From positions 16,929 to 80,928 of the forward strand of contig SHWZ01000002.1 in assembly GCA_009693575.1 (NCBI GenBank): a DNA stretch of 64,000 nt, read 5' to 3'. Each line of letters opens with the position of its first letter. The first letter of the stretch is position 1. Shown one piece after another: positions 1-64,000 of this stretch. This stretch comes from Flavobacteriaceae bacterium. Its GTDB lineage: Bacteria; Bacteroidota; Bacteroidia; UKL13-3. A program made the translations under genes and the position numbers. The notes under the pieces are model-generated. The model worked only from the letters and a program-made list of their open reading frames with translations. It was not told the DNA's origin and made no database searches.

Positions 1-315
1 GACCAACGAATTGAATGGGTAAAAAAAGTATTTGCCGAAGAGCCACGGGTGAGTGTGGACTGCTACGATGGACTCACAATTGAATTTTGCAAGAAGTTGA
101 ATGCAACAGCCGTGTTGAGAGGCACCCGCAATGTCGCTGACTTCGACTACGAGAAGAGCATAGCCCAAATAAACCGTAGCATGCAGCCCGAAATAGAAAC
201 AGTTTTTCTTGTTTGCGACCCTGCCCACTCAGCTATTAATAGTACGTGGGTGAGAGACATTATTAAGAACGGAGGGAATGCCTCCCAATTCCTTCCACCA
301 GAAATAGTATTTTAA
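1..315 (+). CDS. coaD: Pantetheine-phosphate adenylyltransferase, 5'-truncated by the window edge
   Basis: Frame is open from base 1 (DQRIEWVKKVF...). Motifs GLTIEFC, LRGTRNVADFDYEKSIAQIN and INSTWVRDIIKNGG match PPAT (RGLR..DF.YE, SS..V+E). Confidence 0.92.
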   Translation, partial: DQRIEWVKKVFAEEPRVSVDCYDGLTIEFCKKLNATAVLRGTRNVADFDYEKSIAQINRSMQPEIETVFLVCDPAHSAINSTWVRDIIKNGGNASQFLPPEIVF

Positions 316-425
316 TACAGTTATGGATCATGAGATTCCTTTCTATAATTTGTCAGAAATTCTACCAAATTGTATTTCTTTTCTAACGAAATGGATCGCA
401 CCTTTGCAGCGGTTTATTTATTTCA

Positions 426-1616
426 ATGAAAATTTTACAGTTATGTAGCAGAGTAGCATTCCCCCCGAGTGATGGTGGCACAGTGGCTATGTATAATATG
501 GCTAGAGACTTGATAGGTAAAGGGGTTGAATTAAATGTACTTGCCCTAAATCCTTTGAAACAACGCATCGACATCCAAAATATTCCTGAGGAGATTCGTA
601 TATGCCCGATTGAAGCTGTAGATGTGGATACTAATGTGACATTTGGAGGTGCTGTCAAAAACTTTATTTTGAACAAATCTTACGTTCTGAGCCGTTTTGA
701 TGTGCCTGACATGCATGCCAAACTGCAACAGAAACTACTGAAGGAAAAATACGATGTGGTACAACTAGAGGGGCTTCAGATGACCTCTTATATCAAAACG
801 ATTCGACTTTTCAGCAAGGCAAAGGTTGTTTTTAGGCCGCACAATGTGGAGCATCATATATGGAAGGGAAATGCTGACAATGAACAGAATCCAATCAAAC
901 GCTCGTACTTGAATAGCTTGGCTTTACAATTGAAACGGTACGAGCTCGAAGTACTAAAAAAGATAGACGCATTGGTAACTATCAGTCCCATAGATGCTGA
1001 TTTTTTTGCTGATGCAGGCTATCATGGCCCATCCCACACTGCTATCACAGGTATCGATTTGAAAGAATTTGTTCCTGACTCTTCAAACACTGAAATACCA
1101 TCTGTGTTTCATGTGGGAGCAATGGACTGGGAGCCAAACTTGAAAGGAATAGAATGGTTTTTGGGAAATGTGTGGCCTAAGGTGACACCACTTAATAGTG
1201 GAGCCAAGTTTTATCTAGCTGGAAAAAACATGCCTCAATCGTTGAAGGATATCTCGCTGCCAAACTATGTGAACCTTGGCGAAGTGCCGAACCTGCGTGA
1301 GTTCATGAACAGCAAGCAAATAATGGTTGTACCACTATTTTCAGGCAGCGGTATTCGGATAAAAATACTAGAGGGTATGGCATTAGGGAAAACCGTTGTC
1401 GCATCACCTCAGGCATTGCAAGGCATCAAATACAAAGGCGGCACAAACCTTTTCATAGCCCAAAGTAAGGAAGAGTTTGTGGAAAAGATTTTGCGTTGTA
1501 TTGGGGATGCAAAACTATGTGCCGAGGTGGGTGCAAATGCTAGAATATTGGCTGAAGAACAGTTTGATAAGGATAAAATAATAGCTAAGCTCCTTACTTT
1601 TTACAAATCGCTGTAA
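426..1616 (+). CDS. Glycosyltransferase family 4 (GT-B fold)
   Basis: N-terminal FPPSDGG, a HNVEH motif, and C-terminal VPLFSGSGIRIKILEGMALGKTVVAS (E-x7-E-like GT4 signature). Confidence 0.9.
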   Translation: MKILQLCSRVAFPPSDGGTVAMYNMARDLIGKGVELNVLALNPLKQRIDIQNIPEEIRICPIEAVDVDTNVTFGGAVKNFILNKSYVLSRFDVPDMHAKLQQKLLKEKYDVVQLEGLQMTSYIKTIRLFSKAKVVFRPHNVEHHIWKGNADNEQNPIKRSYLNSLALQLKRYELEVLKKIDALVTISPIDADFFADAGYHGPSHTAITGIDLKEFVPDSSNTEIPSVFHVGAMDWEPNLKGIEWFLGNVWPKVTPLNSGAKFYLAGKNMPQSLKDISLPNYVNLGEVPNLREFMNSKQIMVVPLFSGSGIRIKILEGMALGKTVVASPQALQGIKYKGGTNLFIAQSKEEFVEKILRCIGDAKLCAEVGANARILAEEQFDKDKIIAKLLTFYKSL

Positions 1617-1740
1617 AGGCAGCTAGGCAAGGCGGCCAAATTTAACTTTTCAAGGGTTGCATCATGCCTAAACATTTTATTTTACTGTCTTTCAGTTTAA
1701 TAAAAAATAATTGAGTTGGCCTATTTGCTTGGATAAATCC

Positions 1741-1748
1741 TAAATTTG
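1741..1748 (+). promoter_or_regulatory. Bacteroidota primary-sigma -7 box (TAnnTTTG)
   Basis: TAAATTTG lies 30 bp before the ATG at 1778. The same box precedes other starts: 7083 (queG), 29230 (cdd), 35760 (trxB), 42220, 49520 and 53220 (yihA). Confidence 0.6.
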
Positions 1749-1777
1749 CCATCCTTAATTATTAACCAATTATCATA

Positions 1778-4700
1778 ATGAAACTTTTCTTAAAACCCTT
1801 AGGGTTTGCAATTCCCTTGCTTGCCTTATTTGGCATGGCTAGTAGTTCATCGGCTCAGTATTGCACCCCCACTTACCAAACGGGTACTGGCAATGGCTAT
1901 TACATCACTGAGGTTAGGCTTGACTCACTGGCCGACAGCAATGGAGCTTCCTCGAGTCCTTACTTTGTGTACAACACGTCAAAAACTACCACCCTGCTTA
2001 TGGGTAAAACCTACACCATCACTATGGCTGCTGGGAGTTCAGGGAGTGGTGGCAACAACAGTGTTGACATTGGAGTTTTTATTGACCTGAATGGCGACCA
2101 AGACTTTGCCGATGCTGGCGAACGAATTGGTCAATTGGGCAACTTTGGTGCAGCCCCGAATACACAGTCAATGACTTTCACTTTGCCTTGTACTGCCAAG
2201 GCTGGCAAAACGAGGTTACGAGTGAGGCTTGGTGTCAATAGAAACAACATGGATCCATGTGCTCAGTTCAACAATGGAGAGGCTCAGGACTACAACGTGA
2301 CTCTTGATAATAACCTTTACAAGGTTAGCTACACAGAGGCTTCACAGGCCAATACACTGAATATTGCCAAAGGAGCTAAAAAACAGGAAATTATCGGGAT
2401 GAAAATATTTGTAAGTGGTTGCCCTGATACACTTACAGCTACTGATTTCTATATTAATAGCACCGGCACAACGGACACTGCTGAGATTGCCAATGCATAT
2501 GTATATTACACTGGAAATAGCCCCTATTTCGATACAACTAATCTTTTTGGCACTGCTGCAGCTTCAGGCTCACGAATGACCATTTCGGGCTCGCAAGATT
2601 TACTTGGTGATACCAACTATTTCTGGACTGGATATGACGTAACTACTGGTGCTACACTTGGCCACGTAATGGATGCTGGCTGGGATTCAGCTACGGTGGA
2701 TGGAGCTAACTTTAACCCTGCCACCAACAACCCTAGCGGGAACAGAAAAATTGACACATTGGCCGTAGTGACTTCGATAACAAGTACGCAATTGGACAGC
2801 ACTCCTGTAAACTCAGGCACCATCAATAATGTGATAATGGGTGTGGAGATAACGGTATCAAACGGGGCGGCACTCAACCTTGGCCAATTGAAATTTACTA
2901 CCACCGGAACTACCACTGCGAGTGACCTTACTCGAGCCAAAGTGTTTTTTACAGGGAGCAACAACTGGTTTGACACTACCTACCTGTTTGGAGCCACGGC
3001 CAACCCCAGCGGCACATTCACTGTGAACGGCAACCTTCAGCTAAGCCCAGGCACAAGTTACCTTTGGCTTGCTTACAACCTTTCGAACGGTGCTACTGTT
3101 GATAATGTAATAGACGCAACAATGACTGATGCAACACTTAATGGCAGTACATATACGCCTGTTATAGGCTCCCATTCAGCCAACAGACTTATTATGGGTA
3201 ACTACTGCACACCAGTTCATGGCAATTGTGGCAATTCATTTATTCAAAGTTTTAGCTACGGCCTGTTGAGCAATACGAACAGTGGATGTTCGAACTATAG
3301 TGGGCCCGCTTATTTCAATTATCCTATTAGCTATTTCAATGCAACTTTTAATAAAGGAAATTCCTACGTTGCCACAGTGGTGAACTCAGGACAGAGTCAA
3401 ACCTTCTCGATGTGGATAGACTACAACCACAGTGGCACTTTTGACGCAGCCGAATGGACTCAACTACACACGGGTGGCAATTTGGCTGCAAATGCTAGCA
3501 TATCAAAACTTGTGACAATACCTTGCTCTGCTAAATCAGGTTGGACCAAAATGCGTATCCGCAGCCGCCAAAGTGGTGGCGGTGGTGGTGCAAACGGTTC
3601 GGGAGATGCCTGCACTACTTTCGGGAGTGGCGAGAGTGAAGATTACATCATATATATTGACAATAAAACTTTCCCATATATCAATGCCGCAACCGTAACT
3701 ACCCTTGATGTGGCTCCTGGATGGGCTAACCAGCAAGTGTTGATGATGCCTGTAATGGCAAGCAATTGCAATGGTAACGCAACAATAACAAAATTTAATC
3801 TAAAATCTACTGGGACGACGGATACTGCTGACCTGAAAGCTGCCAGAATTTATTATACAGGCACTTCGCGTACTTATGCTACTACGACCACTTTTGGTAC
3901 GTTGTCGAAGCCCGGGGCAAGTTTTGCTTTGACAGGCAGCCAAGTATTACAAAACGACACCAACTGGTTTTGGCTCGTTTACGATATTGACAGCAATGCC
4001 AAGAGTGGAAACTTTGTGGATGCTGAGTTTGTTGATTTTGTAGCTGGAGGGACTAATTATGCCTCCTGGACTCAAGCCCCTACTGGCAACAGGAAAATTG
4101 CCTCTTTGATGACGTTCAACAATGCGGTGACGGCAACTGCCTCCAACAACAACGTATGGTCACCATCAATTACCAATGCCATAGTGAAAGTAACAGTGAA
4201 CATGAGTTCTGGTGCTGCTGTCAATCTCACTTCAATTACTTTTAATACCAATGGCAGTACGAAGCCTTCAACGGATATACGAAACGGGAAACTTTGGTAC
4301 ACTACCAACAGCAACACCTTCGACACTACCTACCTAAAGTTTGGTAATACATTTGCCGCCCCCAATGGAAATTTCAGCTTTACCGGCACATTATCATTGA
4401 TTCCAGGTAATAATATTTTCTGGCTCACCTACGACATTCCTGCTACAGCTACTGCCAATGATTCAGTTGATGCTGAATGCCTCTATATGACCATAGATGG
4501 AATATCTGATACACCGACTATAACAGCCCCAGCCGGCAAACGCGTTATTCAAAATACATATTGTACACCTTCTCATCAACAAACTTGTGGGCAGAACCCA
4601 ACGGCCATTGGCAAAGTAGTTTTCAATACGTTGAGCAACAAAACTGGCTGCACAAGCAATACTACAAACAAATACAATGTATATCCTGCCTCTGGCAGCA

Positions 4701-6784
4701 CTACTACTACGGTGTATAGAGGCAGTCCTTACAAATTGAAGGTGACCACAGACTCATTGTCGGGCGGAACGCAGATATTGGCAGCATGGATTGACATGGA
4801 CGCCAGTGGCACCTTAGACAATTCGGAGTTTTTGTCTATTAATACTAACATTGGGGCAAATACCACCGATTCAATTATCGTGTACTTCCCTTGTTCAATT
4901 CCACTTGGCAATACCCTGATGCGAGTAAGGTCTAGGGGCTTTGGTGGAAGTATAACTGCTGGTGACGCCTGTACACAATTCGGTTCGGGCGAAAGCGAAG
5001 ACTATACAATAACTATAGCCAACAACCCTAGCACTGGATGGCTTGGTGCGAATAAACTGGCCTGCTCGGGTACAGCAGTGACACTTAATCCTGGAAACGG
5101 TTTTGTGAAATGGAAATGGTCGACTGGTGATACTACTTCCACTATAGATGTGACCCAGCAAGGCAAATATTATGTGACCGCAACTACCTCGGGTGGATGT
5201 GTGGGAACAGATACTGTAACTGTTGATACCTCTGCAATAACGCTCGACCTAGGTAGCGATATAGACGTTTGCAATGGCCAGAATGCTCAGCTATTTGCTT
5301 GCAACTGTTATACTAAATTCCTTTGGAACACAGGAGACACAAGTTACCTTACTACTGCTACCAACGAAGGCGATTACATACTCACAGTATGGAACACAAA
5401 AGGTTGTAAAACTTCTGACACCATTGCTGTAAACTGGTTATATGCTTCTGCAAACCTTGGTGCCGATAAGAATATTTGCCCTGGTGGAAACGTGACACTA
5501 GATGCAGGTGGTAATAGCAGTTCATATAAATGGAGCACAGGTGCCAATACCCAAACCATCAATGTGAACGTTGCTGGAACCTTTTCAGTAGAAACGCTTG
5601 ACCCAAACAATGGCTGCACAGGATATGACACCGTTGAAGTATTCATCAGGCCAGCTACTGTGAACCTAGGCAATGATACCACATTCTGTGAAGGCGGCTC
5701 AGTGACACTAGATGCAGGTAGCAGCAACATAGCATACACATGGAGCAATGGTGCTTCATCGCAAACCATTGCAGCCACCACCACCGACAACTACATAGTA
5801 GATGTAACCAACAATTATGGCTGCACCGCAACTGATAGCATCATGGTAACTGTCAGTCCTAAGCCGGTAATCAAACTGGGCAACGACACCACCATTTGCC
5901 AAGGCAGCAGTTTGCTGCTTGATGCTGGGTTTGGCAATACTACTTATCAATGGAATACCGGGGCTACCACACAGATGATTACCGTGAATATTAAGGCAAT
6001 CTATTCTGTATATTGCGTGAATCCTGCGGGCTGCACCAATAGGGATACTATCACAGTAAATGTATCATTAGCAAGCCTGAACCTAGGCCCCGACAAGGCA
6101 TGGTGCGAAGGCCATCCTGATACCATTAAGGCTAATCCCGGCTATGCTTTCTACAATTGGAGCAATGGCGAAACTAAGTCGTTCTTAATACCTACAACAC
6201 AGGGCATGTATGGCTGCACAGTGACCAACTCGGCAAATTGTTCGGCTTCTGATAGTATTTTCATTTCGGTGTTCCCTAAGGCAGTTGCTACATTTGGTAC
6301 CACCTATCTATCTATTGATAAAGTACAATTCACACCTACCAACACCACTCAGACCAGCTACTTCTGGGATTTGGGCGATGGAAATACAAGTATCAAAATT
6401 TCGCCATTGTATGTTTATACCACTCTTGGAGTGTACAAGGCCAAGTTGATAGTAACTACCATCAACGGATGCAAAGATTCTTCATCCATAACTATTTATG
6501 CCAACAGCATTGCCGAAGTACAAAGCGGTATCAAGATGGAAGTATACCCTAACCCATTTGGCAACGATGCAACCTTACTTATCGGGCTCGACAGAGGCGG
6601 CATGGGCAGCATTGACCTGTATGACCAAGTGGGCAAGCACATTAGCAACCTGCACACTGGAAACATGAATGCAGGACAAAGCAGCTTGACGTTGCCAGCT
6701 AACCTTCCAGCAGGTGTCTATCATATCCGCGTGAACATGAACGGCAACGTGAACTCTATTCGTGCAGTGAAACTGAATAACTAA
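1778..6784 (+). CDS. Giant T9SS-secreted surface protein: 3 GEVED domains, 4 BNR-associated-N-like domains, Ig-like repeats, PKD domain and T9SS C-terminal domain
   Basis: Signal peptide. Three YCTP...(R)LRVR/MRIR...GE(A/S)(Q/E)DY units. Four NYFW..YD / A.VYYTG....F.T units. Repeated C.G..v.LDAG....Y.WS.G units. PKD motif YFWDLGDG. C-terminal VYPNPF...LYDQVGK...GVYHIRV. Confidence 0.85.
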   Translation: MKLFLKPLGFAIPLLALFGMASSSSAQYCTPTYQTGTGNGYYITEVRLDSLADSNGASSSPYFVYNTSKTTTLLMGKTYTITMAAGSSGSGGNNSVDIGVFIDLNGDQDFADAGERIGQLGNFGAAPNTQSMTFTLPCTAKAGKTRLRVRLGVNRNNMDPCAQFNNGEAQDYNVTLDNNLYKVSYTEASQANTLNIAKGAKKQEIIGMKIFVSGCPDTLTATDFYINSTGTTDTAEIANAYVYYTGNSPYFDTTNLFGTAAASGSRMTISGSQDLLGDTNYFWTGYDVTTGATLGHVMDAGWDSATVDGANFNPATNNPSGNRKIDTLAVVTSITSTQLDSTPVNSGTINNVIMGVEITVSNGAALNLGQLKFTTTGTTTASDLTRAKVFFTGSNNWFDTTYLFGATANPSGTFTVNGNLQLSPGTSYLWLAYNLSNGATVDNVIDATMTDATLNGSTYTPVIGSHSANRLIMGNYCTPVHGNCGNSFIQSFSYGLLSNTNSGCSNYSGPAYFNYPISYFNATFNKGNSYVATVVNSGQSQTFSMWIDYNHSGTFDAAEWTQLHTGGNLAANASISKLVTIPCSAKSGWTKMRIRSRQSGGGGGANGSGDACTTFGSGESEDYIIYIDNKTFPYINAATVTTLDVAPGWANQQVLMMPVMASNCNGNATITKFNLKSTGTTDTADLKAARIYYTGTSRTYATTTTFGTLSKPGASFALTGSQVLQNDTNWFWLVYDIDSNAKSGNFVDAEFVDFVAGGTNYASWTQAPTGNRKIASLMTFNNAVTATASNNNVWSPSITNAIVKVTVNMSSGAAVNLTSITFNTNGSTKPSTDIRNGKLWYTTNSNTFDTTYLKFGNTFAAPNGNFSFTGTLSLIPGNNIFWLTYDIPATATANDSVDAECLYMTIDGISDTPTITAPAGKRVIQNTYCTPSHQQTCGQNPTAIGKVVFNTLSNKTGCTSNTTNKYNVYPASGSTTTTVYRGSPYKLKVTTDSLSGGTQILAAWIDMDASGTLDNSEFLSINTNIGANTTDSIIVYFPCSIPLGNTLMRVRSRGFGGSITAGDACTQFGSGESEDYTITIANNPSTGWLGANKLACSGTAVTLNPGNGFVKWKWSTGDTTSTIDVTQQGKYYVTATTSGGCVGTDTVTVDTSAITLDLGSDIDVCNGQNAQLFACNCYTKFLWNTGDTSYLTTATNEGDYILTVWNTKGCKTSDTIAVNWLYASANLGADKNICPGGNVTLDAGGNSSSYKWSTGANTQTINVNVAGTFSVETLDPNNGCTGYDTVEVFIRPATVNLGNDTTFCEGGSVTLDAGSSNIAYTWSNGASSQTIAATTTDNYIVDVTNNYGCTATDSIMVTVSPKPVIKLGNDTTICQGSSLLLDAGFGNTTYQWNTGATTQMITVNIKAIYSVYCVNPAGCTNRDTITVNVSLASLNLGPDKAWCEGHPDTIKANPGYAFYNWSNGETKSFLIPTTQGMYGCTVTNSANCSASDSIFISVFPKAVATFGTTYLSIDKVQFTPTNTTQTSYFWDLGDGNTSIKISPLYVYTTLGVYKAKLIVTTINGCKDSSSITIYANSIAEVQSGIKMEVYPNPFGNDATLLIGLDRGGMGSIDLYDQVGKHISNLHTGNMNAGQSSLTLPANLPAGVYHIRVNMNGNVNSIRAVKLNN

Positions 6785-6841
6785 CATAAGCCTGACGGGT
6801 GGAAACATCCGGCAGTACAGTGAATGCGATAACGATGTATT

Positions 6842-6876
6842 TACAGATGCCATCCCTCAAAGGGATGGCATCTGTA
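6842..6876 (+). terminator. Strong hairpin downstream of the T9SS protein gene (probable terminator)
   Basis: TACAGATGCCATCCCT-CAA-AGGGATGGCATCTGTA, a perfect 16-bp stem starting 58 bp after the stop codon. Confidence 0.65.
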
Positions 6877-6893
6877 TGAAACGACCTTTTTGA

Positions 6894-6921
6894 TGTAGTC
6901 AGGTGTTTCCACCTGACTGCA
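6894..6921. repeat. REP-like palindrome, GTCAGGT-N6-ACCTGAC family (copy 1)
   Basis: TGTAGTCAGGT-GTTTCC-ACCTGACTGCA. The same core occurs at 8591-8610 and 59099-59118. Confidence 0.65.
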
Positions 6922-7099
6922 CTAAGCCAGTGTGAATTTTGCAACATTTGTACAGAAAGCTGTAACAATTGAGAAGCCAAGAAATACGAAAATTGTGCTT
7001 GCATATATGCAATACTATAAGACACTCTATTTAAGATAGACCAACGTAGTTTTAATACCATTTCCTGCATTTTGTTTGCCAATACTTTTGCGGCAAGCA

Positions 7100-8020
7100 A
7101 TGGATTCCTCCAAATACAAAAGCCTGATAAAAGCAGAAGCCACAAGGCTTGGTTTCATTGGTTGCGGTGTGGCCAAGGCTCAGTTTTTGGAAAGCGAAGC
7201 ACCCCGCCTGGAAAGCTGGCTGAGCAACGGGATGCAAGGGCAGATGGGCTACATGGACAACTACTTCGACTTGCGGCTCGACCCAAGTAAACTAGTGCCT
7301 GGGGCTAAATCAGTCGTATCGCTTTTGTATAATTATTATACCGAAGAAAAGCAGCTTGCCGATGCCCCCAAAATTTCAAAATATGCCCGTGGGAGGGATT
7401 ACCACAAAGTAGTAAAAGCCAAACTCAAAAAGCTGCTGCAATTTATTCATTCAACCATTGGCGACGTGCAAGGCCGTGCCTTTGTGGATTCGGCCCCTGT
7501 GTTGGAGCGGGCTTGGGCGGTGCGTAGCGGACTTGGATGGGTAGGGAAAAATGCCCAAGTGATTTCGCCCAAGCAAGGCTCGTTTTTCTTTTTGGCCGAA
7601 TTGATTATAGATTTGGAACTGCCGCCCGACCCGCCTTTTGCCACCGACCACTGCGGCACCTGCACCGCCTGCATGGATGCCTGCCCTACGCAAGCCATTG
7701 TAAAACCCAATGTGGTGGATGGTAGCCGTTGTATCTCATACCTCACCATTGAATTGAAAGAGGCCATACCCCGTGCCTTCAAAGGCAAGATGGACGGCTG
7801 GGCATTTGGCTGTGATGTTTGCCAAGATGTTTGCCCCTGGAACCGCTTCTCAAATCCACATACCGAACCAGATTTTACCCGCCCCGAACTGTTACAAATG
7901 ACCAAAGCCGATTGGAATGAACTCACCGAAGAAGTGTTCGACAAGGTATTTGATGGCTCACCGCTGAAGCGACCAGATTATGATAATATTTTGAGAAACT
8001 TGCGGTTTTTGGAGGAGTAG
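7100..8020 (+). CDS. queG: Epoxyqueuosine reductase
   Basis: [21 protein letters not shown], 4Fe-4S motif [21 protein letters not shown] and [12 protein letters not shown]. Start placed at ATG 7100, after the TACTTTTG box. Confidence 0.95.
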
Positions 8021-8100
8021 GTGCTTCTATCCTAAGTCGAATCCTGATAGCTATCAGAACTACTTTTCATTGGGAAGTATCAAGTCATACTTCGGAAGAC
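8021..8100. repeat. ~80 bp dispersed structured repeat (copy A), with GATAGCTATC palindrome core
   Basis: Colinear match to 61772-61851: GTGCTTCTA..GTCGAATCCyGATAGCTATCrGrACTAC..TTCAT..GG..AGT..CAAGTC......CGGAAGAC. Confidence 0.8.
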
Positions 8101-8108
8101 ATGTAACA

Positions 8109-8184
8109 GCATTGTTGGTCAGGAGACCAATAATGGCTTAGACATGCAGCGGCATTGTTGGTCAGGAGACCAACAATGGCTTAG
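8109..8184. repeat. Tandem duplication of a 33-bp hairpin unit
   Basis: GCATTGTTGGTCAGGAGACCAA(T/C)AATGGCTTAG occurs at 8109 and 8152 (43-bp period). Internal stem CATTGTTGGTC-AGGA-GACCAACAATG. Confidence 0.85.
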
Positions 8185-8208
8185 GAAACCTACGATGGCT
8201 TAGCTACC

Positions 8209-8502
8209 GACTACAACAGTACCGATACCCCTGGCAACAAGCTCGATAGCCATTGCAATCGACAAGATCCTAATTGCATGCCGACAGATACCAATTGTAA
8301 TGGAAACGATGCTGACTTCAAGTTGGTAGCCCTCGATGATAGCAACATCGGTGGTGACTTCAACAGGCCTCTTGCCAATTGCAAGCTGTACGATACTAAT
8401 GGCAACAACATCGGTGTCGATTGCAGCAGGTTTGGTGCCGATTGCAGTAAGATTGGCTTCGATTCAGGTAAGGTTCATACCAATTGCAGCGTTGAAATCA
8501 AT
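8209..8502. repeat. Degenerate 21-bp (heptad-codon) tandem repeat
   Basis: (A/G/C)ATTGC-like words occur at 8251, 8272, 8293, 8377, 8419, 8440 and 8482, all multiples of 21 bp apart. CAACATCGGTG occurs at 8343 and 8406 (63 bp apart). Confidence 0.75.
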
Positions 8503-8583
8503 ACAGATGATGCTAAAATGATGAGTATGGTAATAGCACCCCTTATAGTTACCATAGCAAAAGCAAGCATAATTAGTACAATC

Positions 8584-8617
8584 AGGTAGTGTCAGGTTTA
8601 AACACCTGACACTACCT
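8584..8617. repeat. REP-like palindrome, GTCAGGT-N6-ACCTGAC family (copy 2)
   Basis: AGGTAGTGTCAGGT-TTAAAC-ACCTGACACTACCT, a perfect 14-bp stem. Confidence 0.75.
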
Positions 8618-8687
8618 AAACAGCACTGTTCCTTTCCCGTTCATAACTCCCCTTTAGCTTAAAAAGGCCAAGCCCGTATTTTGCGGC

Positions 8688-10544
8688 ATGGCTAAGACAA
8701 GCGACTACAACGAAGAAGACATCCGCAGCCTCGACTGGAAAGAGCATATCAGGCTGAGGCCTGGCATGTACATAGGTAAGCTGGGCGATGGCTCGGCCCC
8801 TGACGATGGCATTTATGTGTTGGTGAAAGAAATTATTGACAACTGCATTGACGAGCATGTGATGGGTAACGGCAAAAGCATCGAGATAAAGGTGAGCGAG
8901 CACAAGGTTTCGGTGCGTGATTTTGGCCGGGGCATTCCCTTGGGCAAGGTGATAGATTGTGTGAGCAAGATAAACACGGGCGGTAAATACGACAGCAAGG
9001 CTTTCCAGAAAAGTGTGGGCTTGAATGGGATCGGAACCAAGGCGGTGAATGCTCTCAGTAACTATTTCAAGGTGCAGAGTGTGCGTGATGGTAGAACAAA
9101 AGTGGCCGAGTTTGAACGCGGGGTGCTGTTGGAAGACCACAAAGAGAAAGCCACCACTGACCGCAACGGCACTATCATAAACTTCACGCCTGACGAACTC
9201 ATTTTCCGTAACTACCGGTACATTCCTGAGTTTCTAGAAAATCAGATAAAGAACTACGCCTACCTGAATGCAGGGCTTATCCTTGTGTTCAATGACCAAA
9301 AATATTTCAGCAAAGACGGCCTACTCGATTTGCTGCGAAGCAAGACCAACGAAGATGCAATCCGCTATCCTATCATTCACTTGCGGGGCGAAGACATTGA
9401 AGTAGCCTTTACCCACAGCAACGAGTATGGCGAGGAATACTACAGCTTCGTGAACGGTCAACATACGACTATGGGCGGCACTCACTTAGCAGCTTTTAGG
9501 GAGGCAGTAGCCAAAACCATCCGCGAGTTTTACAAGAAAGATTTTGACACTGCGGATATACGCCAAAGCATAGTAGGGGCCGTGAGTGTGAGGGTGCAAG
9601 AGCCTGTGTTTGAAAGCCAAACCAAGACCAAGCTGGGAAGCATGAACACTGCACCCGAAGGAGGAGTGAGCATGAAGCAGTTTGTGTTTGATTTCTTGAA
9701 AAAGGAACTGGACGACTTTCTGCACAAGCACCCTGAAACGGCTGATGCACTGCTGAAACGTATACAACAAAGCGAACGTGAACGCAAAGAAATGCAAGGC
9801 ATACGCAAACTGGCCAACGAACGAGCAAAGAAAGCCAATCTGCACAACAAAAAACTGCGTGACTGCCGCTTCCATCTGGGGGAAGACAAGAACGACCATG
9901 TGCTCGACACGACATTGTTTATTACCGAAGGCGACAGTGCTAGTGGTAGCCTTACCAAGGCTAGGCAGGTAGAAACCCAAGCCGTGTTTAGCCTTCGAGG
10001 AAAGCCGTTGAACTGCTATGGCATGACTAAAAAGGTAGTATATGAAAACGAGGAGTTCAACCTGCTGCAACATGCACTGAACATTGAGGAAGGCATGGAT
10101 GGCCTGCGATACAACCGGATAGTAATAGCCACCGATGCCGATGTGGATGGCTTACATATACGTCTACTGCTGCTCACGTTCTTCCTGCAGTTCTTCCCCG
10201 ACTTGGTCAAGAATGGCCACGTATTCGTGCTTGATACACCACTTTTCAGGGTGAGAAACAAACAGAAAACAATATACTGCTACAGCGAAGAAGAGAAGCA
10301 AAAAGCAATGACAGAGTTAGGCAGCAAGCCTGAGATAACCCGGTTTAAAGGTCTGGGCGAAATAAGTCCAGATGAGTTTGAGCAATTCATTGGCGAAGAC
10401 ATGCGGTTGGAACCTGTCTTTATGAAATCGGAAACACATATACAAAAGCTGTTGGAATACTATATGGGCAAAAACACCCCCGACCGTCAAAACTTCATCA
10501 TCGAAAACCTGCGGGTACAACTCGATGATTTAGTGGTGTCTTAG
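8688..10544 (+). CDS. parE: DNA topoisomerase IV subunit B
   Basis: [26 protein letters not shown]...[11 protein letters not shown] (GHKL ATPase domain); [22 protein letters not shown] and TRFKGLGEI (TOPRIM domain). 618 aa, Bacteroidota ParE type. Confidence 0.93.
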
Positions 10545-10556
10545 TCTTAAATTATC

Positions 10557-11708
10557 ATGATGAACAAGAATTTATCAATTGGTAATAAGAAATTTTTTTT
10601 TTTAAATCTTGATGGCATTCGAACTTGTGCTTTTCTTATGGTTTTTTTCGGTCATTGTTTTCGCTGGGTTCCTTTACAAGGCAAATTTGAGGAATTAGAG
10701 TGGATCTCTCACTTGATGACCAACTTGAGTAACATGGGGGTCAACTTATTTTTTGTTCTGAGTGGTTTCCTTATCACCTATATGTTGATGAACGAACAGA
10801 CCGAAACAGGGACAATCAGTATCTCCAAGTTTTACATCAGAAGAATACTGAGGATTTGGCCTTTGTATTATATTGTTGTGGCTGTCGGCTTCATTGTGGT
10901 TTTCTTTGTTTTCAAATTGCTTCCTATGAACTTGCTTACTTTCCGCGGCACTATGTTTTATGCCTTTTTTCTAGTGAATTTTGAGCATATCTATTACAAC
11001 CTCACTCATACTCTTATTTCTGTACTGTGGTCGGTATCTGTGGAGGAGCAGTTTTACTTATGTTGGCCACTTCTCCTTGCTTTCACAAAGAGACAATACT
11101 ATCCCTTGCTCTTTACAGTGCTAATTGCTGCCTCTATTATGTTCAGAATTAATACTAGTGTGACATCCTACAGGATAATGCATTATCACACATTAGCTAT
11201 AGCCATTTATCTTCTAATTGGCGGCTTAGGTGCATGGTTGGTTTATACTAAGCGAAAATTTCTGGATTTTATTACAGAGATTCCAAAGTATACTATTGTA
11301 ATAGTGTATGTATCTTTGGCTTTTATAGCATCCATACATAAAACATACCTAGCAGATTACGAAGCTTTAATATGTTTGTTTTACGCACCTGCATTTCTAT
11401 TTGTGGTCTTGGAACAGAACTATGCCAAACATTCGTTTTACAAAATGTCACGAATATGGGCATTAGATTTTTTGGGGAAATATACCTACACCCTTTATTG
11501 CACGCATTTCTTTTCCATTTTTGCTGTATGCTTTATCCACATACATTTCTTAAAGCTACCCGACGATAACCTATTCCTTTATTCACTAGAGTGGGTCATC
11601 GCAGCATTTCTTTGCATATCTTCAGCGATCCTTATTTATCGTTACTACGAAAGCTATTTCTTAAAACTAAAACACAAGTTTGATCCCTTGCAAAAGAAGG
11701 TCATTTAA
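10557..11708 (+). CDS. Acyltransferase family 3 (OafA/YrhL-like membrane O-acyltransferase)
   Basis: LDGIRTCAFLMVFFGH, GVNLFFVLSGFLIT, FYIRRILRIWPLYY, LWSVSVEEQFY and YRYYESYF; multiple transmembrane segments. Confidence 0.92.
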   Translation: MMNKNLSIGNKKFFFLNLDGIRTCAFLMVFFGHCFRWVPLQGKFEELEWISHLMTNLSNMGVNLFFVLSGFLITYMLMNEQTETGTISISKFYIRRILRIWPLYYIVVAVGFIVVFFVFKLLPMNLLTFRGTMFYAFFLVNFEHIYYNLTHTLISVLWSVSVEEQFYLCWPLLLAFTKRQYYPLLFTVLIAASIMFRINTSVTSYRIMHYHTLAIAIYLLIGGLGAWLVYTKRKFLDFITEIPKYTIVIVYVSLAFIASIHKTYLADYEALICLFYAPAFLFVVLEQNYAKHSFYKMSRIWALDFLGKYTYTLYCTHFFSIFAVCFIHIHFLKLPDDNLFLYSLEWVIAAFLCISSAILIYRYYESYFLKLKHKFDPLQKKVI

Positions 11709-12267
11709 CAAACGCATTCACCACCTTCTCTGCTTCGACAAAAGCAACTTGCAGGTCGTCGTTTACTAAGATATAATCAAACTGGTTTTCGTAAGGTAGT
11801 TCATGAATGGCTTTTGCTATCCGCATCTCCTGCTTTTCGGGGCTTTCGGTCTTGCGGCTGCGTAGTCGTTCTTTCAGTACTTCAAGTGATTTAGGTTTCA
11901 CAAAAACAGCCAATGCTTGTTCGCCATATTGCTTTTTGATGTTTAGTCCGCCTTCCACATCTATGTCGAACAGCACGTGTTTGCCTTTGTTCAACAGTCG
12001 TTCGATCTCTGCTTTCAATGTGCCATAAAAATGGCCGGGATACACTTCCTCATATTCCACAAATTCACTATTGGCAATCCGCTCCCTGAATTCAACTTCC
12101 GAAATAAAATAATATTCTCTGCCGCTCTGCTCTCCATCTCGCATCTCTCTTGTGCAAGCTGAAATGGAAAAAGCTGTTTCAGGAATTGATTTCAGCAGGT
12201 GTTTTACAATGGTCGTCTTGCCACTGCCCGATGGTGCTGAAAATATTATGAGCTTGCCGGGCATCAC
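11701..12267 (-). CDS. gmk: Guanylate kinase
   Basis: APSGSGKTT P-loop, FSISACTRE.R.GE..GREYYF, YGT and FDIDVEGG. Confidence 0.96.
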   Translation of the reverse strand: MMPGKLIIFSAPSGSGKTTIVKHLLKSIPETAFSISACTREMRDGEQSGREYYFISEVEFRERIANSEFVEYEEVYPGHFYGTLKAEIERLLNKGKHVLFDIDVEGGLNIKKQYGEQALAVFVKPKSLEVLKERLRSRKTESPEKQEMRIAKAIHELPYENQFDYILVNDDLQVAFVEAEKVVNAFVK

Positions 12268-14123
12268 TTTTTCCTTCCCTTCAATTGCTGTTGTTTTTGC
12301 ACTTCCTCCAGCCTTGCCTGAAACTTCGATTTCTTCACAGGTTTCTTTTTGTTCTCCAATATCTGAAGGTGCAGTTTCTTTTCATCAACAAAACGACGAA
12401 TGAACCACTGCTGTACTATGGTGATGGTATTGCTTAGGAAATAGTACCAAGTTAGTCCAGCTGCATAATTGTTGAAGAATCCAAGGAACAACACTGGCAT
12501 CAGGTAACCAATGTATTTCATTTGCCCTGTCACGCCCGTCATGGTATTGTTCATCAGGGTGAAAAGCAGCGAACTCACGGTCATCATCAAAGTGAACAAA
12601 CTCACGTGGTCGCCATAAATTGAATTGATAATTGGCAGCACCCCAAAGTCCCACACACTATCGTAAGTGCTTAGGTCTTCAGCCCACAAGAAACTTTGCC
12701 CACGAAGCTCGAATGCGGAAGGAAAAAACTGAAACATGGCAAACAAAATTGGCATCTGCAACAGCAACGGGAAACAGCCACCCATCGGGTTCACACCTGC
12801 TTTTCGATAAAGCCCCATTGTTTCCTGTTGTTGTTTTTGGAAGTCGCTGCCATTCTTCTCCTTCAGGGCATCCACTTCCGGTTTCAGCAGCCGCATCTTG
12901 GCCGTGCTCAGGTAGCTTTTATACACCAGTGGGAAAAGCACAGTTTTGATAATCAGCGTAAGCAGCAAAATAATTATTCCATAACTTAGGATATAGTCGT
13001 CCAACAAGCCAAACACGGGAATTACCACAAATCGGTTTACCCAGCCGAATAGGCCCCAGCCTAGATAAACCAGCCTTTCAAGGTCGTGTCCGCTTGCTTT
13101 CAAGGTCGTGTAATGGTTCGGAGCAAACAGGAAAGTCATCCCAATGGTTTCATTTGCTGCGTGGGTGAATGGCAGATTCAAATTTGCCGAAAGGTTCTTT
13201 ACTTTGTTGCTGTCAGCGAGGGTACGGGTTTCCAAATGGGTTTTCGTGCCAAACTTCTTATCAGCCATCAGGGTCATGTTAAAATACTGCTGCTTGAACG
13301 ACACCCATTCAATTTCTGGGTCAACGGTCAAAACCTCATCAGCCCTTTCACTCATGTATTCCACACTCTCCTCTCCCGGATACTTATAGTAGATTGTTGT
13401 ACGTTCACGCTCAGGCTTGGCCAAGCGTTCCTGCTTTTCCAAGTCAATTCCCCAGTTCATTTCTATGTAGTCTTTGCCAGGATTAATGAGGTCTCTCATC
13501 CCTACAGTATTCAGATCAAATTTGAGTTTGAATCCCGCAGCTTCCAGCCCAAATCTGTGGTCAATGTATTGGCTGTCGTTCAGTTTTGACCGCATGGCCA
13601 CGGTCTGCCTGCCAGCAGAGTCCTTCTTGATTCCTCCAGGTACAAAGTAAAACTCCTTGCTAGTGGCTGTTCGGTTGTCAGCGGTGTTGAATGCATATTC
13701 CAATTTGGTGTCTGCATTCAGGAAACTTACCTTATCCTCCGTTCCACTTTTCTTAAAGTTTTTCAACTCAACTTTTAGCGGCATTCCACCCTGTGGATTC
13801 AGCCACACTTTCATGTCATCGTTTTCGATGATAGGAGGCTCCACAAGTAGCATCATCCCTTTTTGAGCCATGCCTTGGGGTGTAAGCCCAGTAAAAATGC
13901 CAGTGTCGGCCACTGGGGCTATGCCGGGTATGGTAGGTGCTATCTCTGCAGGTTTGGTGGCCACCTCAGTCATTTTAAGGGCTTCGGTCGAATCGTTCTC
14001 CCGCTTGTATTTTGCCTGCTGCTCTGCAGTGGGCGTGCTCATATAGATGTAGCCCAGCACTATGCCAACTATCACTACCAATCCTATCACCGTCATGCGG
14101 TCCATTCCTTGCTTCTGTTCCAT
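12264..14123 (-). CDS. yidC: Membrane protein insertase YidC
   Basis: N-terminal transmembrane segment and large periplasmic domain; YGIIILLLTLIIK, AGVNPMGGCFPLLLQMPILFA, FLWAEDLS and AGLTWYY. Confidence 0.95.
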   Translation of the reverse strand: MEQKQGMDRMTVIGLVVIVGIVLGYIYMSTPTAEQQAKYKRENDSTEALKMTEVATKPAEIAPTIPGIAPVADTGIFTGLTPQGMAQKGMMLLVEPPIIENDDMKVWLNPQGGMPLKVELKNFKKSGTEDKVSFLNADTKLEYAFNTADNRTATSKEFYFVPGGIKKDSAGRQTVAMRSKLNDSQYIDHRFGLEAAGFKLKFDLNTVGMRDLINPGKDYIEMNWGIDLEKQERLAKPERERTTIYYKYPGEESVEYMSERADEVLTVDPEIEWVSFKQQYFNMTLMADKKFGTKTHLETRTLADSNKVKNLSANLNLPFTHAANETIGMTFLFAPNHYTTLKASGHDLERLVYLGWGLFGWVNRFVVIPVFGLLDDYILSYGIIILLLTLIIKTVLFPLVYKSYLSTAKMRLLKPEVDALKEKNGSDFQKQQQETMGLYRKAGVNPMGGCFPLLLQMPILFAMFQFFPSAFELRGQSFLWAEDLSTYDSVWDFGVLPIINSIYGDHVSLFTLMMTVSSLLFTLMNNTMTGVTGQMKYIGYLMPVLFLGFFNNYAAGLTWYYFLSNTITIVQQWFIRRFVDEKKLHLQILENKKKPVKKSKFQARLEEVQKQQQLKGRKK

Positions 14124-14402
14124 TATTTTTTGTTAAAAGGGCTGCGAAATTAAGGGGCAAGGGCAAAGTGATGATGTACTAATTCGGCAATTCGGCAATC
14201 ATCACAATAGTAGAGCTCCAGACTAGCCAATGATTTAATTAGTTCTCCAGACCACTATATTGCACAAACATAGGTCTGACACACGCAGAAATACAGGTCT
14301 GAATTCCTGCTTGGTCTGATGCTGATTCGAAAATTCTACATTAACGAATTACAAATTGTCACATCATGCACTTCTCCCGACCTTTGCCCTCATATTTTAC
14401 CC

Positions 14403-15728
14403 GTGAGAACAAAAGGAACCAAAAACAACCGCATCAACATCATCACCCTTGGGTGTAGCAAAAACCTAGTGGACAGTGAGCTATTGCTAAGTCAGCTTAA
14501 GGCCAACCAACTGGATGCACACCACGAACGCAACGCCAACGATGCGGGGGTGGTGGTGATAAATACCTGTGGATTTATAGACAATGCAAAGCAAGAAAGC
14601 ATTGATACAATATTGCGGTTTGCGGAAGAAAAGAACGAAGGCAACATACAAAAATTATATGTAACTGGATGCCTGAGCCACCGCTACAAAGAAGAATTGA
14701 ACGCGGAGATACCCGAAGTGGATGCTTGGTTTGGAACGCTGGAACTGCCCAACCTACTAAAAACCCTTGGGGCCGACTACAAGCACGAACTAATAGGTGA
14801 AAGACTGACAACCACTCCTGCCCATTATGCTTATATGAAAATAAGCGAAGGCTGCGACCGCCCATGTGCGTTTTGTGCCATACCATTGATGCGAGGCAAG
14901 CATGTGAGCAAGCCTATTGAACTTTTGGTACACGAGGCCAAGCATTTGGTGAAAAACGGCACTAAAGAAATAATGCTGATAGCACAAGATAGTACGTTTT
15001 ATGGAATAGATTTATATGGTGAACGTAAGCTGTCGGACCTTATGAAACGAATCAGTGATGTTGAGGGGCTGGAGTGGATTCGTCTTCACTATGCCTACCC
15101 ATCGCAGTTTCCGGAGGATATACTGCCAGTGATAGCCGAACGCGAGAATATATGCAACTACCTGGACATGCCTGTGCAACACGCCACCGATAATGTGCTG
15201 AAGGCCATGCGAAGGGGCATCACCCGCCGTCGAACAGAAGAACTGATTAATACCATCCGCAAAAAAGTGCCTGGCATTACCTTGCGTACTACCTTACTGG
15301 TAGGCCATCCCGGAGAAACGGAGCAGGACTTTGAGGAGCTCTGCAATTTTGTGCAACTGACTCGTTTTGATAGGCTTGGGGTATTCACTTATTCGCACGA
15401 AGAAAATACGGCCGCCCACATCTTGGCCGACGATATACCACAAGAGGTGAAAGAAGAACGAGCCGCAATCGTGATGGAAATACAGCAGCAAATCTCCAAC
15501 GAAGTGAACCAAGCCAAGGTTGGTAAAACATATAAAACATTGTTTGACCGAAAAGAGGGAAACCACTTCATAGGCCGCACCGAACAAGACAGCCCAGAGG
15601 TGGACAACGAAGTGCTGGTGGATGCCACCAACAGCTATGTGCGGATTGGAGACTTTGCCAACGTAAAAATAACCAAGGCTGAAGATTTTGATTTGTATGG
15701 GGAAGTAGTTAATTCGGCAATTCGTTGA
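14403..15728 (+). CDS. rimO: Ribosomal protein S12 methylthiotransferase
   Basis: TLGCSKNLVDSE, INTCGFID, radical-SAM motif EGCDRPCAFCAIP and C-terminal TRAM domain (GRTEQDSPEVDNEV). Start placed at GTG 14403. Confidence 0.95.
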   Translation: MRTKGTKNNRINIITLGCSKNLVDSELLLSQLKANQLDAHHERNANDAGVVVINTCGFIDNAKQESIDTILRFAEEKNEGNIQKLYVTGCLSHRYKEELNAEIPEVDAWFGTLELPNLLKTLGADYKHELIGERLTTTPAHYAYMKISEGCDRPCAFCAIPLMRGKHVSKPIELLVHEAKHLVKNGTKEIMLIAQDSTFYGIDLYGERKLSDLMKRISDVEGLEWIRLHYAYPSQFPEDILPVIAERENICNYLDMPVQHATDNVLKAMRRGITRRRTEELINTIRKKVPGITLRTTLLVGHPGETEQDFEELCNFVQLTRFDRLGVFTYSHEENTAAHILADDIPQEVKEERAAIVMEIQQQISNEVNQAKVGKTYKTLFDRKEGNHFIGRTEQDSPEVDNEVLVDATNSYVRIGDFANVKITKAEDFDLYGEVVNSAIR

Positions 15729-15765
15729 TTAGCTAATTCAATTGTCAAATTAATAACAACGCGAG

Positions 15766-17298
15766 ATGCTCTCCTTCAACCCCTTAGACTATAATTTCTA
15801 CCCTAAGCTGATCCAAGATTACTTGGTGGGGAATACTGCTTTGAAGGAGTTTTATACTTTTGAATCAAGTATTCAAGGAATAGTTGAAGCAACGAAGAAG
15901 CGGCAGTTTGATGCCGAAAAAAGAAAGGTGTTGGTGGATGAATTGACAAGGCAATACGAAGGAGTTGACATCGTAGGGGCAGTTTCCGAAAATATAAAAC
16001 TGTTGCATTCGGAAAATACTTTTACCATTACTACCGGCCATCAGTTGGGCATTTTCACCGGACCGCTTTATACTTTGTACAAAGTGATGACGGTGATATC
16101 ACATTGCAAAAAGATGAAGGCCAAAATACCCGACAAAAACTTCATACCTGTATTTTGGTTGGCAAGCGAAGACCATGATTTGGAAGAGATACAAAGCATT
16201 GATCTGTTTGGTAAAAAACAGTCGTGGCAAACCATTCAGAAAGGTGCAGTTGGCCGCATGGATTGCGAAGGTCTACCGGAATTATTACAGCATATAAGAA
16301 TCTTGTTTGCTAACGATGCCAAGGCTTTGGAGTGGATAAGCGAAATGGAAATAGCCTATCAATCTAAAACACTTTCATCAGCTACTCGCAAAATAGTTCA
16401 TAGACTTTTTGGTGACTATGGATTGGTAATCATTGATGCTGATTCACCGGTTTTGAAAGAGCAATTTGTGGAGGTGATGAAACAGGATATATGTGAGCGG
16501 AAGTTTGAACCCATCATCCAAAACCAAACCGAGAAACTTGGTCAACATTACAAGACTCAAGTGAACCCACGACCTATCAATTTCTTTTATCTGAATGCAA
16601 ACAATCGCGAACGTATAACGGATGATGCTACGTTTGATGAAATTCGAAAACCAGAAAACATAGTAGCAAACCCTGAAAACTATTCTCCGAATGTATGTAT
16701 GAGGCCGATGTATCAGGAGTGTATTTTACCTAATGTCTGCTACGTTGGTGGTCCTAGTGAAATAGCTTATTGGTTGCAACTGAAGGAAGCCTTCATAGCT
16801 GCAAATATTTCTTTTCCTGTTTTATTGGTTCGCAATTCGGTGGTCCTATTTCAGCCAAACAAAACTGCACAGATAGAACTGCTTGGATTGGAGCCTATAG
16901 ATTTTTTGGAAGAGGAAAAAAAAATTACCAAAAAGTATATAAAATTGCAGTTGGGTGAGATAACTTTTGATACAGAAATAAATGCGACCTCAGAGGCCAT
17001 TGAAAGTATCAAAAAACAATTGAAAAGCATAGACCTTACACTACTGCCACAGGCCGACCTGATTCAGAAGAACATGAAAGAAGCGATATTGAACCTACAA
17101 AAGAAAATAGAGAAGGTGCGGATGCAAAAATATGAACAGGCTCTTTCCAAAATTAGCAAATTGCGGGCAGAGCTTTTCCCAAATAATATCCCACAAGAGC
17201 GGGTAAGTAACTTGCTTTCCGTTATAGCCTTTTTTGATAAACAAGCATTGTTGCAAGCATTTGAAAACAACAACGAAAAAGGATTCCTGGTATGTTAA
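15766..17298 (+). CDS. bshC: Bacillithiol biosynthesis cysteine-adding enzyme BshC
   Basis: ITTGHQLGIFTGPLYTLYK, VFWLASEDHD, YSPNV.MRP.YQE.ILPN.CYVGGPSEIAYW, a coiled coil, and PQERV.N. Confidence 0.92.
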   Translation: MLSFNPLDYNFYPKLIQDYLVGNTALKEFYTFESSIQGIVEATKKRQFDAEKRKVLVDELTRQYEGVDIVGAVSENIKLLHSENTFTITTGHQLGIFTGPLYTLYKVMTVISHCKKMKAKIPDKNFIPVFWLASEDHDLEEIQSIDLFGKKQSWQTIQKGAVGRMDCEGLPELLQHIRILFANDAKALEWISEMEIAYQSKTLSSATRKIVHRLFGDYGLVIIDADSPVLKEQFVEVMKQDICERKFEPIIQNQTEKLGQHYKTQVNPRPINFFYLNANNRERITDDATFDEIRKPENIVANPENYSPNVCMRPMYQECILPNVCYVGGPSEIAYWLQLKEAFIAANISFPVLLVRNSVVLFQPNKTAQIELLGLEPIDFLEEEKKITKKYIKLQLGEITFDTEINATSEAIESIKKQLKSIDLTLLPQADLIQKNMKEAILNLQKKIEKVRMQKYEQALSKISKLRAELFPNNIPQERVSNLLSVIAFFDKQALLQAFENNNEKGFLVC

Positions 17299-18152
17299 AA
17301 CAGTTGAGCTACCTTGGCTTCCGTTTGTTGGCAGGGCTGTTTTGGCTCATGCCAATGTGGATGGCTTATGGTTTCTCCAACTTCTTGGCTTTTGTGCTTT
17401 ATCGGGTGTGGGGCTACCGCAAAGCAGTGGTGATGGACAACCTACGAAAATCCTTCCCAGAAAAAAGTGAGGCGGAAATAAAATCCATTGCAAAAAAGTA
17501 TTACAACCATTTGGCCAAACTTGCAGTAGAAGTATTGAAAATGTCTTCGCTGTCCAAAGAATATTTCATACAGAATATACCCATTGAAGGTGTCGAAATT
17601 CTGGAGCAATTGAAAGACCGCAAAACCTTCATGCTATGTGGCCACACAGGAAATTGGGAATGGGCTGCACTCATGTTTGGCATCGTATGCCCCCAAGGTT
17701 TCAATACCAGCTATAAACCAGTTTCCAACCCATTCTTTGAGGCTTGGTTCAAAAAGGTACGCACCCGTTTTGGCAACATAGCCCTACCAATGACACTAAT
17801 GCCCCGCGAACTGATGGGGAATAAAAGACCTTCTGTCACCGGACTAGTGGCCGACCAAAACCCAAGTAGTATGGATAATTTGTGGCTTCAATTTCTGAAC
17901 CGCGAAACCTTGTTTTTTAGTGGAGTAGAACGATTGGCCAAGAAACTGGATGTGGCTGTGGTGTTTGCCGATATGTATAGAACCGGTAATGGCCAATACC
18001 GAATACACTTGGAACTTATGACCGAACACGCAAACACCCTACCAGATGGCCACCTGATGCAAGACTATGTTACCCGCCTAGAAAAAGCCATTTACCTGCA
18101 TCCCGAAAACTGGCTGTGGAGCCATCGACGTTGGAAGCATAAGCGGGCTTAA
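17292..18152 (+). CDS. Lipid A biosynthesis acyltransferase (LpxL/HtrB-like lysophospholipid acyltransferase)
   Basis: GHTGNWE, YKP.SNP, LVADQ and C-terminal PENWLWSHRRWK. Confidence 0.9.
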   Translation: MLKQLSYLGFRLLAGLFWLMPMWMAYGFSNFLAFVLYRVWGYRKAVVMDNLRKSFPEKSEAEIKSIAKKYYNHLAKLAVEVLKMSSLSKEYFIQNIPIEGVEILEQLKDRKTFMLCGHTGNWEWAALMFGIVCPQGFNTSYKPVSNPFFEAWFKKVRTRFGNIALPMTLMPRELMGNKRPSVTGLVADQNPSSMDNLWLQFLNRETLFFSGVERLAKKLDVAVVFADMYRTGNGQYRIHLELMTEHANTLPDGHLMQDYVTRLEKAIYLHPENWLWSHRRWKHKRA

Positions 18153-18311
18153 GAATGAATTGGAGGCCTTGTGGTTGAATTTCTTGACCATATTCAATCG
18201 CTGTTTAGGCTATTACTAAAAGACAACGTGTTTTATAGGTTTGTATAACTATTTTCAAAAAGGCTAAACCCATTGCAACAAGATAAACTTTCTTTGCAGA
18301 AAAATTAAAAC

Positions 18312-19580
18312 ATGTACGACAAGGAAATATTTGACCTGATTGAGAAAGAACTTCATCGCCAACAAAATGGTATAGAGCTTATAGCCTCTGAGAACTTTGT
18401 GTCGAAGCAAGTGATGACTGCCATGGGCAGTTGCCTCACTAATAAATACGCCGAAGGACTGCCAGGGAAACGCTACTACGGCGGTTGTGAAGTGGTGGAT
18501 GTTGTGGAGCAACTAGCCATAGATCGGTTGAAAAAACTCTTTGGTGCGGCTTGGGCTAATGTGCAACCACACAGTGGAGCACAGGCCAATGCCGCTGTGA
18601 TGTTGGCTTGCCTTCAAGCGGGCGATTCCATTCTTGGGTTTGATTTGAGTCATGGTGGTCATCTAACGCATGGCTCACCTGTCAACTTTTCAGGAAAGCT
18701 ATACAACCCTCATTTTTATGGAGTAGAAAAGGAAACTGGCACCATAGATTTTAATAAAATTGAACACATTGCCAAGCGGGAAAAACCCAAACTGATTATA
18801 TGCGGAGCTAGCAGCTACAGCCGCGATTGGGATTATAAAAAATTGCGTGAAGTAGCCGACCATGTTGGAGCTTTGTTGTTAGCAGACATTAGCCACCCCG
18901 CAGGATTGATTGCTACCGGCTTATTGAACAACCCCCTCCCCTATTGCCATATCATAACCACAACTACTCATAAAACACTTCGTGGGCCTAGAGGTGGTGT
19001 AATAATGCTGGGGAAGGATTTTGAAAACCCATGGGGATTGAAAACGCCCAAAGGTGAAACGAAGATGATGAGTACTCTATTGGATGGGGCTGTGTTTCCA
19101 GGTACACAAGGCGGCCCACTGGAGCATGTGATAGCCGCCAAAGCTGTTGCCTTTGGAGAAGACCTGCAAGATGACTACAAAATATATTGCCAACAGATAA
19201 TAAAAAACTCGCAGGCCATGGCTGCGGCCTTCGTGGACATGGGCTACCACATTATCAGTGGTGGCACTGACAACCACATGATGCTGCTCGATTTGCGAAG
19301 CAAAAACCTAAGTGGGAAGCTGGCAGAGAACACCCTCATAAAAGCCGACCTAACCGTGAACAAAAACATGGTACCTTTTGATGATAAAAGCCCCTTCGTT
19401 ACTTCTGGAATCCGTATCGGCACATCGGCTATGACTACCCGTGGATTCAAGGAAGAACAGTTTGTGGAGGTAGCTACTTTGATAGACAAAGTGCTGATGA
19501 ACCACGAGAATGATACCATCATTGTTGAGGCTAAAAAAGGGGTGAATACGCTGGCCACTTCGTTTCCATTGTATGCTTAA
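18312..19580 (+). CDS. glyA: Serine hydroxymethyltransferase
   Basis: [39 protein letters not shown] and SGGTDNH. Confidence 0.98.
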
Positions 19581-19606
19581 TTGATTGTTTCAGCACTAGA
19601 TTTTAC

Positions 19607-21268
19607 ATGAAATATTTACTCATTTGCTTTGCCTTACTTTCAAGTCTGATGGCAAGTCCCCAGAAGGTAAAAAAATGGAACAGAACGCTGTATTTCAATG
19701 CCAAAATTTACACGGTTGATTCTTCATTCTCGGTGCAGGAAGCCATGGTCGTGGAGAATGGAAAAATTAGTGCGGTTGGCAAAAGTGGATTACTATCAAA
19801 AGGGTACGGCCCTGCAAATATGGTTGACCTCAAAGGCAAGTTTGTCTACCCCGGTTTTATAGATGCCCACTGCCACCTGTTCGGATTGGGTGTGAGTATG
19901 CAGATAGTGGATTTGGTGGGTACAAAATCTATTGAAGCCGTTGTGGAACGATGCAAGGCATTTGCAAAGCTACATCCTGAGAAAAAGTATATCATGGGGC
20001 GTGGCTGGGACCAAAATGATTGGGCGGTAAAAGCCTATCCCAACAAAGAAATACTTGACAAGGCTTTCCCCAATATTCCTGTTGTACTGAAACGGATAGA
20101 CGGCCATGCAGCATGGGTAAATAGTATAACGTTGGAGCTTTCAAAAATTGATGCGGAAGCAAAAGTGGAAGGCGGGGAAATATTGTTGACCGATGGAAAA
20201 CCTAACGGAATACTCATTGATAACGCGGTGGATTTGGTGATGGGGGTAATCCCAAAAATGAATGAAGCAGAAAAACGTAGAGCTTATTCAGATGCTATGA
20301 AAGTGTGTAATGCCAATGGTTTGACCAGTGTATTGGATGCAGGAATTGAGCGGGATACCTTTCTTACCCTGCGTGAAATGTGGCATAATCAAAAAACATA
20401 TACTTTAAACAATTATCAACTTTTCACCCCTACCCAAAACAACCTCGAATCCTACTTTATTGACATAGACTCAGCGGCAAATGACAATGATCCAGTTCCT
20501 CAAAGAGACCTAAAAATAAAGGGACTAAAAGTATATGTGGATGGAGCATTGGGGAGTCGTGGGGCTTTGCTGCTGCAGCCATACACCGACAGACATGAAA
20601 GTCGTGGATTCTTGCTTACCGATGTAAATGAACTAAAAAGATTGGCGAGGCTTTGTTACAAATATAACTACCAGTTCAACACACATTGTTTGGGCGACAG
20701 TGCGGTGAGGTTGATGTTGAACATTATGGGTGAAGTGCTGGGCGGCCCCAACGACCGCCGCTGGCGGATAGAGCATTGCCAGATTGTTTCTCCAGAAGAT
20801 TTGGTATTGTTCAAAAAGTATTCGATTATCCCATCTGTGCAGCCCACCCATGCTACCAGTGATATGTACTGGGCAGATGAGCGGCTTGGTATTGATCGCC
20901 TAAAAACGGCGTATGCTAACAAAGATTTATTAAAGGCCGCAGGGACAGTGGCACTGGGTACTGATTTCCCGGTAGAAGCCGTGAGTCCGCTATATACCTT
21001 TGCCTCGGCAGTGTGGCGTATGGATGATAAGGAATTTCCGAAAGACGGCTTCCAAATGGAGAACGCACTAACTCGCGAAGAAGCATTGCGGGGCATGACT
21101 ATCTGGGCAGCCCACTCCATTTTTGAAGAGAAAAACCGTGGCAGTTTGGAGAAAAGAAAATATGCAGACTTTGTGATACTCGACAAAGATTTAATGAAGT
21201 GCACCTTTCAGGAAACACGAAACAACAAGGTGCTGGGAACATATTTGAGCGGCGAGAAGGTATATTAA
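19607..21268 (+). CDS. Amidohydrolase 3 family (YtcJ-like), secreted
   Basis: Signal peptide; PGFIDAHCH, RIDGHAAWVNS, DGALGSRGA, HCLGD, RIEHCQ and GTDFPVE. Confidence 0.9.
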   Translation: MKYLLICFALLSSLMASPQKVKKWNRTLYFNAKIYTVDSSFSVQEAMVVENGKISAVGKSGLLSKGYGPANMVDLKGKFVYPGFIDAHCHLFGLGVSMQIVDLVGTKSIEAVVERCKAFAKLHPEKKYIMGRGWDQNDWAVKAYPNKEILDKAFPNIPVVLKRIDGHAAWVNSITLELSKIDAEAKVEGGEILLTDGKPNGILIDNAVDLVMGVIPKMNEAEKRRAYSDAMKVCNANGLTSVLDAGIERDTFLTLREMWHNQKTYTLNNYQLFTPTQNNLESYFIDIDSAANDNDPVPQRDLKIKGLKVYVDGALGSRGALLLQPYTDRHESRGFLLTDVNELKRLARLCYKYNYQFNTHCLGDSAVRLMLNIMGEVLGGPNDRRWRIEHCQIVSPEDLVLFKKYSIIPSVQPTHATSDMYWADERLGIDRLKTAYANKDLLKAAGTVALGTDFPVEAVSPLYTFASAVWRMDDKEFPKDGFQMENALTREEALRGMTIWAAHSIFEEKNRGSLEKRKYADFVILDKDLMKCTFQETRNNKVLGTYLSGEKVY

Positions 21269-22086
21269 TCCCCCCGTCTTCTCAACTCCAACCAATGCAC
21301 ATCAGGTTGTATGTCGGGCCAGTTGCTCATCCACTCTTTGCTGATAGCATGATATATTTTAAGGGTGCTACCTTCCCGCTGCCAGCAATACCATTTGCCA
21401 CCTGGTTCATCGGGTAGATGACTTAGATATACCAAGGTCATTTCATCACAGTATCGTTTGCAATCGCCTTCCGTACATATTTTGTAATGTTTGTAATCGC
21501 CAAGCCCAGTGATGCTTCCATCTCTATGGAAAGTGATTTCTCGACTTACTTCTACTGCCACTCCCCGTTCAGGTGGGATAGGAGAGTTGATAATAGTGCG
21601 ATAGGTTCCGGCAAAAAGTTTTTCGTTGGTGGCTTGCCTCACTGACGAAGTAAATCCTGCTGCATTTATTGGCTCTGTTATGCTGGAATCAGCCCTCACA
21701 AAAACCATCTTATAGCTGCCATGATGAAAAGGCTCCTGCTGCACCAGCCTGCCATTTTCAAGCTCCAAGTCTACGAAAGAGTCCTTCTTGCTTCCAACAA
21801 TCCTTAGAATATGGCCGGGCAGTTTTTGCAGCTTACAAATTACGGGTTGCCACTCACCATTCAATACGAAAACCTTGTTCTGTCTGATATAAAGTTCTGT
21901 GCAACCGTAGCTGTTGTTGAAACGAGCATTGGTATATTTTTCAAGGCTGTCGGTATATGTTTTTGAAATCCATAAACCGGTCAATGATTCAGCTTTTGCT
22001 TGAGGCTGAGGAGTATTTTGCGGCTCCCCATTTTTGCAGGAAAAGATAATAACCAAAAATAATACAGGGAATTGTTTAAGAAGCAT
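21265..22086 (-). CDS. Hypothetical lipoprotein
   Basis: Lipobox IIFS-C at residue 17. 273-aa open frame in line with the upstream arginase and acs genes; no family recognised. Confidence 0.65.
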   Translation of the reverse strand: MLLKQFPVLFLVIIFSCKNGEPQNTPQPQAKAESLTGLWISKTYTDSLEKYTNARFNNSYGCTELYIRQNKVFVLNGEWQPVICKLQKLPGHILRIVGSKKDSFVDLELENGRLVQQEPFHHGSYKMVFVRADSSITEPINAAGFTSSVRQATNEKLFAGTYRTIINSPIPPERGVAVEVSREITFHRDGSITGLGDYKHYKICTEGDCKRYCDEMTLVYLSHLPDEPGGKWYCWQREGSTLKIYHAISKEWMSNWPDIQPDVHWLELRRRGD

Positions 22087-22089
22087 ACG

Positions 22090-23037
22090 TTAATTCATTT
22101 TCAAATTACCAATTGCTGAGTATACGCTTTCAAGTGTAGTAAGTGTAACATCCAATTCGGGGTTTATTTCTGTAACCTCAAATACTGCCAAATTAGGCAT
22201 TTGCCACAGTGCTTGTAGCAAAATGCTTGCCGCCTCAGGACTAAATCCATCGGCCACGGGTGTGCCAGTTCCTGGCACATATTCGATGTCCATGCTATCA
22301 ATGTCAAAGGTTACATATACCTTGTCGAATCCTGCTGCCCATTTTGTCACTTCATCTGCAATCACTCCAATGCCTTTCTCTTTGCGTTCAGCCGGGGTGT
22401 AGTTTTTTATCTGATGTTTTTGAATATATGTTATTTCCTCTTCCTCCAAATCACGAAGCTCTACATACAGCAAATCGGACTGAGTTATTTTAGGTTGAAT
22501 ACTGCCGTTGTTTTTTAGTTGTTCCCAGTATGCGGTTTCATCCGTCAAATGATTGTGTCCAACAGCAAGGTTATCTTCGGCCAAGCTAATTGCTACTGGC
22601 ATACCATGCATATTGCCGCTTGGAGTAGTATAAGGTGTGTGTAGGTCTGCGTGTGCATCAACCCAAATCACTCCAATTTTCTGATTGGGAAACGATTGCC
22701 GAAGGCCGGTCAACACTGCGGCAGCACTACTATGGTCGCCACTTAACACGAAAGGAAATTGATTGCTTTGCAATACCAGTTTCACTTGTTCGGCAGCAAC
22801 TCGTTGGAAAGGTAAGATATAATTGCAGTATTTCGCCAGAGGATGATTTTGTTTTTCAGCATCCCTATCGATTTGCTCCATTTTTACCTCAGAAACTAGT
22901 GCACCACTAAAGATATTCTTTCGCTCAGCATCATATTTCAACAAAGCATCAGGACCTTTGGCAGCACCCGGCTTTGCAGGGTTTGCACCAAGATCACTAA
23001 TCAGTTTGATAATATGTATTTGACGGTCGGAGTTCAT
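22090..23037 (-). CDS. rocF: Arginase (ureohydrolase family)
   Basis: GDHS, WVDAHADLHTPYTTPSGNMHGMP, FDIDSMD..VPGTGTP and EINPELD. Start moved to ATG 23037. Confidence 0.88.
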   Translation of the reverse strand: MNSDRQIHIIKLISDLGANPAKPGAAKGPDALLKYDAERKNIFSGALVSEVKMEQIDRDAEKQNHPLAKYCNYILPFQRVAAEQVKLVLQSNQFPFVLSGDHSSAAAVLTGLRQSFPNQKIGVIWVDAHADLHTPYTTPSGNMHGMPVAISLAEDNLAVGHNHLTDETAYWEQLKNNGSIQPKITQSDLLYVELRDLEEEEITYIQKHQIKNYTPAERKEKGIGVIADEVTKWAAGFDKVYVTFDIDSMDIEYVPGTGTPVADGFSPEAASILLQALWQMPNLAVFEVTEINPELDVTLTTLESVYSAIGNLKMN

Positions 23038-23096
23038 TTTTAGGTTAATATAGTTGCCTCTCAACGAACGTTGGTGACCTCGGCATGACAAATGAG

Positions 23097-25034
23097 TTAT
23101 AGAGTTTCTGACAATTCGGCAGCTTTATGTTTGATGATATCAACGATGGATGGGTCGAGCAAGGTGGTTGTGTCGCCAAGGTTTGAAGTATCTCCTTCGG
23201 CAATTTTACGCAAGATACGCCTCATGATTTTGCCGCTGCGTGTTTTTGGCAGACCTGGCACAACCACAATCCTGTCAGGTCGGGCGAAAGCCCCGATTTT
23301 TTCGAACACAAGCTTTTGGGCTTCAGTAGTCAATATGGAGGCATTATCAATCTTTGCATTGCAAATAACAAAAGCAAAAATGCCCTGCCCTTTGATGTCG
23401 TGGGGGAATCCAACCACTGCACTTTCCACAATTGCTGGGTGTTCATTTAGTGCATCCTCTATTTCGCCTGTGCCTATGCGGTGCCCCGAAACATTGATGA
23501 CATCATCTACACGGCCAGTGATTCGATAGTAGCCGTCAGCATCACGCTTGCAACCATCACCTGTAAAATAATAGCCTGGATACGTTGAGTAATATATATT
23601 TTTAAATCGTTCGTGATCGCCATAAACGGTACGAGCCATTCCAGGCCAAGGGAATTTCATACAGAGATTTCCTTCCACATTATTCCCACTGATTTCTTCG
23701 CCTCTTTCATTTAACAAAACTGCCTGCACGCCCGGAATTGGCAGTGTTGCGTATGCAGGTTTCAGTGGTGTAATTCCGGCCAAAGGCGAAATCAAGATGC
23801 CGCCAGTTTCGGTTTGCCACCATGTGTCCACTATTGGGCAGTTTCCTTTGCCCACATTTTTATGGTACCACTCCCAAGCTTCTTCGTTGATGGGTTCGCC
23901 CACACTTCCAAGCACCCGCAGGCTGTCCAGCTTTTTGCCTTCAAACCATTTCGTACCCTGTGCCTCCAAAGCACGGATGGCAGTAGGTGCAGTATAAAAT
24001 ATATTAACCTGATGCTTGTCCACGACTTCCCAAAAGCGTCCTGGGTCGGGCCAGTTCGGGATGCCCTCAAATAAAACTGTAGTAACACCATTCAGCAGCG
24101 GGCCATATACCAAATAGCTGTGCCCAGTGATCCAGCCAATGTCGGCAGTACACCAAAATATCTCATGCCCGCTTTGTGGCCTGAATACTTCATTGAAAGT
24201 ATATCCGGCATACACCATGTATCCGCCTGTTGTATGCAACACTCCTTTGGGCTTGCCTGTACTACCCGAAGTGTAAAGTATAAACAATGGGTCTTCTGCT
24301 TCCATTGGTTCGGCTAGGCAATCTGATGAGGCAGTTTCCAACAATTCATGCCACCAAAAATCACGGCCTGCCTGCATAGTCACAGGTTCGTTTCTATTGT
24401 TAAATACAATGGCTTTTATTGCTCCATTCTGCTGTGGAGAGCTGATGACTGTGAGGTCTGCCATCGCTTCATCGGCAATCTGCTTTAGCTCAATTTTTTT
24501 ATCACCTCTGAAAACTGCATCGGCGGTTATGAGCAATGTGCAGCCACAATCATTAATCCTATCAGCAAGCGACTTGGCTGAAAACCCCCCAAATACCACG
24601 TTATGAATAGCCCCAATCCTTGCACAGGCAAGCATGGCAATAGCCCCTTCAGGCACCATGGGCATATATATGCATACTCGGTCACCCTTTTTCACCCCCA
24701 CATCTTTCAATACATTCGCGAAGCAACAAACTTCTTTGTGCAGCTCATTGTAGGTTATCAGTCGACTAGGGGTTTTAGGATCATTGGGTTCCCAGATGAT
24801 GGCAGTTTGATTGCCCCTGATTTCCAAGTGGCGGTCAATACAGTTGTAGCAAAGATTCGTGTAGCCTCCATCAAACCACTTGATGCTTGGTTCAGTAAAA
24901 TTCCACTTCAGGGTTTTGTCCCATTTTTTGAACCAATGAAATTCTGCTGCTTTATCTTCCCAAAATACTTCAGGATTGGCTATTGCATGTGCATATACTG
25001 TTTTGTATTCTTCAAAATCACTGATTTGCTTCAT
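23097..25034 (-). CDS. acs: Acetate--CoA ligase
   Basis: YTSGSTGKPKG, WCTADIGWITGHSY, VDTWWQTETGG, YFTGDG and PKTRSGKIMRR. Confidence 0.97.
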   Translation of the reverse strand: MKQISDFEEYKTVYAHAIANPEVFWEDKAAEFHWFKKWDKTLKWNFTEPSIKWFDGGYTNLCYNCIDRHLEIRGNQTAIIWEPNDPKTPSRLITYNELHKEVCCFANVLKDVGVKKGDRVCIYMPMVPEGAIAMLACARIGAIHNVVFGGFSAKSLADRINDCGCTLLITADAVFRGDKKIELKQIADEAMADLTVISSPQQNGAIKAIVFNNRNEPVTMQAGRDFWWHELLETASSDCLAEPMEAEDPLFILYTSGSTGKPKGVLHTTGGYMVYAGYTFNEVFRPQSGHEIFWCTADIGWITGHSYLVYGPLLNGVTTVLFEGIPNWPDPGRFWEVVDKHQVNIFYTAPTAIRALEAQGTKWFEGKKLDSLRVLGSVGEPINEEAWEWYHKNVGKGNCPIVDTWWQTETGGILISPLAGITPLKPAYATLPIPGVQAVLLNERGEEISGNNVEGNLCMKFPWPGMARTVYGDHERFKNIYYSTYPGYYFTGDGCKRDADGYYRITGRVDDVINVSGHRIGTGEIEDALNEHPAIVESAVVGFPHDIKGQGIFAFVICNAKIDNASILTTEAQKLVFEKIGAFARPDRIVVVPGLPKTRSGKIMRRILRKIAEGDTSNLGDTTTLLDPSIVDIIKHKAAELSETL

Positions 25035-25296
25035 GCAATGGTTAGGTTAGGTAGGCAAAGGTACGGTGATTGTTGAGCTTGAACGAAAGCTGCAAGCTAG
25101 GGCGAGACCTACAGCTCTGTAATCAAGCTAGCTATTGAGAATGACTATAGTCAAAATAACTAACTTGTAAACATTTTGCAGTTTGTCAATAGTGGCGAAT
25201 TTCACCATAAATGTATATATGGAACACAGGCAGAACCTCCACAGAGGGAATCCCAGCATCTTTCAAATGTATTGGTATATGCTGCCAAATTTGTCA

Positions 25297-25610
25297 TTAG
25301 TTCCTTCTTAAATAGATGTCGCCAAAAGTCACCCATATTCCTTTACTATTCTTTGTAGATGCATGAAATTGCCAACTGTCTGTAAGACTATTATAGCTGA
25401 ACTTATTTATTAATGGTCCGTCTGGATATTCAAAATGGAAGTCAATACTTTGTTCTGTTCTTATTCCGTAACCCACTGTCTCTGAAAATTGTCCAACCAA
25501 TGTGCAACATATCTTTCAGTTATGCAGTCATAACCAATAAAAACCTTTGCTGTGTATTGAGGTAATTTAGCCGTGTCGGCGAATGTCAATGAAACAAATT
25601 GATGGTTTAG
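25297..25610 (-). pseudogene. C-terminal half of a DUF1579-like protein, frameshifted
   Basis: LNHQF...PQYTAKVFIGYD...RYVAHWLDNF in one frame continues as GQFSETVGYG...FEYPDGP...W.TFGDI.L.R in another. I recognise this from memory as the DUF1579-like pattern; not database-verified. Confidence 0.55.
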
Positions 25611-26062
25611 TTCAAAATATTTGTCGGCTATTTCAAATAAGTCACCGTTGATTGCATCGCCAATGTCGTGAAGCCAAGTTTTGTCTTTTAAAATTGCAGG
25701 GTTTTGAACTTCAAATCTTTCGTCAATAGGGTGAAAGGCAATTTTAATTTTTACTCTCTCGTAAGTTTTGTTGACTACATATTGTCCGAGTATAGCTGCT
25801 GTCAAAGCTGTTACACGCTGTTGTCCGTCAATGAGTATTTTTTTCCTTCACTTAAAGTACCATCTTTTAGACGCACATTGGGATTTCTCCAAGCGATAAC
25901 GTAGCCGATTGGATAACCTTGATACAAGCTGTCCATTAAGTCACGAACTTTTGAACTGTCCCAAACAAAAGGTCTTTGAATTTCTGGAATTGCAATTTCT
26001 CCTGAGTTTACCCAAGCTAAAAGTGTCTCAATTAATTGTTGGTTTACTGCGTATTTCTGCAT
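25605..26062 (-). pseudogene. N-terminal fragment of a DUF262 (ParB-like/GmrS-type) protein, frameshifted and truncated
   Basis: [12 protein letters not shown] and [10 protein letters not shown], then [12 protein letters not shown] in a shifted frame (shift at the A7 run, 25838-25844). These are the DUF262 (P..QR..W / DGQQR) motifs. Confidence 0.85.
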
Positions 26063-26386
26063 TTGTTGTCGTTGGTTTTAGCACTGTCGTTAATAGGTTG
26101 CACTAACTTCATAGAATAGTAGATAACATACTAATAGCGGTAGTTTTCTATCTCAAAAACCTACACTAATTTGTTTGCTGTGCGAGAATAGGATAAGTTT
26201 TGTAGGTTAATTGGGTTAATTTATGGCAAATGTGCCCCGTAGCACACAGCTGTGGTTTATACCTGAAAGGTTTGGACACCACCAAGCTAAACCTGTCAGC
26301 TCAGTAGTCACAGCCGTGTAGTCCAGCTCCAAATCAACCACGCTTCAAATTTGCTAATTGCCCTCCTCACGACCTTTGCCCCACTT

Positions 26387-27595
26387 ATGACCCTTAAACA
26401 GGAAACTCGGATTATTATCCTGCTGGCATTTATCAACTTTGTGAACATTGTAGATTTTATGGTGCTGATGCCTCTTGCACCGCAAATAAAAGAAGCCTTC
26501 CAACTGGGGGCCTCGCAGTGGGGTGGAGTGGTGTCTGCCTATACCATATCGGCCTTTGTGGCGGGCATCCTTGCTCTATTCATGATTGACCGCTACAACC
26601 GCAAGACCTATCTTATGCTCAACATGATTGGGTTTGTGGGTGGCACATTTCTGTGTGGCATTTCTGATTCCTACGAGTTCCTTATGTTTTCACGAATCTT
26701 TACCGGTTTTTTTGGCGGTGTTATCAGTTCGGTGAGTATAGCTATTGTTACGGATGTAACGCCCATGGAAAGGCGGGGAAGGTCTATGGGTATATTTATG
26801 GGGGGCTTTGCTGCTGCTGCTGCATTAGGTGTTCCATTTGGCACCGTGCTCGGAGCAAAACATACGTTAGGATGGAACTTTCCTTTCATGGCTTTGGCAA
26901 CATTGGGCGGCATTATGATGGTGGTGTGCTACTATGTGCTACCTCGCATAAGCCCGGCCAAAAAAGACGAAAACAACACCCATGTGACCACTACGGTGAT
27001 TGCACTGAAAAGTATTACCAAAGACAGCAACCAACGATGGGGCTTTTTGCTCATGTGCCTTATCGTTTTTGTGCAGTTTATGATTGTGCCATTTTATAGT
27101 CCTTTTTTAGTTTCCAATCTTGGCTTGAACGAGCTACAACTCGCGGGCACCTATGCCATAGGAGGCATTTCATCTATTGCGTTCAATCCTTTGATAGGAA
27201 AAATGAGTGACCGCATTGGCCATGTAAAAATGTACACCATACTAGCACTGTTAGCCTGCATCCCAATTTGGCTTTGCACCAGTTTAGAAGATATAAGCTA
27301 CCCCATTGTATTGTTGCTTTCAGCCTGCTTCTTTGCGTTTGCTGGTGGGCGGTTCACCCCTGCGGTAGCTTTGATGATTTCTACTGCCAAGCCACACCAA
27401 AGGGGTATATTCAATACACTCCGCAATTCAGTTCAAAATGGCGTGGCAGGCATAGCCGCTCTTTTTGCTGGAATAATTGTAACACAAGTAACTCCAACGT
27501 CAAAGTACGAACATTACGCCACTGCCGGAATCATAGCAATCGGAGTAAATCTGCTTAGTATTTTGGTGATTAGGAAAGTGAAGGCAGTGAGCTGA
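26387..27595 (+). CDS. MFS transporter (arabinose-efflux/DHA1-like)
   Basis: 12-TM pattern; DRYNRK motif A, RGRSMG and GKMSDRIG. Confidence 0.9.
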   Translation: MTLKQETRIIILLAFINFVNIVDFMVLMPLAPQIKEAFQLGASQWGGVVSAYTISAFVAGILALFMIDRYNRKTYLMLNMIGFVGGTFLCGISDSYEFLMFSRIFTGFFGGVISSVSIAIVTDVTPMERRGRSMGIFMGGFAAAAALGVPFGTVLGAKHTLGWNFPFMALATLGGIMMVVCYYVLPRISPAKKDENNTHVTTTVIALKSITKDSNQRWGFLLMCLIVFVQFMIVPFYSPFLVSNLGLNELQLAGTYAIGGISSIAFNPLIGKMSDRIGHVKMYTILALLACIPIWLCTSLEDISYPIVLLLSACFFAFAGGRFTPAVALMISTAKPHQRGIFNTLRNSVQNGVAGIAALFAGIIVTQVTPTSKYEHYATAGIIAIGVNLLSILVIRKVKAVS

Positions 27596-27598
27596 TGT

Positions 27599-28261
27599 TT
27601 ACACCCAATCAGGTGTCCCCGCTTCTATGTGCATTTCTTCGAGCGAAACAGGGTGGGCAAACTTGAGCCGAAGTGCATGAAGGCAAATGCTTGCATCTGA
27701 ATTTGGTGATGGGTAGCCATATTTCAAATCGCCAACAATGGGACAACCCATAGCTGCAAGTTGCACTCTTATTTGATGTGGCCTACCCGTGAGCGGAAAT
27801 ACTTCTAAGAGATAGGCCTTATCCGATTGAGAAACCACATCGTAGTCAAGCTCTGCACGAAGGGCATCTGGCCTTTCCTGATTATATGCTTTAGATATAT
27901 TTTTTGAGGTATCCTTTGTAAGCCAATGAATGAGCTTCCCACCATCTCTTAAAGGTTTTTTGCTTACCAATGCCAAGTATGTTTTCTTAATATCACGCTG
28001 CTTGAACTGCTCGTTCATGCGGGTGAGGGCTTTGGAGGTTTTAGCCATCAACACCAAACCACTGACTGGTCTATCTATGCGGTGAATAACCCCGCAAAAA
28101 ACATTACCTGGCTTGTTGTATTTCTTTTTCAGGTAATCTTTGGCAATATCTACTAGTGGTATATCGCCTGTTTCGTCACCTTGCACCAGTAAGCCGCTTG
28201 GCTTGTTCACTGCCAGCAGGTGGTTATCTTCATATATTACCCTCAGGTTTGCAGAGTTCAA
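27599..28261 (-). CDS. RluA-family RNA pseudouridine synthase
   Basis: [23 protein letters not shown] catalytic motif, [11 protein letters not shown] and LHA..L.F.HP. Confidence 0.93.
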
Positions 28262-29079
28262 TACTGTTCCTTCTTACTTGGAAAATCCACCAACTTCACG
28301 TCTTCAATGTAATGTTCGATATTGGTTTTCACATCATCGAACAGGTTCATGTACCTCCTCAAAAAGCGTGGGTTGAATTCTTTGGTAAGCCCCAGCAAAT
28401 CGTGCAGCACCAATACTTGTCCATCAACACCGCTGCCTGCTCCTATGCCTATCACTGGTATTTTCAGTTCCTTGGCCACACGTTCGCCAAGAGTGGCTGG
28501 TATTTTTTCCAACACAATGGCAAAGCAGCCGGCATCTTGCAACAAAAGAGCATCTTCCAAAAGTTTATTGGCTTCAACTTCATCTTTTGCCCGCACCTCG
28601 AAAGTTCCAAATTTGTATATGCTTTGAGGAGTAAGACCCAAATGACCCATCACAGGCACACCGGCACTCAACACACGTTTCACCGAGTCAATAATTTCCA
28701 AGCCGCCTTCCATTTTTACGGCATGTGCGGCTGCTTCTTTCATCAGCCTGATGCTGGATGATAGTGCTTCTTTAGAGTTTCCCTGATATGATCCAAAAGG
28801 TATGTCGGCCACAACCAAAGCCCTGTCAACAGCACGAGTCACGCTGGCCGTGTGATATATCATCTGTTCCAGGGTTATGGGCAGGGTAGTGGTGTTTCCT
28901 GCCATCACGTTGCTGGCTGAATCCCCTACCAAGATTACGTCTATCAAAGCCGCATCGAGAATAGTGGCAAAGGTGTAATCGTAGGCCGTGAGCATGGATA
29001 TTTTCTCGCCCCGCTGCTTCATCTCCTGAAGTACATGCGTTGTTATCCGCTTTATCTCTTTGTATTGATTGTTCGACAT
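28258..29079 (-). CDS. panB: 3-methyl-2-oxobutanoate hydroxymethyltransferase
   Basis: [42 protein letters not shown] and [12 protein letters not shown]. Start moved to ATG 29079. Confidence 0.96.
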
Positions 29080-29241
29080 CGAGGGGCAAAGGTAGCTAAT
29101 TCGGCTATTCGTTACTATGACAATTCGATTATGCTTCGAATAGTGAGTATCGTTTATATTCAATAATTCCCCCACGCTCAGAATTAACACATTAATTCAT
29201 AACCGAATTGACGAATTACCACTCTCTCCTACCTTTGACCC

Positions 29242-29715
29242 ATGCACGAACTAAAACTAGAATCCATCATTAGGGTATATGAAAATCTTCAGGAGCTTTC
29301 AATTGCTGACCAAACATTAGTGCAGTCTGCAAAGGATGCTACTAAGCAGGCGTATGCTCCTTACTCCAAGTTTTTTGTGGGTGCTGCATTACTGCTTGAA
29401 AGTGGAGAGATAATCACTGGCAGCAACCAAGAAAACGCAGCGTATCCATCAGGACTATGTGCAGAACGGGTGGCCTTTTTCTCCGCGGGGCATCAACATA
29501 AAGGGAAGCAGATATTGGCTGTCGCAATTGCTGTTGTTTCTGAGGAACATCGTGTGGCTGAGCCAGTGATTCCATGTGGTGCTTGTATGCAGGTGATGAG
29601 TGAATTCCAGCGAATACAACAGCTACCGATACGAATTTTGTTGAATGGAAACAATGGAAAAACGTATAATTGTGAAAGCCTCCAAACCTTAATGCCTTTG
29701 CAGTTTAGGCTCTAG
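29242..29715 (+). CDS. cdd: Cytidine deaminase
   Basis: AYAPYSKFFVGAA, NQENAAYPSGLCAERVA and PCGACMQ. Confidence 0.93.
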   Translation: MHELKLESIIRVYENLQELSIADQTLVQSAKDATKQAYAPYSKFFVGAALLLESGEIITGSNQENAAYPSGLCAERVAFFSAGHQHKGKQILAVAIAVVSEEHRVAEPVIPCGACMQVMSEFQRIQQLPIRILLNGNNGKTYNCESLQTLMPLQFRL

Positions 29716-31271
29716 TCAACCACCACCTTCAGCACCTTGAAAGATGCGTTTGAGGTGATTTGAAAAAAGTAGAGGCCTCCTGCTAAATTAGTTTCAATTC
29801 TTGAGTCAGAAGTTTGGAGTTGTTGGTTCAAGACAATTCTTCCTAAAATATCAAAAACCTTCAAGGTTGCTTTTGGCCAATTTGGTGGTAAAATCAGCGT
29901 AAGTTGGCCTTGGCTTGGGTTAGGGAATATAGTTATCTCCCCGCCTCCATCTACATGCCCGATTGCATTTCGTCCGGCACACTCCATTGCTTTCAGTGCA
30001 TTAATACGGCCTTTACCTAATTTACCTATCAAGGTTGGGTTTTGTTTATCAATATTATCGCAACTGTATTTGAGGCATAGTTCTAACTGATTGGAAGTCA
30101 GGTTAGGATTTATAGAACGCATCAAACCCACAAGCCCTGCTGTCATGGGTGCCGACATGCTGGTACCACTTTGAATGCCATATGGATAGCTAATGCCTGG
30201 CAAAGTGCTATAAATTTTTTCACCAGGAGCCATCATATCTATAAAGTTTCCATAATTTGAGAAACTGGAAACTGTGTCTCCAATCGAAACAGAACCGACT
30301 GCTATCACATGATCAAAAGCTGCGGGATAGGTTACAATCTCCTGCCCTTCATTTCCTGCGGCTGCCACACACATAATTCCATTCTTGTGGGCTGCTTCCA
30401 ATAGTGTCTTCATTGTTTTGATTATACTCGTATCTGACCCACCAAACGACATGCTAATGACATCTGGATGCATAGTCACTGCGTAATCTATTCCTTCTTC
30501 CACGTGAGTCAAAATAATTGGCAATGTGGAGGATTTTACAGGCAAAATTCTTACTGTATTGTAACTGATGGAGGCCATGCCAATAGTGTTATCAGTCACC
30601 CCACCTGCTATACCTGCTGTGTGTGTGCCATGTAGCATCAATAAGGCCAATGAAGTTGGAGGCCGCACATCTGTATCGCTTGCTGCCACATCGTAGCCAT
30701 GGCTGTCGTCCACATAGCCGTTGCTGTCATCATCAATGGTGTTGCCTGGTATTTCTTTTGGGTTGGTGTATATGTTGGCAGCCAAGTCTGGATGGTCGCT
30801 TTGTATAGCATCATCTACAATTGCAATGGTTGTAAGTGAAGTTCCTTTCATTGTCCAAGCGGCTGAGGCTTGCAGCATATTGAAGTACCCACTTTGCTTG
30901 TTATCCAAATCGTTTGGCGTGGTGAACGTTTTATACACTTGGCATGGTTCAGCCCACTCCACATCAAGTAGTTTGTTTATTTCTGCTGACGCAAAAGCTG
31001 GGTCTATTTGATACGAAAAATGAACTTTGTAAATCCGCTGCACATCGGCATCGTGTGATTTGAAAGGGTGGTGGATACTCGAAATCTTCAATTCCTTGAC
31101 AAGCCTTTGCCAATCTTTGTCAAGTGCCACGTCGTTATTCAAATACATGTTGAACTCCATCAAGGTAAAGCTAGGTTTTAGTTTCACCCATACTTGTCCA
31201 GGATAGGTATTTGATTGGGAAAAACCTATCATACAAAAACAAAAAGATAGTAGCAGTAAGCAATTTTTCAT
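29712..31271 (-). CDS. S8 subtilisin-like serine peptidase with T9SS C-terminal domain
   Basis: Catalytic triad AIVDDA / HGTHTAG / GTSMSAP, oxyanion motif AAAGN, DDDSNGYVDD calcium loop; C-terminal IFPNPS...FDILGR. Confidence 0.93.
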   Translation of the reverse strand: MKNCLLLLSFCFCMIGFSQSNTYPGQVWVKLKPSFTLMEFNMYLNNDVALDKDWQRLVKELKISSIHHPFKSHDADVQRIYKVHFSYQIDPAFASAEINKLLDVEWAEPCQVYKTFTTPNDLDNKQSGYFNMLQASAAWTMKGTSLTTIAIVDDAIQSDHPDLAANIYTNPKEIPGNTIDDDSNGYVDDSHGYDVAASDTDVRPPTSLALLMLHGTHTAGIAGGVTDNTIGMASISYNTVRILPVKSSTLPIILTHVEEGIDYAVTMHPDVISMSFGGSDTSIIKTMKTLLEAAHKNGIMCVAAAGNEGQEIVTYPAAFDHVIAVGSVSIGDTVSSFSNYGNFIDMMAPGEKIYSTLPGISYPYGIQSGTSMSAPMTAGLVGLMRSINPNLTSNQLELCLKYSCDNIDKQNPTLIGKLGKGRINALKAMECAGRNAIGHVDGGGEITIFPNPSQGQLTLILPPNWPKATLKVFDILGRIVLNQQLQTSDSRIETNLAGGLYFFQITSNASFKVLKVVVD

Positions 31272-31291
31272 GTAGCTACCTAAACGAATTT

Positions 31292-32011
31292 TTACCTAAA
31301 AAGGTTGTACCGCAAGATGCAGTACAAAGCCCTAAACGCATCCTTCATACCAATTTTTTTGCCTTCTTCGTAGGTGCGGCCATAATAGCTGATACCCACT
31401 TCGTAGATGCGTACATTGGGTATGCGTGAAACCTTGGCGGTCACTTCCGGCTCAAAGCCGAAACGTTTCTCTTTCAGATCAAGACTTTTCAAATAATCAG
31501 CACGGAATAGCTTGTAACAAGTTTCCATGTCGGTCAGGTTCAAGTTGGTGAACATGTTGCTAAGCAAAGTCAAAAACTTGTTCCCGATTGTATGCCAAAA
31601 AAATAGGATTCGATGGGCATTGCCACCCATAAAACGGCTTCCATACACTACGTCTGCAAAGCCATCTATCACAGGTTGCAATAATATATTGTACTCAGCA
31701 GGATCATATTCCAGGTCCGCATCTTGAATGATGATGTATTCACCTTTCGACTCTTTAATACCCCTGTGCAGTGCAGCTCCTTTGCCCATGTTGTAGGGCT
31801 GATTGTAAAGCACCATCGGTAGGTCTGGGTTAGCTTTGATATAGGCTTCAACCACTTCTATTGTGTCGTCTTTGGATGAATCATTCACGACTACGACTTC
31901 TTTTTTAATGCCACCAAGTAGTTGAACTTTTTTTATTTTTTCAAAAATAAAATGAATAGTCTTGGCCTCGTTGTAGGCTGGGATAACGATAGACAGGGTA
32001 TTGATTTCCAT
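31292..32011 (-). CDS. Glycosyltransferase family 2 (Dpm1/polyprenol-phosphate glycosyltransferase-like)
   Basis: [34 protein letters not shown] and FGFEPE. Confidence 0.92.
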
Positions 32012-32014
32012 GAA

Positions 32015-33199
32015 CTAGGATTGTATAGAAGCTTTGTTGAAATAAGGCGAAATAAATCGGTGACAAAGGTAGGCCGTACAGAAAATATAGAATGGAGTCA
32101 TGGGCACCAAATAACGCACAATGCTCAGGTTCACTGTAGCCACCACATTGGTGTATAATACCCCCATCAAAAACAATAGCACCACCGGGTGTTTCAATTT
32201 CCTAAAAAGGAACAAAAAAACACATACCCAAAAAGCCAGCAAATGGAGCCCTTGAAATAAAAGCAACAAGCCCTGCTGACTCCCAGAATCGGTCCCGTAC
32301 CAGACTTTGAACGATTTGAACAACCAAAATTTTAGAAGTCCAATTGGTTCAGTTTTCAGGCATTCGAAGTTGGCATTCACAAAGTTTGTTTCCCATTTGC
32401 CCTTGTGTGGCTTTACCGATTCAATCAATTTGTTTGCCACTGCACCCCCTTCGTAGCGTTTAAGCCCGTCAGCAATAGTTCGACGGAGGTATGAACTAGA
32501 ATCGTTGCTGCCGATTCCCGAAATGGCTATCATAAAAAAAAAGGTGATGCCTGCAAATAGTATTTTCTTTTTCAACGGAAAAGCATAGACCAGAAATGGC
32601 AACAGCAGAAATGGAGCCATATACATGTTAATGCTACGAGTAAGTATGCTAGCCAACAGGAACAGTAATCCCATAATGTAGAAAGTAGATTTTTGCTGTT
32701 GAAATGCTTTCACTAAAAAATAAAAACAGGCCACCAAAAGCACGGTAAACATTGCTTCTGAATTATAGAATTTTGGGATGAAAATGAATGGAGGACTCAG
32801 CACCAAAACCCACAATGAACCAAAGATAATTACCTTGTTGTCGGTTACAGATTGAAATATTTTGAAGCTGAACCAAACAGCCACCATAAGCATCAATACA
32901 TTCAACACAAAAAGCATACTTATACCACCTCCAATACCCCAAACAGATGCGATCAAAAGAGAGTAGGCAGGCGGTTGACCACCGTGGCGGCTTATATCGC
33001 CATTGGTATTCAATTTAAGGCCATCGGGTGTGGTGTAACTACTGCCATCATTCAGCCAATTGATGGCATTGGGGTAGTAGAAATTAGCGAAATCGTCAGA
33101 CGGAGAATCCAAGTGAGCCATCTTGATGCCCGCTTGAGTCAGCAGAAAAAAGGCAAGAACAACACGGATATTCGTGAAGTATAATAGTATATTTTTCAT
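32015..33199 (-). CDS. Multi-TM membrane protein, probable GT-C fold glycosyltransferase (ArnT/PMT-like)
   Basis: N-terminal loop with DDF and QPPAYS, SE motif, L.R and late RY..P; follows GT2 genes. Confidence 0.6.
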   Translation of the reverse strand: MKNILLYFTNIRVVLAFFLLTQAGIKMAHLDSPSDDFANFYYPNAINWLNDGSSYTTPDGLKLNTNGDISRHGGQPPAYSLLIASVWGIGGGISMLFVLNVLMLMVAVWFSFKIFQSVTDNKVIIFGSLWVLVLSPPFIFIPKFYNSEAMFTVLLVACFYFLVKAFQQQKSTFYIMGLLFLLASILTRSINMYMAPFLLLPFLVYAFPLKKKILFAGITFFFMIAISGIGSNDSSSYLRRTIADGLKRYEGGAVANKLIESVKPHKGKWETNFVNANFECLKTEPIGLLKFWLFKSFKVWYGTDSGSQQGLLLLFQGLHLLAFWVCVFLFLFRKLKHPVVLLFLMGVLYTNVVATVNLSIVRYLVPMTPFYIFCTAYLCHRFISPYFNKASIQS

Positions 33200-34158
33200 T
33201 GTAGTATTTTACGTTTCCGCCATCGCCACATACCTACCCCAAACCCTAGTCCGTATGCAAGATGCAGTAGTGTGTAGGCCGGAATAGTGAATAGTTTTAC
33301 CAGTAGACTTTCTGTGCTTTTGAAAGAAAAAATAATATTGAGCAATAGGTAAAGTAGAAACGGCAGACTCCACCACCAAAACCAGCAGGCTGCAACCGAC
33401 GTGATTAGGTAAAGGCTAAACCCGATTGGCACAATATGCCTGATGCGGACACCCTCGTTGCCAAGTTTTTTGAACACCAAAGGCTTGTAAACACCATACT
33501 GAAAATACTGTATGAACATTGCCTTGTAGCTATCACGCACATAGTATTCCGATTTAATTTCAGAGGAGAGAAAAATTTTGCCACCAAGTTTGTTTGTGCG
33601 GTAGTTGAATTCATCGTCCTGATTTCGCATCAGTTCTTCGTCAAACAAACCGAATTTATCAAATGCATCTCGCTTCCAAAAACCGAAGGGAACAGTATCC
33701 ACAAAGCGGTCAGTGAGCTCAGTGCGAAATTCCGAATTGCCAACCCCAAACTGGCTGCTCATAGCTACTGCTATAGCTTTACCAACTGTTGTCTTTCCTT
33801 TCGACACAATATATCCACCCACATTGTCGGCTCCTGATTTTTGCAGTATCCTCAAACATTTTTCGAAGTAATCATTAGGATATTCGGTATGTGCATCCAG
33901 CCGAGCTATGTATTCGCCTTTTGCCTGCCTTATTGCCTTGTTCAGGCCAAAAGGTACATACTTTTTCGGGTTGTCTATCAGGTGAATGTTTGGATGCTTT
34001 TTGCTCCACTCCTGCACCATTTCGCGACTGCCATCTTTGCTCATACCATCCACATACAGCAGTTCTTTGTCAGCGGGAAGAGCGTTTACAAAGAAGTCCA
34101 TCAACTGGTCTAAATGTGGGGCTCCGTTAAAAGCTGGACAAATGACAGAGATTTTCAT
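33196..34158 (-). CDS. Glycosyltransferase family 2 (ExoA-like)
   Basis: VDGMSKDG, LDAH, DTVPFG, FDEELMRNQDDEFNYR; C-terminal transmembrane segments. Confidence 0.9.
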   Translation of the reverse strand: MKISVICPAFNGAPHLDQLMDFFVNALPADKELLYVDGMSKDGSREMVQEWSKKHPNIHLIDNPKKYVPFGLNKAIRQAKGEYIARLDAHTEYPNDYFEKCLRILQKSGADNVGGYIVSKGKTTVGKAIAVAMSSQFGVGNSEFRTELTDRFVDTVPFGFWKRDAFDKFGLFDEELMRNQDDEFNYRTNKLGGKIFLSSEIKSEYYVRDSYKAMFIQYFQYGVYKPLVFKKLGNEGVRIRHIVPIGFSLYLITSVAACWFWWWSLPFLLYLLLNIIFSFKSTESLLVKLFTIPAYTLLHLAYGLGFGVGMWRWRKRKILQ

Positions 34159-34532
34159 TTTACAGCATTATACAATACTCCATCTATTTTTAATTCTGTG
34201 GAAGTGAGCCTGTCAATTTTGTGTTTCTTAACAAAAAATTCATTGCCCTGGGCATTGACATCTTCATACATATAAAGTGAATCACCCGATATTTTGAACT
34301 TTGGCTCGGGGCCAGTGAGTAAGTTTTCTGACCAAATTACATCGTTGACACCTTTTCGCATTTCCAAAAATTTATTGTCTATAAAAAAGATGAACCGCTC
34401 ATCGTCAATAGCGGTGCTTAGTCTCGCCCTGTCCCAGGTTGTATAAATTTCGTTGGGTACCACTTTGTGGCGGTTGCAGGCAATCACAGCAAGCAATAGC
34501 AATGCTGATAGCGTGTAAATGGATTTCTTCAT
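34155..34532 (-). CDS. Small hypothetical lipoprotein
   Basis: MKKSIYTLSALLLLAVIA-C lipobox; I..LTSTELKI resembles lipocalin-like Bacteroidota lipoproteins. Confidence 0.65.
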   Translation of the reverse strand: MKKSIYTLSALLLLAVIACNRHKVVPNEIYTTWDRARLSTAIDDERFIFFIDNKFLEMRKGVNDVIWSENLLTGPEPKFKISGDSLYMYEDVNAQGNEFFVKKHKIDRLTSTELKIDGVLYNAVK

Positions 34533-34687
34533 CGGCTGCAAAATTAGGCTTGGTTGCAGTTAGCAGCTTACTCTTCGTTTATGCCCTTCACCTGACGTAA
34601 ATGGTTTTTACTGGAAGATGCGTCAAAGGTGCTCTCTATTTCTTAACGGTGAGGGCATCAAAAATGGAATTAAGTACTGTTGTCAGT

Positions 34688-35647
34688 TCATTTATTTAAA
34701 TTAATTTTTCTCGCTACTACCAACAAACCATTTCCCGATTTTTTAGGCTTCACAAAATCTAACAACATCAACATCCAAATCAGTGGAAGAAATAAAATCA
34801 GCAAGAGAGCAAACACACATTTGAAAAGCATAGGAAGGTGGGTAATCAACAAAAGAAACGAGTGTTGGATTTCATGAGACAATATACCAAAGATACCGTA
34901 GGTAGATTGCTGTTTTTCTACACTGAAACCGACAGCCTTCAATTTAGAAATCACATCTTCAGGCTGATAAATTCTTCGACGATGCTGCACCGTTTCGTAG
35001 TTTGAAAATTTATTAAAAAGCAACTTGTAGAAGGGTAAAATAAATCGTCCATTCACAGGTAGATAAAGCAGTAGCTTACCACCTGATTTGCATTGATTGT
35101 GGAGGTTGGCAAGGGCGGCATTGTCATTCTCTACATATTGCAACACACCTACACAAAGGAGCAAATCAGCTTGGGTTTTCAAGTGTACTGAGTTAATATC
35201 CGAATGAATAATTTGGCAGTTTTTCGAACATGTGATGGCTGCATAACTTTGGCAAAAAGCTATGTTGGCTGCATTCTTATCTATTGCCGAAAAATTGGCC
35301 GTTTTGTTGCTTTTCACAAATGGAAAAAGGAACTGTCCTTCACCGCAGCCCATGTCGGCCAAATGGTAGCTTGCAGGCAGGTTTTTCACTTCTTTTCTTA
35401 AGGCTTTAAATACATACCATTTACGCAATTGGGTAAACCAATTAAAGGCATATAGCCACCAAATAAACCGAGGATACCTGAGTAAGAACTCGGGGTAGCT
35501 ATGCTCAAAAATGGGTATGTGATTGGGAGAAGCCAAACTAATTTCGGATTTGATTGGGCGAAAGTAGCTAATTCCTATTTTTTGGTTCACCTGATAGAAT
35601 AATCGATTGGAGCGGATAGGCAAATTAGAGAGAGGAAAGGTAGCCAT
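34688..35647 (-). CDS. Class I SAM-dependent methyltransferase (start uncertain)
   Basis: LADMGCGEGQF, VGVLQYVEND, K.GGKLL and H.RRIY; late hydrophobic segment typical of glycan-cluster methyltransferases. Confidence 0.85.
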   Translation of the reverse strand: MATFPLSNLPIRSNRLFYQVNQKIGISYFRPIKSEISLASPNHIPIFEHSYPEFLLRYPRFIWWLYAFNWFTQLRKWYVFKALRKEVKNLPASYHLADMGCGEGQFLFPFVKSNKTANFSAIDKNAANIAFCQSYAAITCSKNCQIIHSDINSVHLKTQADLLLCVGVLQYVENDNAALANLHNQCKSGGKLLLYLPVNGRFILPFYKLLFNKFSNYETVQHRRRIYQPEDVISKLKAVGFSVEKQQSTYGIFGILSHEIQHSFLLLITHLPMLFKCVFALLLILFLPLIWMLMLLDFVKPKKSGNGLLVVARKINLNK

Positions 35648-35784
35648 ATCAATAATGTAAGTCCGAAATTATTCAAGCCACCTCACAATTTGTTGTTTAG
35701 ATTTCAGTCATTGTCCCCAAATCTAATCTTTGTCACCTTTGTTTTTTCGTGTATGCAATTACTTTTGCCGCCTCTTAAAATTTT

Positions 35785-36741
35785 ATGGAACAGAAAGAAC
35801 ATGTAGAATGCCTAATCATAGGCTCAGGGCCTGCGGGCTACACCGCCGCCATTTATGCCGCCCGTGCCGATATGAAACCCGTGATGTACGAAGGGATGCA
35901 GCCTGGCGGGCAGCTCACCATCACCACCGATGTGGAAAATTACCCAGGCTTCCCTACTGGGGTTGAAGGACCACATATGATGGAGCTTTTCAAGCAACAG
36001 GCCGTAAGGCTTGGCACTGATGTGCGATATGGTATGGCCACTGCTGTTGATTTTTCGAGCGGTAAACCTCCGTACATTGTTACTATTGATGGGCAAAAAG
36101 AAATTGTGGCCGAAAGCATCATCATAGCGACTGGAGCTTCAGCCAAATGGCTTGGGATACCTTCTGAAACCAGACTGAATGGCGGTGGAGTTTCTGCCTG
36201 TGCAGTTTGTGATGGCTTTTTCTATCGAGGACAAGATGTAGCCATTGTAGGTGCAGGAGATACCGCATGCGAAGAAGCCAGTTACTTATCCAAGATTTGC
36301 AGCAAAGTTTACATGATTGTACGAAAAGCAGAATTTCGGGCATCGAAGGCCATGCAGCACAGGGTGATGAATACTCCCAATATTGAAGTAATCTTTAATA
36401 GTGAAACAGATGAGGTGCTTGGAGACAATGTGGTGACTGGTGTTCGCCTGAATAATGTTGTGACGGAAGAAAAGCGGGAAGTAGCTATTACTGGATTTTT
36501 TGTTGCCATTGGCCATACACCCAACACGGTTATTTTCAAGGAGTACCTAAAAATGGATGATGTTGGCTATATAATCACAGAACCAGACAGTACACGAACC
36601 AATGTGGAAGGAGTGTTTGCCTGCGGCGATGCCCAAGATAAAGTGTACCGTCAGGCTGTTACTGCAGCGGGCACAGGGTGCATGGCTGCACTTGATGCTG
36701 AACGCTATTTGAGTGCCAAAAAAGCTAGCGAAACAATGTGA
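35785..36741 (+). CDS. trxB: Thioredoxin-disulfide reductase
   Basis: IIGSGPAGYTAA, GVSACAVCDGFF and GVFACGD..D..YRQA. Confidence 0.97.
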   Translation: MEQKEHVECLIIGSGPAGYTAAIYAARADMKPVMYEGMQPGGQLTITTDVENYPGFPTGVEGPHMMELFKQQAVRLGTDVRYGMATAVDFSSGKPPYIVTIDGQKEIVAESIIIATGASAKWLGIPSETRLNGGGVSACAVCDGFFYRGQDVAIVGAGDTACEEASYLSKICSKVYMIVRKAEFRASKAMQHRVMNTPNIEVIFNSETDEVLGDNVVTGVRLNNVVTEEKREVAITGFFVAIGHTPNTVIFKEYLKMDDVGYIITEPDSTRTNVEGVFACGDAQDKVYRQAVTAAGTGCMAALDAERYLSAKKASETM

Positions 36742-36829
36742 GCATGTAGTAATTGAATAATTGACAAAGGCAGACCGTTATTTGTAATCAACTAATTAAC
36801 TTTAAACTTTTCATCCTACGTCTCAAATC

Positions 36830-37993
36830 TTGAACACTGAAACCAAAAAACGTATTGCCATATTAGGTAGCACAGGGTCGATTGGAACGCAGGCCATCGA
36901 TGTTATTAAGGCCAATCCAGACCTGTTTGTCATAGAAGTATTGACCGCAGGATACAATGCCGACCTATTGATAACGCAAGCATTGGAACTAAAACCTAAT
37001 GCAGTAGTGATTGCTGACGAAAGCAAATACCAATTTGTAAAAGAAACATTGCAGCCACATGACATAAAAGTTTTTGCTGGCCATGAGGCAATTTGCCAAG
37101 TAGTACAGATGGAAACCATTGACTTGGTTCTAGCAGCTTTGGTAGGTTTCAGCGGATTGAAACCAGTAATAGAAGCCATAAAAAGCCATAAAACCATTGC
37201 TCTGGCCAACAAAGAAACTTTGGTGGTTGCAGGGCAATTGATAACTGAACTTGCAGAACAATATCGGGTTTCTATCCTTCCAGTCGATTCAGAACACTCG
37301 GCTATTTTCCAATGTTTGGTGGGCGAGAATCCTGATAGCATCGAAAAATTGATCTTGACTGCATCTGGCGGACCTTTTAGGGGAATGAGCAGACAACAAC
37401 TTGAAACAGTAACTCCTATTCATGCCTTGAAACACCCTAACTGGACTATGGGAGCCAAAGTGACAATTGATTCCGCGTCATTGATGAACAAAGGATTGGA
37501 GATGATAGAAGCCAAATGGCTTTTTGGAATTGATGTGAGGAACATTGAAGTAGTCGTGCATCCACAAAGCATTATACACAGCCTGGTGCAATTCAATGAT
37601 GGTAGCATGAAAGCTCAGCTTGGCCTGCCCGATATGAAATTACCTATTCAATATGCAATGGCATTCCCACATCGCATCCACAGCAATTTCCCACGCTTTG
37701 AATTCACAAAGTACCCATCGCTCACCTTCGAAAAACCTGACCTAACTTCCTTCCGAAACCTTGGGCTTGCCGTAGAGAGCATTAGTCAAGGAGGTAATAT
37801 GCCTTGTGCCTTGAATGCTGCCAATGAAGTAGCAGTTCAAGCATTCCTTGAAGGAAAGGTAACCTTTTTAGGCATGAGTGATTTGATTGAAGATTGTCTG
37901 ACAAGAACCGCACATATCAAGTTGCCCTCCATCGATGATTTGATTCATACAGATGAGACTGCAAGACGGGCCACTAAACTAAATCTTCAATAA
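36830..37993 (+). CDS. dxr: 1-deoxy-D-xylulose-5-phosphate reductoisomerase
   Basis: ILGSTGSIGTQ, LANKETLV, PVDSEHSA, HPNWTMGAKVTIDSA and NAANE. Confidence 0.97.
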   Translation: MNTETKKRIAILGSTGSIGTQAIDVIKANPDLFVIEVLTAGYNADLLITQALELKPNAVVIADESKYQFVKETLQPHDIKVFAGHEAICQVVQMETIDLVLAALVGFSGLKPVIEAIKSHKTIALANKETLVVAGQLITELAEQYRVSILPVDSEHSAIFQCLVGENPDSIEKLILTASGGPFRGMSRQQLETVTPIHALKHPNWTMGAKVTIDSASLMNKGLEMIEAKWLFGIDVRNIEVVVHPQSIIHSLVQFNDGSMKAQLGLPDMKLPIQYAMAFPHRIHSNFPRFEFTKYPSLTFEKPDLTSFRNLGLAVESISQGGNMPCALNAANEVAVQAFLEGKVTFLGMSDLIEDCLTRTAHIKLPSIDDLIHTDETARRATKLNLQ

Positions 37994-38046
37994 TCCACAA
38001 TTAAGCAAAAGCTTTATAGCTATTTTTGCACCATATTTAAGACAAG

Positions 38047-39477
38047 ATGTTATTAGAAAATATTACAAAACAAAAGGTAGTTTATATAATAATGTTCCAT
38101 CTCCTTTTAGGAGTATTGTTTAATCTAAGTAATTTATTCCTTGATTTATGGTATTATGGATGTGCATTATGGGCGATCTCTAATCTACTTTCTCAACAAA
38201 ACAGAAATGAGATTGCAGCATCTGCCTCATTCTATTTCGTAGGCTTGGAGGTAGTGTCAAGAATGGTACAAGGGAATGTACCATGGGAAGGTGTTAAGTA
38301 CATAGTTATTTTATTTTTATTTTTAGGCAAGTCGCTTAGTAACAAGAAAAGCGAAAATAATCAAGGTACAATTATCTATTTTTTATTACTGATTCCGTCT
38401 ATCTTCATTACTGATTATCCAAATTTTGAAGCATTTAAGCAGCAGATTTCGTTTAACATATCTGGGCCTTTATGCTTGTTAGTCACAACCATTTATTTTA
38501 CAGGTCGGACATATTCAGTCAACCAGTTAAAAAGTATGATGCTGCTTTGCATCCTCCCAATCTTAGCCACTTGTATGGTTATTGCCTTAAGGATACCTTC
38601 ATTTTCCGAAATTAAATTTCAAGACGCTGCAAATTTCCAATTGAGTGGTGGATTTGGCCCAAATCAAGTAGCCAGTATCATGGGGTTTGGCCTTGTTATA
38701 ATGTTTTTTTCTTTTTTTCTTGCCATCTCTGTTACTGGTTTAAGATGGTTGGACATAACAATAAGTATTGCTCTTTTTATATTTTGTACTATCAATTTTT
38801 CTAGAGGCGGGCTTTTTACAGCTATTATTTCAACTTTTCTAGGGGCATTGGTTTGGAATCGATATTCAGTCTCTCAAAAAAAAGGTACTTTCTTTTTGGG
38901 ATTATCGGTGGCAGTTTTATCTACAGTTATACTTTTCAACTACATCGATGCATTCACAGGGAATACCCTCTCGCAAAGATATGCCGGAAGTACAAGCAAA
39001 AAAGACGCCCGGTATGAGCAGTTCGGATCAGGAGTAAGTGGACGTGATGTCTTGATATTGAGTGATCTAGATATTTTTAAAAACAATCCAGTAATGGGTA
39101 TCGGCATGGGTATGACTTTATATCAACATGCTAAGTATATGGATAAGCAAATTGCCTCGCACACCGAAATAACCAGACTCCTCTCCGAACATGGTTCAAT
39201 GGGACTAGCAGCCCTAATACTGCTACTGAGTAACCCAATTAGGTCCTTTCGACGAACACCTGATTTTTACAAAAGACTATTTCTAGTAATGTTTACCTCG
39301 TATGCTCTCATTTGCACAACACATGCAGCCATGCGGTTGGCTATGATGGGGTTTGGATACGGAATTGCTTTCATGAACATTATTCCACGAAGGCGTGATG
39401 AGCGTGATCCTGTAGCCGATTATCAAGCTCAGAGCCTGATTTGGAATCAATATGAAGAAGGCATACTTACCTCTTAA
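38047..39477 (+). CDS. O-antigen ligase/Wzy-like membrane protein
   Basis: Multi-TM; GGFGPNQ, FSRGG, SGR...GIGMG and HTE..RLLSEHG.MG. Confidence 0.75.
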   Translation: MLLENITKQKVVYIIMFHLLLGVLFNLSNLFLDLWYYGCALWAISNLLSQQNRNEIAASASFYFVGLEVVSRMVQGNVPWEGVKYIVILFLFLGKSLSNKKSENNQGTIIYFLLLIPSIFITDYPNFEAFKQQISFNISGPLCLLVTTIYFTGRTYSVNQLKSMMLLCILPILATCMVIALRIPSFSEIKFQDAANFQLSGGFGPNQVASIMGFGLVIMFFSFFLAISVTGLRWLDITISIALFIFCTINFSRGGLFTAIISTFLGALVWNRYSVSQKKGTFFLGLSVAVLSTVILFNYIDAFTGNTLSQRYAGSTSKKDARYEQFGSGVSGRDVLILSDLDIFKNNPVMGIGMGMTLYQHAKYMDKQIASHTEITRLLSEHGSMGLAALILLLSNPIRSFRRTPDFYKRLFLVMFTSYALICTTHAAMRLAMMGFGYGIAFMNIIPRRRDERDPVADYQAQSLIWNQYEEGILTS

Positions 39478-39486
39478 GGATAACAG

Positions 39487-40230
39487 TTATCGTTTTTTTC
39501 TTGCGAAGATTAGTAATCTTTCTGATTCATTTTGGTTGAAAGGTCCCAACTCGTAATTTCCAAAAAAATCAAAAGGTTCGAGCCTTGCCTTATTGAGCAT
39601 TGAGATTAGTTCAGTTTGTGTATAAAGCCTGACGAATTCGTTGAATGTGCTTGTTTTACTTCCATCATTGACCACAATTTCCTTCTGCACTCTGCCCGAA
39701 GATATTTTTTTTTCTATAGAAAAATGAATGCCTTCTCTTTCAAAATCCAGCCCAACGAACGAAGCAATATCGTTCTTCACCTTGGCGGCGTTTAGAAAGT
39801 CAAGGACAAATATGCCACCGTGCATTAGCATTTGGCCTACCGCATTTAATACTGCCTGATCCTCTTCTATTTTCTCAAAATAGCCAAAGCTGGTAAATAG
39901 ACTAAAAATATAGTTAAATTTGTCAGGTAGCGGTTGCCGCATATCATGCACACCAAAACTCAACCCCTTGGCTGTTTCCTCTTTTGCTTTGGTAATACTA
40001 TTTTCTGATAGATCTACACCTTTAACCTCAAAACCTTTGCTATGAAGGTAGATAGAATGCCGGCCTTTGCCGCATGCCAAATCAAGTATTTTTGAACATT
40101 TAGGTATTTGTAGGATATCCGTAAGTCTACCCAAAAAATGTCTTGCTTCATTTTCGTCTCGGTTAGCATAAAGAAGATGATAATAGCTTGTATCAAACCA
40201 GGATTCAAACCATTGGATATTTTCGGGCAT
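39487..40230 (-). CDS. Class I SAM-dependent methyltransferase
   Basis: WFESWFD..YYH.LY..RD, LDLACGKGRH, HDMR, FTSFGYF and GG.FVLDFLN. Confidence 0.9.
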   Translation of the reverse strand: MPENIQWFESWFDTSYYHLLYANRDENEARHFLGRLTDILQIPKCSKILDLACGKGRHSIYLHSKGFEVKGVDLSENSITKAKEETAKGLSFGVHDMRQPLPDKFNYIFSLFTSFGYFEKIEEDQAVLNAVGQMLMHGGIFVLDFLNAAKVKNDIASFVGLDFEREGIHFSIEKKISSGRVQKEIVVNDGSKTSTFNEFVRLYTQTELISMLNKARLEPFDFFGNYELGPFNQNESERLLIFARKKR

Positions 40231-40265
40231 GGTTGGTAGCAATTGGGGTTACTTTTGCAAAATAA

Positions 40266-41045
40266 ATGAAAAATAATTTTAGCTGCAAAGCTACCCAGTT
40301 ACTTCCCTTAATTATCATTTTGGCATTTTCCTCCTGTAGCGGCGGCAAGGTAAAAGAAGGAAACAAGGAATCTGTAAAAACATTCAATCTTGGTTCAATA
40401 GAGTCCCTTGCTCCGCTGAAGTTTTCAAAAAAAATATCAGAATATGTGGAAATAAATCTGTTAGATGTGCGAACAGCCGACGAGTATGCTGGAGGCCACC
40501 TTGAGCATGCAGCCAATCTGGATGTGAGCAGTCATGAATTTGAAAAAAACATTTTGATGCTAAAAAAAGAGATACCCGTGTTTTTGTATTGTCGATCCGG
40601 TAGCAGAAGCTTTCAAGCGGCTGAAACTTTACAGGATCTAGGCTTCAAGCAGATTTATACTCTGGACGGCGGAGCTGTGGCGTGGCAAAGTGCTGGGCTA
40701 GCATTGATAACTCCATCGTCTCCTAAAAATAAAGGAATGAGCATAAAAGAATATAGAAAGCTTACTTCTTCGAGCCAATTAGTTTTGGTAGATTTCAGTG
40801 CGGTGTGGTGCGGCCCCTGTAGGCAACTAAAGCCAATTATCCAAGAAATAGCTACGAAAAATAAAGATGTAGTGAAATTGATTGAAGTTGATGTTGATGA
40901 AAATCCACTATTGGCCAGCGAGATAAACATCAGTTCAATACCGGCTTTAAATCTTTATAAAAACGGAAACAAAGTTTGGAGCATCATAGGCTTCGATGAA
41001 AACACGGAGGCCAGCATCTACAAAGCCATATTGAAAAACAAATAA
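40266..41045 (+). CDS. Lipoprotein with fused rhodanese and thioredoxin domains
   Basis: Lipobox FSS-C; rhodanese motifs LLDVRT.DEY..GH, YCRSGSRS and LDGG..AW; thioredoxin motif DFSAVWCGPC. Confidence 0.88.
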   Translation: MKNNFSCKATQLLPLIIILAFSSCSGGKVKEGNKESVKTFNLGSIESLAPLKFSKKISEYVEINLLDVRTADEYAGGHLEHAANLDVSSHEFEKNILMLKKEIPVFLYCRSGSRSFQAAETLQDLGFKQIYTLDGGAVAWQSAGLALITPSSPKNKGMSIKEYRKLTSSSQLVLVDFSAVWCGPCRQLKPIIQEIATKNKDVVKLIEVDVDENPLLASEINISSIPALNLYKNGNKVWSIIGFDENTEASIYKAILKNK

Positions 41046-41756
41046 GTGAATAAACTAATTTACTTTTTGCCTTTGTTTCCGCTTTTGGGAGGCTGTTTGG
41101 CTCTCTTTTCCGGGCAGTTCAAAACAGCGAACATAAAACTGTTTGTTGCTTTTAGTGGAGCTTTTCTATTTTCGATTACCATACTCAATATATTCCCTGA
41201 AATATTTGGTCGAAGTGATGGAAACCCAAGCATATTCATCCTTTTTGGCTTTTTGTTTCAGTTGGTTATTGAACAATTTACCAAAGGACTTGAACATGGT
41301 CACCTCCACCTGCACAAGGAAAAAAACTTCATGCTCGCTCCTCTTTTCATCAGCCTTTCGTTGCATTCTTTTTTGGAAGGATATCCATTAGGTGGCAACT
41401 TTTTCGAGCCTGGCACCAAGACTGGTTTTATTGTTGGAATAGGTTTTCACGAAATTCCAGCAGCTTTTGCATTGGTCACCATTATCAGGGAAAATGGGGC
41501 TAGTATAGGTAAGACCTTTGGATTTCTGTTGATGTATTCCTGCATGTGCTTGCTAGGGGTTGCTTTCTCTTCCATACTTGGAAGTAGCGGCTTCGATTGG
41601 GTACAGTTGCCAGCCTTGGCATTTGTGGCAGGTATTTTTCTACATATTTCTACTACCATTCTATTCGAAAACAGCGAAAACCATTTGTACAACCGTTTGA
41701 AACTTGTATCTATCATTCTTGGGATGGGTTTGGCAGCAGGTATTTCTTATTTTTGA
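41046..41756 (+). CDS. ZIP family metal transporter
   Basis: His-rich loop EHGHLHLH; HSFLEG and HEIP transmembrane metal-site motifs. Confidence 0.88.
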   Translation: MNKLIYFLPLFPLLGGCLALFSGQFKTANIKLFVAFSGAFLFSITILNIFPEIFGRSDGNPSIFILFGFLFQLVIEQFTKGLEHGHLHLHKEKNFMLAPLFISLSLHSFLEGYPLGGNFFEPGTKTGFIVGIGFHEIPAAFALVTIIRENGASIGKTFGFLLMYSCMCLLGVAFSSILGSSGFDWVQLPALAFVAGIFLHISTTILFENSENHLYNRLKLVSIILGMGLAAGISYF

Positions 41757-41758
41757 AA

Positions 41759-42193
41759 ATGAAACTTGTAAACCGAAAGGCCCATTTTGAATACGCCATA
41801 AGTGACAAAAACATTGCTGGCATTGTGTTGACAGGCACTGAGATCAAATCAATAAGAGAGGGGACCGCTAATATTGCTGAGGCTTATTGCTTGTTCTACA
41901 ACGACCAACTTTGGGTAAAGAACATGAACATAAGCCACTGGAAACAGGGCAGCTATGCCAACCATGAACCCTTACGTGATAGGCTGCTGCTGCTGAACAA
42001 GGCGGAAAAGAAAAAGCTCTACACCAAAACTCGAGAGAAAGGGGTGACCATCGTGCCGCTCTCACTTTTCTTTTCTGAGACAGGTTATGCCAAACTAGAA
42101 ATAGGCATTGGAAAGGGCAAAAAAGCTTTTGACAAGCGAGAAAGTATCAAAGAACGCGATGTGGAAAGAAGTCTTAGGCGGGCAGAAGAATAA
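41759..42193 (+). CDS. smpB: SsrA-binding protein
   Basis: NRKAHFEY, AGIVLTGTEIKSIR, RDRLLLL and GKGKKAFDKRE. True start at ATG 41759. Confidence 0.96.
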   Translation: MKLVNRKAHFEYAISDKNIAGIVLTGTEIKSIREGTANIAEAYCLFYNDQLWVKNMNISHWKQGSYANHEPLRDRLLLLNKAEKKKLYTKTREKGVTIVPLSLFFSETGYAKLEIGIGKGKKAFDKRESIKERDVERSLRRAEE

Positions 42194-42264
42194 ATTTGAC
42201 ATCTAAGTAACTTCCTCGATAATTTTGCACATCGAATTCAAAAATAAATATTAAACCTACTAAC

Positions 42265-45200
42265 ATGAATACTATTGCTAAAGCAATCAAGGCTTTACTG
42301 CTGACTTTGTCCCTTTTTATGATGTTTGCTGCATCCAAATCATACGCTCAGGGGCATTGCACACCCACCTACCCCGCAGGAACTAATTGCGATGAATTCG
42401 ATTTGATAACCAAGGTGTGGGTAGTTGGAACGGATTTCTATAACGAAATACCTACTTGTATCAATGGTTCCCGATTCTTTGATTACTCATCCAATACAAG
42501 TGAGGCTACTTTGCACCGTAATGCTGGATTTAACACTTATACATTGAGTGTAACAACGAACGATGACCACATTATTTCGATGTGGATTGACTACAACCAT
42601 GATTCTATATTTTCAGGTGCCGAATGGGTACAGGTGTGTACCACTAGCTCAGCCAATACAGCCAATACAGTATCTTTCACTGTTCCTGCAAGTGCTAAGC
42701 TTGGCTCTACTCGTATGCGAATACGCAGCAGATATTCGGGCTTGCTAAATGATACAGGTAGTGCCTGCATAAGCATGCTATCTGGTGCGGCCCATGATTA
42801 TCATATAAACATTGACACTATAGCTGGCTGCAGCGGAACCCCTACTGCCGGAAGTGTCAACGCTACTCGAGATAGTTTCTGCTCAGGTGAGAACTCGAAC
42901 ATGTATATGCCAAGTGCTACCGCAGGCATAAGCATTACTTACCAATGGCAATCGTCGACCGATACTGTGAACTGGACTGCTATTAATGGAGCTACACTGC
43001 CAGCATATCTTGCTACCAACCTCACAGCCACAAAATACTACCGATGCTACATTGTGTGCAACAATTCTAACGCAGATACCTCGAAATTCAAACTTGTTAA
43101 ATTGCATGCCCCCGTATTTTGCAATTGTGCCTCGGGAGCCGGTAGTACAGCCGATGATGATATTGGGAATGTAAGTATTTCGAACTTAAATAATGGCAAC
43201 GCATCGCCAGCCCAAAATAATTCAACAGCAACAAGGACTTACTCAGATTTTACACACTTATCGCCTGCCATCCTAGTTCTTGGCGATTCAATTCCATTGT
43301 CAGTGACTCAAATTAATAAATCCGGGTTTATTGCATGTTATATGAAGGTTTTTATAGATAAGAATATGGATGGCACCTTCACCCCAAGCACAGAAACGGT
43401 AATGCAAGAAGCAACGACTGCTGGGGCTGGCAATAATACCATTTCTAAAAAAATATACCTTGATACGAATCTAGCAACTGGCTATACCCGCATGAGAATT
43501 GTATTGATAGAAAGTGCTTTGGCAGCCAATGTTGCACCATGTGGCAGCTATGGATATGGCGAGACAGAAGACTACACTCTCTACTTTAGCAAAAGCCCAT
43601 GCACGACACCACCAACGGCTGGTCAAACTATTGTATCAAGCAACAATGAGTGTGCGGGGACTACTTTCAAACTTAGCCTGCAAGGTAATAGTGTTGGTAA
43701 AGGTCAAACCTACCAATGGCAGTTATCAACCGATAGCGTTACTTGGTCAAATGTGACTGGAGCTACTTCATTGGTGCTAAACACAAATCAAACAGCGAAT
43801 AAATACTATAGATGTATGGTAACTTGCAGTGGTAACTCTGATTCTTCAGCACATCAATTAGTAACTTGTAGGGTAGCCAACCAATGCTATTGCGAACCGA
43901 AACACGCTACTTGTACTGGAAGCGATATTATTACCAACGTAAATATTCTCAGCACTTGCCTCAACAACAATGTGAGTGGCTGCAATACCACTAGCCCTGA
44001 TTATTACTACGATTTTACAGGTATTGCCTTACCTATTCTAATTCCAGGTCAGAACTATTCCTTGGGTGTGACCACGAATGAAGTGAACGTCATTTCGGTA
44101 TGGATTGACTATGACCAAGATGGACAACTTGAAGCTTCAGAATGGGTGCAGGTGACCACAAACAGTACTGCATATCAAGAAACAGTAAAAACCATTACTA
44201 TTCCAGCCGGGGCTAAAGGAGGAGTAACCCGAATGAGGATTCGAATAAACGTTAAGGCAAGTCAGAATGGTTCGGGGGACGCATGTACAAATATGAGTGG
44301 TGGAGTTGCTCATGACTATAATGTGAACATACGTAAACCATTGGCGAAGGATGTAGCTGTCAGTTCCATGGTGACTCCAGAAAATGGCCTTTGTTTCTCG
44401 GCCAATGAAGCTGTAGAAATAGCCCTTGCCAACACAGGAAAGGACACCATAAACATGGCTAAAGACAGTGTGCACCTAAGTGTGGAAATGACTGTGAGTG
44501 GAAATACTTCAACAATGGATACGGTGATTACTTCAGGCAAGATTGCCCCAGGAGGCTTATTCAACGTCATTTTCAACAATACGTTTGACATGAGCACAGG
44601 CAGTATTGATTACACCTTTCTTATCAAAGCATCATTTGCTTTGGCAGTAGACAGCCAAGGTTGCAATGATAGTATTTTAGAGACTAGGTATTCCACAACT
44701 CCTATTTCTCAGCCATACATCGAAGATTTTGAATACCCATCATCGTTACCTATCACATTTACCAGCAATGGATATAAAACAAACACTGGAACGGGGGCAG
44801 GTACCCCAGCGACTATAAGTTTAAGGGCTGCTATGTCATCTGGTGCGAAAGATGTATATTGTTACACACCACTTCTGGGGCCACTAACTAACATTTCTAC
44901 TTTCAAATTCAGTTACCGCACCACCACACAAGTACCTAGTGGTGATAGTGTTTGCATATTTGTATCTGCTGATTGTGGCAAAAATTTTGACCAATTGTTC
45001 ACCATCAAAAGTTCAAATTCAATTGGTAATACCTTCAAGGTGATGCAACTCAACCTAGATAAATACTCAGGGAGCAATGTCATCATCAGTATTGCGAATT
45101 TCTATAAGAGCGGCAGCACTTACAATGTTGATTTTGATGATTTTGCTGTAGGTGAAAGACCAGAAATTGACCTTGGGCCCGACACTTCCATTTGCGGTAG

Positions 45201-46884
45201 CATCACCATTGATGGCAATCCAAATGGGCTTACGTTGGATTATATGTGGAACAATGGCAATACTACACCTAAGCGGACCTTTGGAGCCACTGGCACCTAT
45301 ATTTTGAAAGCCATTGACCCTACTTCAGCAATTTTTGCTGTTGATACTGTTCGAATTGTTGTTTACAACAAGCCAACCGTAACTATTCCTAGCTATATCT
45401 CTATTTGCCCTGGTGGCTCTGCGTCAGCAATAGATGCCGGCACTTGGCCATCAAACTATGCGATCCTTTGGAGTAGTGGCGACACATCACGACTATTCAC
45501 ACCAACCACTTCAGGAACATATATTTTAACTGTTACTACACCAGGAGGCTGTTTTGGTGTGGACACAGTAGTGATTGCCTATTCTAAAAGGCCTTCAGGT
45601 GTTGAAATTATACAAGGTTCACCATTCAATGGTAAATTTAATAATGGAACACCTGATGAAGTGTGCATAGGAAGTACCATAACCTATGAACTTACGCCAC
45701 CATCAGGGTACAGCAATGCTGATTTCGGCAAAAAATGGAAAGTGGTAGGGAATGGACCTATTCTAATGACATCAAATGGCACTATGCCAGCAACAGGCAC
45801 CGTATCTGCAAAGCCTGCCACTGCATCCACCAATGCTCAAATGACCTTTCAGCCAAGAGCCTCCGAAAGCGACTCAAGCTATACTATCTATTTGACTGTG
45901 AAAGATTCAGTAACTGGCTGTGATACTGTAATTTTGCGTTCACTGCAAGTGCATGGATTGCCCATTGTTACTATTGGTGACCAATTAGTTTGCCCAGGGT
46001 CTTCAGCCACATTCGATGCTGGAACTTTTAGCAATTACAGTTGGAGCACCGGCGATACCACGCAGACTATTTCAACAAGCACAGGTGGTAAATATTCTGT
46101 AGAAGTTACCGATGCCAATGGGTGCAAAAACATAGATACCACGAACTTGACCATTTTCAAAGCACCAATTGCCAATTTAGGCCCCGATAAAAAGATTTGT
46201 CCTGGAGTTCTTTATACGCTAAGTGCAGGTACTTTCAACGGCTACACATGGAGCACATCTGAAAGCACCAGGACAATTTCAATTAACGCAGAGGGTGACT
46301 ACTTTGTAGAAGTAACTGATTCAAATGGATGCAAAGACATTGATAGCATAAACATTACTTTTTTGCCTAAGCCTATCGTTACTTTTAGTCAATCTATTGT
46401 TGGTTTGAATGTGACCTTCACACCAAGCGACCTCAACTTACAGAGCTACCACTGGTATTTTGGTGATGGTGGGCAAAGCTATACTAAAATTGCAACCCAC
46501 GCCTATCCATCAATGGGAAATTACAACGTGTCGCTTGTAACTACTGGTAACAATGGTTGTATGGACAGTTTGAACCAGCCCCTCGACCTAAACAATGCAA
46601 TAAGTAATATTGAAGGTTTAAGCAGCATTAATGTTTTCCCAAATCCATACGCTGATCAAACTACCTTGCAATTAAACCTAAGCAAAACAGCTAAAGTAAC
46701 TGTAGTGCTTTTCGATCAACTCGGAAGAAAAATTGCCACCATAGCCGACCGCAATATGACGGCAGGTGCTAATCTGATAACTATTGACACACGCCAATAT
46801 CAAGCTGCCCGTGGAATCTACGATGTGCAAATAACTGTGAACGACCAACGGACCAACCTGCGAATTGTAGACCTAGGAAGATAA
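42265..46884 (+). CDS. Second giant T9SS surface protein: 3 GEVED domains, Ig-like linkers, CARDB-like and adhesin-like domains, PKD and C-terminal domain
   Basis: Signal peptide; three GEVED units ending GAAHDY, GETEDY and GVAHDY; YQWQ.STD..YYRC linkers; DVAVSSMVTP; YIEDFE...FDDFAV; WYFGDG; VFPNPY C-terminal domain. Confidence 0.85.
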   Translation: MNTIAKAIKALLLTLSLFMMFAASKSYAQGHCTPTYPAGTNCDEFDLITKVWVVGTDFYNEIPTCINGSRFFDYSSNTSEATLHRNAGFNTYTLSVTTNDDHIISMWIDYNHDSIFSGAEWVQVCTTSSANTANTVSFTVPASAKLGSTRMRIRSRYSGLLNDTGSACISMLSGAAHDYHINIDTIAGCSGTPTAGSVNATRDSFCSGENSNMYMPSATAGISITYQWQSSTDTVNWTAINGATLPAYLATNLTATKYYRCYIVCNNSNADTSKFKLVKLHAPVFCNCASGAGSTADDDIGNVSISNLNNGNASPAQNNSTATRTYSDFTHLSPAILVLGDSIPLSVTQINKSGFIACYMKVFIDKNMDGTFTPSTETVMQEATTAGAGNNTISKKIYLDTNLATGYTRMRIVLIESALAANVAPCGSYGYGETEDYTLYFSKSPCTTPPTAGQTIVSSNNECAGTTFKLSLQGNSVGKGQTYQWQLSTDSVTWSNVTGATSLVLNTNQTANKYYRCMVTCSGNSDSSAHQLVTCRVANQCYCEPKHATCTGSDIITNVNILSTCLNNNVSGCNTTSPDYYYDFTGIALPILIPGQNYSLGVTTNEVNVISVWIDYDQDGQLEASEWVQVTTNSTAYQETVKTITIPAGAKGGVTRMRIRINVKASQNGSGDACTNMSGGVAHDYNVNIRKPLAKDVAVSSMVTPENGLCFSANEAVEIALANTGKDTINMAKDSVHLSVEMTVSGNTSTMDTVITSGKIAPGGLFNVIFNNTFDMSTGSIDYTFLIKASFALAVDSQGCNDSILETRYSTTPISQPYIEDFEYPSSLPITFTSNGYKTNTGTGAGTPATISLRAAMSSGAKDVYCYTPLLGPLTNISTFKFSYRTTTQVPSGDSVCIFVSADCGKNFDQLFTIKSSNSIGNTFKVMQLNLDKYSGSNVIISIANFYKSGSTYNVDFDDFAVGERPEIDLGPDTSICGSITIDGNPNGLTLDYMWNNGNTTPKRTFGATGTYILKAIDPTSAIFAVDTVRIVVYNKPTVTIPSYISICPGGSASAIDAGTWPSNYAILWSSGDTSRLFTPTTSGTYILTVTTPGGCFGVDTVVIAYSKRPSGVEIIQGSPFNGKFNNGTPDEVCIGSTITYELTPPSGYSNADFGKKWKVVGNGPILMTSNGTMPATGTVSAKPATASTNAQMTFQPRASESDSSYTIYLTVKDSVTGCDTVILRSLQVHGLPIVTIGDQLVCPGSSATFDAGTFSNYSWSTGDTTQTISTSTGGKYSVEVTDANGCKNIDTTNLTIFKAPIANLGPDKKICPGVLYTLSAGTFNGYTWSTSESTRTISINAEGDYFVEVTDSNGCKDIDSINITFLPKPIVTFSQSIVGLNVTFTPSDLNLQSYHWYFGDGGQSYTKIATHAYPSMGNYNVSLVTTGNNGCMDSLNQPLDLNNAISNIEGLSSINVFPNPYADQTTLQLNLSKTAKVTVVLFDQLGRKIATIADRNMTAGANLITIDTRQYQAARGIYDVQITVNDQRTNLRIVDLGR

Positions 46885-46917
46885 AGGAGATACGTAAATA
46901 ACTCGTTCAAATCACTA

Positions 46918-46948
46918 AAATGCCCAGCCAAAATTTGGCTGGGCATTT
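46918..46948. terminator. Intrinsic terminator between convergent genes
   Basis: AAATGCCCAGCCA-AAATT-TGGCTGGGCATTT stem flanked by A and T runs. Confidence 0.8.
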
Positions 46949-47040
46949 GTTTAACAATCCAATCAATCAAGTTAAAAACAAAATATATACTTTAAATTAT
47001 GCAAGGTTTGAAGTTTAGAACCGCTACCAGCATTGCTCAA

Positions 47041-47478
47041 TCACTCATTGCTAATATTAAAATCAGAAGATAGCTGATGTTGATTGGTTATTTTTAACCG
47101 AACTCCATAACCAATATATGCTTGAAAACTTGGCAATCTGATCGGTGGATTAAATGAAAATCTTCTATAGTATAGAAAATGTAGATTTAGGTAAGGGTCA
47201 AAAATGGCACTTTTTTTATTCAGCATTCTCGCATAATTGATAAAAGCTCCCACTTCACCTTCAAGATAACTATCAGGGTAATTTATGAATGACAACCCAA
47301 GTTCCAAATGATTGCGACTTTGCTTGATGCCTAAAGACAGGTTGTAAGCAAGATATCGTTGGCTCTGCTTGTGAAAATTGATGCTGGCACCAATACTAAA
47401 AGTAGTTGAGTCTTTAGCCCGCAAATCGAACAAGCAACCAAGTAGTAGCATCGTGAATAAAGCAATTTGTTTCATCAT
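47041..47478 (-). CDS. Putative outer-membrane beta-barrel protein, possibly prematurely terminated
   Basis: Signal peptide and alternating beta-strand pattern (LSLGIK, LELGL, YIGYGVRL). The frame stays open after TGA to ...LHNLKYIFCF* at 46972. Confidence 0.55.
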   Translation of the reverse strand: MMKQIALFTMLLLGCLFDLRAKDSTTFSIGASINFHKQSQRYLAYNLSLGIKQSRNHLELGLSFINYPDSYLEGEVGAFINYARMLNKKSAIFDPYLNLHFLYYRRFSFNPPIRLPSFQAYIGYGVRLKITNQHQLSSDFNISNE

Positions 47479-47522
47479 CTCAATTGGCAACTATATACTC
47501 CAAACTAAGAACTAAAAACTCT

Positions 47523-48230
47523 TCAAGGCGTATGCCCAACCATAGTCATCTTGGTACGGGTTCCATACCAACGGTTGTGGCTAGTGCCTCCTGTGAAGTT
47601 GATAGAGTCAGATTCATGATAAACCATTCCAATACCTTTGGCAAATATCTCTTTTTGGGTGCATTTGAACACAGCATTGCTATCATTTTCTGGTATGTCC
47701 GATTTGCGTTCAACAGTCACTGTGCTGTCCAAAATAGAATTCCCAATCTGCATGCCTATGTAAACTGCGGTATATTTAAGCCGCTCCGCGTCCTGAGCAT
47801 TATAGATGTTTCCGTTCCAGCTTTTATCTTTCCCCACTGGGAACACCAGTTTCACCAATCGTTTATTGTCTTCGCTGCGTTCAAAATTGTATTCGGAAAG
47901 AAGAGAAGAATATACTTTATAAGGAAGCCAATTGTCGCTGTCATTTTTACGAGTGTAAAGCACCAACCGGTTGGCTTGGTTTCCTGCATTATCGATAAAT
48001 CTAGATTCAATTATTTCACGTAACTGAAACCTATCTGTATCAGGAAGGGCAGAGGTTTTGAAGTCGTCCCAACGAAGTCGGTATACATCATAAATCACTT
48101 CATAACCGACCTTGTTTGGGTAGAGCGATTTGCCAATTTCACGAGGGTCGTTGTCTATTTCGCCAATGCAGGCTGTAAATGCTATTACACCTGTTGCTAG
48201 TAAGAGAAGCACGGAGTTGTTTACTTTCAT
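47523..48230 (-). CDS. Hypothetical lipoprotein
   Basis: Lipobox FTA-C; YP..VGY...Y, VKLVFPV....WNGN and FAKGIGMVY resemble a Bacteroidota lipoprotein family. Confidence 0.75.
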   Translation of the reverse strand: MKVNNSVLLLLATGVIAFTACIGEIDNDPREIGKSLYPNKVGYEVIYDVYRLRWDDFKTSALPDTDRFQLREIIESRFIDNAGNQANRLVLYTRKNDSDNWLPYKVYSSLLSEYNFERSEDNKRLVKLVFPVGKDKSWNGNIYNAQDAERLKYTAVYIGMQIGNSILDSTVTVERKSDIPENDSNAVFKCTQKEIFAKGIGMVYHESDSINFTGGTSHNRWYGTRTKMTMVGHTP

Positions 48231-48238
48231 GCGGTAGC

Positions 48239-49357
48239 CTAAAATTCTTTCGTTATAGGGGCTTCAAAACTGCTTTTTATCCAACCACCACCCACCACGT
48301 CTTCACCTTCGTAAAACACTGCTGCCTGCCCTGGGGCTATGGCACTCACGTGGCTATGGAATTTCACTTCCATATAGCCGTCAACTTCCTTGATAGTGGC
48401 TGCCTCTGATGGGCTTTTGTAGCGGATTTTGGTTTGGGTCTCCAAAGGTTGGTTTATGCTTTCGTATTTTTGCAAATTGACCCCTCCTACCCACATTCCG
48501 TTGCGTTCCAATTCGTGTTCTTTTCCAAGTATAACTGTATTGGTTTCTGGCACAATTTGCACGACAAACATGGGTTCGCCCATTGCTATCTCCAAACCTC
48601 TTCTTTGCCCAATTGTGTAAAAGGGGTAGCCCTTGTGACGGCCTACTACTGTGCCGTCCATCAGCACAAAGTTTCCGCCGTCCACTTTTGCTTCCAGTCC
48701 TTCCACCCTGCGTTTCAAAAATCCACGGTAGTCATTGTCGGGCACAAAACAAATTTCGTAGCTTTCGCTCTTCTTGGCCAATTCGTGATAGCCCCAGTCT
48801 ATGGCCATTTGCTTGATGTCTTGCTTGTGCATACCCCCAACTGGAAAAATGGTTCTTGCAAGGCTGCGTTGGCTAAGTCCCCACAATACATAGCTTTGGT
48901 CTTTGTTGTCGTCAAGCCCTTTGCTCACCACAAAACGCCCGTTTTCTTCCCTCACCTTTGCATAGTGGCCTGTGGCAATATGAGAACATTCGAGCTGGTC
49001 GGCCCGCTTCAGCAGAGCTTCCCATTTTATGTGCGTATTGCAGAGCACACAAGGGTTTGGAGTGCGGCCTGCTAAGTATTCGTCCACAAAATTGTCAATT
49101 ACAAAATTGCCAAACTCATCCCTAATGTCTAGTATAATGTGGTGAATGCCATGCTCCACTGCTATTGCCCGTGCATCGTTGATGCTATCCAAGCTGCAAC
49201 AGCCTGTCTCCTTCTTGCTTCCGCCGCTTGAGGCATAGTCCCAGGTTTTCATAGTCACACCCACCACGTCCCAGCCCTGCTCTCGCAACATCACTGCAGT
49301 TACTGTGCTGTCAATGCCACCACTCATGGCTACCAATATTTTCCCGTGCTTACTCAT
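48239..49357 (-). CDS. mnmA: tRNA 2-thiouridine(34) synthase
   Basis: AMSGGIDS, GRTPNPCVLCN, IATGHYA, KDQSY, ESYEICF, YTIGQRRG and PGQAAVFY. Confidence 0.97.
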   Translation of the reverse strand: MSKHGKILVAMSGGIDSTVTAVMLREQGWDVVGVTMKTWDYASSGGSKKETGCCSLDSINDARAIAVEHGIHHIILDIRDEFGNFVIDNFVDEYLAGRTPNPCVLCNTHIKWEALLKRADQLECSHIATGHYAKVREENGRFVVSKGLDDNKDQSYVLWGLSQRSLARTIFPVGGMHKQDIKQMAIDWGYHELAKKSESYEICFVPDNDYRGFLKRRVEGLEAKVDGGNFVLMDGTVVGRHKGYPFYTIGQRRGLEIAMGEPMFVVQIVPETNTVILGKEHELERNGMWVGGVNLQKYESINQPLETQTKIRYKSPSEAATIKEVDGYMEVKFHSHVSAIAPGQAAVFYEGEDVVGGGWIKSSFEAPITKEF

Positions 49358-49519
49358 TGCTGCTGCAAAGGTAACTTAGCTTTGATTTTGTAATGATCTT
49401 GGTGATAGATTTACCATAGTGAAAGGTAGAGGTATGTTGCCAAAGTGTCTATCAATTCTGCGGTAAATCGGAACACGCTAGCTGCAAATTCACATAGGAT
49501 TTGTTTTGGTATATGCTAA

Positions 49520-49527
49520 TACCTTTG
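49520..49527 (+). promoter_or_regulatory. -7 promoter box upstream of the HMG-CoA reductase relic
   Basis: TACCTTTG, 25 bp before ATG 49552. Confidence 0.55.
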
Positions 49528-49551
49528 CCCGAACCAATAAAACCATGTCAC

Positions 49552-49893
49552 ATGTCAACATCATCGGAGAAAGCTAAGAAGCTTATCAAAATGTTCGAAA
49601 ATATTCAGCCTTGGGACAAGATGCTGGAAAAAATTGCAGCCAAAGAAACCGACGGCACCGAATCAACCACAGCTATACCGGGTCTGCTAAGCTAGACAAA
49701 AGAATCTTGGGACAAGCGATTGAAGTTTCTGGAAACAGTGAGCGACAAAAAGCTGCCAATACTGAGCGGCAAAGAGCCAACGCCTTCCGACCCTGAATTT
49801 TACAAAGGGAACATCGAAAACTTCATAGGCATGACGCAGGTGCCAACCGGACTGGTTGGGCCACTGCATATAAATGGAACGGCTGCTAAATGA
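49552..49893 (+). pseudogene. Hydroxymethylglutaryl-CoA reductase, 5' fragment with in-frame stops
   Basis: In-frame translation ...FYKGNIENFIGMTQVPTGLVGPLHINGTAAK* matches the class I HMGR motif NIENxIG..QVP.G..GPL.ING. TAG at 49693 and TGA at 49891; the ATTEG and catalytic parts are absent. Confidence 0.8.
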
Positions 49894-50274
49894 CTAGTAT
49901 ATATTAAATGCTAGACGAAGAATCTTGTCCCCCCCTATATCAGCAATTGGCATCGGGAAGAGTTTTAAAACTATTTCACTAGGGTGAGTAAACGCTACAG
50001 AAGAAGATCAGACTTTGGAATGGCACGAAAAATATTCATAGCAATTGGTGAAAAATTGGCAGTTGCCAAAAACATCGAAAATCCCCTCAATGTAATTTGG
50101 CTTAGAATAAACGAAACATTTGATTTCCTAAAAGGCACAGCAGTAGCTACTGAATAGATTGCTTTGACCGCAATTCGATTTCGACAAGATAAATGACGCC
50201 TTTGTCAAAGCTAACCAAGCATTCCACGATTCAATCGCCCACCCTACCTTCGCATAAAATTTAGGTTACAATAG

Positions 50275-51243
50275 ATGAAGATTTCAAACGAAACAAAAGT
50301 TGGTTCATTCACTGCCATAGTTATCACGATGCTCGTGCTGGGTTACAATTTCCTAAAAGGAAATGATGTGTTTTCACGCACCAATTTTTACTATGCCATA
50401 TATGACAATGTAGACGGACTCACCACTTCGAATGCGGTGAAGTTGAACGGCCTGAAAGTTGGGCAAGTTAAAGAAGTTACTATAAGGCCAGATTTTACAT
50501 TATTGGTAAGATTTGAAATACGAGCTGACCTGCCGATTTCAAAATACGATACTGCCAATATTGTAGCTACAGATTTGTTTGGCACAAAGGCATTGGTGCT
50601 TACCAACTGCCGTCAGCAGCCCTTGGCCAATGAAAACGACACGATCAACGGAATACTGAAGCCCAGCATGATGCAAGCACTGGGTGATGCCATGGGGCCG
50701 GTGAAGGCAAAGACTACCGAGCTTCTATTGGTGATAGACAGCGTAGCCAAGAGCCTGAAAGAAACTCTTGGTAGCAAAGGCAACAGCGACCTTGCCGCCA
50801 GCCTAGCCGACATAAGGGCTACCATAGGCAACCTAAAAACAATGAGTGGAAGCCTAAGCAGTTTGGTGGGCGAAGAAAACAGTAGGTTGAACCAAATTCT
50901 AGGAAATGTAGCATCCATTAGCAAGAACCTGAAAGACAATAACGAGGTGTTGAGCAAAACCATGAAAAACATGAAGAGCATCACCGATTCACTTGCAGCT
51001 ACCGATTTGAAAAACACTATTGCCCAGACCCGAAACACCGTGGCCGGGCTGAACGAAGTGATTAAGAAAATAAACAGTGGGGAAGGTAGTCTTGGTTTGC
51101 TAGTGAACGACAAAAAATTGTACGACAACCTACAAAACACTGCTGCAGATTTGGACAAATTGGTGATAGATCTGAAAGCAAATCCGAAACGCTACGTACA
51201 TATTTCGGTCTTTGGAGGCAAAGAGAAGAAATCGAAAAAATGA
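50275..51243 (+). CDS. mlaD: MlaD/MCE family protein
   Basis: MKISNETKVG, GL..SNAV.LNG..VG.V, coiled coil and GSLG.L.ND..LY.NL. Confidence 0.88.
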   Translation: MKISNETKVGSFTAIVITMLVLGYNFLKGNDVFSRTNFYYAIYDNVDGLTTSNAVKLNGLKVGQVKEVTIRPDFTLLVRFEIRADLPISKYDTANIVATDLFGTKALVLTNCRQQPLANENDTINGILKPSMMQALGDAMGPVKAKTTELLLVIDSVAKSLKETLGSKGNSDLAASLADIRATIGNLKTMSGSLSSLVGEENSRLNQILGNVASISKNLKDNNEVLSKTMKNMKSITDSLAATDLKNTIAQTRNTVAGLNEVIKKINSGEGSLGLLVNDKKLYDNLQNTAADLDKLVIDLKANPKRYVHISVFGGKEKKSKK

Positions 51244-52343
51244 GTGCGGGCGGTCAGGAACTACTATACCGCATAGCCCTCACCCAAGTGCCATTTGTAG
51301 GTCCGGTGGTGGCCAAAAATGTGTTGAGCTATTTAGGTGGTAGTGCCGAAGCGGTTTTTAAGGCTGGAGAAGCCAAACTGCTCAAAATTCCCCAAGTAGG
51401 CAAAAAGACTGCAAATGCTATCAAGAATTTTTCAGATTTCAAGCGGGCTGAGGACGAGATTTCCTATATTGAAAAACATAGTATCCAGCCATTGTTCTAT
51501 GCCGACAAAGACTATCCCGAAAGGCTTAAACAACAACCCGATTGTCCGCTGCTTTTATTTTACAAAGGCAACACCAACTTGAATAATGCCCGAACTATTG
51601 GCATAGTGGGCACCCGTAGCCCATCAAACTATGGTAAAGAATGGACAGAGAAACTGGTGGAAGATCTGGCCGAAACTGGTTGTGTCGTTATCAGTGGGTT
51701 GGCCTACGGAATAGATTCAGTAGCTCACAAAGCTGCATTAAAAAACAAACTGAATACGGTGGGTGTGCTTGGCAACGGACTAAAAACTATATATCCTGCC
51801 CAAAATAAAATGCTGGCCACACAAATGATTGAACAAGGCGGTCTACTCACAGAATACCTGAACGATATCAAGCCAGATGCCAGTAATTTTCCTGAACGCA
51901 ATCGCATAGTGGCGGCCATGTGCGATGCCGTGGTGGTAGTGGAAACGAAGAAAAAAGGTGGTAGCATGATTACCGCAGAACTGGCCAACCAATATAACAA
52001 AGATGTGTTTACCCTGCCTGGTCGAGTGGGAGATGAACTATCAGAAGGATGCAATTTCCTGATCAAAAACCACAAAGCAGCCTTGGTGGAAAGTGCTGCC
52101 GATATACTCTACTTACTCAACTGGCAGCAAGGAGCTAAGAAAGCCATTCCGAAGCTTTTTCCAGAATTAAACAAAAACGAACAGCGGGTATTTGACTTGC
52201 TGAAAGGCCATGTGCGGTTAGGCATTGATGAAATTTGCAATCAACTTGATATGCCTCAGCACTTGCTTGCTATGGTTTTGCTTGAAATGGAATTAAAGGA
52301 TTGCCTTCGCAGTCTCCCTGGGAAACAATATGAGTTAAGGTAG
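51240..52343 (+). CDS. dprA: DNA-processing protein A
   Basis: IVGTRSPS.YG, VISGLAYGID, FPERNRIVA, GGSMITA, PGR...S.GCN.LI; C-terminal winged helix. Confidence 0.95.
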   Translation: MSAGGQELLYRIALTQVPFVGPVVAKNVLSYLGGSAEAVFKAGEAKLLKIPQVGKKTANAIKNFSDFKRAEDEISYIEKHSIQPLFYADKDYPERLKQQPDCPLLLFYKGNTNLNNARTIGIVGTRSPSNYGKEWTEKLVEDLAETGCVVISGLAYGIDSVAHKAALKNKLNTVGVLGNGLKTIYPAQNKMLATQMIEQGGLLTEYLNDIKPDASNFPERNRIVAAMCDAVVVVETKKKGGSMITAELANQYNKDVFTLPGRVGDELSEGCNFLIKNHKAALVESAADILYLLNWQQGAKKAIPKLFPELNKNEQRVFDLLKGHVRLGIDEICNQLDMPQHLLAMVLLEMELKDCLRSLPGKQYELR

Positions 52344-52379
52344 CCAACCATTGCGACAATAGCCGGCTGCTAAACAATC

Positions 52380-53123
52380 CTATTCATCGAGCAGCAACTG
52401 AGCCAGCACATAGTCGGCAAACAAGATGCTGACACAGCTAAACACCACAGCTTTAGTACCGGCACGGCCCACTTCCAATGCACCTCCACGCGTGTAGTAG
52501 CCGTGGAAGCTGCTGATGCTGGTGATCAGGAAGGCAAAGGTCACACTTTTTATATACGCAAACACGACAGCAAAGCCCCTGAATCCATCATAAAGCCCAT
52601 CCATAAATTCTTTTGGAGTGATGGCCTCACTAGCCACACCAGCTATATATCCGCCTATGATGCCAAGACACATGCTCATAATGATAAGGAGCGGTACGAC
52701 TATCATAGCCGCCAATATCTTGGGAAGGGCAAGGTATCCTGCTGAGTTTATGCCCATCACTTCCAAGGCATCTATCTGCTCGCTCACACTCATATTGCCA
52801 AGTTCAGAGGCAACGTTGGCTCCTATTTTTCCTGCCAAAACTAAACAGGTGATAGTTGGTGCAAGCTCCAATATCATCGAATCGCGAAGGATGGTGCTAA
52901 TGATGCTTCGGCTCACAAGGTTAGACACTAGTTGATAGGCTGTTTGCACCGTTGTAACAGCACCCACACTTAGCGAAATGGTAGCAACAATGCCGATGGA
53001 GCCAATGCCAATAGAGTTCATTTCGGTAAAAAGCCGCTCACGAAACACACTCCGCCTCTCTGGCCTAGACAGCATACTTCGGATAAACAGCACATAACGA
53101 CCAAAATGGGTGAAAAAGTTCAT
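52380..53123 (-). CDS. mlaE: MlaE family ABC transporter permease
   Basis: LELAPTI, AGKIG...ASELG.M.VSEQIDALEVMG and GGALEVGRA.T.AVV. Confidence 0.9.
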   Translation of the reverse strand: MNFFTHFGRYVLFIRSMLSRPERRSVFRERLFTEMNSIGIGSIGIVATISLSVGAVTTVQTAYQLVSNLVSRSIISTILRDSMILELAPTITCLVLAGKIGANVASELGNMSVSEQIDALEVMGINSAGYLALPKILAAMIVVPLLIIMSMCLGIIGGYIAGVASEAITPKEFMDGLYDGFRGFAVVFAYIKSVTFAFLITSISSFHGYYTRGGALEVGRAGTKAVVFSCVSILFADYVLAQLLLDE

Positions 53124-53231
53124 GTATTAATAAGGCGGGCGAAGATAAAGAGTGAGCTAGTATTTGTCTACCTAGGTTTTCCCCTTTCGTTAAGAAAGTG
53201 GTAGACGATAGCTTACGTCTACCTTTGCCCC

Positions 53232-53825
53232 ATGCCTCAAGCCTCCTTTGTAAAGAGCAGCACCAAACTGATTCAATGCCCCGAAACCCAACTACCCGAA
53301 GTGGCTTTCATAGGCCGCAGCAATGTGGGCAAATCTTCCCTCATTAATATGCTTTGCGAAAAGAAAGGAATGGCCAAAACCTCATCTACTCCTGGCAAAA
53401 CCCAACATATTAACCATTACTTGATCGATGAAAAATGGCATCTAGTGGACTTGCCAGGCTATGGCTACGCACGTGTTTCAAAGACTGAACGGGCCAAGTT
53501 TGAGGATTTTATCTCCGAATATATCCGCGGGCGAGGTAACCTCTGCTGCGTGTTTGTGCTGATAGATCCACGCATACCTCCTCAGCAAATAGATTTGGAT
53601 TTTATCAACTGGCTTGGCAAAAACAATATACCCATTGGTATAGTGTTTACTAAAGTAGATAAACTAAAAAAGGAAGCGGAACTGATTGCCAACATTGATG
53701 CTTTCAAAGCTGCACTATTCCAAAGTTGGGAATCGCTGCCTGAGCTTTTTCTCACTTCAGCCGAAAAGAAAACTGGCAAAGGCGACCTGTGGGATTATAT
53801 CAATTCCATTGTAAAAAATGGCTAA
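53232..53825 (+). CDS. yihA: Ribosome biogenesis GTP-binding protein YihA/YsxC
   Basis: GRSNVGKSS, TPGKT, DLPGYG and TKVDK. Confidence 0.95.
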   Translation: MPQASFVKSSTKLIQCPETQLPEVAFIGRSNVGKSSLINMLCEKKGMAKTSSTPGKTQHINHYLIDEKWHLVDLPGYGYARVSKTERAKFEDFISEYIRGRGNLCCVFVLIDPRIPPQQIDLDFINWLGKNNIPIGIVFTKVDKLKKEAELIANIDAFKAALFQSWESLPELFLTSAEKKTGKGDLWDYINSIVKNG

Positions 53826-53994
53826 GCTTCATTGTTGCATGATGGGCATTATCCCCGCTAACGGGGCTTAGCTGTGTTAGGCCTTGTTGAAACATAGACG
53901 AAAAAAACATCCCTACTATAATCGCGATGACTTTTGGGGTTTCATTTCCGGATTTCCTGTTTGGAAAATAGCAATTGTGTGCTTTTTCGCTTGC

Positions 53995-54186
53995 CTACGC
54001 TTCGTTGTCGGCACCCATTCTGCCCCACATAAAAGCGATAAGAAAGCCGACGAACAGGATGCAGGTTGTGATTCTAGCTATTAGTTCCTGACTCATTTCT
54101 GCTTTAATGTTACCCATTCCGAAAACTGAGAGTGCTGCGACTTTCAGGAAGTTAGCATCGCTTACTTTTTTAATGATGGTCTTCAT
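53995..54186 (-). CDS. Small (63 aa) putative membrane protein
   Basis: ATG preceded by a typical AT-rich Bacteroidota initiation region (TTAACAAAAACTTTAATCAATCAATAATGTC); one clear transmembrane segment (CILFVGFLIAFMWG); possible ECF promoter upstream. Confidence 0.55.
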   Translation of the reverse strand: MKTIIKKVSDANFLKVAALSVFGMGNIKAEMSQELIARITTCILFVGFLIAFMWGRMGADNEA

Positions 54187-54248
54187 GACATTATTGATTG
54201 ATTAAAGTTTTTGTTAAGGTAGCCGTTTCTTCTTTGGTTTAACCTATT

Positions 54249-54274
54249 GACGCTCAAAACGGACAAAACGTCGC
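54249..54274 (-). promoter_or_regulatory. Putative ECF-sigma promoter
   Basis: Minus strand GCGAC-N17-CGTC(AATA), about 60 bp upstream of the small ORF. CGTC -10 with AAC/GAC -35 is the usual ECF pattern. Confidence 0.4.
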
Positions 54275-54638
54275 TTCACCCTGTCACTTTATTTTCTTGT
54301 GTCTTGACACCGCCTGCAATTCCACTGAGATTCATCCATACCTGCCGCTATATTTTCTTGCGATTATCATTGGATAAAAATGGGTTATTAAGTTTAGGCA
54401 AATCTACAAATTAGTTGAATAGATACTTTTTGGCAATAAATGGTACTAAAATATTTTTAAATGACATTTTTTAATTATGGAGGCTTCAAGTTACATCTTT
54501 CAACTTCACTCAAGTTTCTTAGTTACAACTAGGAATACACATTACTTCATTTTCGAACCAGGGAGTATTGATAGTGATGTGATTGACACTAGAATCGGCG
54601 TTCCCAATACTAATCGTGATAAAGTAGCTCAGAATAAT

Positions 54639-54674
54639 AACAATAAGGACGGGCAATTGCCCGTCCTTATTGTT
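54639..54674. repeat. Perfect 36-bp palindrome
   Basis: AACAATAAGGACGGGCAA|TTGCCCGTCCTTATTGTT, overlapping the stop codon of the AlbA_2 gene. Confidence 0.9.
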
Positions 54675-55300
54675 TACAATGTGTAGAACTCCACCTTCTC
54701 AGTAGTATGAAGTCTCATAGCACCTATACTTACAAGATTAACTACCATACGTTGGGCACGCCAACGGGATATGTTCAGCATTTTGCAAATTTCTTTCAGG
54801 GTGATACGGTCGTTGATACTCAGGTAGTCGAGCACTGCTTTTTCTTTGGATGAATAATAGATGCGAGTGCCGTTGCCTATGGTTTCACGTCGCATCAAAT
54901 CAAGCGTAACCTTGCTAGCAAGCAAACTTTGGTCTTTCACTCGGATATATGCCCACCACTTTCCATCTTCGCCTTTGGCCGAATGAGGCTTGTGGGTGCT
55001 TCTGGGTATGTCCACTTCCAAAATTGTCTTCTGGTCAAAGTCCCACTCTGTGATTTTGATAGGGACAGCTGGCTTGCAAAAGAAGCCCGCCGCCATGTCC
55101 AACATGTACTTTTCTTCTTCGCTTCGCACTCCTGTAATACTCTTGTTATCGTGAATCCCAACCAACAGCTTACCCCCGTCTGTATTGGCAAACGACACAA
55201 TGGTCTTGGCTATTTTGCTTACACTGGTAATAGTCTTTTTGAAGTCAAGCACCTGGGATTCACCATCTCTAATCAATTTGAAAATGTGCTTGGGAGTCAT
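54674..55300 (-). CDS. Schlafen/AlbA_2 domain protein with C-terminal HTH-like segment
   Basis: GESQVLDFKK, KTIVSFANTDGGKLLVGI.D...ITGV; C-terminal ITLKEICKMLNISRWRA. Confidence 0.85.
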   Translation of the reverse strand: MTPKHIFKLIRDGESQVLDFKKTITSVSKIAKTIVSFANTDGGKLLVGIHDNKSITGVRSEEEKYMLDMAAGFFCKPAVPIKITEWDFDQKTILEVDIPRSTHKPHSAKGEDGKWWAYIRVKDQSLLASKVTLDLMRRETIGNGTRIYYSSKEKAVLDYLSINDRITLKEICKMLNISRWRAQRMVVNLVSIGAMRLHTTEKVEFYTL

Positions 55301-55418
55301 AGCCTAAAATAGTGTTTCAAATGAACGAATTAGAACGGGTATTTAATGTACATAAGACCTCTCAACATAACAGGAAGCAATGCATGGCCCAAGTAATAAA
55401 CTAAAAACTCTACACTAC

Positions 55419-56060
55419 TTAAGTCATATCATTCACATACCCCACCCTATTCAGGTGTTCATGGTCGTTGCGTTTCAGAAGGTTGAATTTTCCATCTGCA
55501 AATTCAAACAAATACAGCCCAAGATTCTGGTGTTCGAAAGTGTCCATTTGTGTAAGAGGGATGTCCAACAGCAGGCACAGTAAGGCTTTGAGGGCTCGGC
55601 CATGGGTACATACGAGTATCGTTTCTTCTTCTTGTTTTGACAGGATATGCTCTACAGCAGGCTTTTGTCTTTCGTTCAAATCTTGAGGCGATTCTCCTCC
55701 ATCAATAGGCAAGTGCAAACGGCCTTCACGCCAATCTTCCACCCGTTGTTGGTATTGATTGAAAAATTCCTTTGAATGCGGTATCCCCTCATAAATTCCC
55801 CAGCTTATTTCGTTCAGTCCAGGCAGTTGCTCATGTGGCAATCCAGCATCCAGAAATGGCTTTACACTTTGATGAGTACGTTGCAAAGCAGATACATACA
55901 CTTTCTGGAAAGGAGTATCCTTGTAATGTTCGTAGAAAGCTTGTGCCTGTGCCTGCCCGTTAGCGTTCAAGCAGCTATCAACACCACTGCCCTGCACTAT
56001 GTTCATTTTATTTTGGTCAGTTTCGCCGTGCCTGATGATGTAAAGTAGTTTCTTGCCCAT
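55419..56060 (-). CDS. Histidine phosphatase family protein (PGAM-like)
   Basis: IIRHGETD, S.LQRTHQS, LNEISWG, GGES and VCTHG. Confidence 0.92.
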   Translation of the reverse strand: MGKKLLYIIRHGETDQNKMNIVQGSGVDSCLNANGQAQAQAFYEHYKDTPFQKVYVSALQRTHQSVKPFLDAGLPHEQLPGLNEISWGIYEGIPHSKEFFNQYQQRVEDWREGRLHLPIDGGESPQDLNERQKPAVEHILSKQEEETILVCTHGRALKALLCLLLDIPLTQMDTFEHQNLGLYLFEFADGKFNLLKRNDHEHLNRVGYVNDMT

Positions 56061-56188
56061 TTTTGCAGCGAAGATAGTAAGAGGCAATTGTAAGCGGAAA
56101 GATAGAGTGGGAAGATAGAAAATATATAGTCCCTTACCGCCAATGGGAATTAATACATTACTGAATTAACAAATAAACGAATTAGATT

Positions 56189-56626
56189 ATGCCACCAACC
56201 TTTACCCTCCAACCTCAATACAGCCTTGCCGACCTGAATGGACGCAGCCGCAACACCATGGCAGAACACCTAGGCATTGAATTCATAGAAGTTGGCGAAG
56301 ATTTTCTAAAAGCCAAAATGCCTGTAGACCACCGCACCCATCAGCCACTTGGGATGTTGAATGGAGGTGCTTCTTTTGCCCTGGCCGAAACGGTTGGTAG
56401 CATGGCCGCCAATCTGTGGATAGACCGCACACAGTTTGTAGCATTGGGGCTAGACATGAACGGCAACCACCTTAAGGGTGTTCGCGAAGGTTTTGTATAT
56501 GCTACTGCACGACCGTTCCATCAAGGAAAAGCAACCTCGGTGTGGGAGATAAAAATAGAAGATGATGTGGCAAATTTGGTATGCGTGTGTCGTCTCACTA
56601 TGGCTATTGTTGAACTAAAAAAATGA
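56189..56626 (+). CDS. Hotdog thioesterase, MenI/PaaI type (probable DHNA-CoA hydrolase)
   Basis: MPVDHRTHQPLG.LNGGAS..LAET.GS and NGNHLK; adjacent to a chorismate-binding gene. Confidence 0.85.
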   Translation: MPPTFTLQPQYSLADLNGRSRNTMAEHLGIEFIEVGEDFLKAKMPVDHRTHQPLGMLNGGASFALAETVGSMAANLWIDRTQFVALGLDMNGNHLKGVREGFVYATARPFHQGKATSVWEIKIEDDVANLVCVCRLTMAIVELKK

Positions 56627-57618
56627 GGGCCCTTCTGCCAACAGGATTTTTGGCCTTTCGGCTGCCGGACAAAGCAGTTGAAATGTACACCGTGAATATG
56701 CTGGAAGGCCAGTCCGACTCAAGGAAGCCTAGCTTTGTGGTCACAAGTTTCAACGAGGAAAGACGCAGACTATATTGCCATCTAAACACACCCACCGACC
56801 AATTTATCGTTGATTATTTTTGGGATGGAGCACAAGTAGATGAAACATCCAAAAACCATTACTTGACCATGGTGGAAAAGGCCATCGCGGAAATAAAAAA
56901 TGGAATACTACATAAGGTGGTGCTTTCAAGGAACAAGCATTTCACCATCGGCAATGACTTTGATTTGGAGAAAGCTTTCTTAACACTTTGCGAAGCTTAC
57001 CCCCATTGTTTCGTATGCTGTGTAAGTACCACTGAAATTGGCACTTGGCTAGGTGCAAGTCCTGAATTAATACTTCGCAAAACAGAAGACATAATTGAAA
57101 CATTTTCGCTTGCAGGCACTAAGCAAGTTGCCGACAAAACTGCTTGGGGAGAAAAGGAAAAAGAGGAGCAAAGTATCGTAACAAGATATATTTTAGAAGT
57201 TTTGAAACAAAATAGCCTAACATCAGACATCCCTTATCCCACATCCGAACTTTATATGGGAGACCTTAGACATATGGTAACTCATTTTAAAGCCAATATC
57301 CCAGATGATTTCGATGAACAAAAATTCTTGGCCAACCTTTCTCCTACACCTGCAGTATGTGGCTTTCCCAAAGCCGAAGCCATGCAATTTATTTTGGAGA
57401 ATGAAGATTATTTTCGCTATTACTACACTGGAAACTGGGGTATTCAAAGTCCATCTGAATTGCATTTATATGTAAACCTTCGCTGCATGCAATTATACAA
57501 AAACAAAGGAATACTATATGCAGGTGCAGGTATTACATCCGACTCAGACCCGCAGAAAGAATGGCTGGAAACCGAAGCAAAGATGAAACTGCTGGGAAAT
57601 TTGCTGTTGGGTGATTGA
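56623..57618 (+). CDS. menF: Isochorismate synthase (chorismate-binding domain), MenF-like
   Basis: KVVLSR, WLGASPE, SLAGT, KEKEEQ.IV, LSPTPAVCG, VNLRC and AGAGIT..S.P..EW.ETE.K. Confidence 0.8.
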   Translation: MRALLPTGFLAFRLPDKAVEMYTVNMLEGQSDSRKPSFVVTSFNEERRRLYCHLNTPTDQFIVDYFWDGAQVDETSKNHYLTMVEKAIAEIKNGILHKVVLSRNKHFTIGNDFDLEKAFLTLCEAYPHCFVCCVSTTEIGTWLGASPELILRKTEDIIETFSLAGTKQVADKTAWGEKEKEEQSIVTRYILEVLKQNSLTSDIPYPTSELYMGDLRHMVTHFKANIPDDFDEQKFLANLSPTPAVCGFPKAEAMQFILENEDYFRYYYTGNWGIQSPSELHLYVNLRCMQLYKNKGILYAGAGITSDSDPQKEWLETEAKMKLLGNLLLGD

Positions 57619-57634
57619 ATTCAATCATACACAA

Positions 57635-58396
57635 TTAAATCACACCATAAATTACTGGCCTGCTTGGGCTGGCATCGCTTTCCATGGCGGCTACCTGCAG
57701 GTTCAACAAATAAATTCCATCGACACAATGGTCGGGTACATATATCAGTTCGGTGATGGTGTAGCTCAACCGTGGATTTTCTGGATAATTCCAAAAAAGG
57801 TGGTGTGCCAGCAAAGCTCCGCCGTCTTCTTCGCGGTCAACTGAGGGTAGGTCGGTGAGCAAGTGTTTGAAGCCCGCTTCAGTAATCAAATCCATGCAAT
57901 CAGGATGAAAATAAGTGGAATTGTTGCCACTATGCTGCTGCGTTCGCTTGCTTTCAGGGTTAGGCAATGTGCGGATGACAATGGCAGTGCAATCTTCAAA
58001 CTTGTGCTTTTCGATGGCTGCATTCAACTCGTTTGGTTGAATCAATAAATCTCCTTGCTCCCAGCTCCCAGCTCCCATCTTCCCTGCCTCCACACTCACT
58101 ACCAACGCCATCATAAAATAATCCTTGAAACATTGATTCACAGAATGATGTTCTCCGCTGATATGCCCAACACATTCGGTATGTGTACCGTTGCCATGCG
58201 GGTTGAATTTTATATCAAAACAATTTACTGGCCCACCTTCTTTCAAGCTGCCAACAAAGCTGCCTGATTTAAGCGGACTTAGATCAGCAAAGGGGATATG
58301 GAATGCATTCACCTGCGGCTGCATACCTGTGATGGCTATGCTCAGGTCAATGGGCTTAGATAAATCGAAGCGGTGGTTAGCGAATGTTGTGTACAA
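57635..58396 (-). CDS. Cyclase family protein (kynurenine formamidase-like)
   Basis: HGNGTHTEC.GH, IRTLPN, DLPSVDRE.DGG.L.AHH, ITEL and DASPSRP. Confidence 0.9.
   Translation of the reverse strand: MYTTFANHRFDLSKPIDLSIAITGMQPQVNAFHIPFADLSPLKSGSFVGSLKEGGPVNCFDIKFNPHGNGTHTECVGHISGEHHSVNQCFKDYFMMALVVSVEAGKMGAGSWEQGDLLIQPNELNAAIEKHKFEDCTAIVIRTLPNPESKRTQQHSGNNSTYFHPDCMDLITEAGFKHLLTDLPSVDREEDGGALLAHHLFWNYPENPRLSYTITELIYVPDHCVDGIYLLNLQVAAMESDASPSRPVIYGVI
58057..58077. repeat. (GCTCCCA)3 heptamer repeat inside the cyclase CDS
   Basis: Three perfect copies, 21 bp, frame-preserving; encodes part of MGAGSWEQ. Confidence 0.85.
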
Positions 58397-58455
58397 AGTG
58401 TTGCAAATGTAGGAAAACAGGTTGTGACTATCTATGTTTAATATTGCAAAACAAT

Positions 58456-59061
58456 ATGAACCTGCCTTCGCTACTGCTGGAAGAAGCCGTGAACGAGTTA
58501 AGTAAATTCCCAGGCATCGGGAAAAAATCTGCTTTGCGGATGGTGCTGCACCTACTGAAAAACAATCCTGAAGATTCAGATAAGTTGGGGCAGGCCATCA
58601 TCAAGATGCGAAACAATATTCGCTTCTGCCAAACCTGTGGAAACGTGAGCGACCATGAAGAATGCAACATTTGCACCAACCAACTACGAAACCGACAAAC
58701 CCTTTGCGTGGTAGAAGACCTTCGTGACGTGATGGCTATTGAAAACACTGGACAGTTTGGCGGGCTCTACCATGTGCTCGGAGGAGTGGTCTCCCCCATT
58801 GATGGTATTGGCCCCGACAAACTCAATATTGAAAGCCTATTTGCCCGATTGACAAGTGGTGAAATTACTGAAGTGGTGATGGCCTTGCCAGCCACCGTAG
58901 AAGGAGACACTACTATGTTCTTTCTCAGCAAACGTCTAAGTGATTACCCTGTGCGGATAAGCACCATTAGTCGTGGTATAGCTGTGGGTGGTTCACTTGA
59001 ATATGCCGATGAAATAACTCTTGGCCGTGCCATGAGTGGCCGAGTGCCATATGAGGTGTAA
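58456..59061 (+). CDS. recR: Recombination mediator RecR
   Basis: FPGIGKKSALR, zinc finger CQTCGN...CNIC, YHVLGG..SP.DG, TVEGDTT and EYADE.TL. Confidence 0.96.
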   Translation: MNLPSLLLEEAVNELSKFPGIGKKSALRMVLHLLKNNPEDSDKLGQAIIKMRNNIRFCQTCGNVSDHEECNICTNQLRNRQTLCVVEDLRDVMAIENTGQFGGLYHVLGGVVSPIDGIGPDKLNIESLFARLTSGEITEVVMALPATVEGDTTMFFLSKRLSDYPVRISTISRGIAVGGSLEYADEITLGRAMSGRVPYEV

Positions 59062-59088
59062 TACCAATACTTAATATAAATTATAGAA

Positions 59089-59128
59089 AGGTGCAAGTGT
59101 CAGGTGGAAATACCTAACCCTTGCACCT
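59089..59128. terminator. Hairpin between convergent recR and POT transporter genes, with GTCAGGT-N6-ACCT core (copy 3)
   Basis: AGGTGCAAG-TGTCAGGT-GGAAAT-ACCTAACC-CTTGCACCT. Confidence 0.6.
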
Positions 59129-59167
59129 TCGCAAAGTCAAGTGAAAACACCCAAGACTATTTAGCGA

Positions 59168-60883
59168 TTACTGAACGTTATTTTCTCGCATGATACCATT
59201 CAGCCATTTCAGCATTAAGAATAATAAAACTGCTGCAACTGATACCAAAGCGAAGTTCAAATAAAAGAAATTTTCTTTGTGTACTGTATTTTCCCATAGG
59301 CTTGAAAGCATCCCCGACAATTTATTTCCTACCGAAATCGCCAAGAAAAATCCACCCATCATTAAGGCAGTAATACGCGGAGGAGAAAGTTTGGAAACCA
59401 AGGACAAACCCATCGGTGATAAACATAATTCACCAATGGTAATAACCCCGTAGGAGGCCAGCAGCCACATAGAACTGGCTTTCATGCTTAGGTCGTTTGT
59501 AGCCAGAACAGCACCAACCATGACCAAGGCCGATAATGCTGTAATTACCAATCCTATTGCAATTTTTGTTGGAGTGCTTGGCTCTTTCTTTCTACGCCTC
59601 AAAAATCCAAAAAATCCTACGACCAATGGCGTTAAAACCACCACCCAAAATGGATTGATGGATTGGTATAATTCGGTAGAGTATAGTTTCAAGCTCTTTC
59701 CCTTTTCAGGGATTTGATCCCCAGGAAGGGTGGCAAAATACTTTCTTGATTTTTCCAATTGACCAATCTCACTTGAATAATTGGCCTTGGCCGTCAATTC
59801 CTCTTTGCTTACACTATCCATAGCTTTTTCTTGTGCCCTCATCACGGTTATGGTAGAATCGAATGTTTTTTGATTGGCGGCTACTATATCATTATTTACC
59901 ACCTCCTGAGCCATACCAATAGGTGCAGCTATATTAGAAACACTCTCTGGCATTTGGCGTTCGGTATGATCTTCTGCCCACACCGTTAACGCATCTCCAT
60001 TTTGGTGGAAGATGGCAAAGAATAAAATAACACAGGTAAAAACCGCAAGCAATGCCTTGATGGCACGGCTTTCCTTGGCCTCCGCCTTAAATGCTAGATA
60101 GATAAAAAATGATATAACTGGCAAACATCCAATAATGAACGCATCGTTGGTGTCTGAGCCTAAAAAATTACCCGGAATAAGGTATCCCAATATCCCAAAT
60201 AGAAACATCGGTAACACCGTCAAACCTAAAATCCGTCCAGTACCCATATCTCCCTTTTGAACTGGTCTGATTACATCAACATGCCTGATGTGTTTTGTTC
60301 CTAAAATAAAAACGACAACACCTATCAACATTCCCACTCCTGCTGCTGCAAAGGCCGAACCCCAACCATAATTGATACGCATATAAGCCGCAACAAAATT
60401 GCAAATAAATGCTCCGATGTTGATACCCATGTAGAAAATATTGTAACCCGAATCTTTCTTATCCTTCATATCGTCGCCGCTATAAAGATTGCCGACAAGT
60501 GTCGAAATATTTGGCTTAAAGAAACCGTTGCCAAGTATGATTAAAAGCAATGCGAGATAAAAGGATGTAGTATCGTGCACTGAAAGTAGGAAGTAGCCCG
60601 CTGCCATCATTAAACCGCCAGTAATAATAGATTTTCGGTAGCCAAACAATCTGTCGGCCAGCAGCCCGCCAATGAACGGGGTCAAATAAACTAAGCCTAA
60701 ATAGGTTCCATATATATCTGACTTTTTGGAAGGATCGAATCCCATTCCCCCGTTATTCCACCCATCGAGCATGTAGAGTGAGAAAATTCCGAGCATTAGA
60801 TAGTAACCGAATCGCTCCCACATTTCGGTTCCAAATAGAACCCAAAGACCCATTGGGTGACCCGTTTTTTTAGGTTGTTGCAT
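59168..60883 (-). CDS. POT/PTR family proton-dependent peptide transporter
   Basis: TEMWERFGYY (ExxERFxYY), GNGFFKPNIS, FYMGINIGA and GELCLSPMGLS. Confidence 0.95.
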   Translation of the reverse strand: MQQPKKTGHPMGLWVLFGTEMWERFGYYLMLGIFSLYMLDGWNNGGMGFDPSKKSDIYGTYLGLVYLTPFIGGLLADRLFGYRKSIITGGLMMAAGYFLLSVHDTTSFYLALLLIILGNGFFKPNISTLVGNLYSGDDMKDKKDSGYNIFYMGINIGAFICNFVAAYMRINYGWGSAFAAAGVGMLIGVVVFILGTKHIRHVDVIRPVQKGDMGTGRILGLTVLPMFLFGILGYLIPGNFLGSDTNDAFIIGCLPVISFFIYLAFKAEAKESRAIKALLAVFTCVILFFAIFHQNGDALTVWAEDHTERQMPESVSNIAAPIGMAQEVVNNDIVAANQKTFDSTITVMRAQEKAMDSVSKEELTAKANYSSEIGQLEKSRKYFATLPGDQIPEKGKSLKLYSTELYQSINPFWVVVLTPLVVGFFGFLRRRKKEPSTPTKIAIGLVITALSALVMVGAVLATNDLSMKASSMWLLASYGVITIGELCLSPMGLSLVSKLSPPRITALMMGGFFLAISVGNKLSGMLSSLWENTVHKENFFYLNFALVSVAAVLLFLMLKWLNGIMRENNVQ

Positions 60884-61157
60884 AATAGATTAATTTAAGA
60901 TTAGTTGCGGGCAAAAGTATGGGCAAGTTGCTTTTGTCCAAAATGTGAAGCTGGGAAGTTGAGAAAGGCTGATATGTAACGTGTATTGCTCTGGTAGATA
61001 ATTCTACCTTGCGGAAGCCTTAAACAGCGAGGCTATGGTTCGGGTTGCAAACCTTCTGCCTTGTGCGAGACAATTGCAATCCGATAGCTATCTGATCGTA
61101 TCAGGTGGAGGGTACTAATACAAATACCGTATCGGTATAGCCTAAGCCAAACGCATT

Positions 61158-61604
61158 TTAGGCGAATGATTTGGCGTGTTTTTTCCAATACTTTTTGCCG
61201 TAACTACAAAATATTTCTTCGCCCGCTATAATGTTTCGTGTTGCAATAATGCATACACTATTATCTTCATCTAAGCCAATTTTGGCATTGTTCTTAAATA
61301 TGGTTTTAGCAGAAAATCCTGTTGCATCGTTCGCATATTTTGCAAAGCAATGGGTGTGCACAGAGTCCATAATAGTGCCATCCAGCATATTAATAAAGTA
61401 TTTGTCTTCGTTTTTTTTGTCTCTACTATTTGCTTCTGAGGCAGATAATATTTCTCCTTTAAATACCGATATAACTTCGTCTTTGTAAATATTTATCACA
61501 GTTCGTAAACCATTTCCTGCATTGGGCAATTGTGAAGTATTTATATATAAATAATCTATTTCGTTGGCATCAATTGTATTTATATTATTAGTTGTTTTTT
61601 TCAT
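61158..61604 (-). CDS. SET domain protein (putative lysine methyltransferase)
   Basis: SQLPNAGNGL, FAKYANDA (NH(S)-equivalent box) and IATRNIIAGEEIFCSYG..YW. Confidence 0.88.
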   Translation of the reverse strand: MKKTTNNINTIDANEIDYLYINTSQLPNAGNGLRTVINIYKDEVISVFKGEILSASEANSRDKKNEDKYFINMLDGTIMDSVHTHCFAKYANDATGFSAKTIFKNNAKIGLDEDNSVCIIATRNIIAGEEIFCSYGKKYWKKHAKSFA

Positions 61605-61771
61605 CCGTAAATTTTTATTAGTGCAGTCAAATCAACGTTTGATGTGGTTGGTTTGTTTGGAAGCGACATGCAACAAGTGCAGATATGATTTAGCCCATAA
61701 CTGCCTTCATTCATTTGGAATGGATTCCAGCCGATAGCTATGGAAACGGCTTGGGTTGAGATAGTGGCTTT

Positions 61772-61851
61772 GTGCTTCTACCCGTGTCGAATCCCGATAG
61801 CTATCGGGACTACTGTTCATCGGGGAGTTCCAAGTCTCCTAGACGGAAGAC
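61772..61851. repeat. ~80 bp dispersed structured repeat (copy B)
   Basis: Matches 8021-8100; perfect TCCCGATAG|CTATCGGGA palindrome followed by a CAAGTCT...AGACTTG stem. Confidence 0.8.
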
Positions 61852-61870
61852 TTGATACAGCGGGGATAGG

Positions 61871-62748
61871 TTAATCGCAAGGAGTACCAAACGGATCAAG
61901 CCTCTCATGCCAAACGCTTTGAACTTTATTTTGATTAAACCTCACTACAGACCGATATGGATAAATGACCGAGCATGAATATCCTTGAACTTCTTTATCT
62001 CCCCAAATTTTTTCATTATCACGATATCCAAAGTAATATTGTTTATATCTGGCGAAAAAAGTAATATGCTCATTGTCTTGTTTGTAATATTTTTCTGACT
62101 TATTTGTAAATTGATTGAATATTTTTACCTGCTCATTAAATTTACCCCACTCTAAACCTAGCTTGTTATAGCTTGCGAAAAAGGGCAGACCTAGATTATC
62201 AACTATTTCAATCGTAAGAACAATATAGTTAGTTGCACAGATGGACCAATTAAATACAATATTCTGCACAGTTGCTTCAGCTACTCCTTTCTCATAATAT
62301 ATATAATATTTTTTCTTTAGATATGAGGACAAGTAGTTCTTAAGCTCAGAACTTTGATATAAATTGGCTATTGCACTAGAATCAACATGTGGAAATTTGT
62401 TGATGCTATAGATACCCTTATCATCAAGGATTGTGTTGGCAATAGTCCAATAAAAACTATCCAGCGGCGTTAAAACTGGGGAACCTTCTATACCATATCA
62501 TTCATAGCAATCACCAACCCCACAGTTCGAGGTGTCACTTTAAATACAGGAAACAAAGTATCCTTGAGGTCTAATTCATTTAATGGATGAAAATGATCAA
62601 GGTATTCTTTCAATTCCTTTGTCATCCCACTCGACAATGATGTAGAATCCTCCTTAAGCCTCTGGCTGATTACCCCACTTTCAATTTCTTCCAAAGAATC
62701 ATTGCAGGAGCATAGTATAAAAATGACAAATAAATATATAGGTCTCAT
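61871..62748 (-). pseudogene. Split AT-rich lipoprotein gene
   Basis: MRPIYLFVIFILCS-C lipobox ORF stops at 62488. The downstream ORF (61871-62332) is open without a start back to ~62496 in another frame (YGIEGSPVLTPL...), consistent with one interrupted gene. Confidence 0.55.
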
Positions 62749-62776
62749 AATATTGTCTATAAAAATTCTTTCTAGC

Positions 62777-64000
62777 TCACGCCTCCGCATACGCTTCCGT
62801 AGGTATGCATGTACATATCAGGTTGCGGTCGCCATGGGTATTGTTTATGCGTCCCACACTTGGCCAGAACTTGCGTTCCTTCACCCACGGCAAGGGGAAG
62901 GCTGCCTTCTCACGGCTGTAGGCATGGTTCCATTCGTTCGCGATCAAAACGCTGGAAGTGTGCGGAGCATTTTTCAATACATTGTCGAGCTTGTCGGCAG
63001 CACCGGTGGCTATCTCGTCTATCTCTTTTCCTATGCTCAACAAGGCTTCACAGAAACGGTCGAGTTCGGCCTTGGTTTCGCTTTCTGTCGGTTCTATCAT
63101 CAAGGTGCCAGCCACAGGGAAGCTCACGGTTGGAGCATGGAAACCGTAGTCCATCAGTCGTTTGGCGATGTCTTCCACTTCTACGCCAAGGCTGTTTTTA
63201 TACTTACGCATGTCCACAATCATTTCGTGGGCACAGGTGCCGTTGCTGCCTGTGTAGAGTATATCAAAATGCTTTTCAAGCAGGGTCTTCATGTAGTTGG
63301 CATTCAGGATAGCATAGCGGGTGGCGTCGGTCAAGCCCTTGGCACCCATCAAACGGATATATACATAACTGATGAGCAATATACTGGCAGAACCCCATGG
63401 AGCAGCGGAGACAGCTCCGGTGGCTTTGCTCCCCTCTCCCTGTGGAGAGGGGCTGGGGGTGAGGTGTACATGCCCTGGCAAGAAAGGAATCAAATGGCTT
63501 TTTACACCAATTGGCCCCATGCCAGGACCACCGCCACCGTGGGGAATGCAGAAAGTTTTATGCAAGTTGAGGTGGCATACATCTGCCCCAATGATGGCAG
63601 GACTAGTAAGTCCAACCTGTGCATTCATATTTGCTCCGTCCATATATACCTGACCACCGTGTTGATGGATGATGTCACATATCTGGTTTATGGTTTCCTC
63701 AAATACTCCATGGGTGCTTGGGTAAGTCACCATGAAGCAAGCAAGATTGTCTTTGTATTCTTCGGCACGGGCTTGCAGGTCGGCCACGTCTATGTTCCCG
63801 TTGGGGTCGGTTTTGGTCACCACTACTTTCATGCCTGCCATCACGGCACTGGCGGGGTTGGTGCCGTGGGCAGAAGCTGGAATCAATGCCACATTGCGAT
63901 GTGTTTGTCCTATGCTCCTATGGTATTCGCGAATTACAAGGAGACCTGCATACTCACCCTGGGCACCAGCGTTAGGCTGCAAGGAAACGCCATCAAAGCC
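62777..64000 (-). CDS. gcvP: Glycine dehydrogenase (aminomethyl-transferring), 5'-truncated by the window edge
   Basis: [56 protein letters not shown] and IEPTESE. Confidence 0.97.
63431..63464. repeat. REP-like palindrome located in frame inside gcvP
   Basis: CCCCTCTCC-CTGT-GGAGAGGGG stem plus CTGGGGGTGAGG tail; encodes [11 protein letters not shown]. Confidence 0.75.

Follow-up and report, generated by a model that had tools for sequence, protein, structure and literature searches.

A segment of about 80 nt occurs twice in the window, the 64-kb stretch of DNA analysed here, which belongs to contig C61 of a Bacteroidota assembly of 2.44 Mb and 43.8% GC (this genome is labelled G000 below). 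The copies lie 54 kb apart, and a T-A pair in the central palindrome of one is exchanged for C-G in the other. The original prediction took this exchange as a sign of selection on structure and suggested a MITE, a REP doublet or a small structured RNA. The question is what kind of element this is, and whether the exchange says anything about selection.

Results

Location and parts of the two copies

Copy A (8022..8110, plus strand) and copy B (61772..61865, plus strand) were delimited from their sequence, their mutual alignment and the covariance model R2 described below. The end-to-end alignment claimed for 8021-8100 and 61772-61851 was borne out by MAFFT and by global alignment, in which 66/86 positions are identical between 8022-8105 and 61773-61856. 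When the 18-nt palindrome is left out, identity is 51/68 and the score of 31 lies about 10 sd above that of shuffled sequences (-9.3 +/- 4.1, maximum 8, n=1000). Since the similarity persists without the palindrome, homology reaches well past it, and A and B are true paralogues.

Both copies had also been placed just beyond a gene 3' end, and each indeed abuts a stop codon. A begins directly after the TAG (8018-8020) of queG, the epoxyqueuosine reductase gene (7076-8020, Pfam). B is flanked by a minus-strand ORF on either side and sits upstream of a SET-domain gene (61158-61604), at a distance of about 170 nt; its 3' end is 5-15 nt short of the stop codon (61871-61873) that ends minus-strand ORF 61871-62332. 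The copies are oppositely oriented relative to the gene that each abuts. Directly after A (window 8109-8180), a 36-nt hairpin unit (GCATTGTTGGTCAGGAGACCAAYAATGGCTTAG) stands twice in tandem; this unit recurs on contigs C55, C71, C24, C66 and C47 and makes up a further small repeat family. No tRNA or tmRNA was found in the 64-kb window.

All parts of the copies are given on the plus strand. In A, alignment with palindrome-free GTCGAA-AGAC homologues identifies a remnant of the 5' arm and loop of a first hairpin, H1 (GTC GAA, 8036..8041), directly before the palindrome. The palindrome itself is a degenerate iterated one (TCCTGATAGCTATCAGAA, 8042..8059), which departs from the consensus by a mirrored T-A pair and a C.A mismatch. 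It is followed by the linker CTACTTTTCATTGGGAAGTAT (8060..8080), whose CATTGGGAAG block is common to copies of the same lineage (those on contigs C78 and C2 of this genome), and by a second hairpin, H2 (C AAGTC ATAC TTC GGAAGAC ATG, 8081..8103), with 2/9 pairs broken. In B, the H1 5' arm GTGTC and the GAA of a former GAAA loop (61784..61791), where CCGTGTCGAA is identical to a palindrome-free copy of genome G005, precede a consensus iterated palindrome within the H1 loop (TCCCGATAGCTATCGGGA, 61792..61809). The linker CTACTGTTCATCGGGGAGTTC (61810..61830), H2 (C AAGTCTCC TAGAC GGAAGACTTG, 61831..61854) and the 3' tail ATACAGCGGGG (61855..61865), a G-run tail typical of the family, complete this copy. 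A solo degenerate palindrome core (CCGATAGCTATGGA, 61731..61744, C61 78659) is found 30 nt upstream of B and a near-consensus core (CCGATAGCTATCTG, 61081..61094, C61 78009) in the next intergenic region, both given without strand.

Judged by these sequence features, A looks decayed or still decaying and B closer to intact. A has the degenerate palindrome and the broken H2 pairs, on its own it folds best into another hairpin (GAAGUAU/AUACUUC), its folding on the plus strand is no better than that of shuffled sequences (z +0.22), and the segment corresponding to the TTTG box that precedes B is taken by the end of queG.

Distribution of the iterated palindrome

When B was searched by BLAST in the complete assembly, TCCCGATAGCTATCGGGA was matched perfectly, over 18-21 nt, dozens of times. 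The underlying sequence, RTCCCGATAGCTATCGGGAY, is a 20-bp iterated palindrome and the top 12-mer family of the genome. Its 14-mer core (CCGATAGCTATCGG) is present in 28 exact copies, and in 39 copies at one mismatch or fewer, in the 2.44 Mb; symmetric flanks, RTC-core-GAY, extend it to the 20-mer. According to a crude gene call covering 88% of the genome, 32/39 sites are intergenic. In coding regions the palindrome reads PIAIG or PDSYR. In the cysteinyl-tRNA synthetase CysRS (G000:C46:1866-3350) it stands within a 9-aa (27-nt) in-frame insertion, GGLVGGPDSYR, that is absent from 23 orthologues; other in-frame palindromes were seen in IspG, in an M16-type peptidase and in a lipoprotein signal peptide.

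The core was also found in 20/40 relatives, with 1-39 copies each and including four other families of the class, and congeneric genomes differ in their counts (10 versus 1; 0 versus 6). A reversed-sequence control gave 0 in all 41 genomes. Being genome-wide and shared with relatives, the central palindrome is not specific to the A/B element. The exact pattern of the palindrome with the A/B flanks had no match in metagenomes.

The palindrome forms, in addition, the terminal hairpin of four copies of the Flavo-1 RNA (RF01705) in this genome. Flavo-1 is multi-copy here, other copies being tipped by CGCCAACTTCCCCTTTGGCG; loci are G000:C9:23420-23500, C34:1680-1760, C50:45680-45760 and C78:6570-6650, together with L121 and L125. 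The idea that the palindrome always tips a longer stem did not prove general, as its flanks pair no better than controls.

Insertion of the palindrome into the H1 loop

Palindrome-free homologues (two in G005, two in G014 and one on contig C78 of G000) read GTCGAA-AGAC. Exactly at this break, A, B and a copy in G022, which belongs to another genus, carry 14-16 extra palindromic bases: the homologues run CCGTGTCGAA-AGACAC, B runs CCGTGTCGAA-TCCCGATAGCTATCGG-GAC, and the layout is the same in A and G022. From this alignment we conclude that the palindrome was inserted into the GAAA loop of H1. In terms of sequence, then, the central palindrome is a nested insertion of a separate and far more abundant element. 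The copies on C81 and C86 hold other inserts, of 28 nt and 31 nt, in the same H1 loop.

The exchange in the central palindrome

The central palindromes read as originally described, CCTGATAG-CTATCAG in A (8044-8057) and CCCGATAG-CTATCGG in B (61794-61807), so the T-A/C-G exchange is real; as evidence for compensation, however, it is weak. B has the palindrome consensus. A departs from it by three C:G>T:A transitions, two of which are mirrored and yield the T-A pair, while the third leaves an uncompensated C.A mismatch one pair further out. We calculate that, with five mirrored G/C pairs (ten positions), three random transitions produce a mirrored pair in 40/120 cases, about one third. Moreover, templated correction within quasi-palindromes could give symmetric changes without selection. 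The presumed compensatory change therefore carries little weight and, set against the consensus, the T-A/C-G difference is drift of A. The second stem, CAAGTC...GAC, was said to be kept in both copies. It is kept as sequence only, given the two broken pairs of A, and the five-copy alignment contains no compensatory change there.

These observations bear directly on the reading of the locus as an 80-nt element specific to two sites, with RNA-structure selection shown by a compensatory exchange. B does fold better than shuffled sequences on the minus strand (z -3.05), whereas A on the plus strand does not. The stem concerned is a genome-wide, fixed-sequence palindrome inserted into H1, A carries a second and uncompensated change, a mirrored pair is expected by chance about once in three, and H2 does not covary between the copies. 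Moreover, the non-palindrome part has no BLAST match in 118 other genomes of the family. We regard this reading as very improbable, already largely refuted by the palindrome distribution. What stands of the inferred selection on structure is a structured, repeated and unannotated element; the exchange that suggested it is uninformative, as it lies in a nested palindrome insertion. For annotation in general, a symmetric change in a palindrome should not, by itself, be taken as evidence of selection on RNA structure.

A family of two-hairpin repeats

BLAST of the non-palindrome half against 118 genomes of the family gave no match outside G000, and sequence search alone thus misses the family to which the element belongs. 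The two copies do have further relatives in their own genome, on C78, C2, C81 and C86. An nhmmer profile of A and B recovered a third, partial copy without palindrome (C2:48991-49041) and lone 3' hairpins on C81 and C86; relatives that are better preserved stand at G000:C78:82668-82744 and C2:48976-49051, those of C81 and C86 being partial.

Public metagenome contigs were scanned with an exact H2 pattern, AAGTC N0-1 TCC N3-5 GGAAGACTTGA, which hit 69 loci comprising about 26 distinct instances of one architecture. The unit, of about 76 nt, consists of H1, a linker, H2 (AAGUC..GGAAGACUU) and a G-rich tail. H1 has a 6-8 bp stem of free sequence, usually capped by GUC-GAAA-GAC, and the linker after it is short, often CTATCC. 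The lower 4-5 pairs of H2 vary yet stay complementary (GTG/CAC, GTT/AAC, CTT/AAG, CTC/GAG, GGC/GCC, CCA/TGG), while its upper stem, together with the flanks, keeps one fixed sequence, C-AAGUC(A)UCC-loop-GGAAGACUUG-A. Different genera also have in common a further small hairpin module, CCTGTCCTGCTARAGYGGGAA (L019:1590-1620, G000:C2:48968-48990), which in C2 occupies the position of H1.

Of the two covariance models built, R1 is based on 8 seeds and R2 on 41 matches. Covariation in this wider alignment is strong, as the original prediction would have it, for the two-hairpin family. In the 41-sequence alignment, which is fitted to the model and takes many of its sequences from a pattern that fixes the upper H2, 85.3% of cells are paired versus 68.4% when shuffled (0/500 shuffles reach this value). 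Double-sided changes occur in 17/23 pairs (reached by 2/500 shuffles), including compensatory changes at all 8 H1 pairs and all 5 lower-H2 pairs, and the covariation score is 0.405 versus 0.12 for shuffled alignments and 0.03-0.10 with pairing partners slid by 1-3 columns. Run on an alignment made with MAFFT, RNAalifold recovered the invariant H2 core alone, as H1 is out of register between subfamilies, a difficulty that the covariance models solved.

Scored with R2 and filters off, the copies of G000 rank from C78:82668-82744 (59.9 bits) and C2:48976-49051 (55.8 bits) through C81 (36.0 bits, with the 28-nt H1-loop insert), copy B (27.9 bits, E 5e-5) and C86 (23.6 bits, with the 31-nt insert) down to copy A (14.5 bits, E 0.24, match spanning 8013-8120). 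B is matched over the full length of the model (positions 1-76; 61796-61871) and has the complete family architecture of H1, linker, H2 and G-rich tail. The membership of A, supported marginally by its model score, rests on its 77% identity to B.

Among relatives, R2 was positive in 10/40 genomes with 1-28 copies, so that numbers range from 0 to 28 per genome. In an even sample of the phylum searched under strict filters, 28/301 genomes were positive (12/144 genera, two classes). A head-to-tail array of at least five units of 81 nt was seen at G019:C456:9762-10242, and another, of four units of about 148 nt, on a metagenome contig (L211:6453-6978).

Genomic context

The neighbours of the motif are a mix of housekeeping and accessory genes. 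By crude ORF calls, and at loci that are not all independent, the gene 3' of the motif lies on the opposite strand in 24/30 cases, often ending a few to 100 nt away; B fits this orientation bias and A does not. In 9/29 instances, including the C78 copy of G000 (TACTTTTG) and G014 (TATTTTTG), the motif is preceded by a TTTG box whose end is 5-7 nt away. Bacteroidota promoters have a -7 element, TAnnTTTG, in which TTTG is invariant. In A, in B and in the canonical copies, both strands are free of any T-run after H1 or H2 that would make an intrinsic terminator; at L163, a separate true terminator stands between two motifs.

Non-random orientation and the TTTG box would also fit a transcribed small RNA. 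The family, B included, would then consist of sRNA genes with their own promoters, with a GNRA-capped H1 and a UNCG-like H2 whose invariant upper part is a putative protein- or target-binding site. The strong covariation agrees with this, and so do the H1 GAAA tetraloop and the UUCG/UGCG/UACG-type loops of H2 on the plus strand. The opposite-strand H2 loops, however, are of GNA/GNRA type, so that loop chemistry does not settle the strand. Besides, two thirds of the instances are without a TTTG box (A among them, with the queG stop codon in its place), head-to-tail 81-nt arrays are too tight to accommodate promoters, a U-tract terminator is missing after the motif, and copy number varies between 0 and 28 among related genera. 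We consider small RNA genes rather unlikely for these reasons.

The close packing of some motifs with small genes raises a further alternative, in which the motif would be an attC-like recombination site of gene cassettes, with one opposite-strand motif per small accessory gene. At L163 and L179, motifs are 280-940 nt apart with small accessory genes between them (BrnT-like toxin, SUMF1-like protein), HNH and restriction-like genes neighbour the motif elsewhere, and the motif 3' end abuts the stop codon of an opposite-strand gene at many loci. On inspection, however, the R''/R' boxes (RYYYAAC ... GTTRRRY) are not in the required order in any subfamily, and the lower stem on the gene strand reads 5'-GTT..AAC-3', not 5'-AAC..GTT-3'. 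Many neighbours are housekeeping genes and the tandem arrays have no genes between units. Recombination sites are barely conceivable here, and the box order led us to reject them.

Comparison with catalogued families

No family of Rfam 15 matches the element. The whole window was searched at gathering scores and the A and B loci at E<=10, and nine metagenome loci were searched as well, together with a 941-nt stretch with three copies at E<=10; none gave a match to the motif. An Mn-riboswitch-like alignment was weak (10.6 bits) and was dismissed. The Flavo-1 model (gathering threshold 42 bits) had no match at E<=10 around A or B, nor in the metagenome instances; the same search finds true Flavo-1 copies elsewhere in G000, at 48 and 44 bits for two loci tested. 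When the literature was searched for CGATAGCTATCG, GGAAGACTTGA and GTCGAAAGAC, nothing but primers, terminators and unrelated text came up, and a search on COG2827/GIY-YIG with repeats found nothing specific. The two-hairpin family is uncatalogued, a second structured intergenic repeat of Bacteroidota beside Flavo-1.

The palindrome beside small GIY-YIG genes

COG2827 (GIY-YIG) genes are over-represented near GUCCY hairpins (Weinberg et al. 2010, PMC2864571, supplement). The palindrome shares this proximity in five genomes (G000, G027, G016, G011 and G023), where it lies 12-230 nt from small GIY-YIG genes of about 95 aa, themselves beside tRNA genes, and flanks them. In G023, the single palindrome of the genome adjoins the GIY-YIG gene; in G030 and G033 the palindrome is not beside a small GIY-YIG gene. 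On contig C20 of our genome (G000:C20:13100-13830), partial duplicates of tRNA-Leu(CAA) surround the gene (13441-13725), and three of the palindromes stand in them at the D-loop position. In G027, a member of another family, the orthologous gene (G027:C11:61600-62120) has one palindrome in the D-loop and one in the T-loop of tRNA-Leu fragments. An intact tRNA is kept alongside the partial duplicates, whose D-loop or T-loop the palindrome has replaced, at C20, at G027:C11:61600-62120 and at G016:C66:19300-19630. A partial tRNA-Asn(GTT) duplicate with a palindrome at the variable-loop position lies 100 nt from the intact tRNA-Asn at G000:C80:18050-18280.

By analogy with the REP-RAYT pair, the palindrome RTCCCGATAGCTATCGGGAY may be the repeat partner of a tRNA-adjacent GIY-YIG nuclease of COG2827 type, although we hold this to be clearly unlikely. 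Such a nuclease would have hairpin loops as its substrates (the D, T and variable loops of tRNA, the H1 GAAA loop, Flavo-1 tips), and the palindrome would be inserted there. The link may also be an indirect one, with the non-essential hairpins of tRNA fragments simply being good landing sites. If the partnership were true, it would explain the palindrome-bearing partial tRNA duplicates that flank GIY-YIG genes in at least two Bacteroidia families. The small nuclease offers a testable candidate enzyme for palindromic repeats reported without a transposase.

Discussion

Our results indicate that A and B are very probably diverged copies of a two-hairpin repeat of Bacteroidota whose H1 loop was invaded by the palindrome, and that the family probably behaves in a REP/BIME-like manner. 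The family would be a structured DNA repeat amplified in some lineages, forming tandem arrays and settling just beyond stop codons. Either single-stranded DNA or read-through RNA could fold into its hairpins, and transcript 3' ends are where an effect on the host, if any, would be exerted. The arrays, the patchy amplification and the nesting place this explanation first and a small RNA family second. We infer spread at the DNA level from the distribution only, since no mobilising enzyme, terminal inverted repeat (TIR) or target duplication was found.

Bacteroidota genomes carry several unexplained structured intergenic repeats, and the new models allow annotation of the two-hairpin family. The nesting provides filled and empty sites for studying how the palindrome spreads, one and the same palindrome being found in the H1 loop, at Flavo-1 tips, in tRNA-fragment loops and in-frame in proteins.

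Comparison with known systems

Flavo-1 (RF01705) is likewise a structured intergenic repeat of Bacteroidota, multi-copy here and with a variable terminal hairpin; to our knowledge no function has been assigned to it since 2010. B shares GATACAGCGG with its 3' half. Flavo-1, however, is one long stem with two AGCGG internal loops, whereas the repeat described here has two separate hairpins.

The REP/BIME of Proteobacteria are also short hairpin repeats, intergenic, located just past stop codons, patchy and arranged in clustered mosaics, with other repeats nested inside and occasional in-frame copies within genes. The two-hairpin unit differs in being longer (about 76 nt), oriented and invariant in its upper stem, and its arrays are head-to-tail instead of inverted. 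The suggestion of a REP doublet fails in its classical form, as there is no RAYT: the Y1 transposase (PF01797) had 0 matches in G000, G016 and G021, which hold 13-29 palindromes each. RAYT matches occur in genomes with 0 palindromes, so that RAYT presence does not track the palindrome, and we rejected RAYT as its partner. In one locus, L126 (G030:C45:35300-37300, 706-1104), the palindrome breaks up a RAYT-like Y1 transposase ORF where the catalytic WQxxY motif would be. There is no conserved GTAG (CTAC) tag at the palindrome end; a CTAC after the palindrome is confined to A, B and G022, where it stems from the host linker sequence. Neither is the element a classical MITE, as had been suggested, for no TIRs or target duplications were seen: on inspection, neither A nor B ends in inverted repeats (GTGCTTCT ... 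ACAGC), and their flanks contain no duplication.

The CGTC-tagged REPs are orphan repeats, reported also from Bacteroidetes, that were found to have no dedicated transposase (Di Nocera et al. 2013, PMC3733652). Compared by sequence, they and the GUCCY-hairpin motif, which is not in Rfam, appear to be the same thing, and a GIY-YIG nuclease, if partnered with our palindrome, would be the missing enzyme of this orphan class. As here, these are orphan palindromic repeats of Bacteroidetes with GIY-YIG genes nearby, and GUCCY hairpins are followed by a CUAUCC tail similar to the CUAUCC linker that comes behind H1. The CGTC/TGTC/CCTC tag, however, is present in 17/56 palindrome half-sites and in 4/30 H1 instances, a frequency at which we rejected a CGTC tag before H1. 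The palindrome stem starts with CC/GG, unlike the A-T pairs of the CGTC-REP/GUCCY class (8-9 bp stem, 4-5 nt loop), and its flanks are symmetric, RTC..GAY without a CCA tail, in contrast to a tag at one end and a CCA-like tail. The palindrome therefore fails the formal definition of both classes, although the GIY-YIG neighbourhood that it shares with them is still a lead.

Finally, RPE of Rickettsia and HIP1 of cyanobacteria are, like our palindrome, fixed-sequence iterated palindromes found both between genes and in-frame within them. They differ in sequence, in phylum and in size: at 20 bp, the palindrome is longer than HIP1 (8 bp) and shorter than RPE (about 100-150 bp). In contrast to both, it prefers in several cases the loops of pre-existing hairpins: H1, the Flavo-1 tip and the D, T and variable loops of tRNA.

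Follow-up and report, generated by a model that had tools for sequence, protein, structure and literature searches.

A dispersed palindromic repeat probably read through as a lineage-specific loop of the glycine decarboxylase P-protein

The window, that is, the whole stretch of 64,000 nucleotides that was analysed, ends within gcvP, the gene for the P-protein of glycine dehydrogenase (decarboxylating). The C-terminal 407 codons of gcvP lie on the minus strand at 62777..64000, and the gene continues beyond the window end; the complete ORF on the contig codes for 955 amino acids without a stop, and its product matches the Synechocystis P-protein (4lgl) with an E value of 2.7e-184. In this region, the plus strand carries a perfect hairpin at 63431..63452, composed of a C/T arm (CCCCTCTCC) and a G/A arm (GGAGAGGGG) that form 9/9 pairs around the loop CTGT, with a predicted fold of -10.4 kcal/mol as single-stranded DNA. 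After the hairpin the strand reads CTGGGGGTGAGG up to 63464, made up of a CT spacer and a third arm, GGGGGTGAGG (63453..63464, plus strand), which mirrors the G/A arm at 9/9 positions. With the inner flank GGTGGCTTTGCT ahead of the hairpin and TGTACAT behind the third arm, these parts make up a full repeat copy at 63419..63471 (plus strand). The copy matched 53/53 positions of R1, a covariance model of the repeat family (50.7 bits, E 3.6e-13), and was also found by nhmmer (E 1.4e-8).

On the coding (minus) strand, the segment reads CAC CTC ACC CCC AGC CCC TCT CCA CAG GGA GAG GGG AGC, and the palindrome encodes an 11-residue peptide in an open, stop-free frame. The letters of the window and the ORF thus agree with the original prediction, which had described a perfect 9-bp stem with its flank in an intact gcvP frame. 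Judging from that frame alone, the peptide is presumably translated. It lies about 30 residues past the PLP-lysine motif, HLNLHKTF, and the catalytic motifs of the enzyme are preserved despite the insert.

Alignment of GcvP orthologues revealed that the longer loop is lineage-specific, as had been anticipated, and that the peptide is a derived feature. In the family, 106/108 GcvPs have a short loop, AVVDMKNGDKATH, without the palindrome, and five additional residues are found only in this genome (G000) and in a genome of another genus (G005). The loop reads PGHAVVDM(K/G/Q)-----xGxxAxxAVSAAP in 29 relatives, and the two closest insert-free ones (86-87% identical) have AVVDMKNGDKATH, their alignment row being PGHAVVDMK-----NGDKATHAVSAAP. 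At the DNA level, relatives have CAT GCA GTG GTT GAT ATG AAA AAT GGC GAC AAA at the loop, where the sequence here is CAT GTA CAC CTC ACC CCC AGC CCC TCT CCA CAG GGA GAG GGG AGC AAA. Aligned with its closest relatives as protein and as DNA, gcvP shows a translated insert of 14 codons (63428..63469, minus strand) at the place of nine (AVVDMKNGD). The site is therefore not a clean insertion; nine codons were swapped for 14, with a net gain of five amino acids.

These data leave a negligible chance that the loop is native and palindromic by accident, or that it was created by faulty assembly or binning. GcvP loop length does vary naturally, which is what a native loop would call for. However, the window has a single match to the hairpin pattern and a single one to the arm pattern, against 0 in 100 dinucleotide shuffles with 2-3 mismatches allowed; the covariance model gives an E value of 3.6e-13, and relatives show the ancestral sequence that was replaced. 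The insert is identical, letter for letter, in three independent assemblies (NCBI, ENA and Logan), arguing that it is not an assembly artefact. In a comparison of strains no insertion event came to light for the loop copy, as the 900 nt surrounding it show no differences among all available assemblies.

The loop of G005 was gained separately. It reads AVVDM-GLTPALSIGEGAG-AVSAAP and is encoded by GGCCTCACCCCCGCCCTCTCCATAGGAGAAGG; the repeat copy in it, CCTCACCCCCGCCCTCTCCATAGGAGAAGG, is read as LTPALSIGEG (30.2 bits, model E values of 3e-5 and 1.2e-7). Orientation and frame are as in G000, and the copy lies five codons downstream, where it replaced different ancestral codons, which makes it an independent hit. 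G021, a congener of G005, has the ancestral gcvP loop. Because the ancestral letters were overwritten, a deletion cannot restore the short state, and the two loops thus represent two independent gains. A third gcvP copy is found in the interdomain linker of a sister lineage (GCA_945906825.1): GGCCTCACCCCAACCCTCTCCAAAGGAGAGGGGGG, a perfect copy (43.9 bits), reads LTPTLSKGEGG; heptamers of the AACTAAA type come next and encode TKNSELKTKNS. All three copies read CTC ACC CC(N), that is, L-T-P, and host codons were replaced rather than duplicated at 3/3 sites. One short repeat family has thus struck the same GcvP loop independently in two genera and the linker in a sister lineage.

The linker of the window's own lineage reads GQTPVTLSLSKGTTHIS, in which the model found no match at E <= 1; by eye, about half of the letters of this "empty" allele match the element. 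Diverged lineages also share an identical tract that runs from about nt 1858 of the gene to about 1 kb past its stop. A co-conversion centred on the element was considered for this tract and rejected, as the element, at nt 2178, is off-centre; ordinary recombination accounts for the identity equally well.

The gcvP copy belongs to a family that is dispersed over the genome (2.44 Mb, 43.8% G+C, 86 contigs, about 92% complete). R1, built on 19 aligned copies, and nhmmer (E < 0.3) each found 27 related copies; a loose pattern gave 24 hairpin matches, 19 of them with the tail as well. The absence of other genomic copies, which would have spoken against the original prediction, is thus contradicted. 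The consensus is (t)gcatttgc-CCCTCTCC-N3-4-GGAGAGGGG-TT-GGGGTGAGG-tc, and a sub-type has the inner flank atgtgcca and 8-nt arms; the aligned copies preserve the hairpin. The unit, of about 40-53 nt, consists of a short inner flank (GCATTTGC-like), a C/T arm, a loop of 3-4 nt, a G/A arm, a 2-nt spacer and a G-rich third arm. When T was accepted opposite A, this tail mirrored the G/A arm at 163/172 positions over 20 copies, compared with a mean of 119 and a maximum of 132 for shuffled tails. The lengths of arm and tail co-vary, 8-nt arms going with 8-nt tails and 9-nt arms with 9-nt tails, and so does an A-to-G change, the arm variant GGGGAGGG being paired with the tail GGGGTGGGG. The third arm is therefore a potential intrastrand triplex arm. 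The repeat has no match in Rfam.

This layout recalls the PIT/BoxC/TMECO intrastrand triplex motifs, for which Holder et al. (2015; PMC4666352) gave the consensus CCCTCNCCC-N3-6-GGGNGAGGG-N3-GGGNGAGGG. None of the 23 copies in E. coli K-12 lies within a gene or is reported to be linked to mobile elements, and triplex formation was observed in vitro (PMC4666352). Both groups have C-tract, G-tract and G-tract arms of nearly the same letters (CCCCTCTCC-N3-4-GGAGAGGGG-TT-GGGGTGAGG here), and for both, tens of copies lie dispersed, no transposase is known and there is an association with local sequence turnover. A comparison by eye with the PIT consensus showed a one-base register shift (CCCCTCTCC versus CCCTCNCCC) and a spacer of 2 nt instead of 3 nt, composition and layout being the same. 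In contrast with the published motifs, one third of the copies here are in frame, and cassettes that contain a DUF559 gene have the unit at their ends; that paper makes no mention of Bacteroidetes, in-frame copies or DUF559 (PMC4666352). By its layout, the repeat belongs structurally to the PIT/BoxC/TMECO class, which has been described in print as intergenic.

The label "REP-like" that the palindrome had been given is loose, although it is a short, dispersed palindrome. That it is a REP or REPIN element moved by a RAYT (IS200/IS605-like Y1) transposase is highly improbable. A short GC-rich palindrome in dozens of dispersed copies would suit such an element, and REP systems are also similar in that a small gene lies between inverted copies of the repeat that presumably belongs to it, as we describe below. 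Nevertheless, the best match to Y1_Tnp (PF01797) in this genome, about 92% complete, scored 17 bits against a cut-off of 23, and the bracketed gene codes for a Vsr-like PD-(D/E)xK nuclease (DUF559) and not for a RAYT or other Y1 transposase. Furthermore, REPs carry a GTAG/CGTC end tag (PMC3733652), which is absent from the 19-copy consensus; the repeat has a third mirror arm instead, and its copies are not confined to extragenic DNA.

In-frame copies are found in long ORFs at 9/27 places, and the other 18 or so are not in frame in any confirmed gene. We named the host genes by Pfam, except for a GAF-like ORF that has no Pfam match and was named from its sequence and conserved orthologues. In addition to the 11-residue peptide in the loop after the PLP-lysine of GcvP, the copies are read as PLSFGKGSEVR in a GH92 protein, ASPLSFGEGQGEAT in the linker of an E2 acyltransferase, HLSTGEGQCEA between domains of a class I fumarase, PPPRSGEGWGGV between domains of a GT4 glycosyltransferase, STPSPQERGG in IleRS, KPSPSAIIGGRGEVI in Mfd (a weak copy), SLMGRGS in the GAF-like protein and PTSPQPLSTGEGQMQ, followed by the stop, in a Na+/solute symporter, of which it forms the C-terminus. 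A chimeric query run on eight relatives, followed by alignments, showed that each of the nine sites consists of extra residues relative to the relatives; G005 shares the copy at the GH92 site. Six copies are oriented one way and three the other. Coding copies are strongly depleted, 9/27 compared with the 91% of the genome that lies in frames of at least 120 codons (binomial p ~1e-13), a pattern to be expected if purifying selection removes most insertions into genes.

The palindrome had been expected to map to predicted surface loops, and in the model it falls in low-confidence coil. We predicted the structure of the two-insert gcvP allele with AlphaFold2 from a 52-sequence alignment (pTM 0.86). 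The pLDDT dropped below 50 exactly at residues 443-455, the linker insert, and 736-744 (PSPSPQGEG), with confident elements on either side. In a set of 120 GcvPs that covers many phyla, the loop from PGH to SAAP has between 14 and 26 residues, and its length also differs between solved structures. Cyanobacterial GcvPs hold other repeat-looking peptides in it, for instance NPKSKIQNPK. The insert site is thus evidently permissive, being the most length-variable loop of GcvP and modelled as a disordered coil. The repeat itself may lend itself to being read through. As deduced from the sequence, its C- and G-run arms would be stop-free in five of six frames and would encode Pro/Ser/Leu followed by Gly/Glu/Arg in either orientation, probably yielding a flexible, hairpin-like loop. 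These properties could account for the tolerance of the repeat, and copies would survive only in loops, linkers and termini.

We considered whether the insert has been co-opted, such that a DNA or mRNA hairpin or triplex, or the Pro/Gly loop, is selected in gcvP for translational pausing, regulation or an interaction surface. The copy is letter-perfect, the same loop was struck twice independently, the mRNA hairpin is stable and the insert lies about 30 residues past the PLP-lysine. Yet 106/108 relatives do without the insert, fold energies are ordinary for the composition (z of -1.9 and -1.4), and the unit also occurs in eight unrelated proteins and in intergenic DNA. A loop that is hypervariable in all phyla and holds other repeat-like peptides in cyanobacteria argues for permissiveness rather than function. 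We thus deem co-option very unlikely, and in all likelihood the insert is of no use to GcvP. The gene remains under purifying selection notwithstanding the insert, with 170 synonymous and 27 non-synonymous codon differences from the sister lineage.

The repeat is present in 22/119 genomes of the family, in seven genera, with copy numbers that include 32, 27, 16, 15, 8 and 6. Such patchy presence combined with bursts of copies is a signature of mobility. Beyond the family, more than 120 stretches contain CCCTCTCC-N3-4-GGAGAGGGGTTGGGGTGAGG letter for letter. They represent many phyla, including Bacteroidota, Proteobacteria (Xanthomonas, Pseudomonas, Hyphomonas), Acidobacteriota, Chloroflexota, Planctomycetota, Cyanobacteria, Armatimonadota and others; the number expected by chance for 27 fixed bases in 596 Gb is about 1e-4. 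In the cross-phylum sample, 14/126 copies lie in long open frames, and at least three are in real genes according to Pfam: MiaB of a Chryseobacterium MAG, a CCA-adding/poly(A) polymerase-type enzyme of a Ferruginibacter MAG, in which four copies stand in tandem, and a TIR-NB-ARC protein of an Anaerolineae MAG.

A cognate gene, either RAYT or DUF559, had been proposed to accompany the repeat; the former was not found in the genome, which is about 92% complete, and a repeat-bracketed DUF559 gene was found. This genome has two DUF559 (PF04480) genes. The one at C24:11311-11697, a free-standing gene, has inverted copies on both sides, facing outward with the mirror arms outermost, and no bracketing copies were found around the other (contig C57). 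Several DUF559 domains of relatives sit inside open frames of at least 1000 aa. In the LeuRS gene of G081, an in-frame cassette begins with CCTCTCCCCAG-CCCTCTCC-GGG-GGAGAGGG, continues with DUF559 and ends with CCCTCCCC-CTC-GGGGAGGG-CT-GGGGTGGGG-TC; an additional solo copy (PPSPPERGQGGEV) is located further down the gene. The LeuRS gene of G080 has a different DUF559 in frame at the same site, with the cassette ends CCTCACTCCT-CCTTCTCC-AGC-GGAGAGGGG and CCTCTCTCC-CCT-GGAGAGGGG-CA-GGGGTGAGG-TT. A nuclease ORF in frame in an essential gene, at one recurrent site in LeuRS of both genomes, is reminiscent of homing-endonuclease genes and inteins. In contrast with those, splicing domains and intron structures are lacking, and the gcvP copy is nuclease-free.

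The association is also apparent at the level of the family. Over its 46 DUF559 loci, C/G-tract hairpins amount to 1.55 per kb within 260 nt of the DUF559 domain versus 0.083 per kb beyond 400 nt, a 19-fold enrichment (Poisson p ~1e-33). Such hairpins flank 20/46 loci, 12 of them on both sides, and by the strict rule the other 26/46 genes are without one. DUF559 is present in 15/22 element-positive versus 29/97 element-negative genomes (Fisher p 0.0013, kinship ignored). Across phyla, DUF559 was found within 8 kb of exact-consensus copies at 1/80 loci, and the link thus holds from the side of the gene only; it is one-sided and correlative. Few DUF559 genes near solo copies would be expected if solo units disperse. 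Among the listed papers that mention DUF559 (20 of 25), no title or abstract suggests a link to palindromic repeats.

The in-frame cassettes raise another possibility for gcvP, that its solo copy is the scar of a complete in-frame DUF559 cassette of which the ORF and one end were later deleted. As there is no target-site duplication and there are no defined ends, what appears as an insertion could be a cassette that lost its interior. Full cassettes with the same ends do occur in frame in LeuRS of G081 and G080, many DUF559 matches of the family lie inside open frames of at least 1000 aa, and the replaced host codons are compatible with an imprecise deletion. On the other hand, the three gcvP copies are all single-ended and of equal size, and their inner flank corresponds to the family consensus rather than to a DUF559 remnant. 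Moreover, the cassette was found in 0/108 GcvPs of the family, and in G081 LeuRS a solo copy and a cassette occupy separate places. Among the rival explanations only this one keeps appreciable weight, and we consider it unlikely.

We therefore favor the reading that a solo copy of a short repeat, selfish or parasitic and itself non-coding, came to lie in gcvP and is simply read through, with a probability of roughly 0.85. The derived insert in gcvP and the nine in-frame copies support the idea, put forward in the original prediction, that this lineage may build protein loops from selfish repeats. In contrast with MITEs, which have two terminal inverted repeats and a target-site duplication, the unit is single-ended and no such duplication is seen. 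Its arrival may have occurred by break repair or gene conversion templated on another copy and aided by microhomology, and not by cut-and-paste. Templated repair is proposed because there is no target-site duplication, host sequence was replaced and letters are shared at the junctions. One gcvP junction shares GCAAAGC-like letters with the inner flank of the element; GGGG-AGCAAAGCC, at the inner junction, is similar to GGGG-GCAAATGC of the inner flank as well as to the ancestral GGC-GACAAAGCT. The stretches of junction microhomology are short, and such likeness can arise by chance.

The best candidate enzyme to supply the breaks would be the small Vsr-like DUF559 nuclease, a role that we put forward tentatively. 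A bolder hypothesis, which we hold to be rather doubtful, is that hairpin-plus-mirror-arm repeats are the recognition and end units of a pan-bacterial selfish system whose sole protein is DUF559, a Vsr-like nuclease of about 110 residues. Breaks would arise at the repeat structures or be made by them, and repair from other copies would spread solo units and entire cassettes; the system would thereby colonize essential genes and add loops to conserved proteins across phyla. The stop-free arms, encoding Pro/Gly loops, would let the system enter essential genes repeatedly.

As far as we know, evidence for the in-frame colonization of housekeeping proteins by palindromic repeats comes almost entirely from Rickettsia. 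The Rickettsia palindromic elements (RPEs; Ogata et al. 2000, as given in PMC10969869) are about 100-150 bp long, code for a conserved peptide of 30-50 residues and are restricted to Rickettsiales, and a 2024 review calls such colonization elsewhere only "conceivable" (PMC10969869). The repeat described here resembles them in that dispersed palindromic units lie in frame in unrelated housekeeping genes, as lineage-specific surface segments compatible with the fold. It differs in its size (about 40-53 nt, 12-15 residues), in being read in several frames, in its combination of hairpin and mirror arm, and in its host, a Bacteroidota MAG. In addition, letter-perfect units occur across many phyla, and their sequence is unrelated to that of RPEs. 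The data thus support an RPE-like process involving an element that is neither an RPE nor a REP, for which a mode of movement is proposed from the junctions and the cassettes.

Our analysis documents this process for a free-living lineage of Bacteroidota; the repeat is of another class, which spans many phyla, and copies of it struck one enzyme three separate times. Such inserts are a tangible source of loops that set a lineage apart in conserved proteins, and annotators and structure predictors should be alert to them. To our knowledge, hairpin-plus-mirror-arm repeats of the PIT/BoxC/TMECO type have been known for 30 years and no mechanism is available for them. DUF559 represents a testable candidate enzyme for these repeats of unexplained spread.

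Two more in-frame cases had been proposed in the window, in a cyclase gene and in acs. The former was not located, R1 detecting no other site in the window at E < 0.8. The latter is a possible decayed copy at 24411..24463 (plus strand), within acs (23097-25034, minus strand), read as ...LTVISSPQQNGAIKA... in the protein. It is the third-best R1 site in the window, with a marginal score of 13.8 bits (E 0.061, filters off), and falls exactly where solved Acs structures show a gap of 6-10 residues.

The gcvP gene of the window's own genome (G000, contig C61), compared with that of the sister lineage GCA_945906825.1 (locus L077), is a mosaic of two lineages. Approximately 2 kb, starting at nt ~1858 of the gene and ending ~1 kb downstream of the gcvP stop codon, are identical or near-identical between the two, and this tract includes the in-frame unit of the PGH...SAAP loop; across the 5′ two-thirds of gcvP and the upstream DNA, 10 to 30% of sites differ. 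Judged from sequence, the shared stretch looks like a recent recombination tract with which the loop insert would have moved between the lineages.

The same PGH...SAAP loop carries IQENNPKSKIQNPK-type peptides in the GcvPs of Nostocales and other cyanobacteria (proteins P0002-P0047, P0061, P0086 and P0097), and EPETRNPEP or PDPNTQNPDP in other GcvPs. These peptides have the appearance of short repeats, tandem or dispersed, that are translated and belong to families other than the triplex-type unit; the loop therefore appears to be a landing pad for repeats in general.

A second dispersed repeat, distinct from the triplex-type units, consists of AACTAAA/AACTATA heptamers. A loose pattern match (≤3 mismatches) gave 58 hits in G000 as a raw count without chance control, for example at C55:23305-23343 and C75:13912-13929; a few of these hits lie 10 to 150 nt from triplex-type units. 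The repeat is also found in the gcvP linker of the sister lineage (L077:2798-2905), where the heptamers immediately follow the linker unit and are translated as TKNSELKTKNS.

In acs (minus strand, 23097-25034 of the window), the covariance model gave a marginal match at 24411-24463 (13.8 bits, E = 0.061). As this match coincides with an insertion of 6 to 10 residues, SSPQQNGAIK, relative to solved Acs structures, the site may be an old, decayed copy of the unit.

The LeuRSs of two congeneric genomes, G081 and G080, harbor an in-frame DUF559 domain at the identical position, after GKSSGSSV (L071, G081:C92, and L072, G080:C93; both minus strand), and triplex-type units cap each cassette. The two DUF559 sequences clearly differ from each other; thus, either there was recurrent homing to one site or one cassette was replaced by another.

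In genome G019, at least eight model matches form three clusters on one contig (C37:641-3379), spaced by ~112 to 117 nt within clusters. The triplex-type unit here forms part of a tandem array, which may encode a repeat protein or be non-coding. In a CCA-adding/poly(A) polymerase-type enzyme of a Ferruginibacter MAG, four tandem ~37-residue units, each ending in PSPPERGWGEV, split the head domain (L109:2982-3345). The MiaB of a Chryseobacterium MAG contains a ~50-residue insert within its radical-SAM domain, built from several unit-like pieces (L091:2479-2509).

Finally, the peptide LPFGVG(W/H) adjoins or lies near unit copies in two unrelated G000 proteins, IleRS (C48, ...ERGGSLPFGVGWGN...) and a GAF protein, at its C terminus (C45, ...CGLPFGVGH*). 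This peptide may be the sign of a further short repeat rich in G, or of a triplex-type unit in a longer version.
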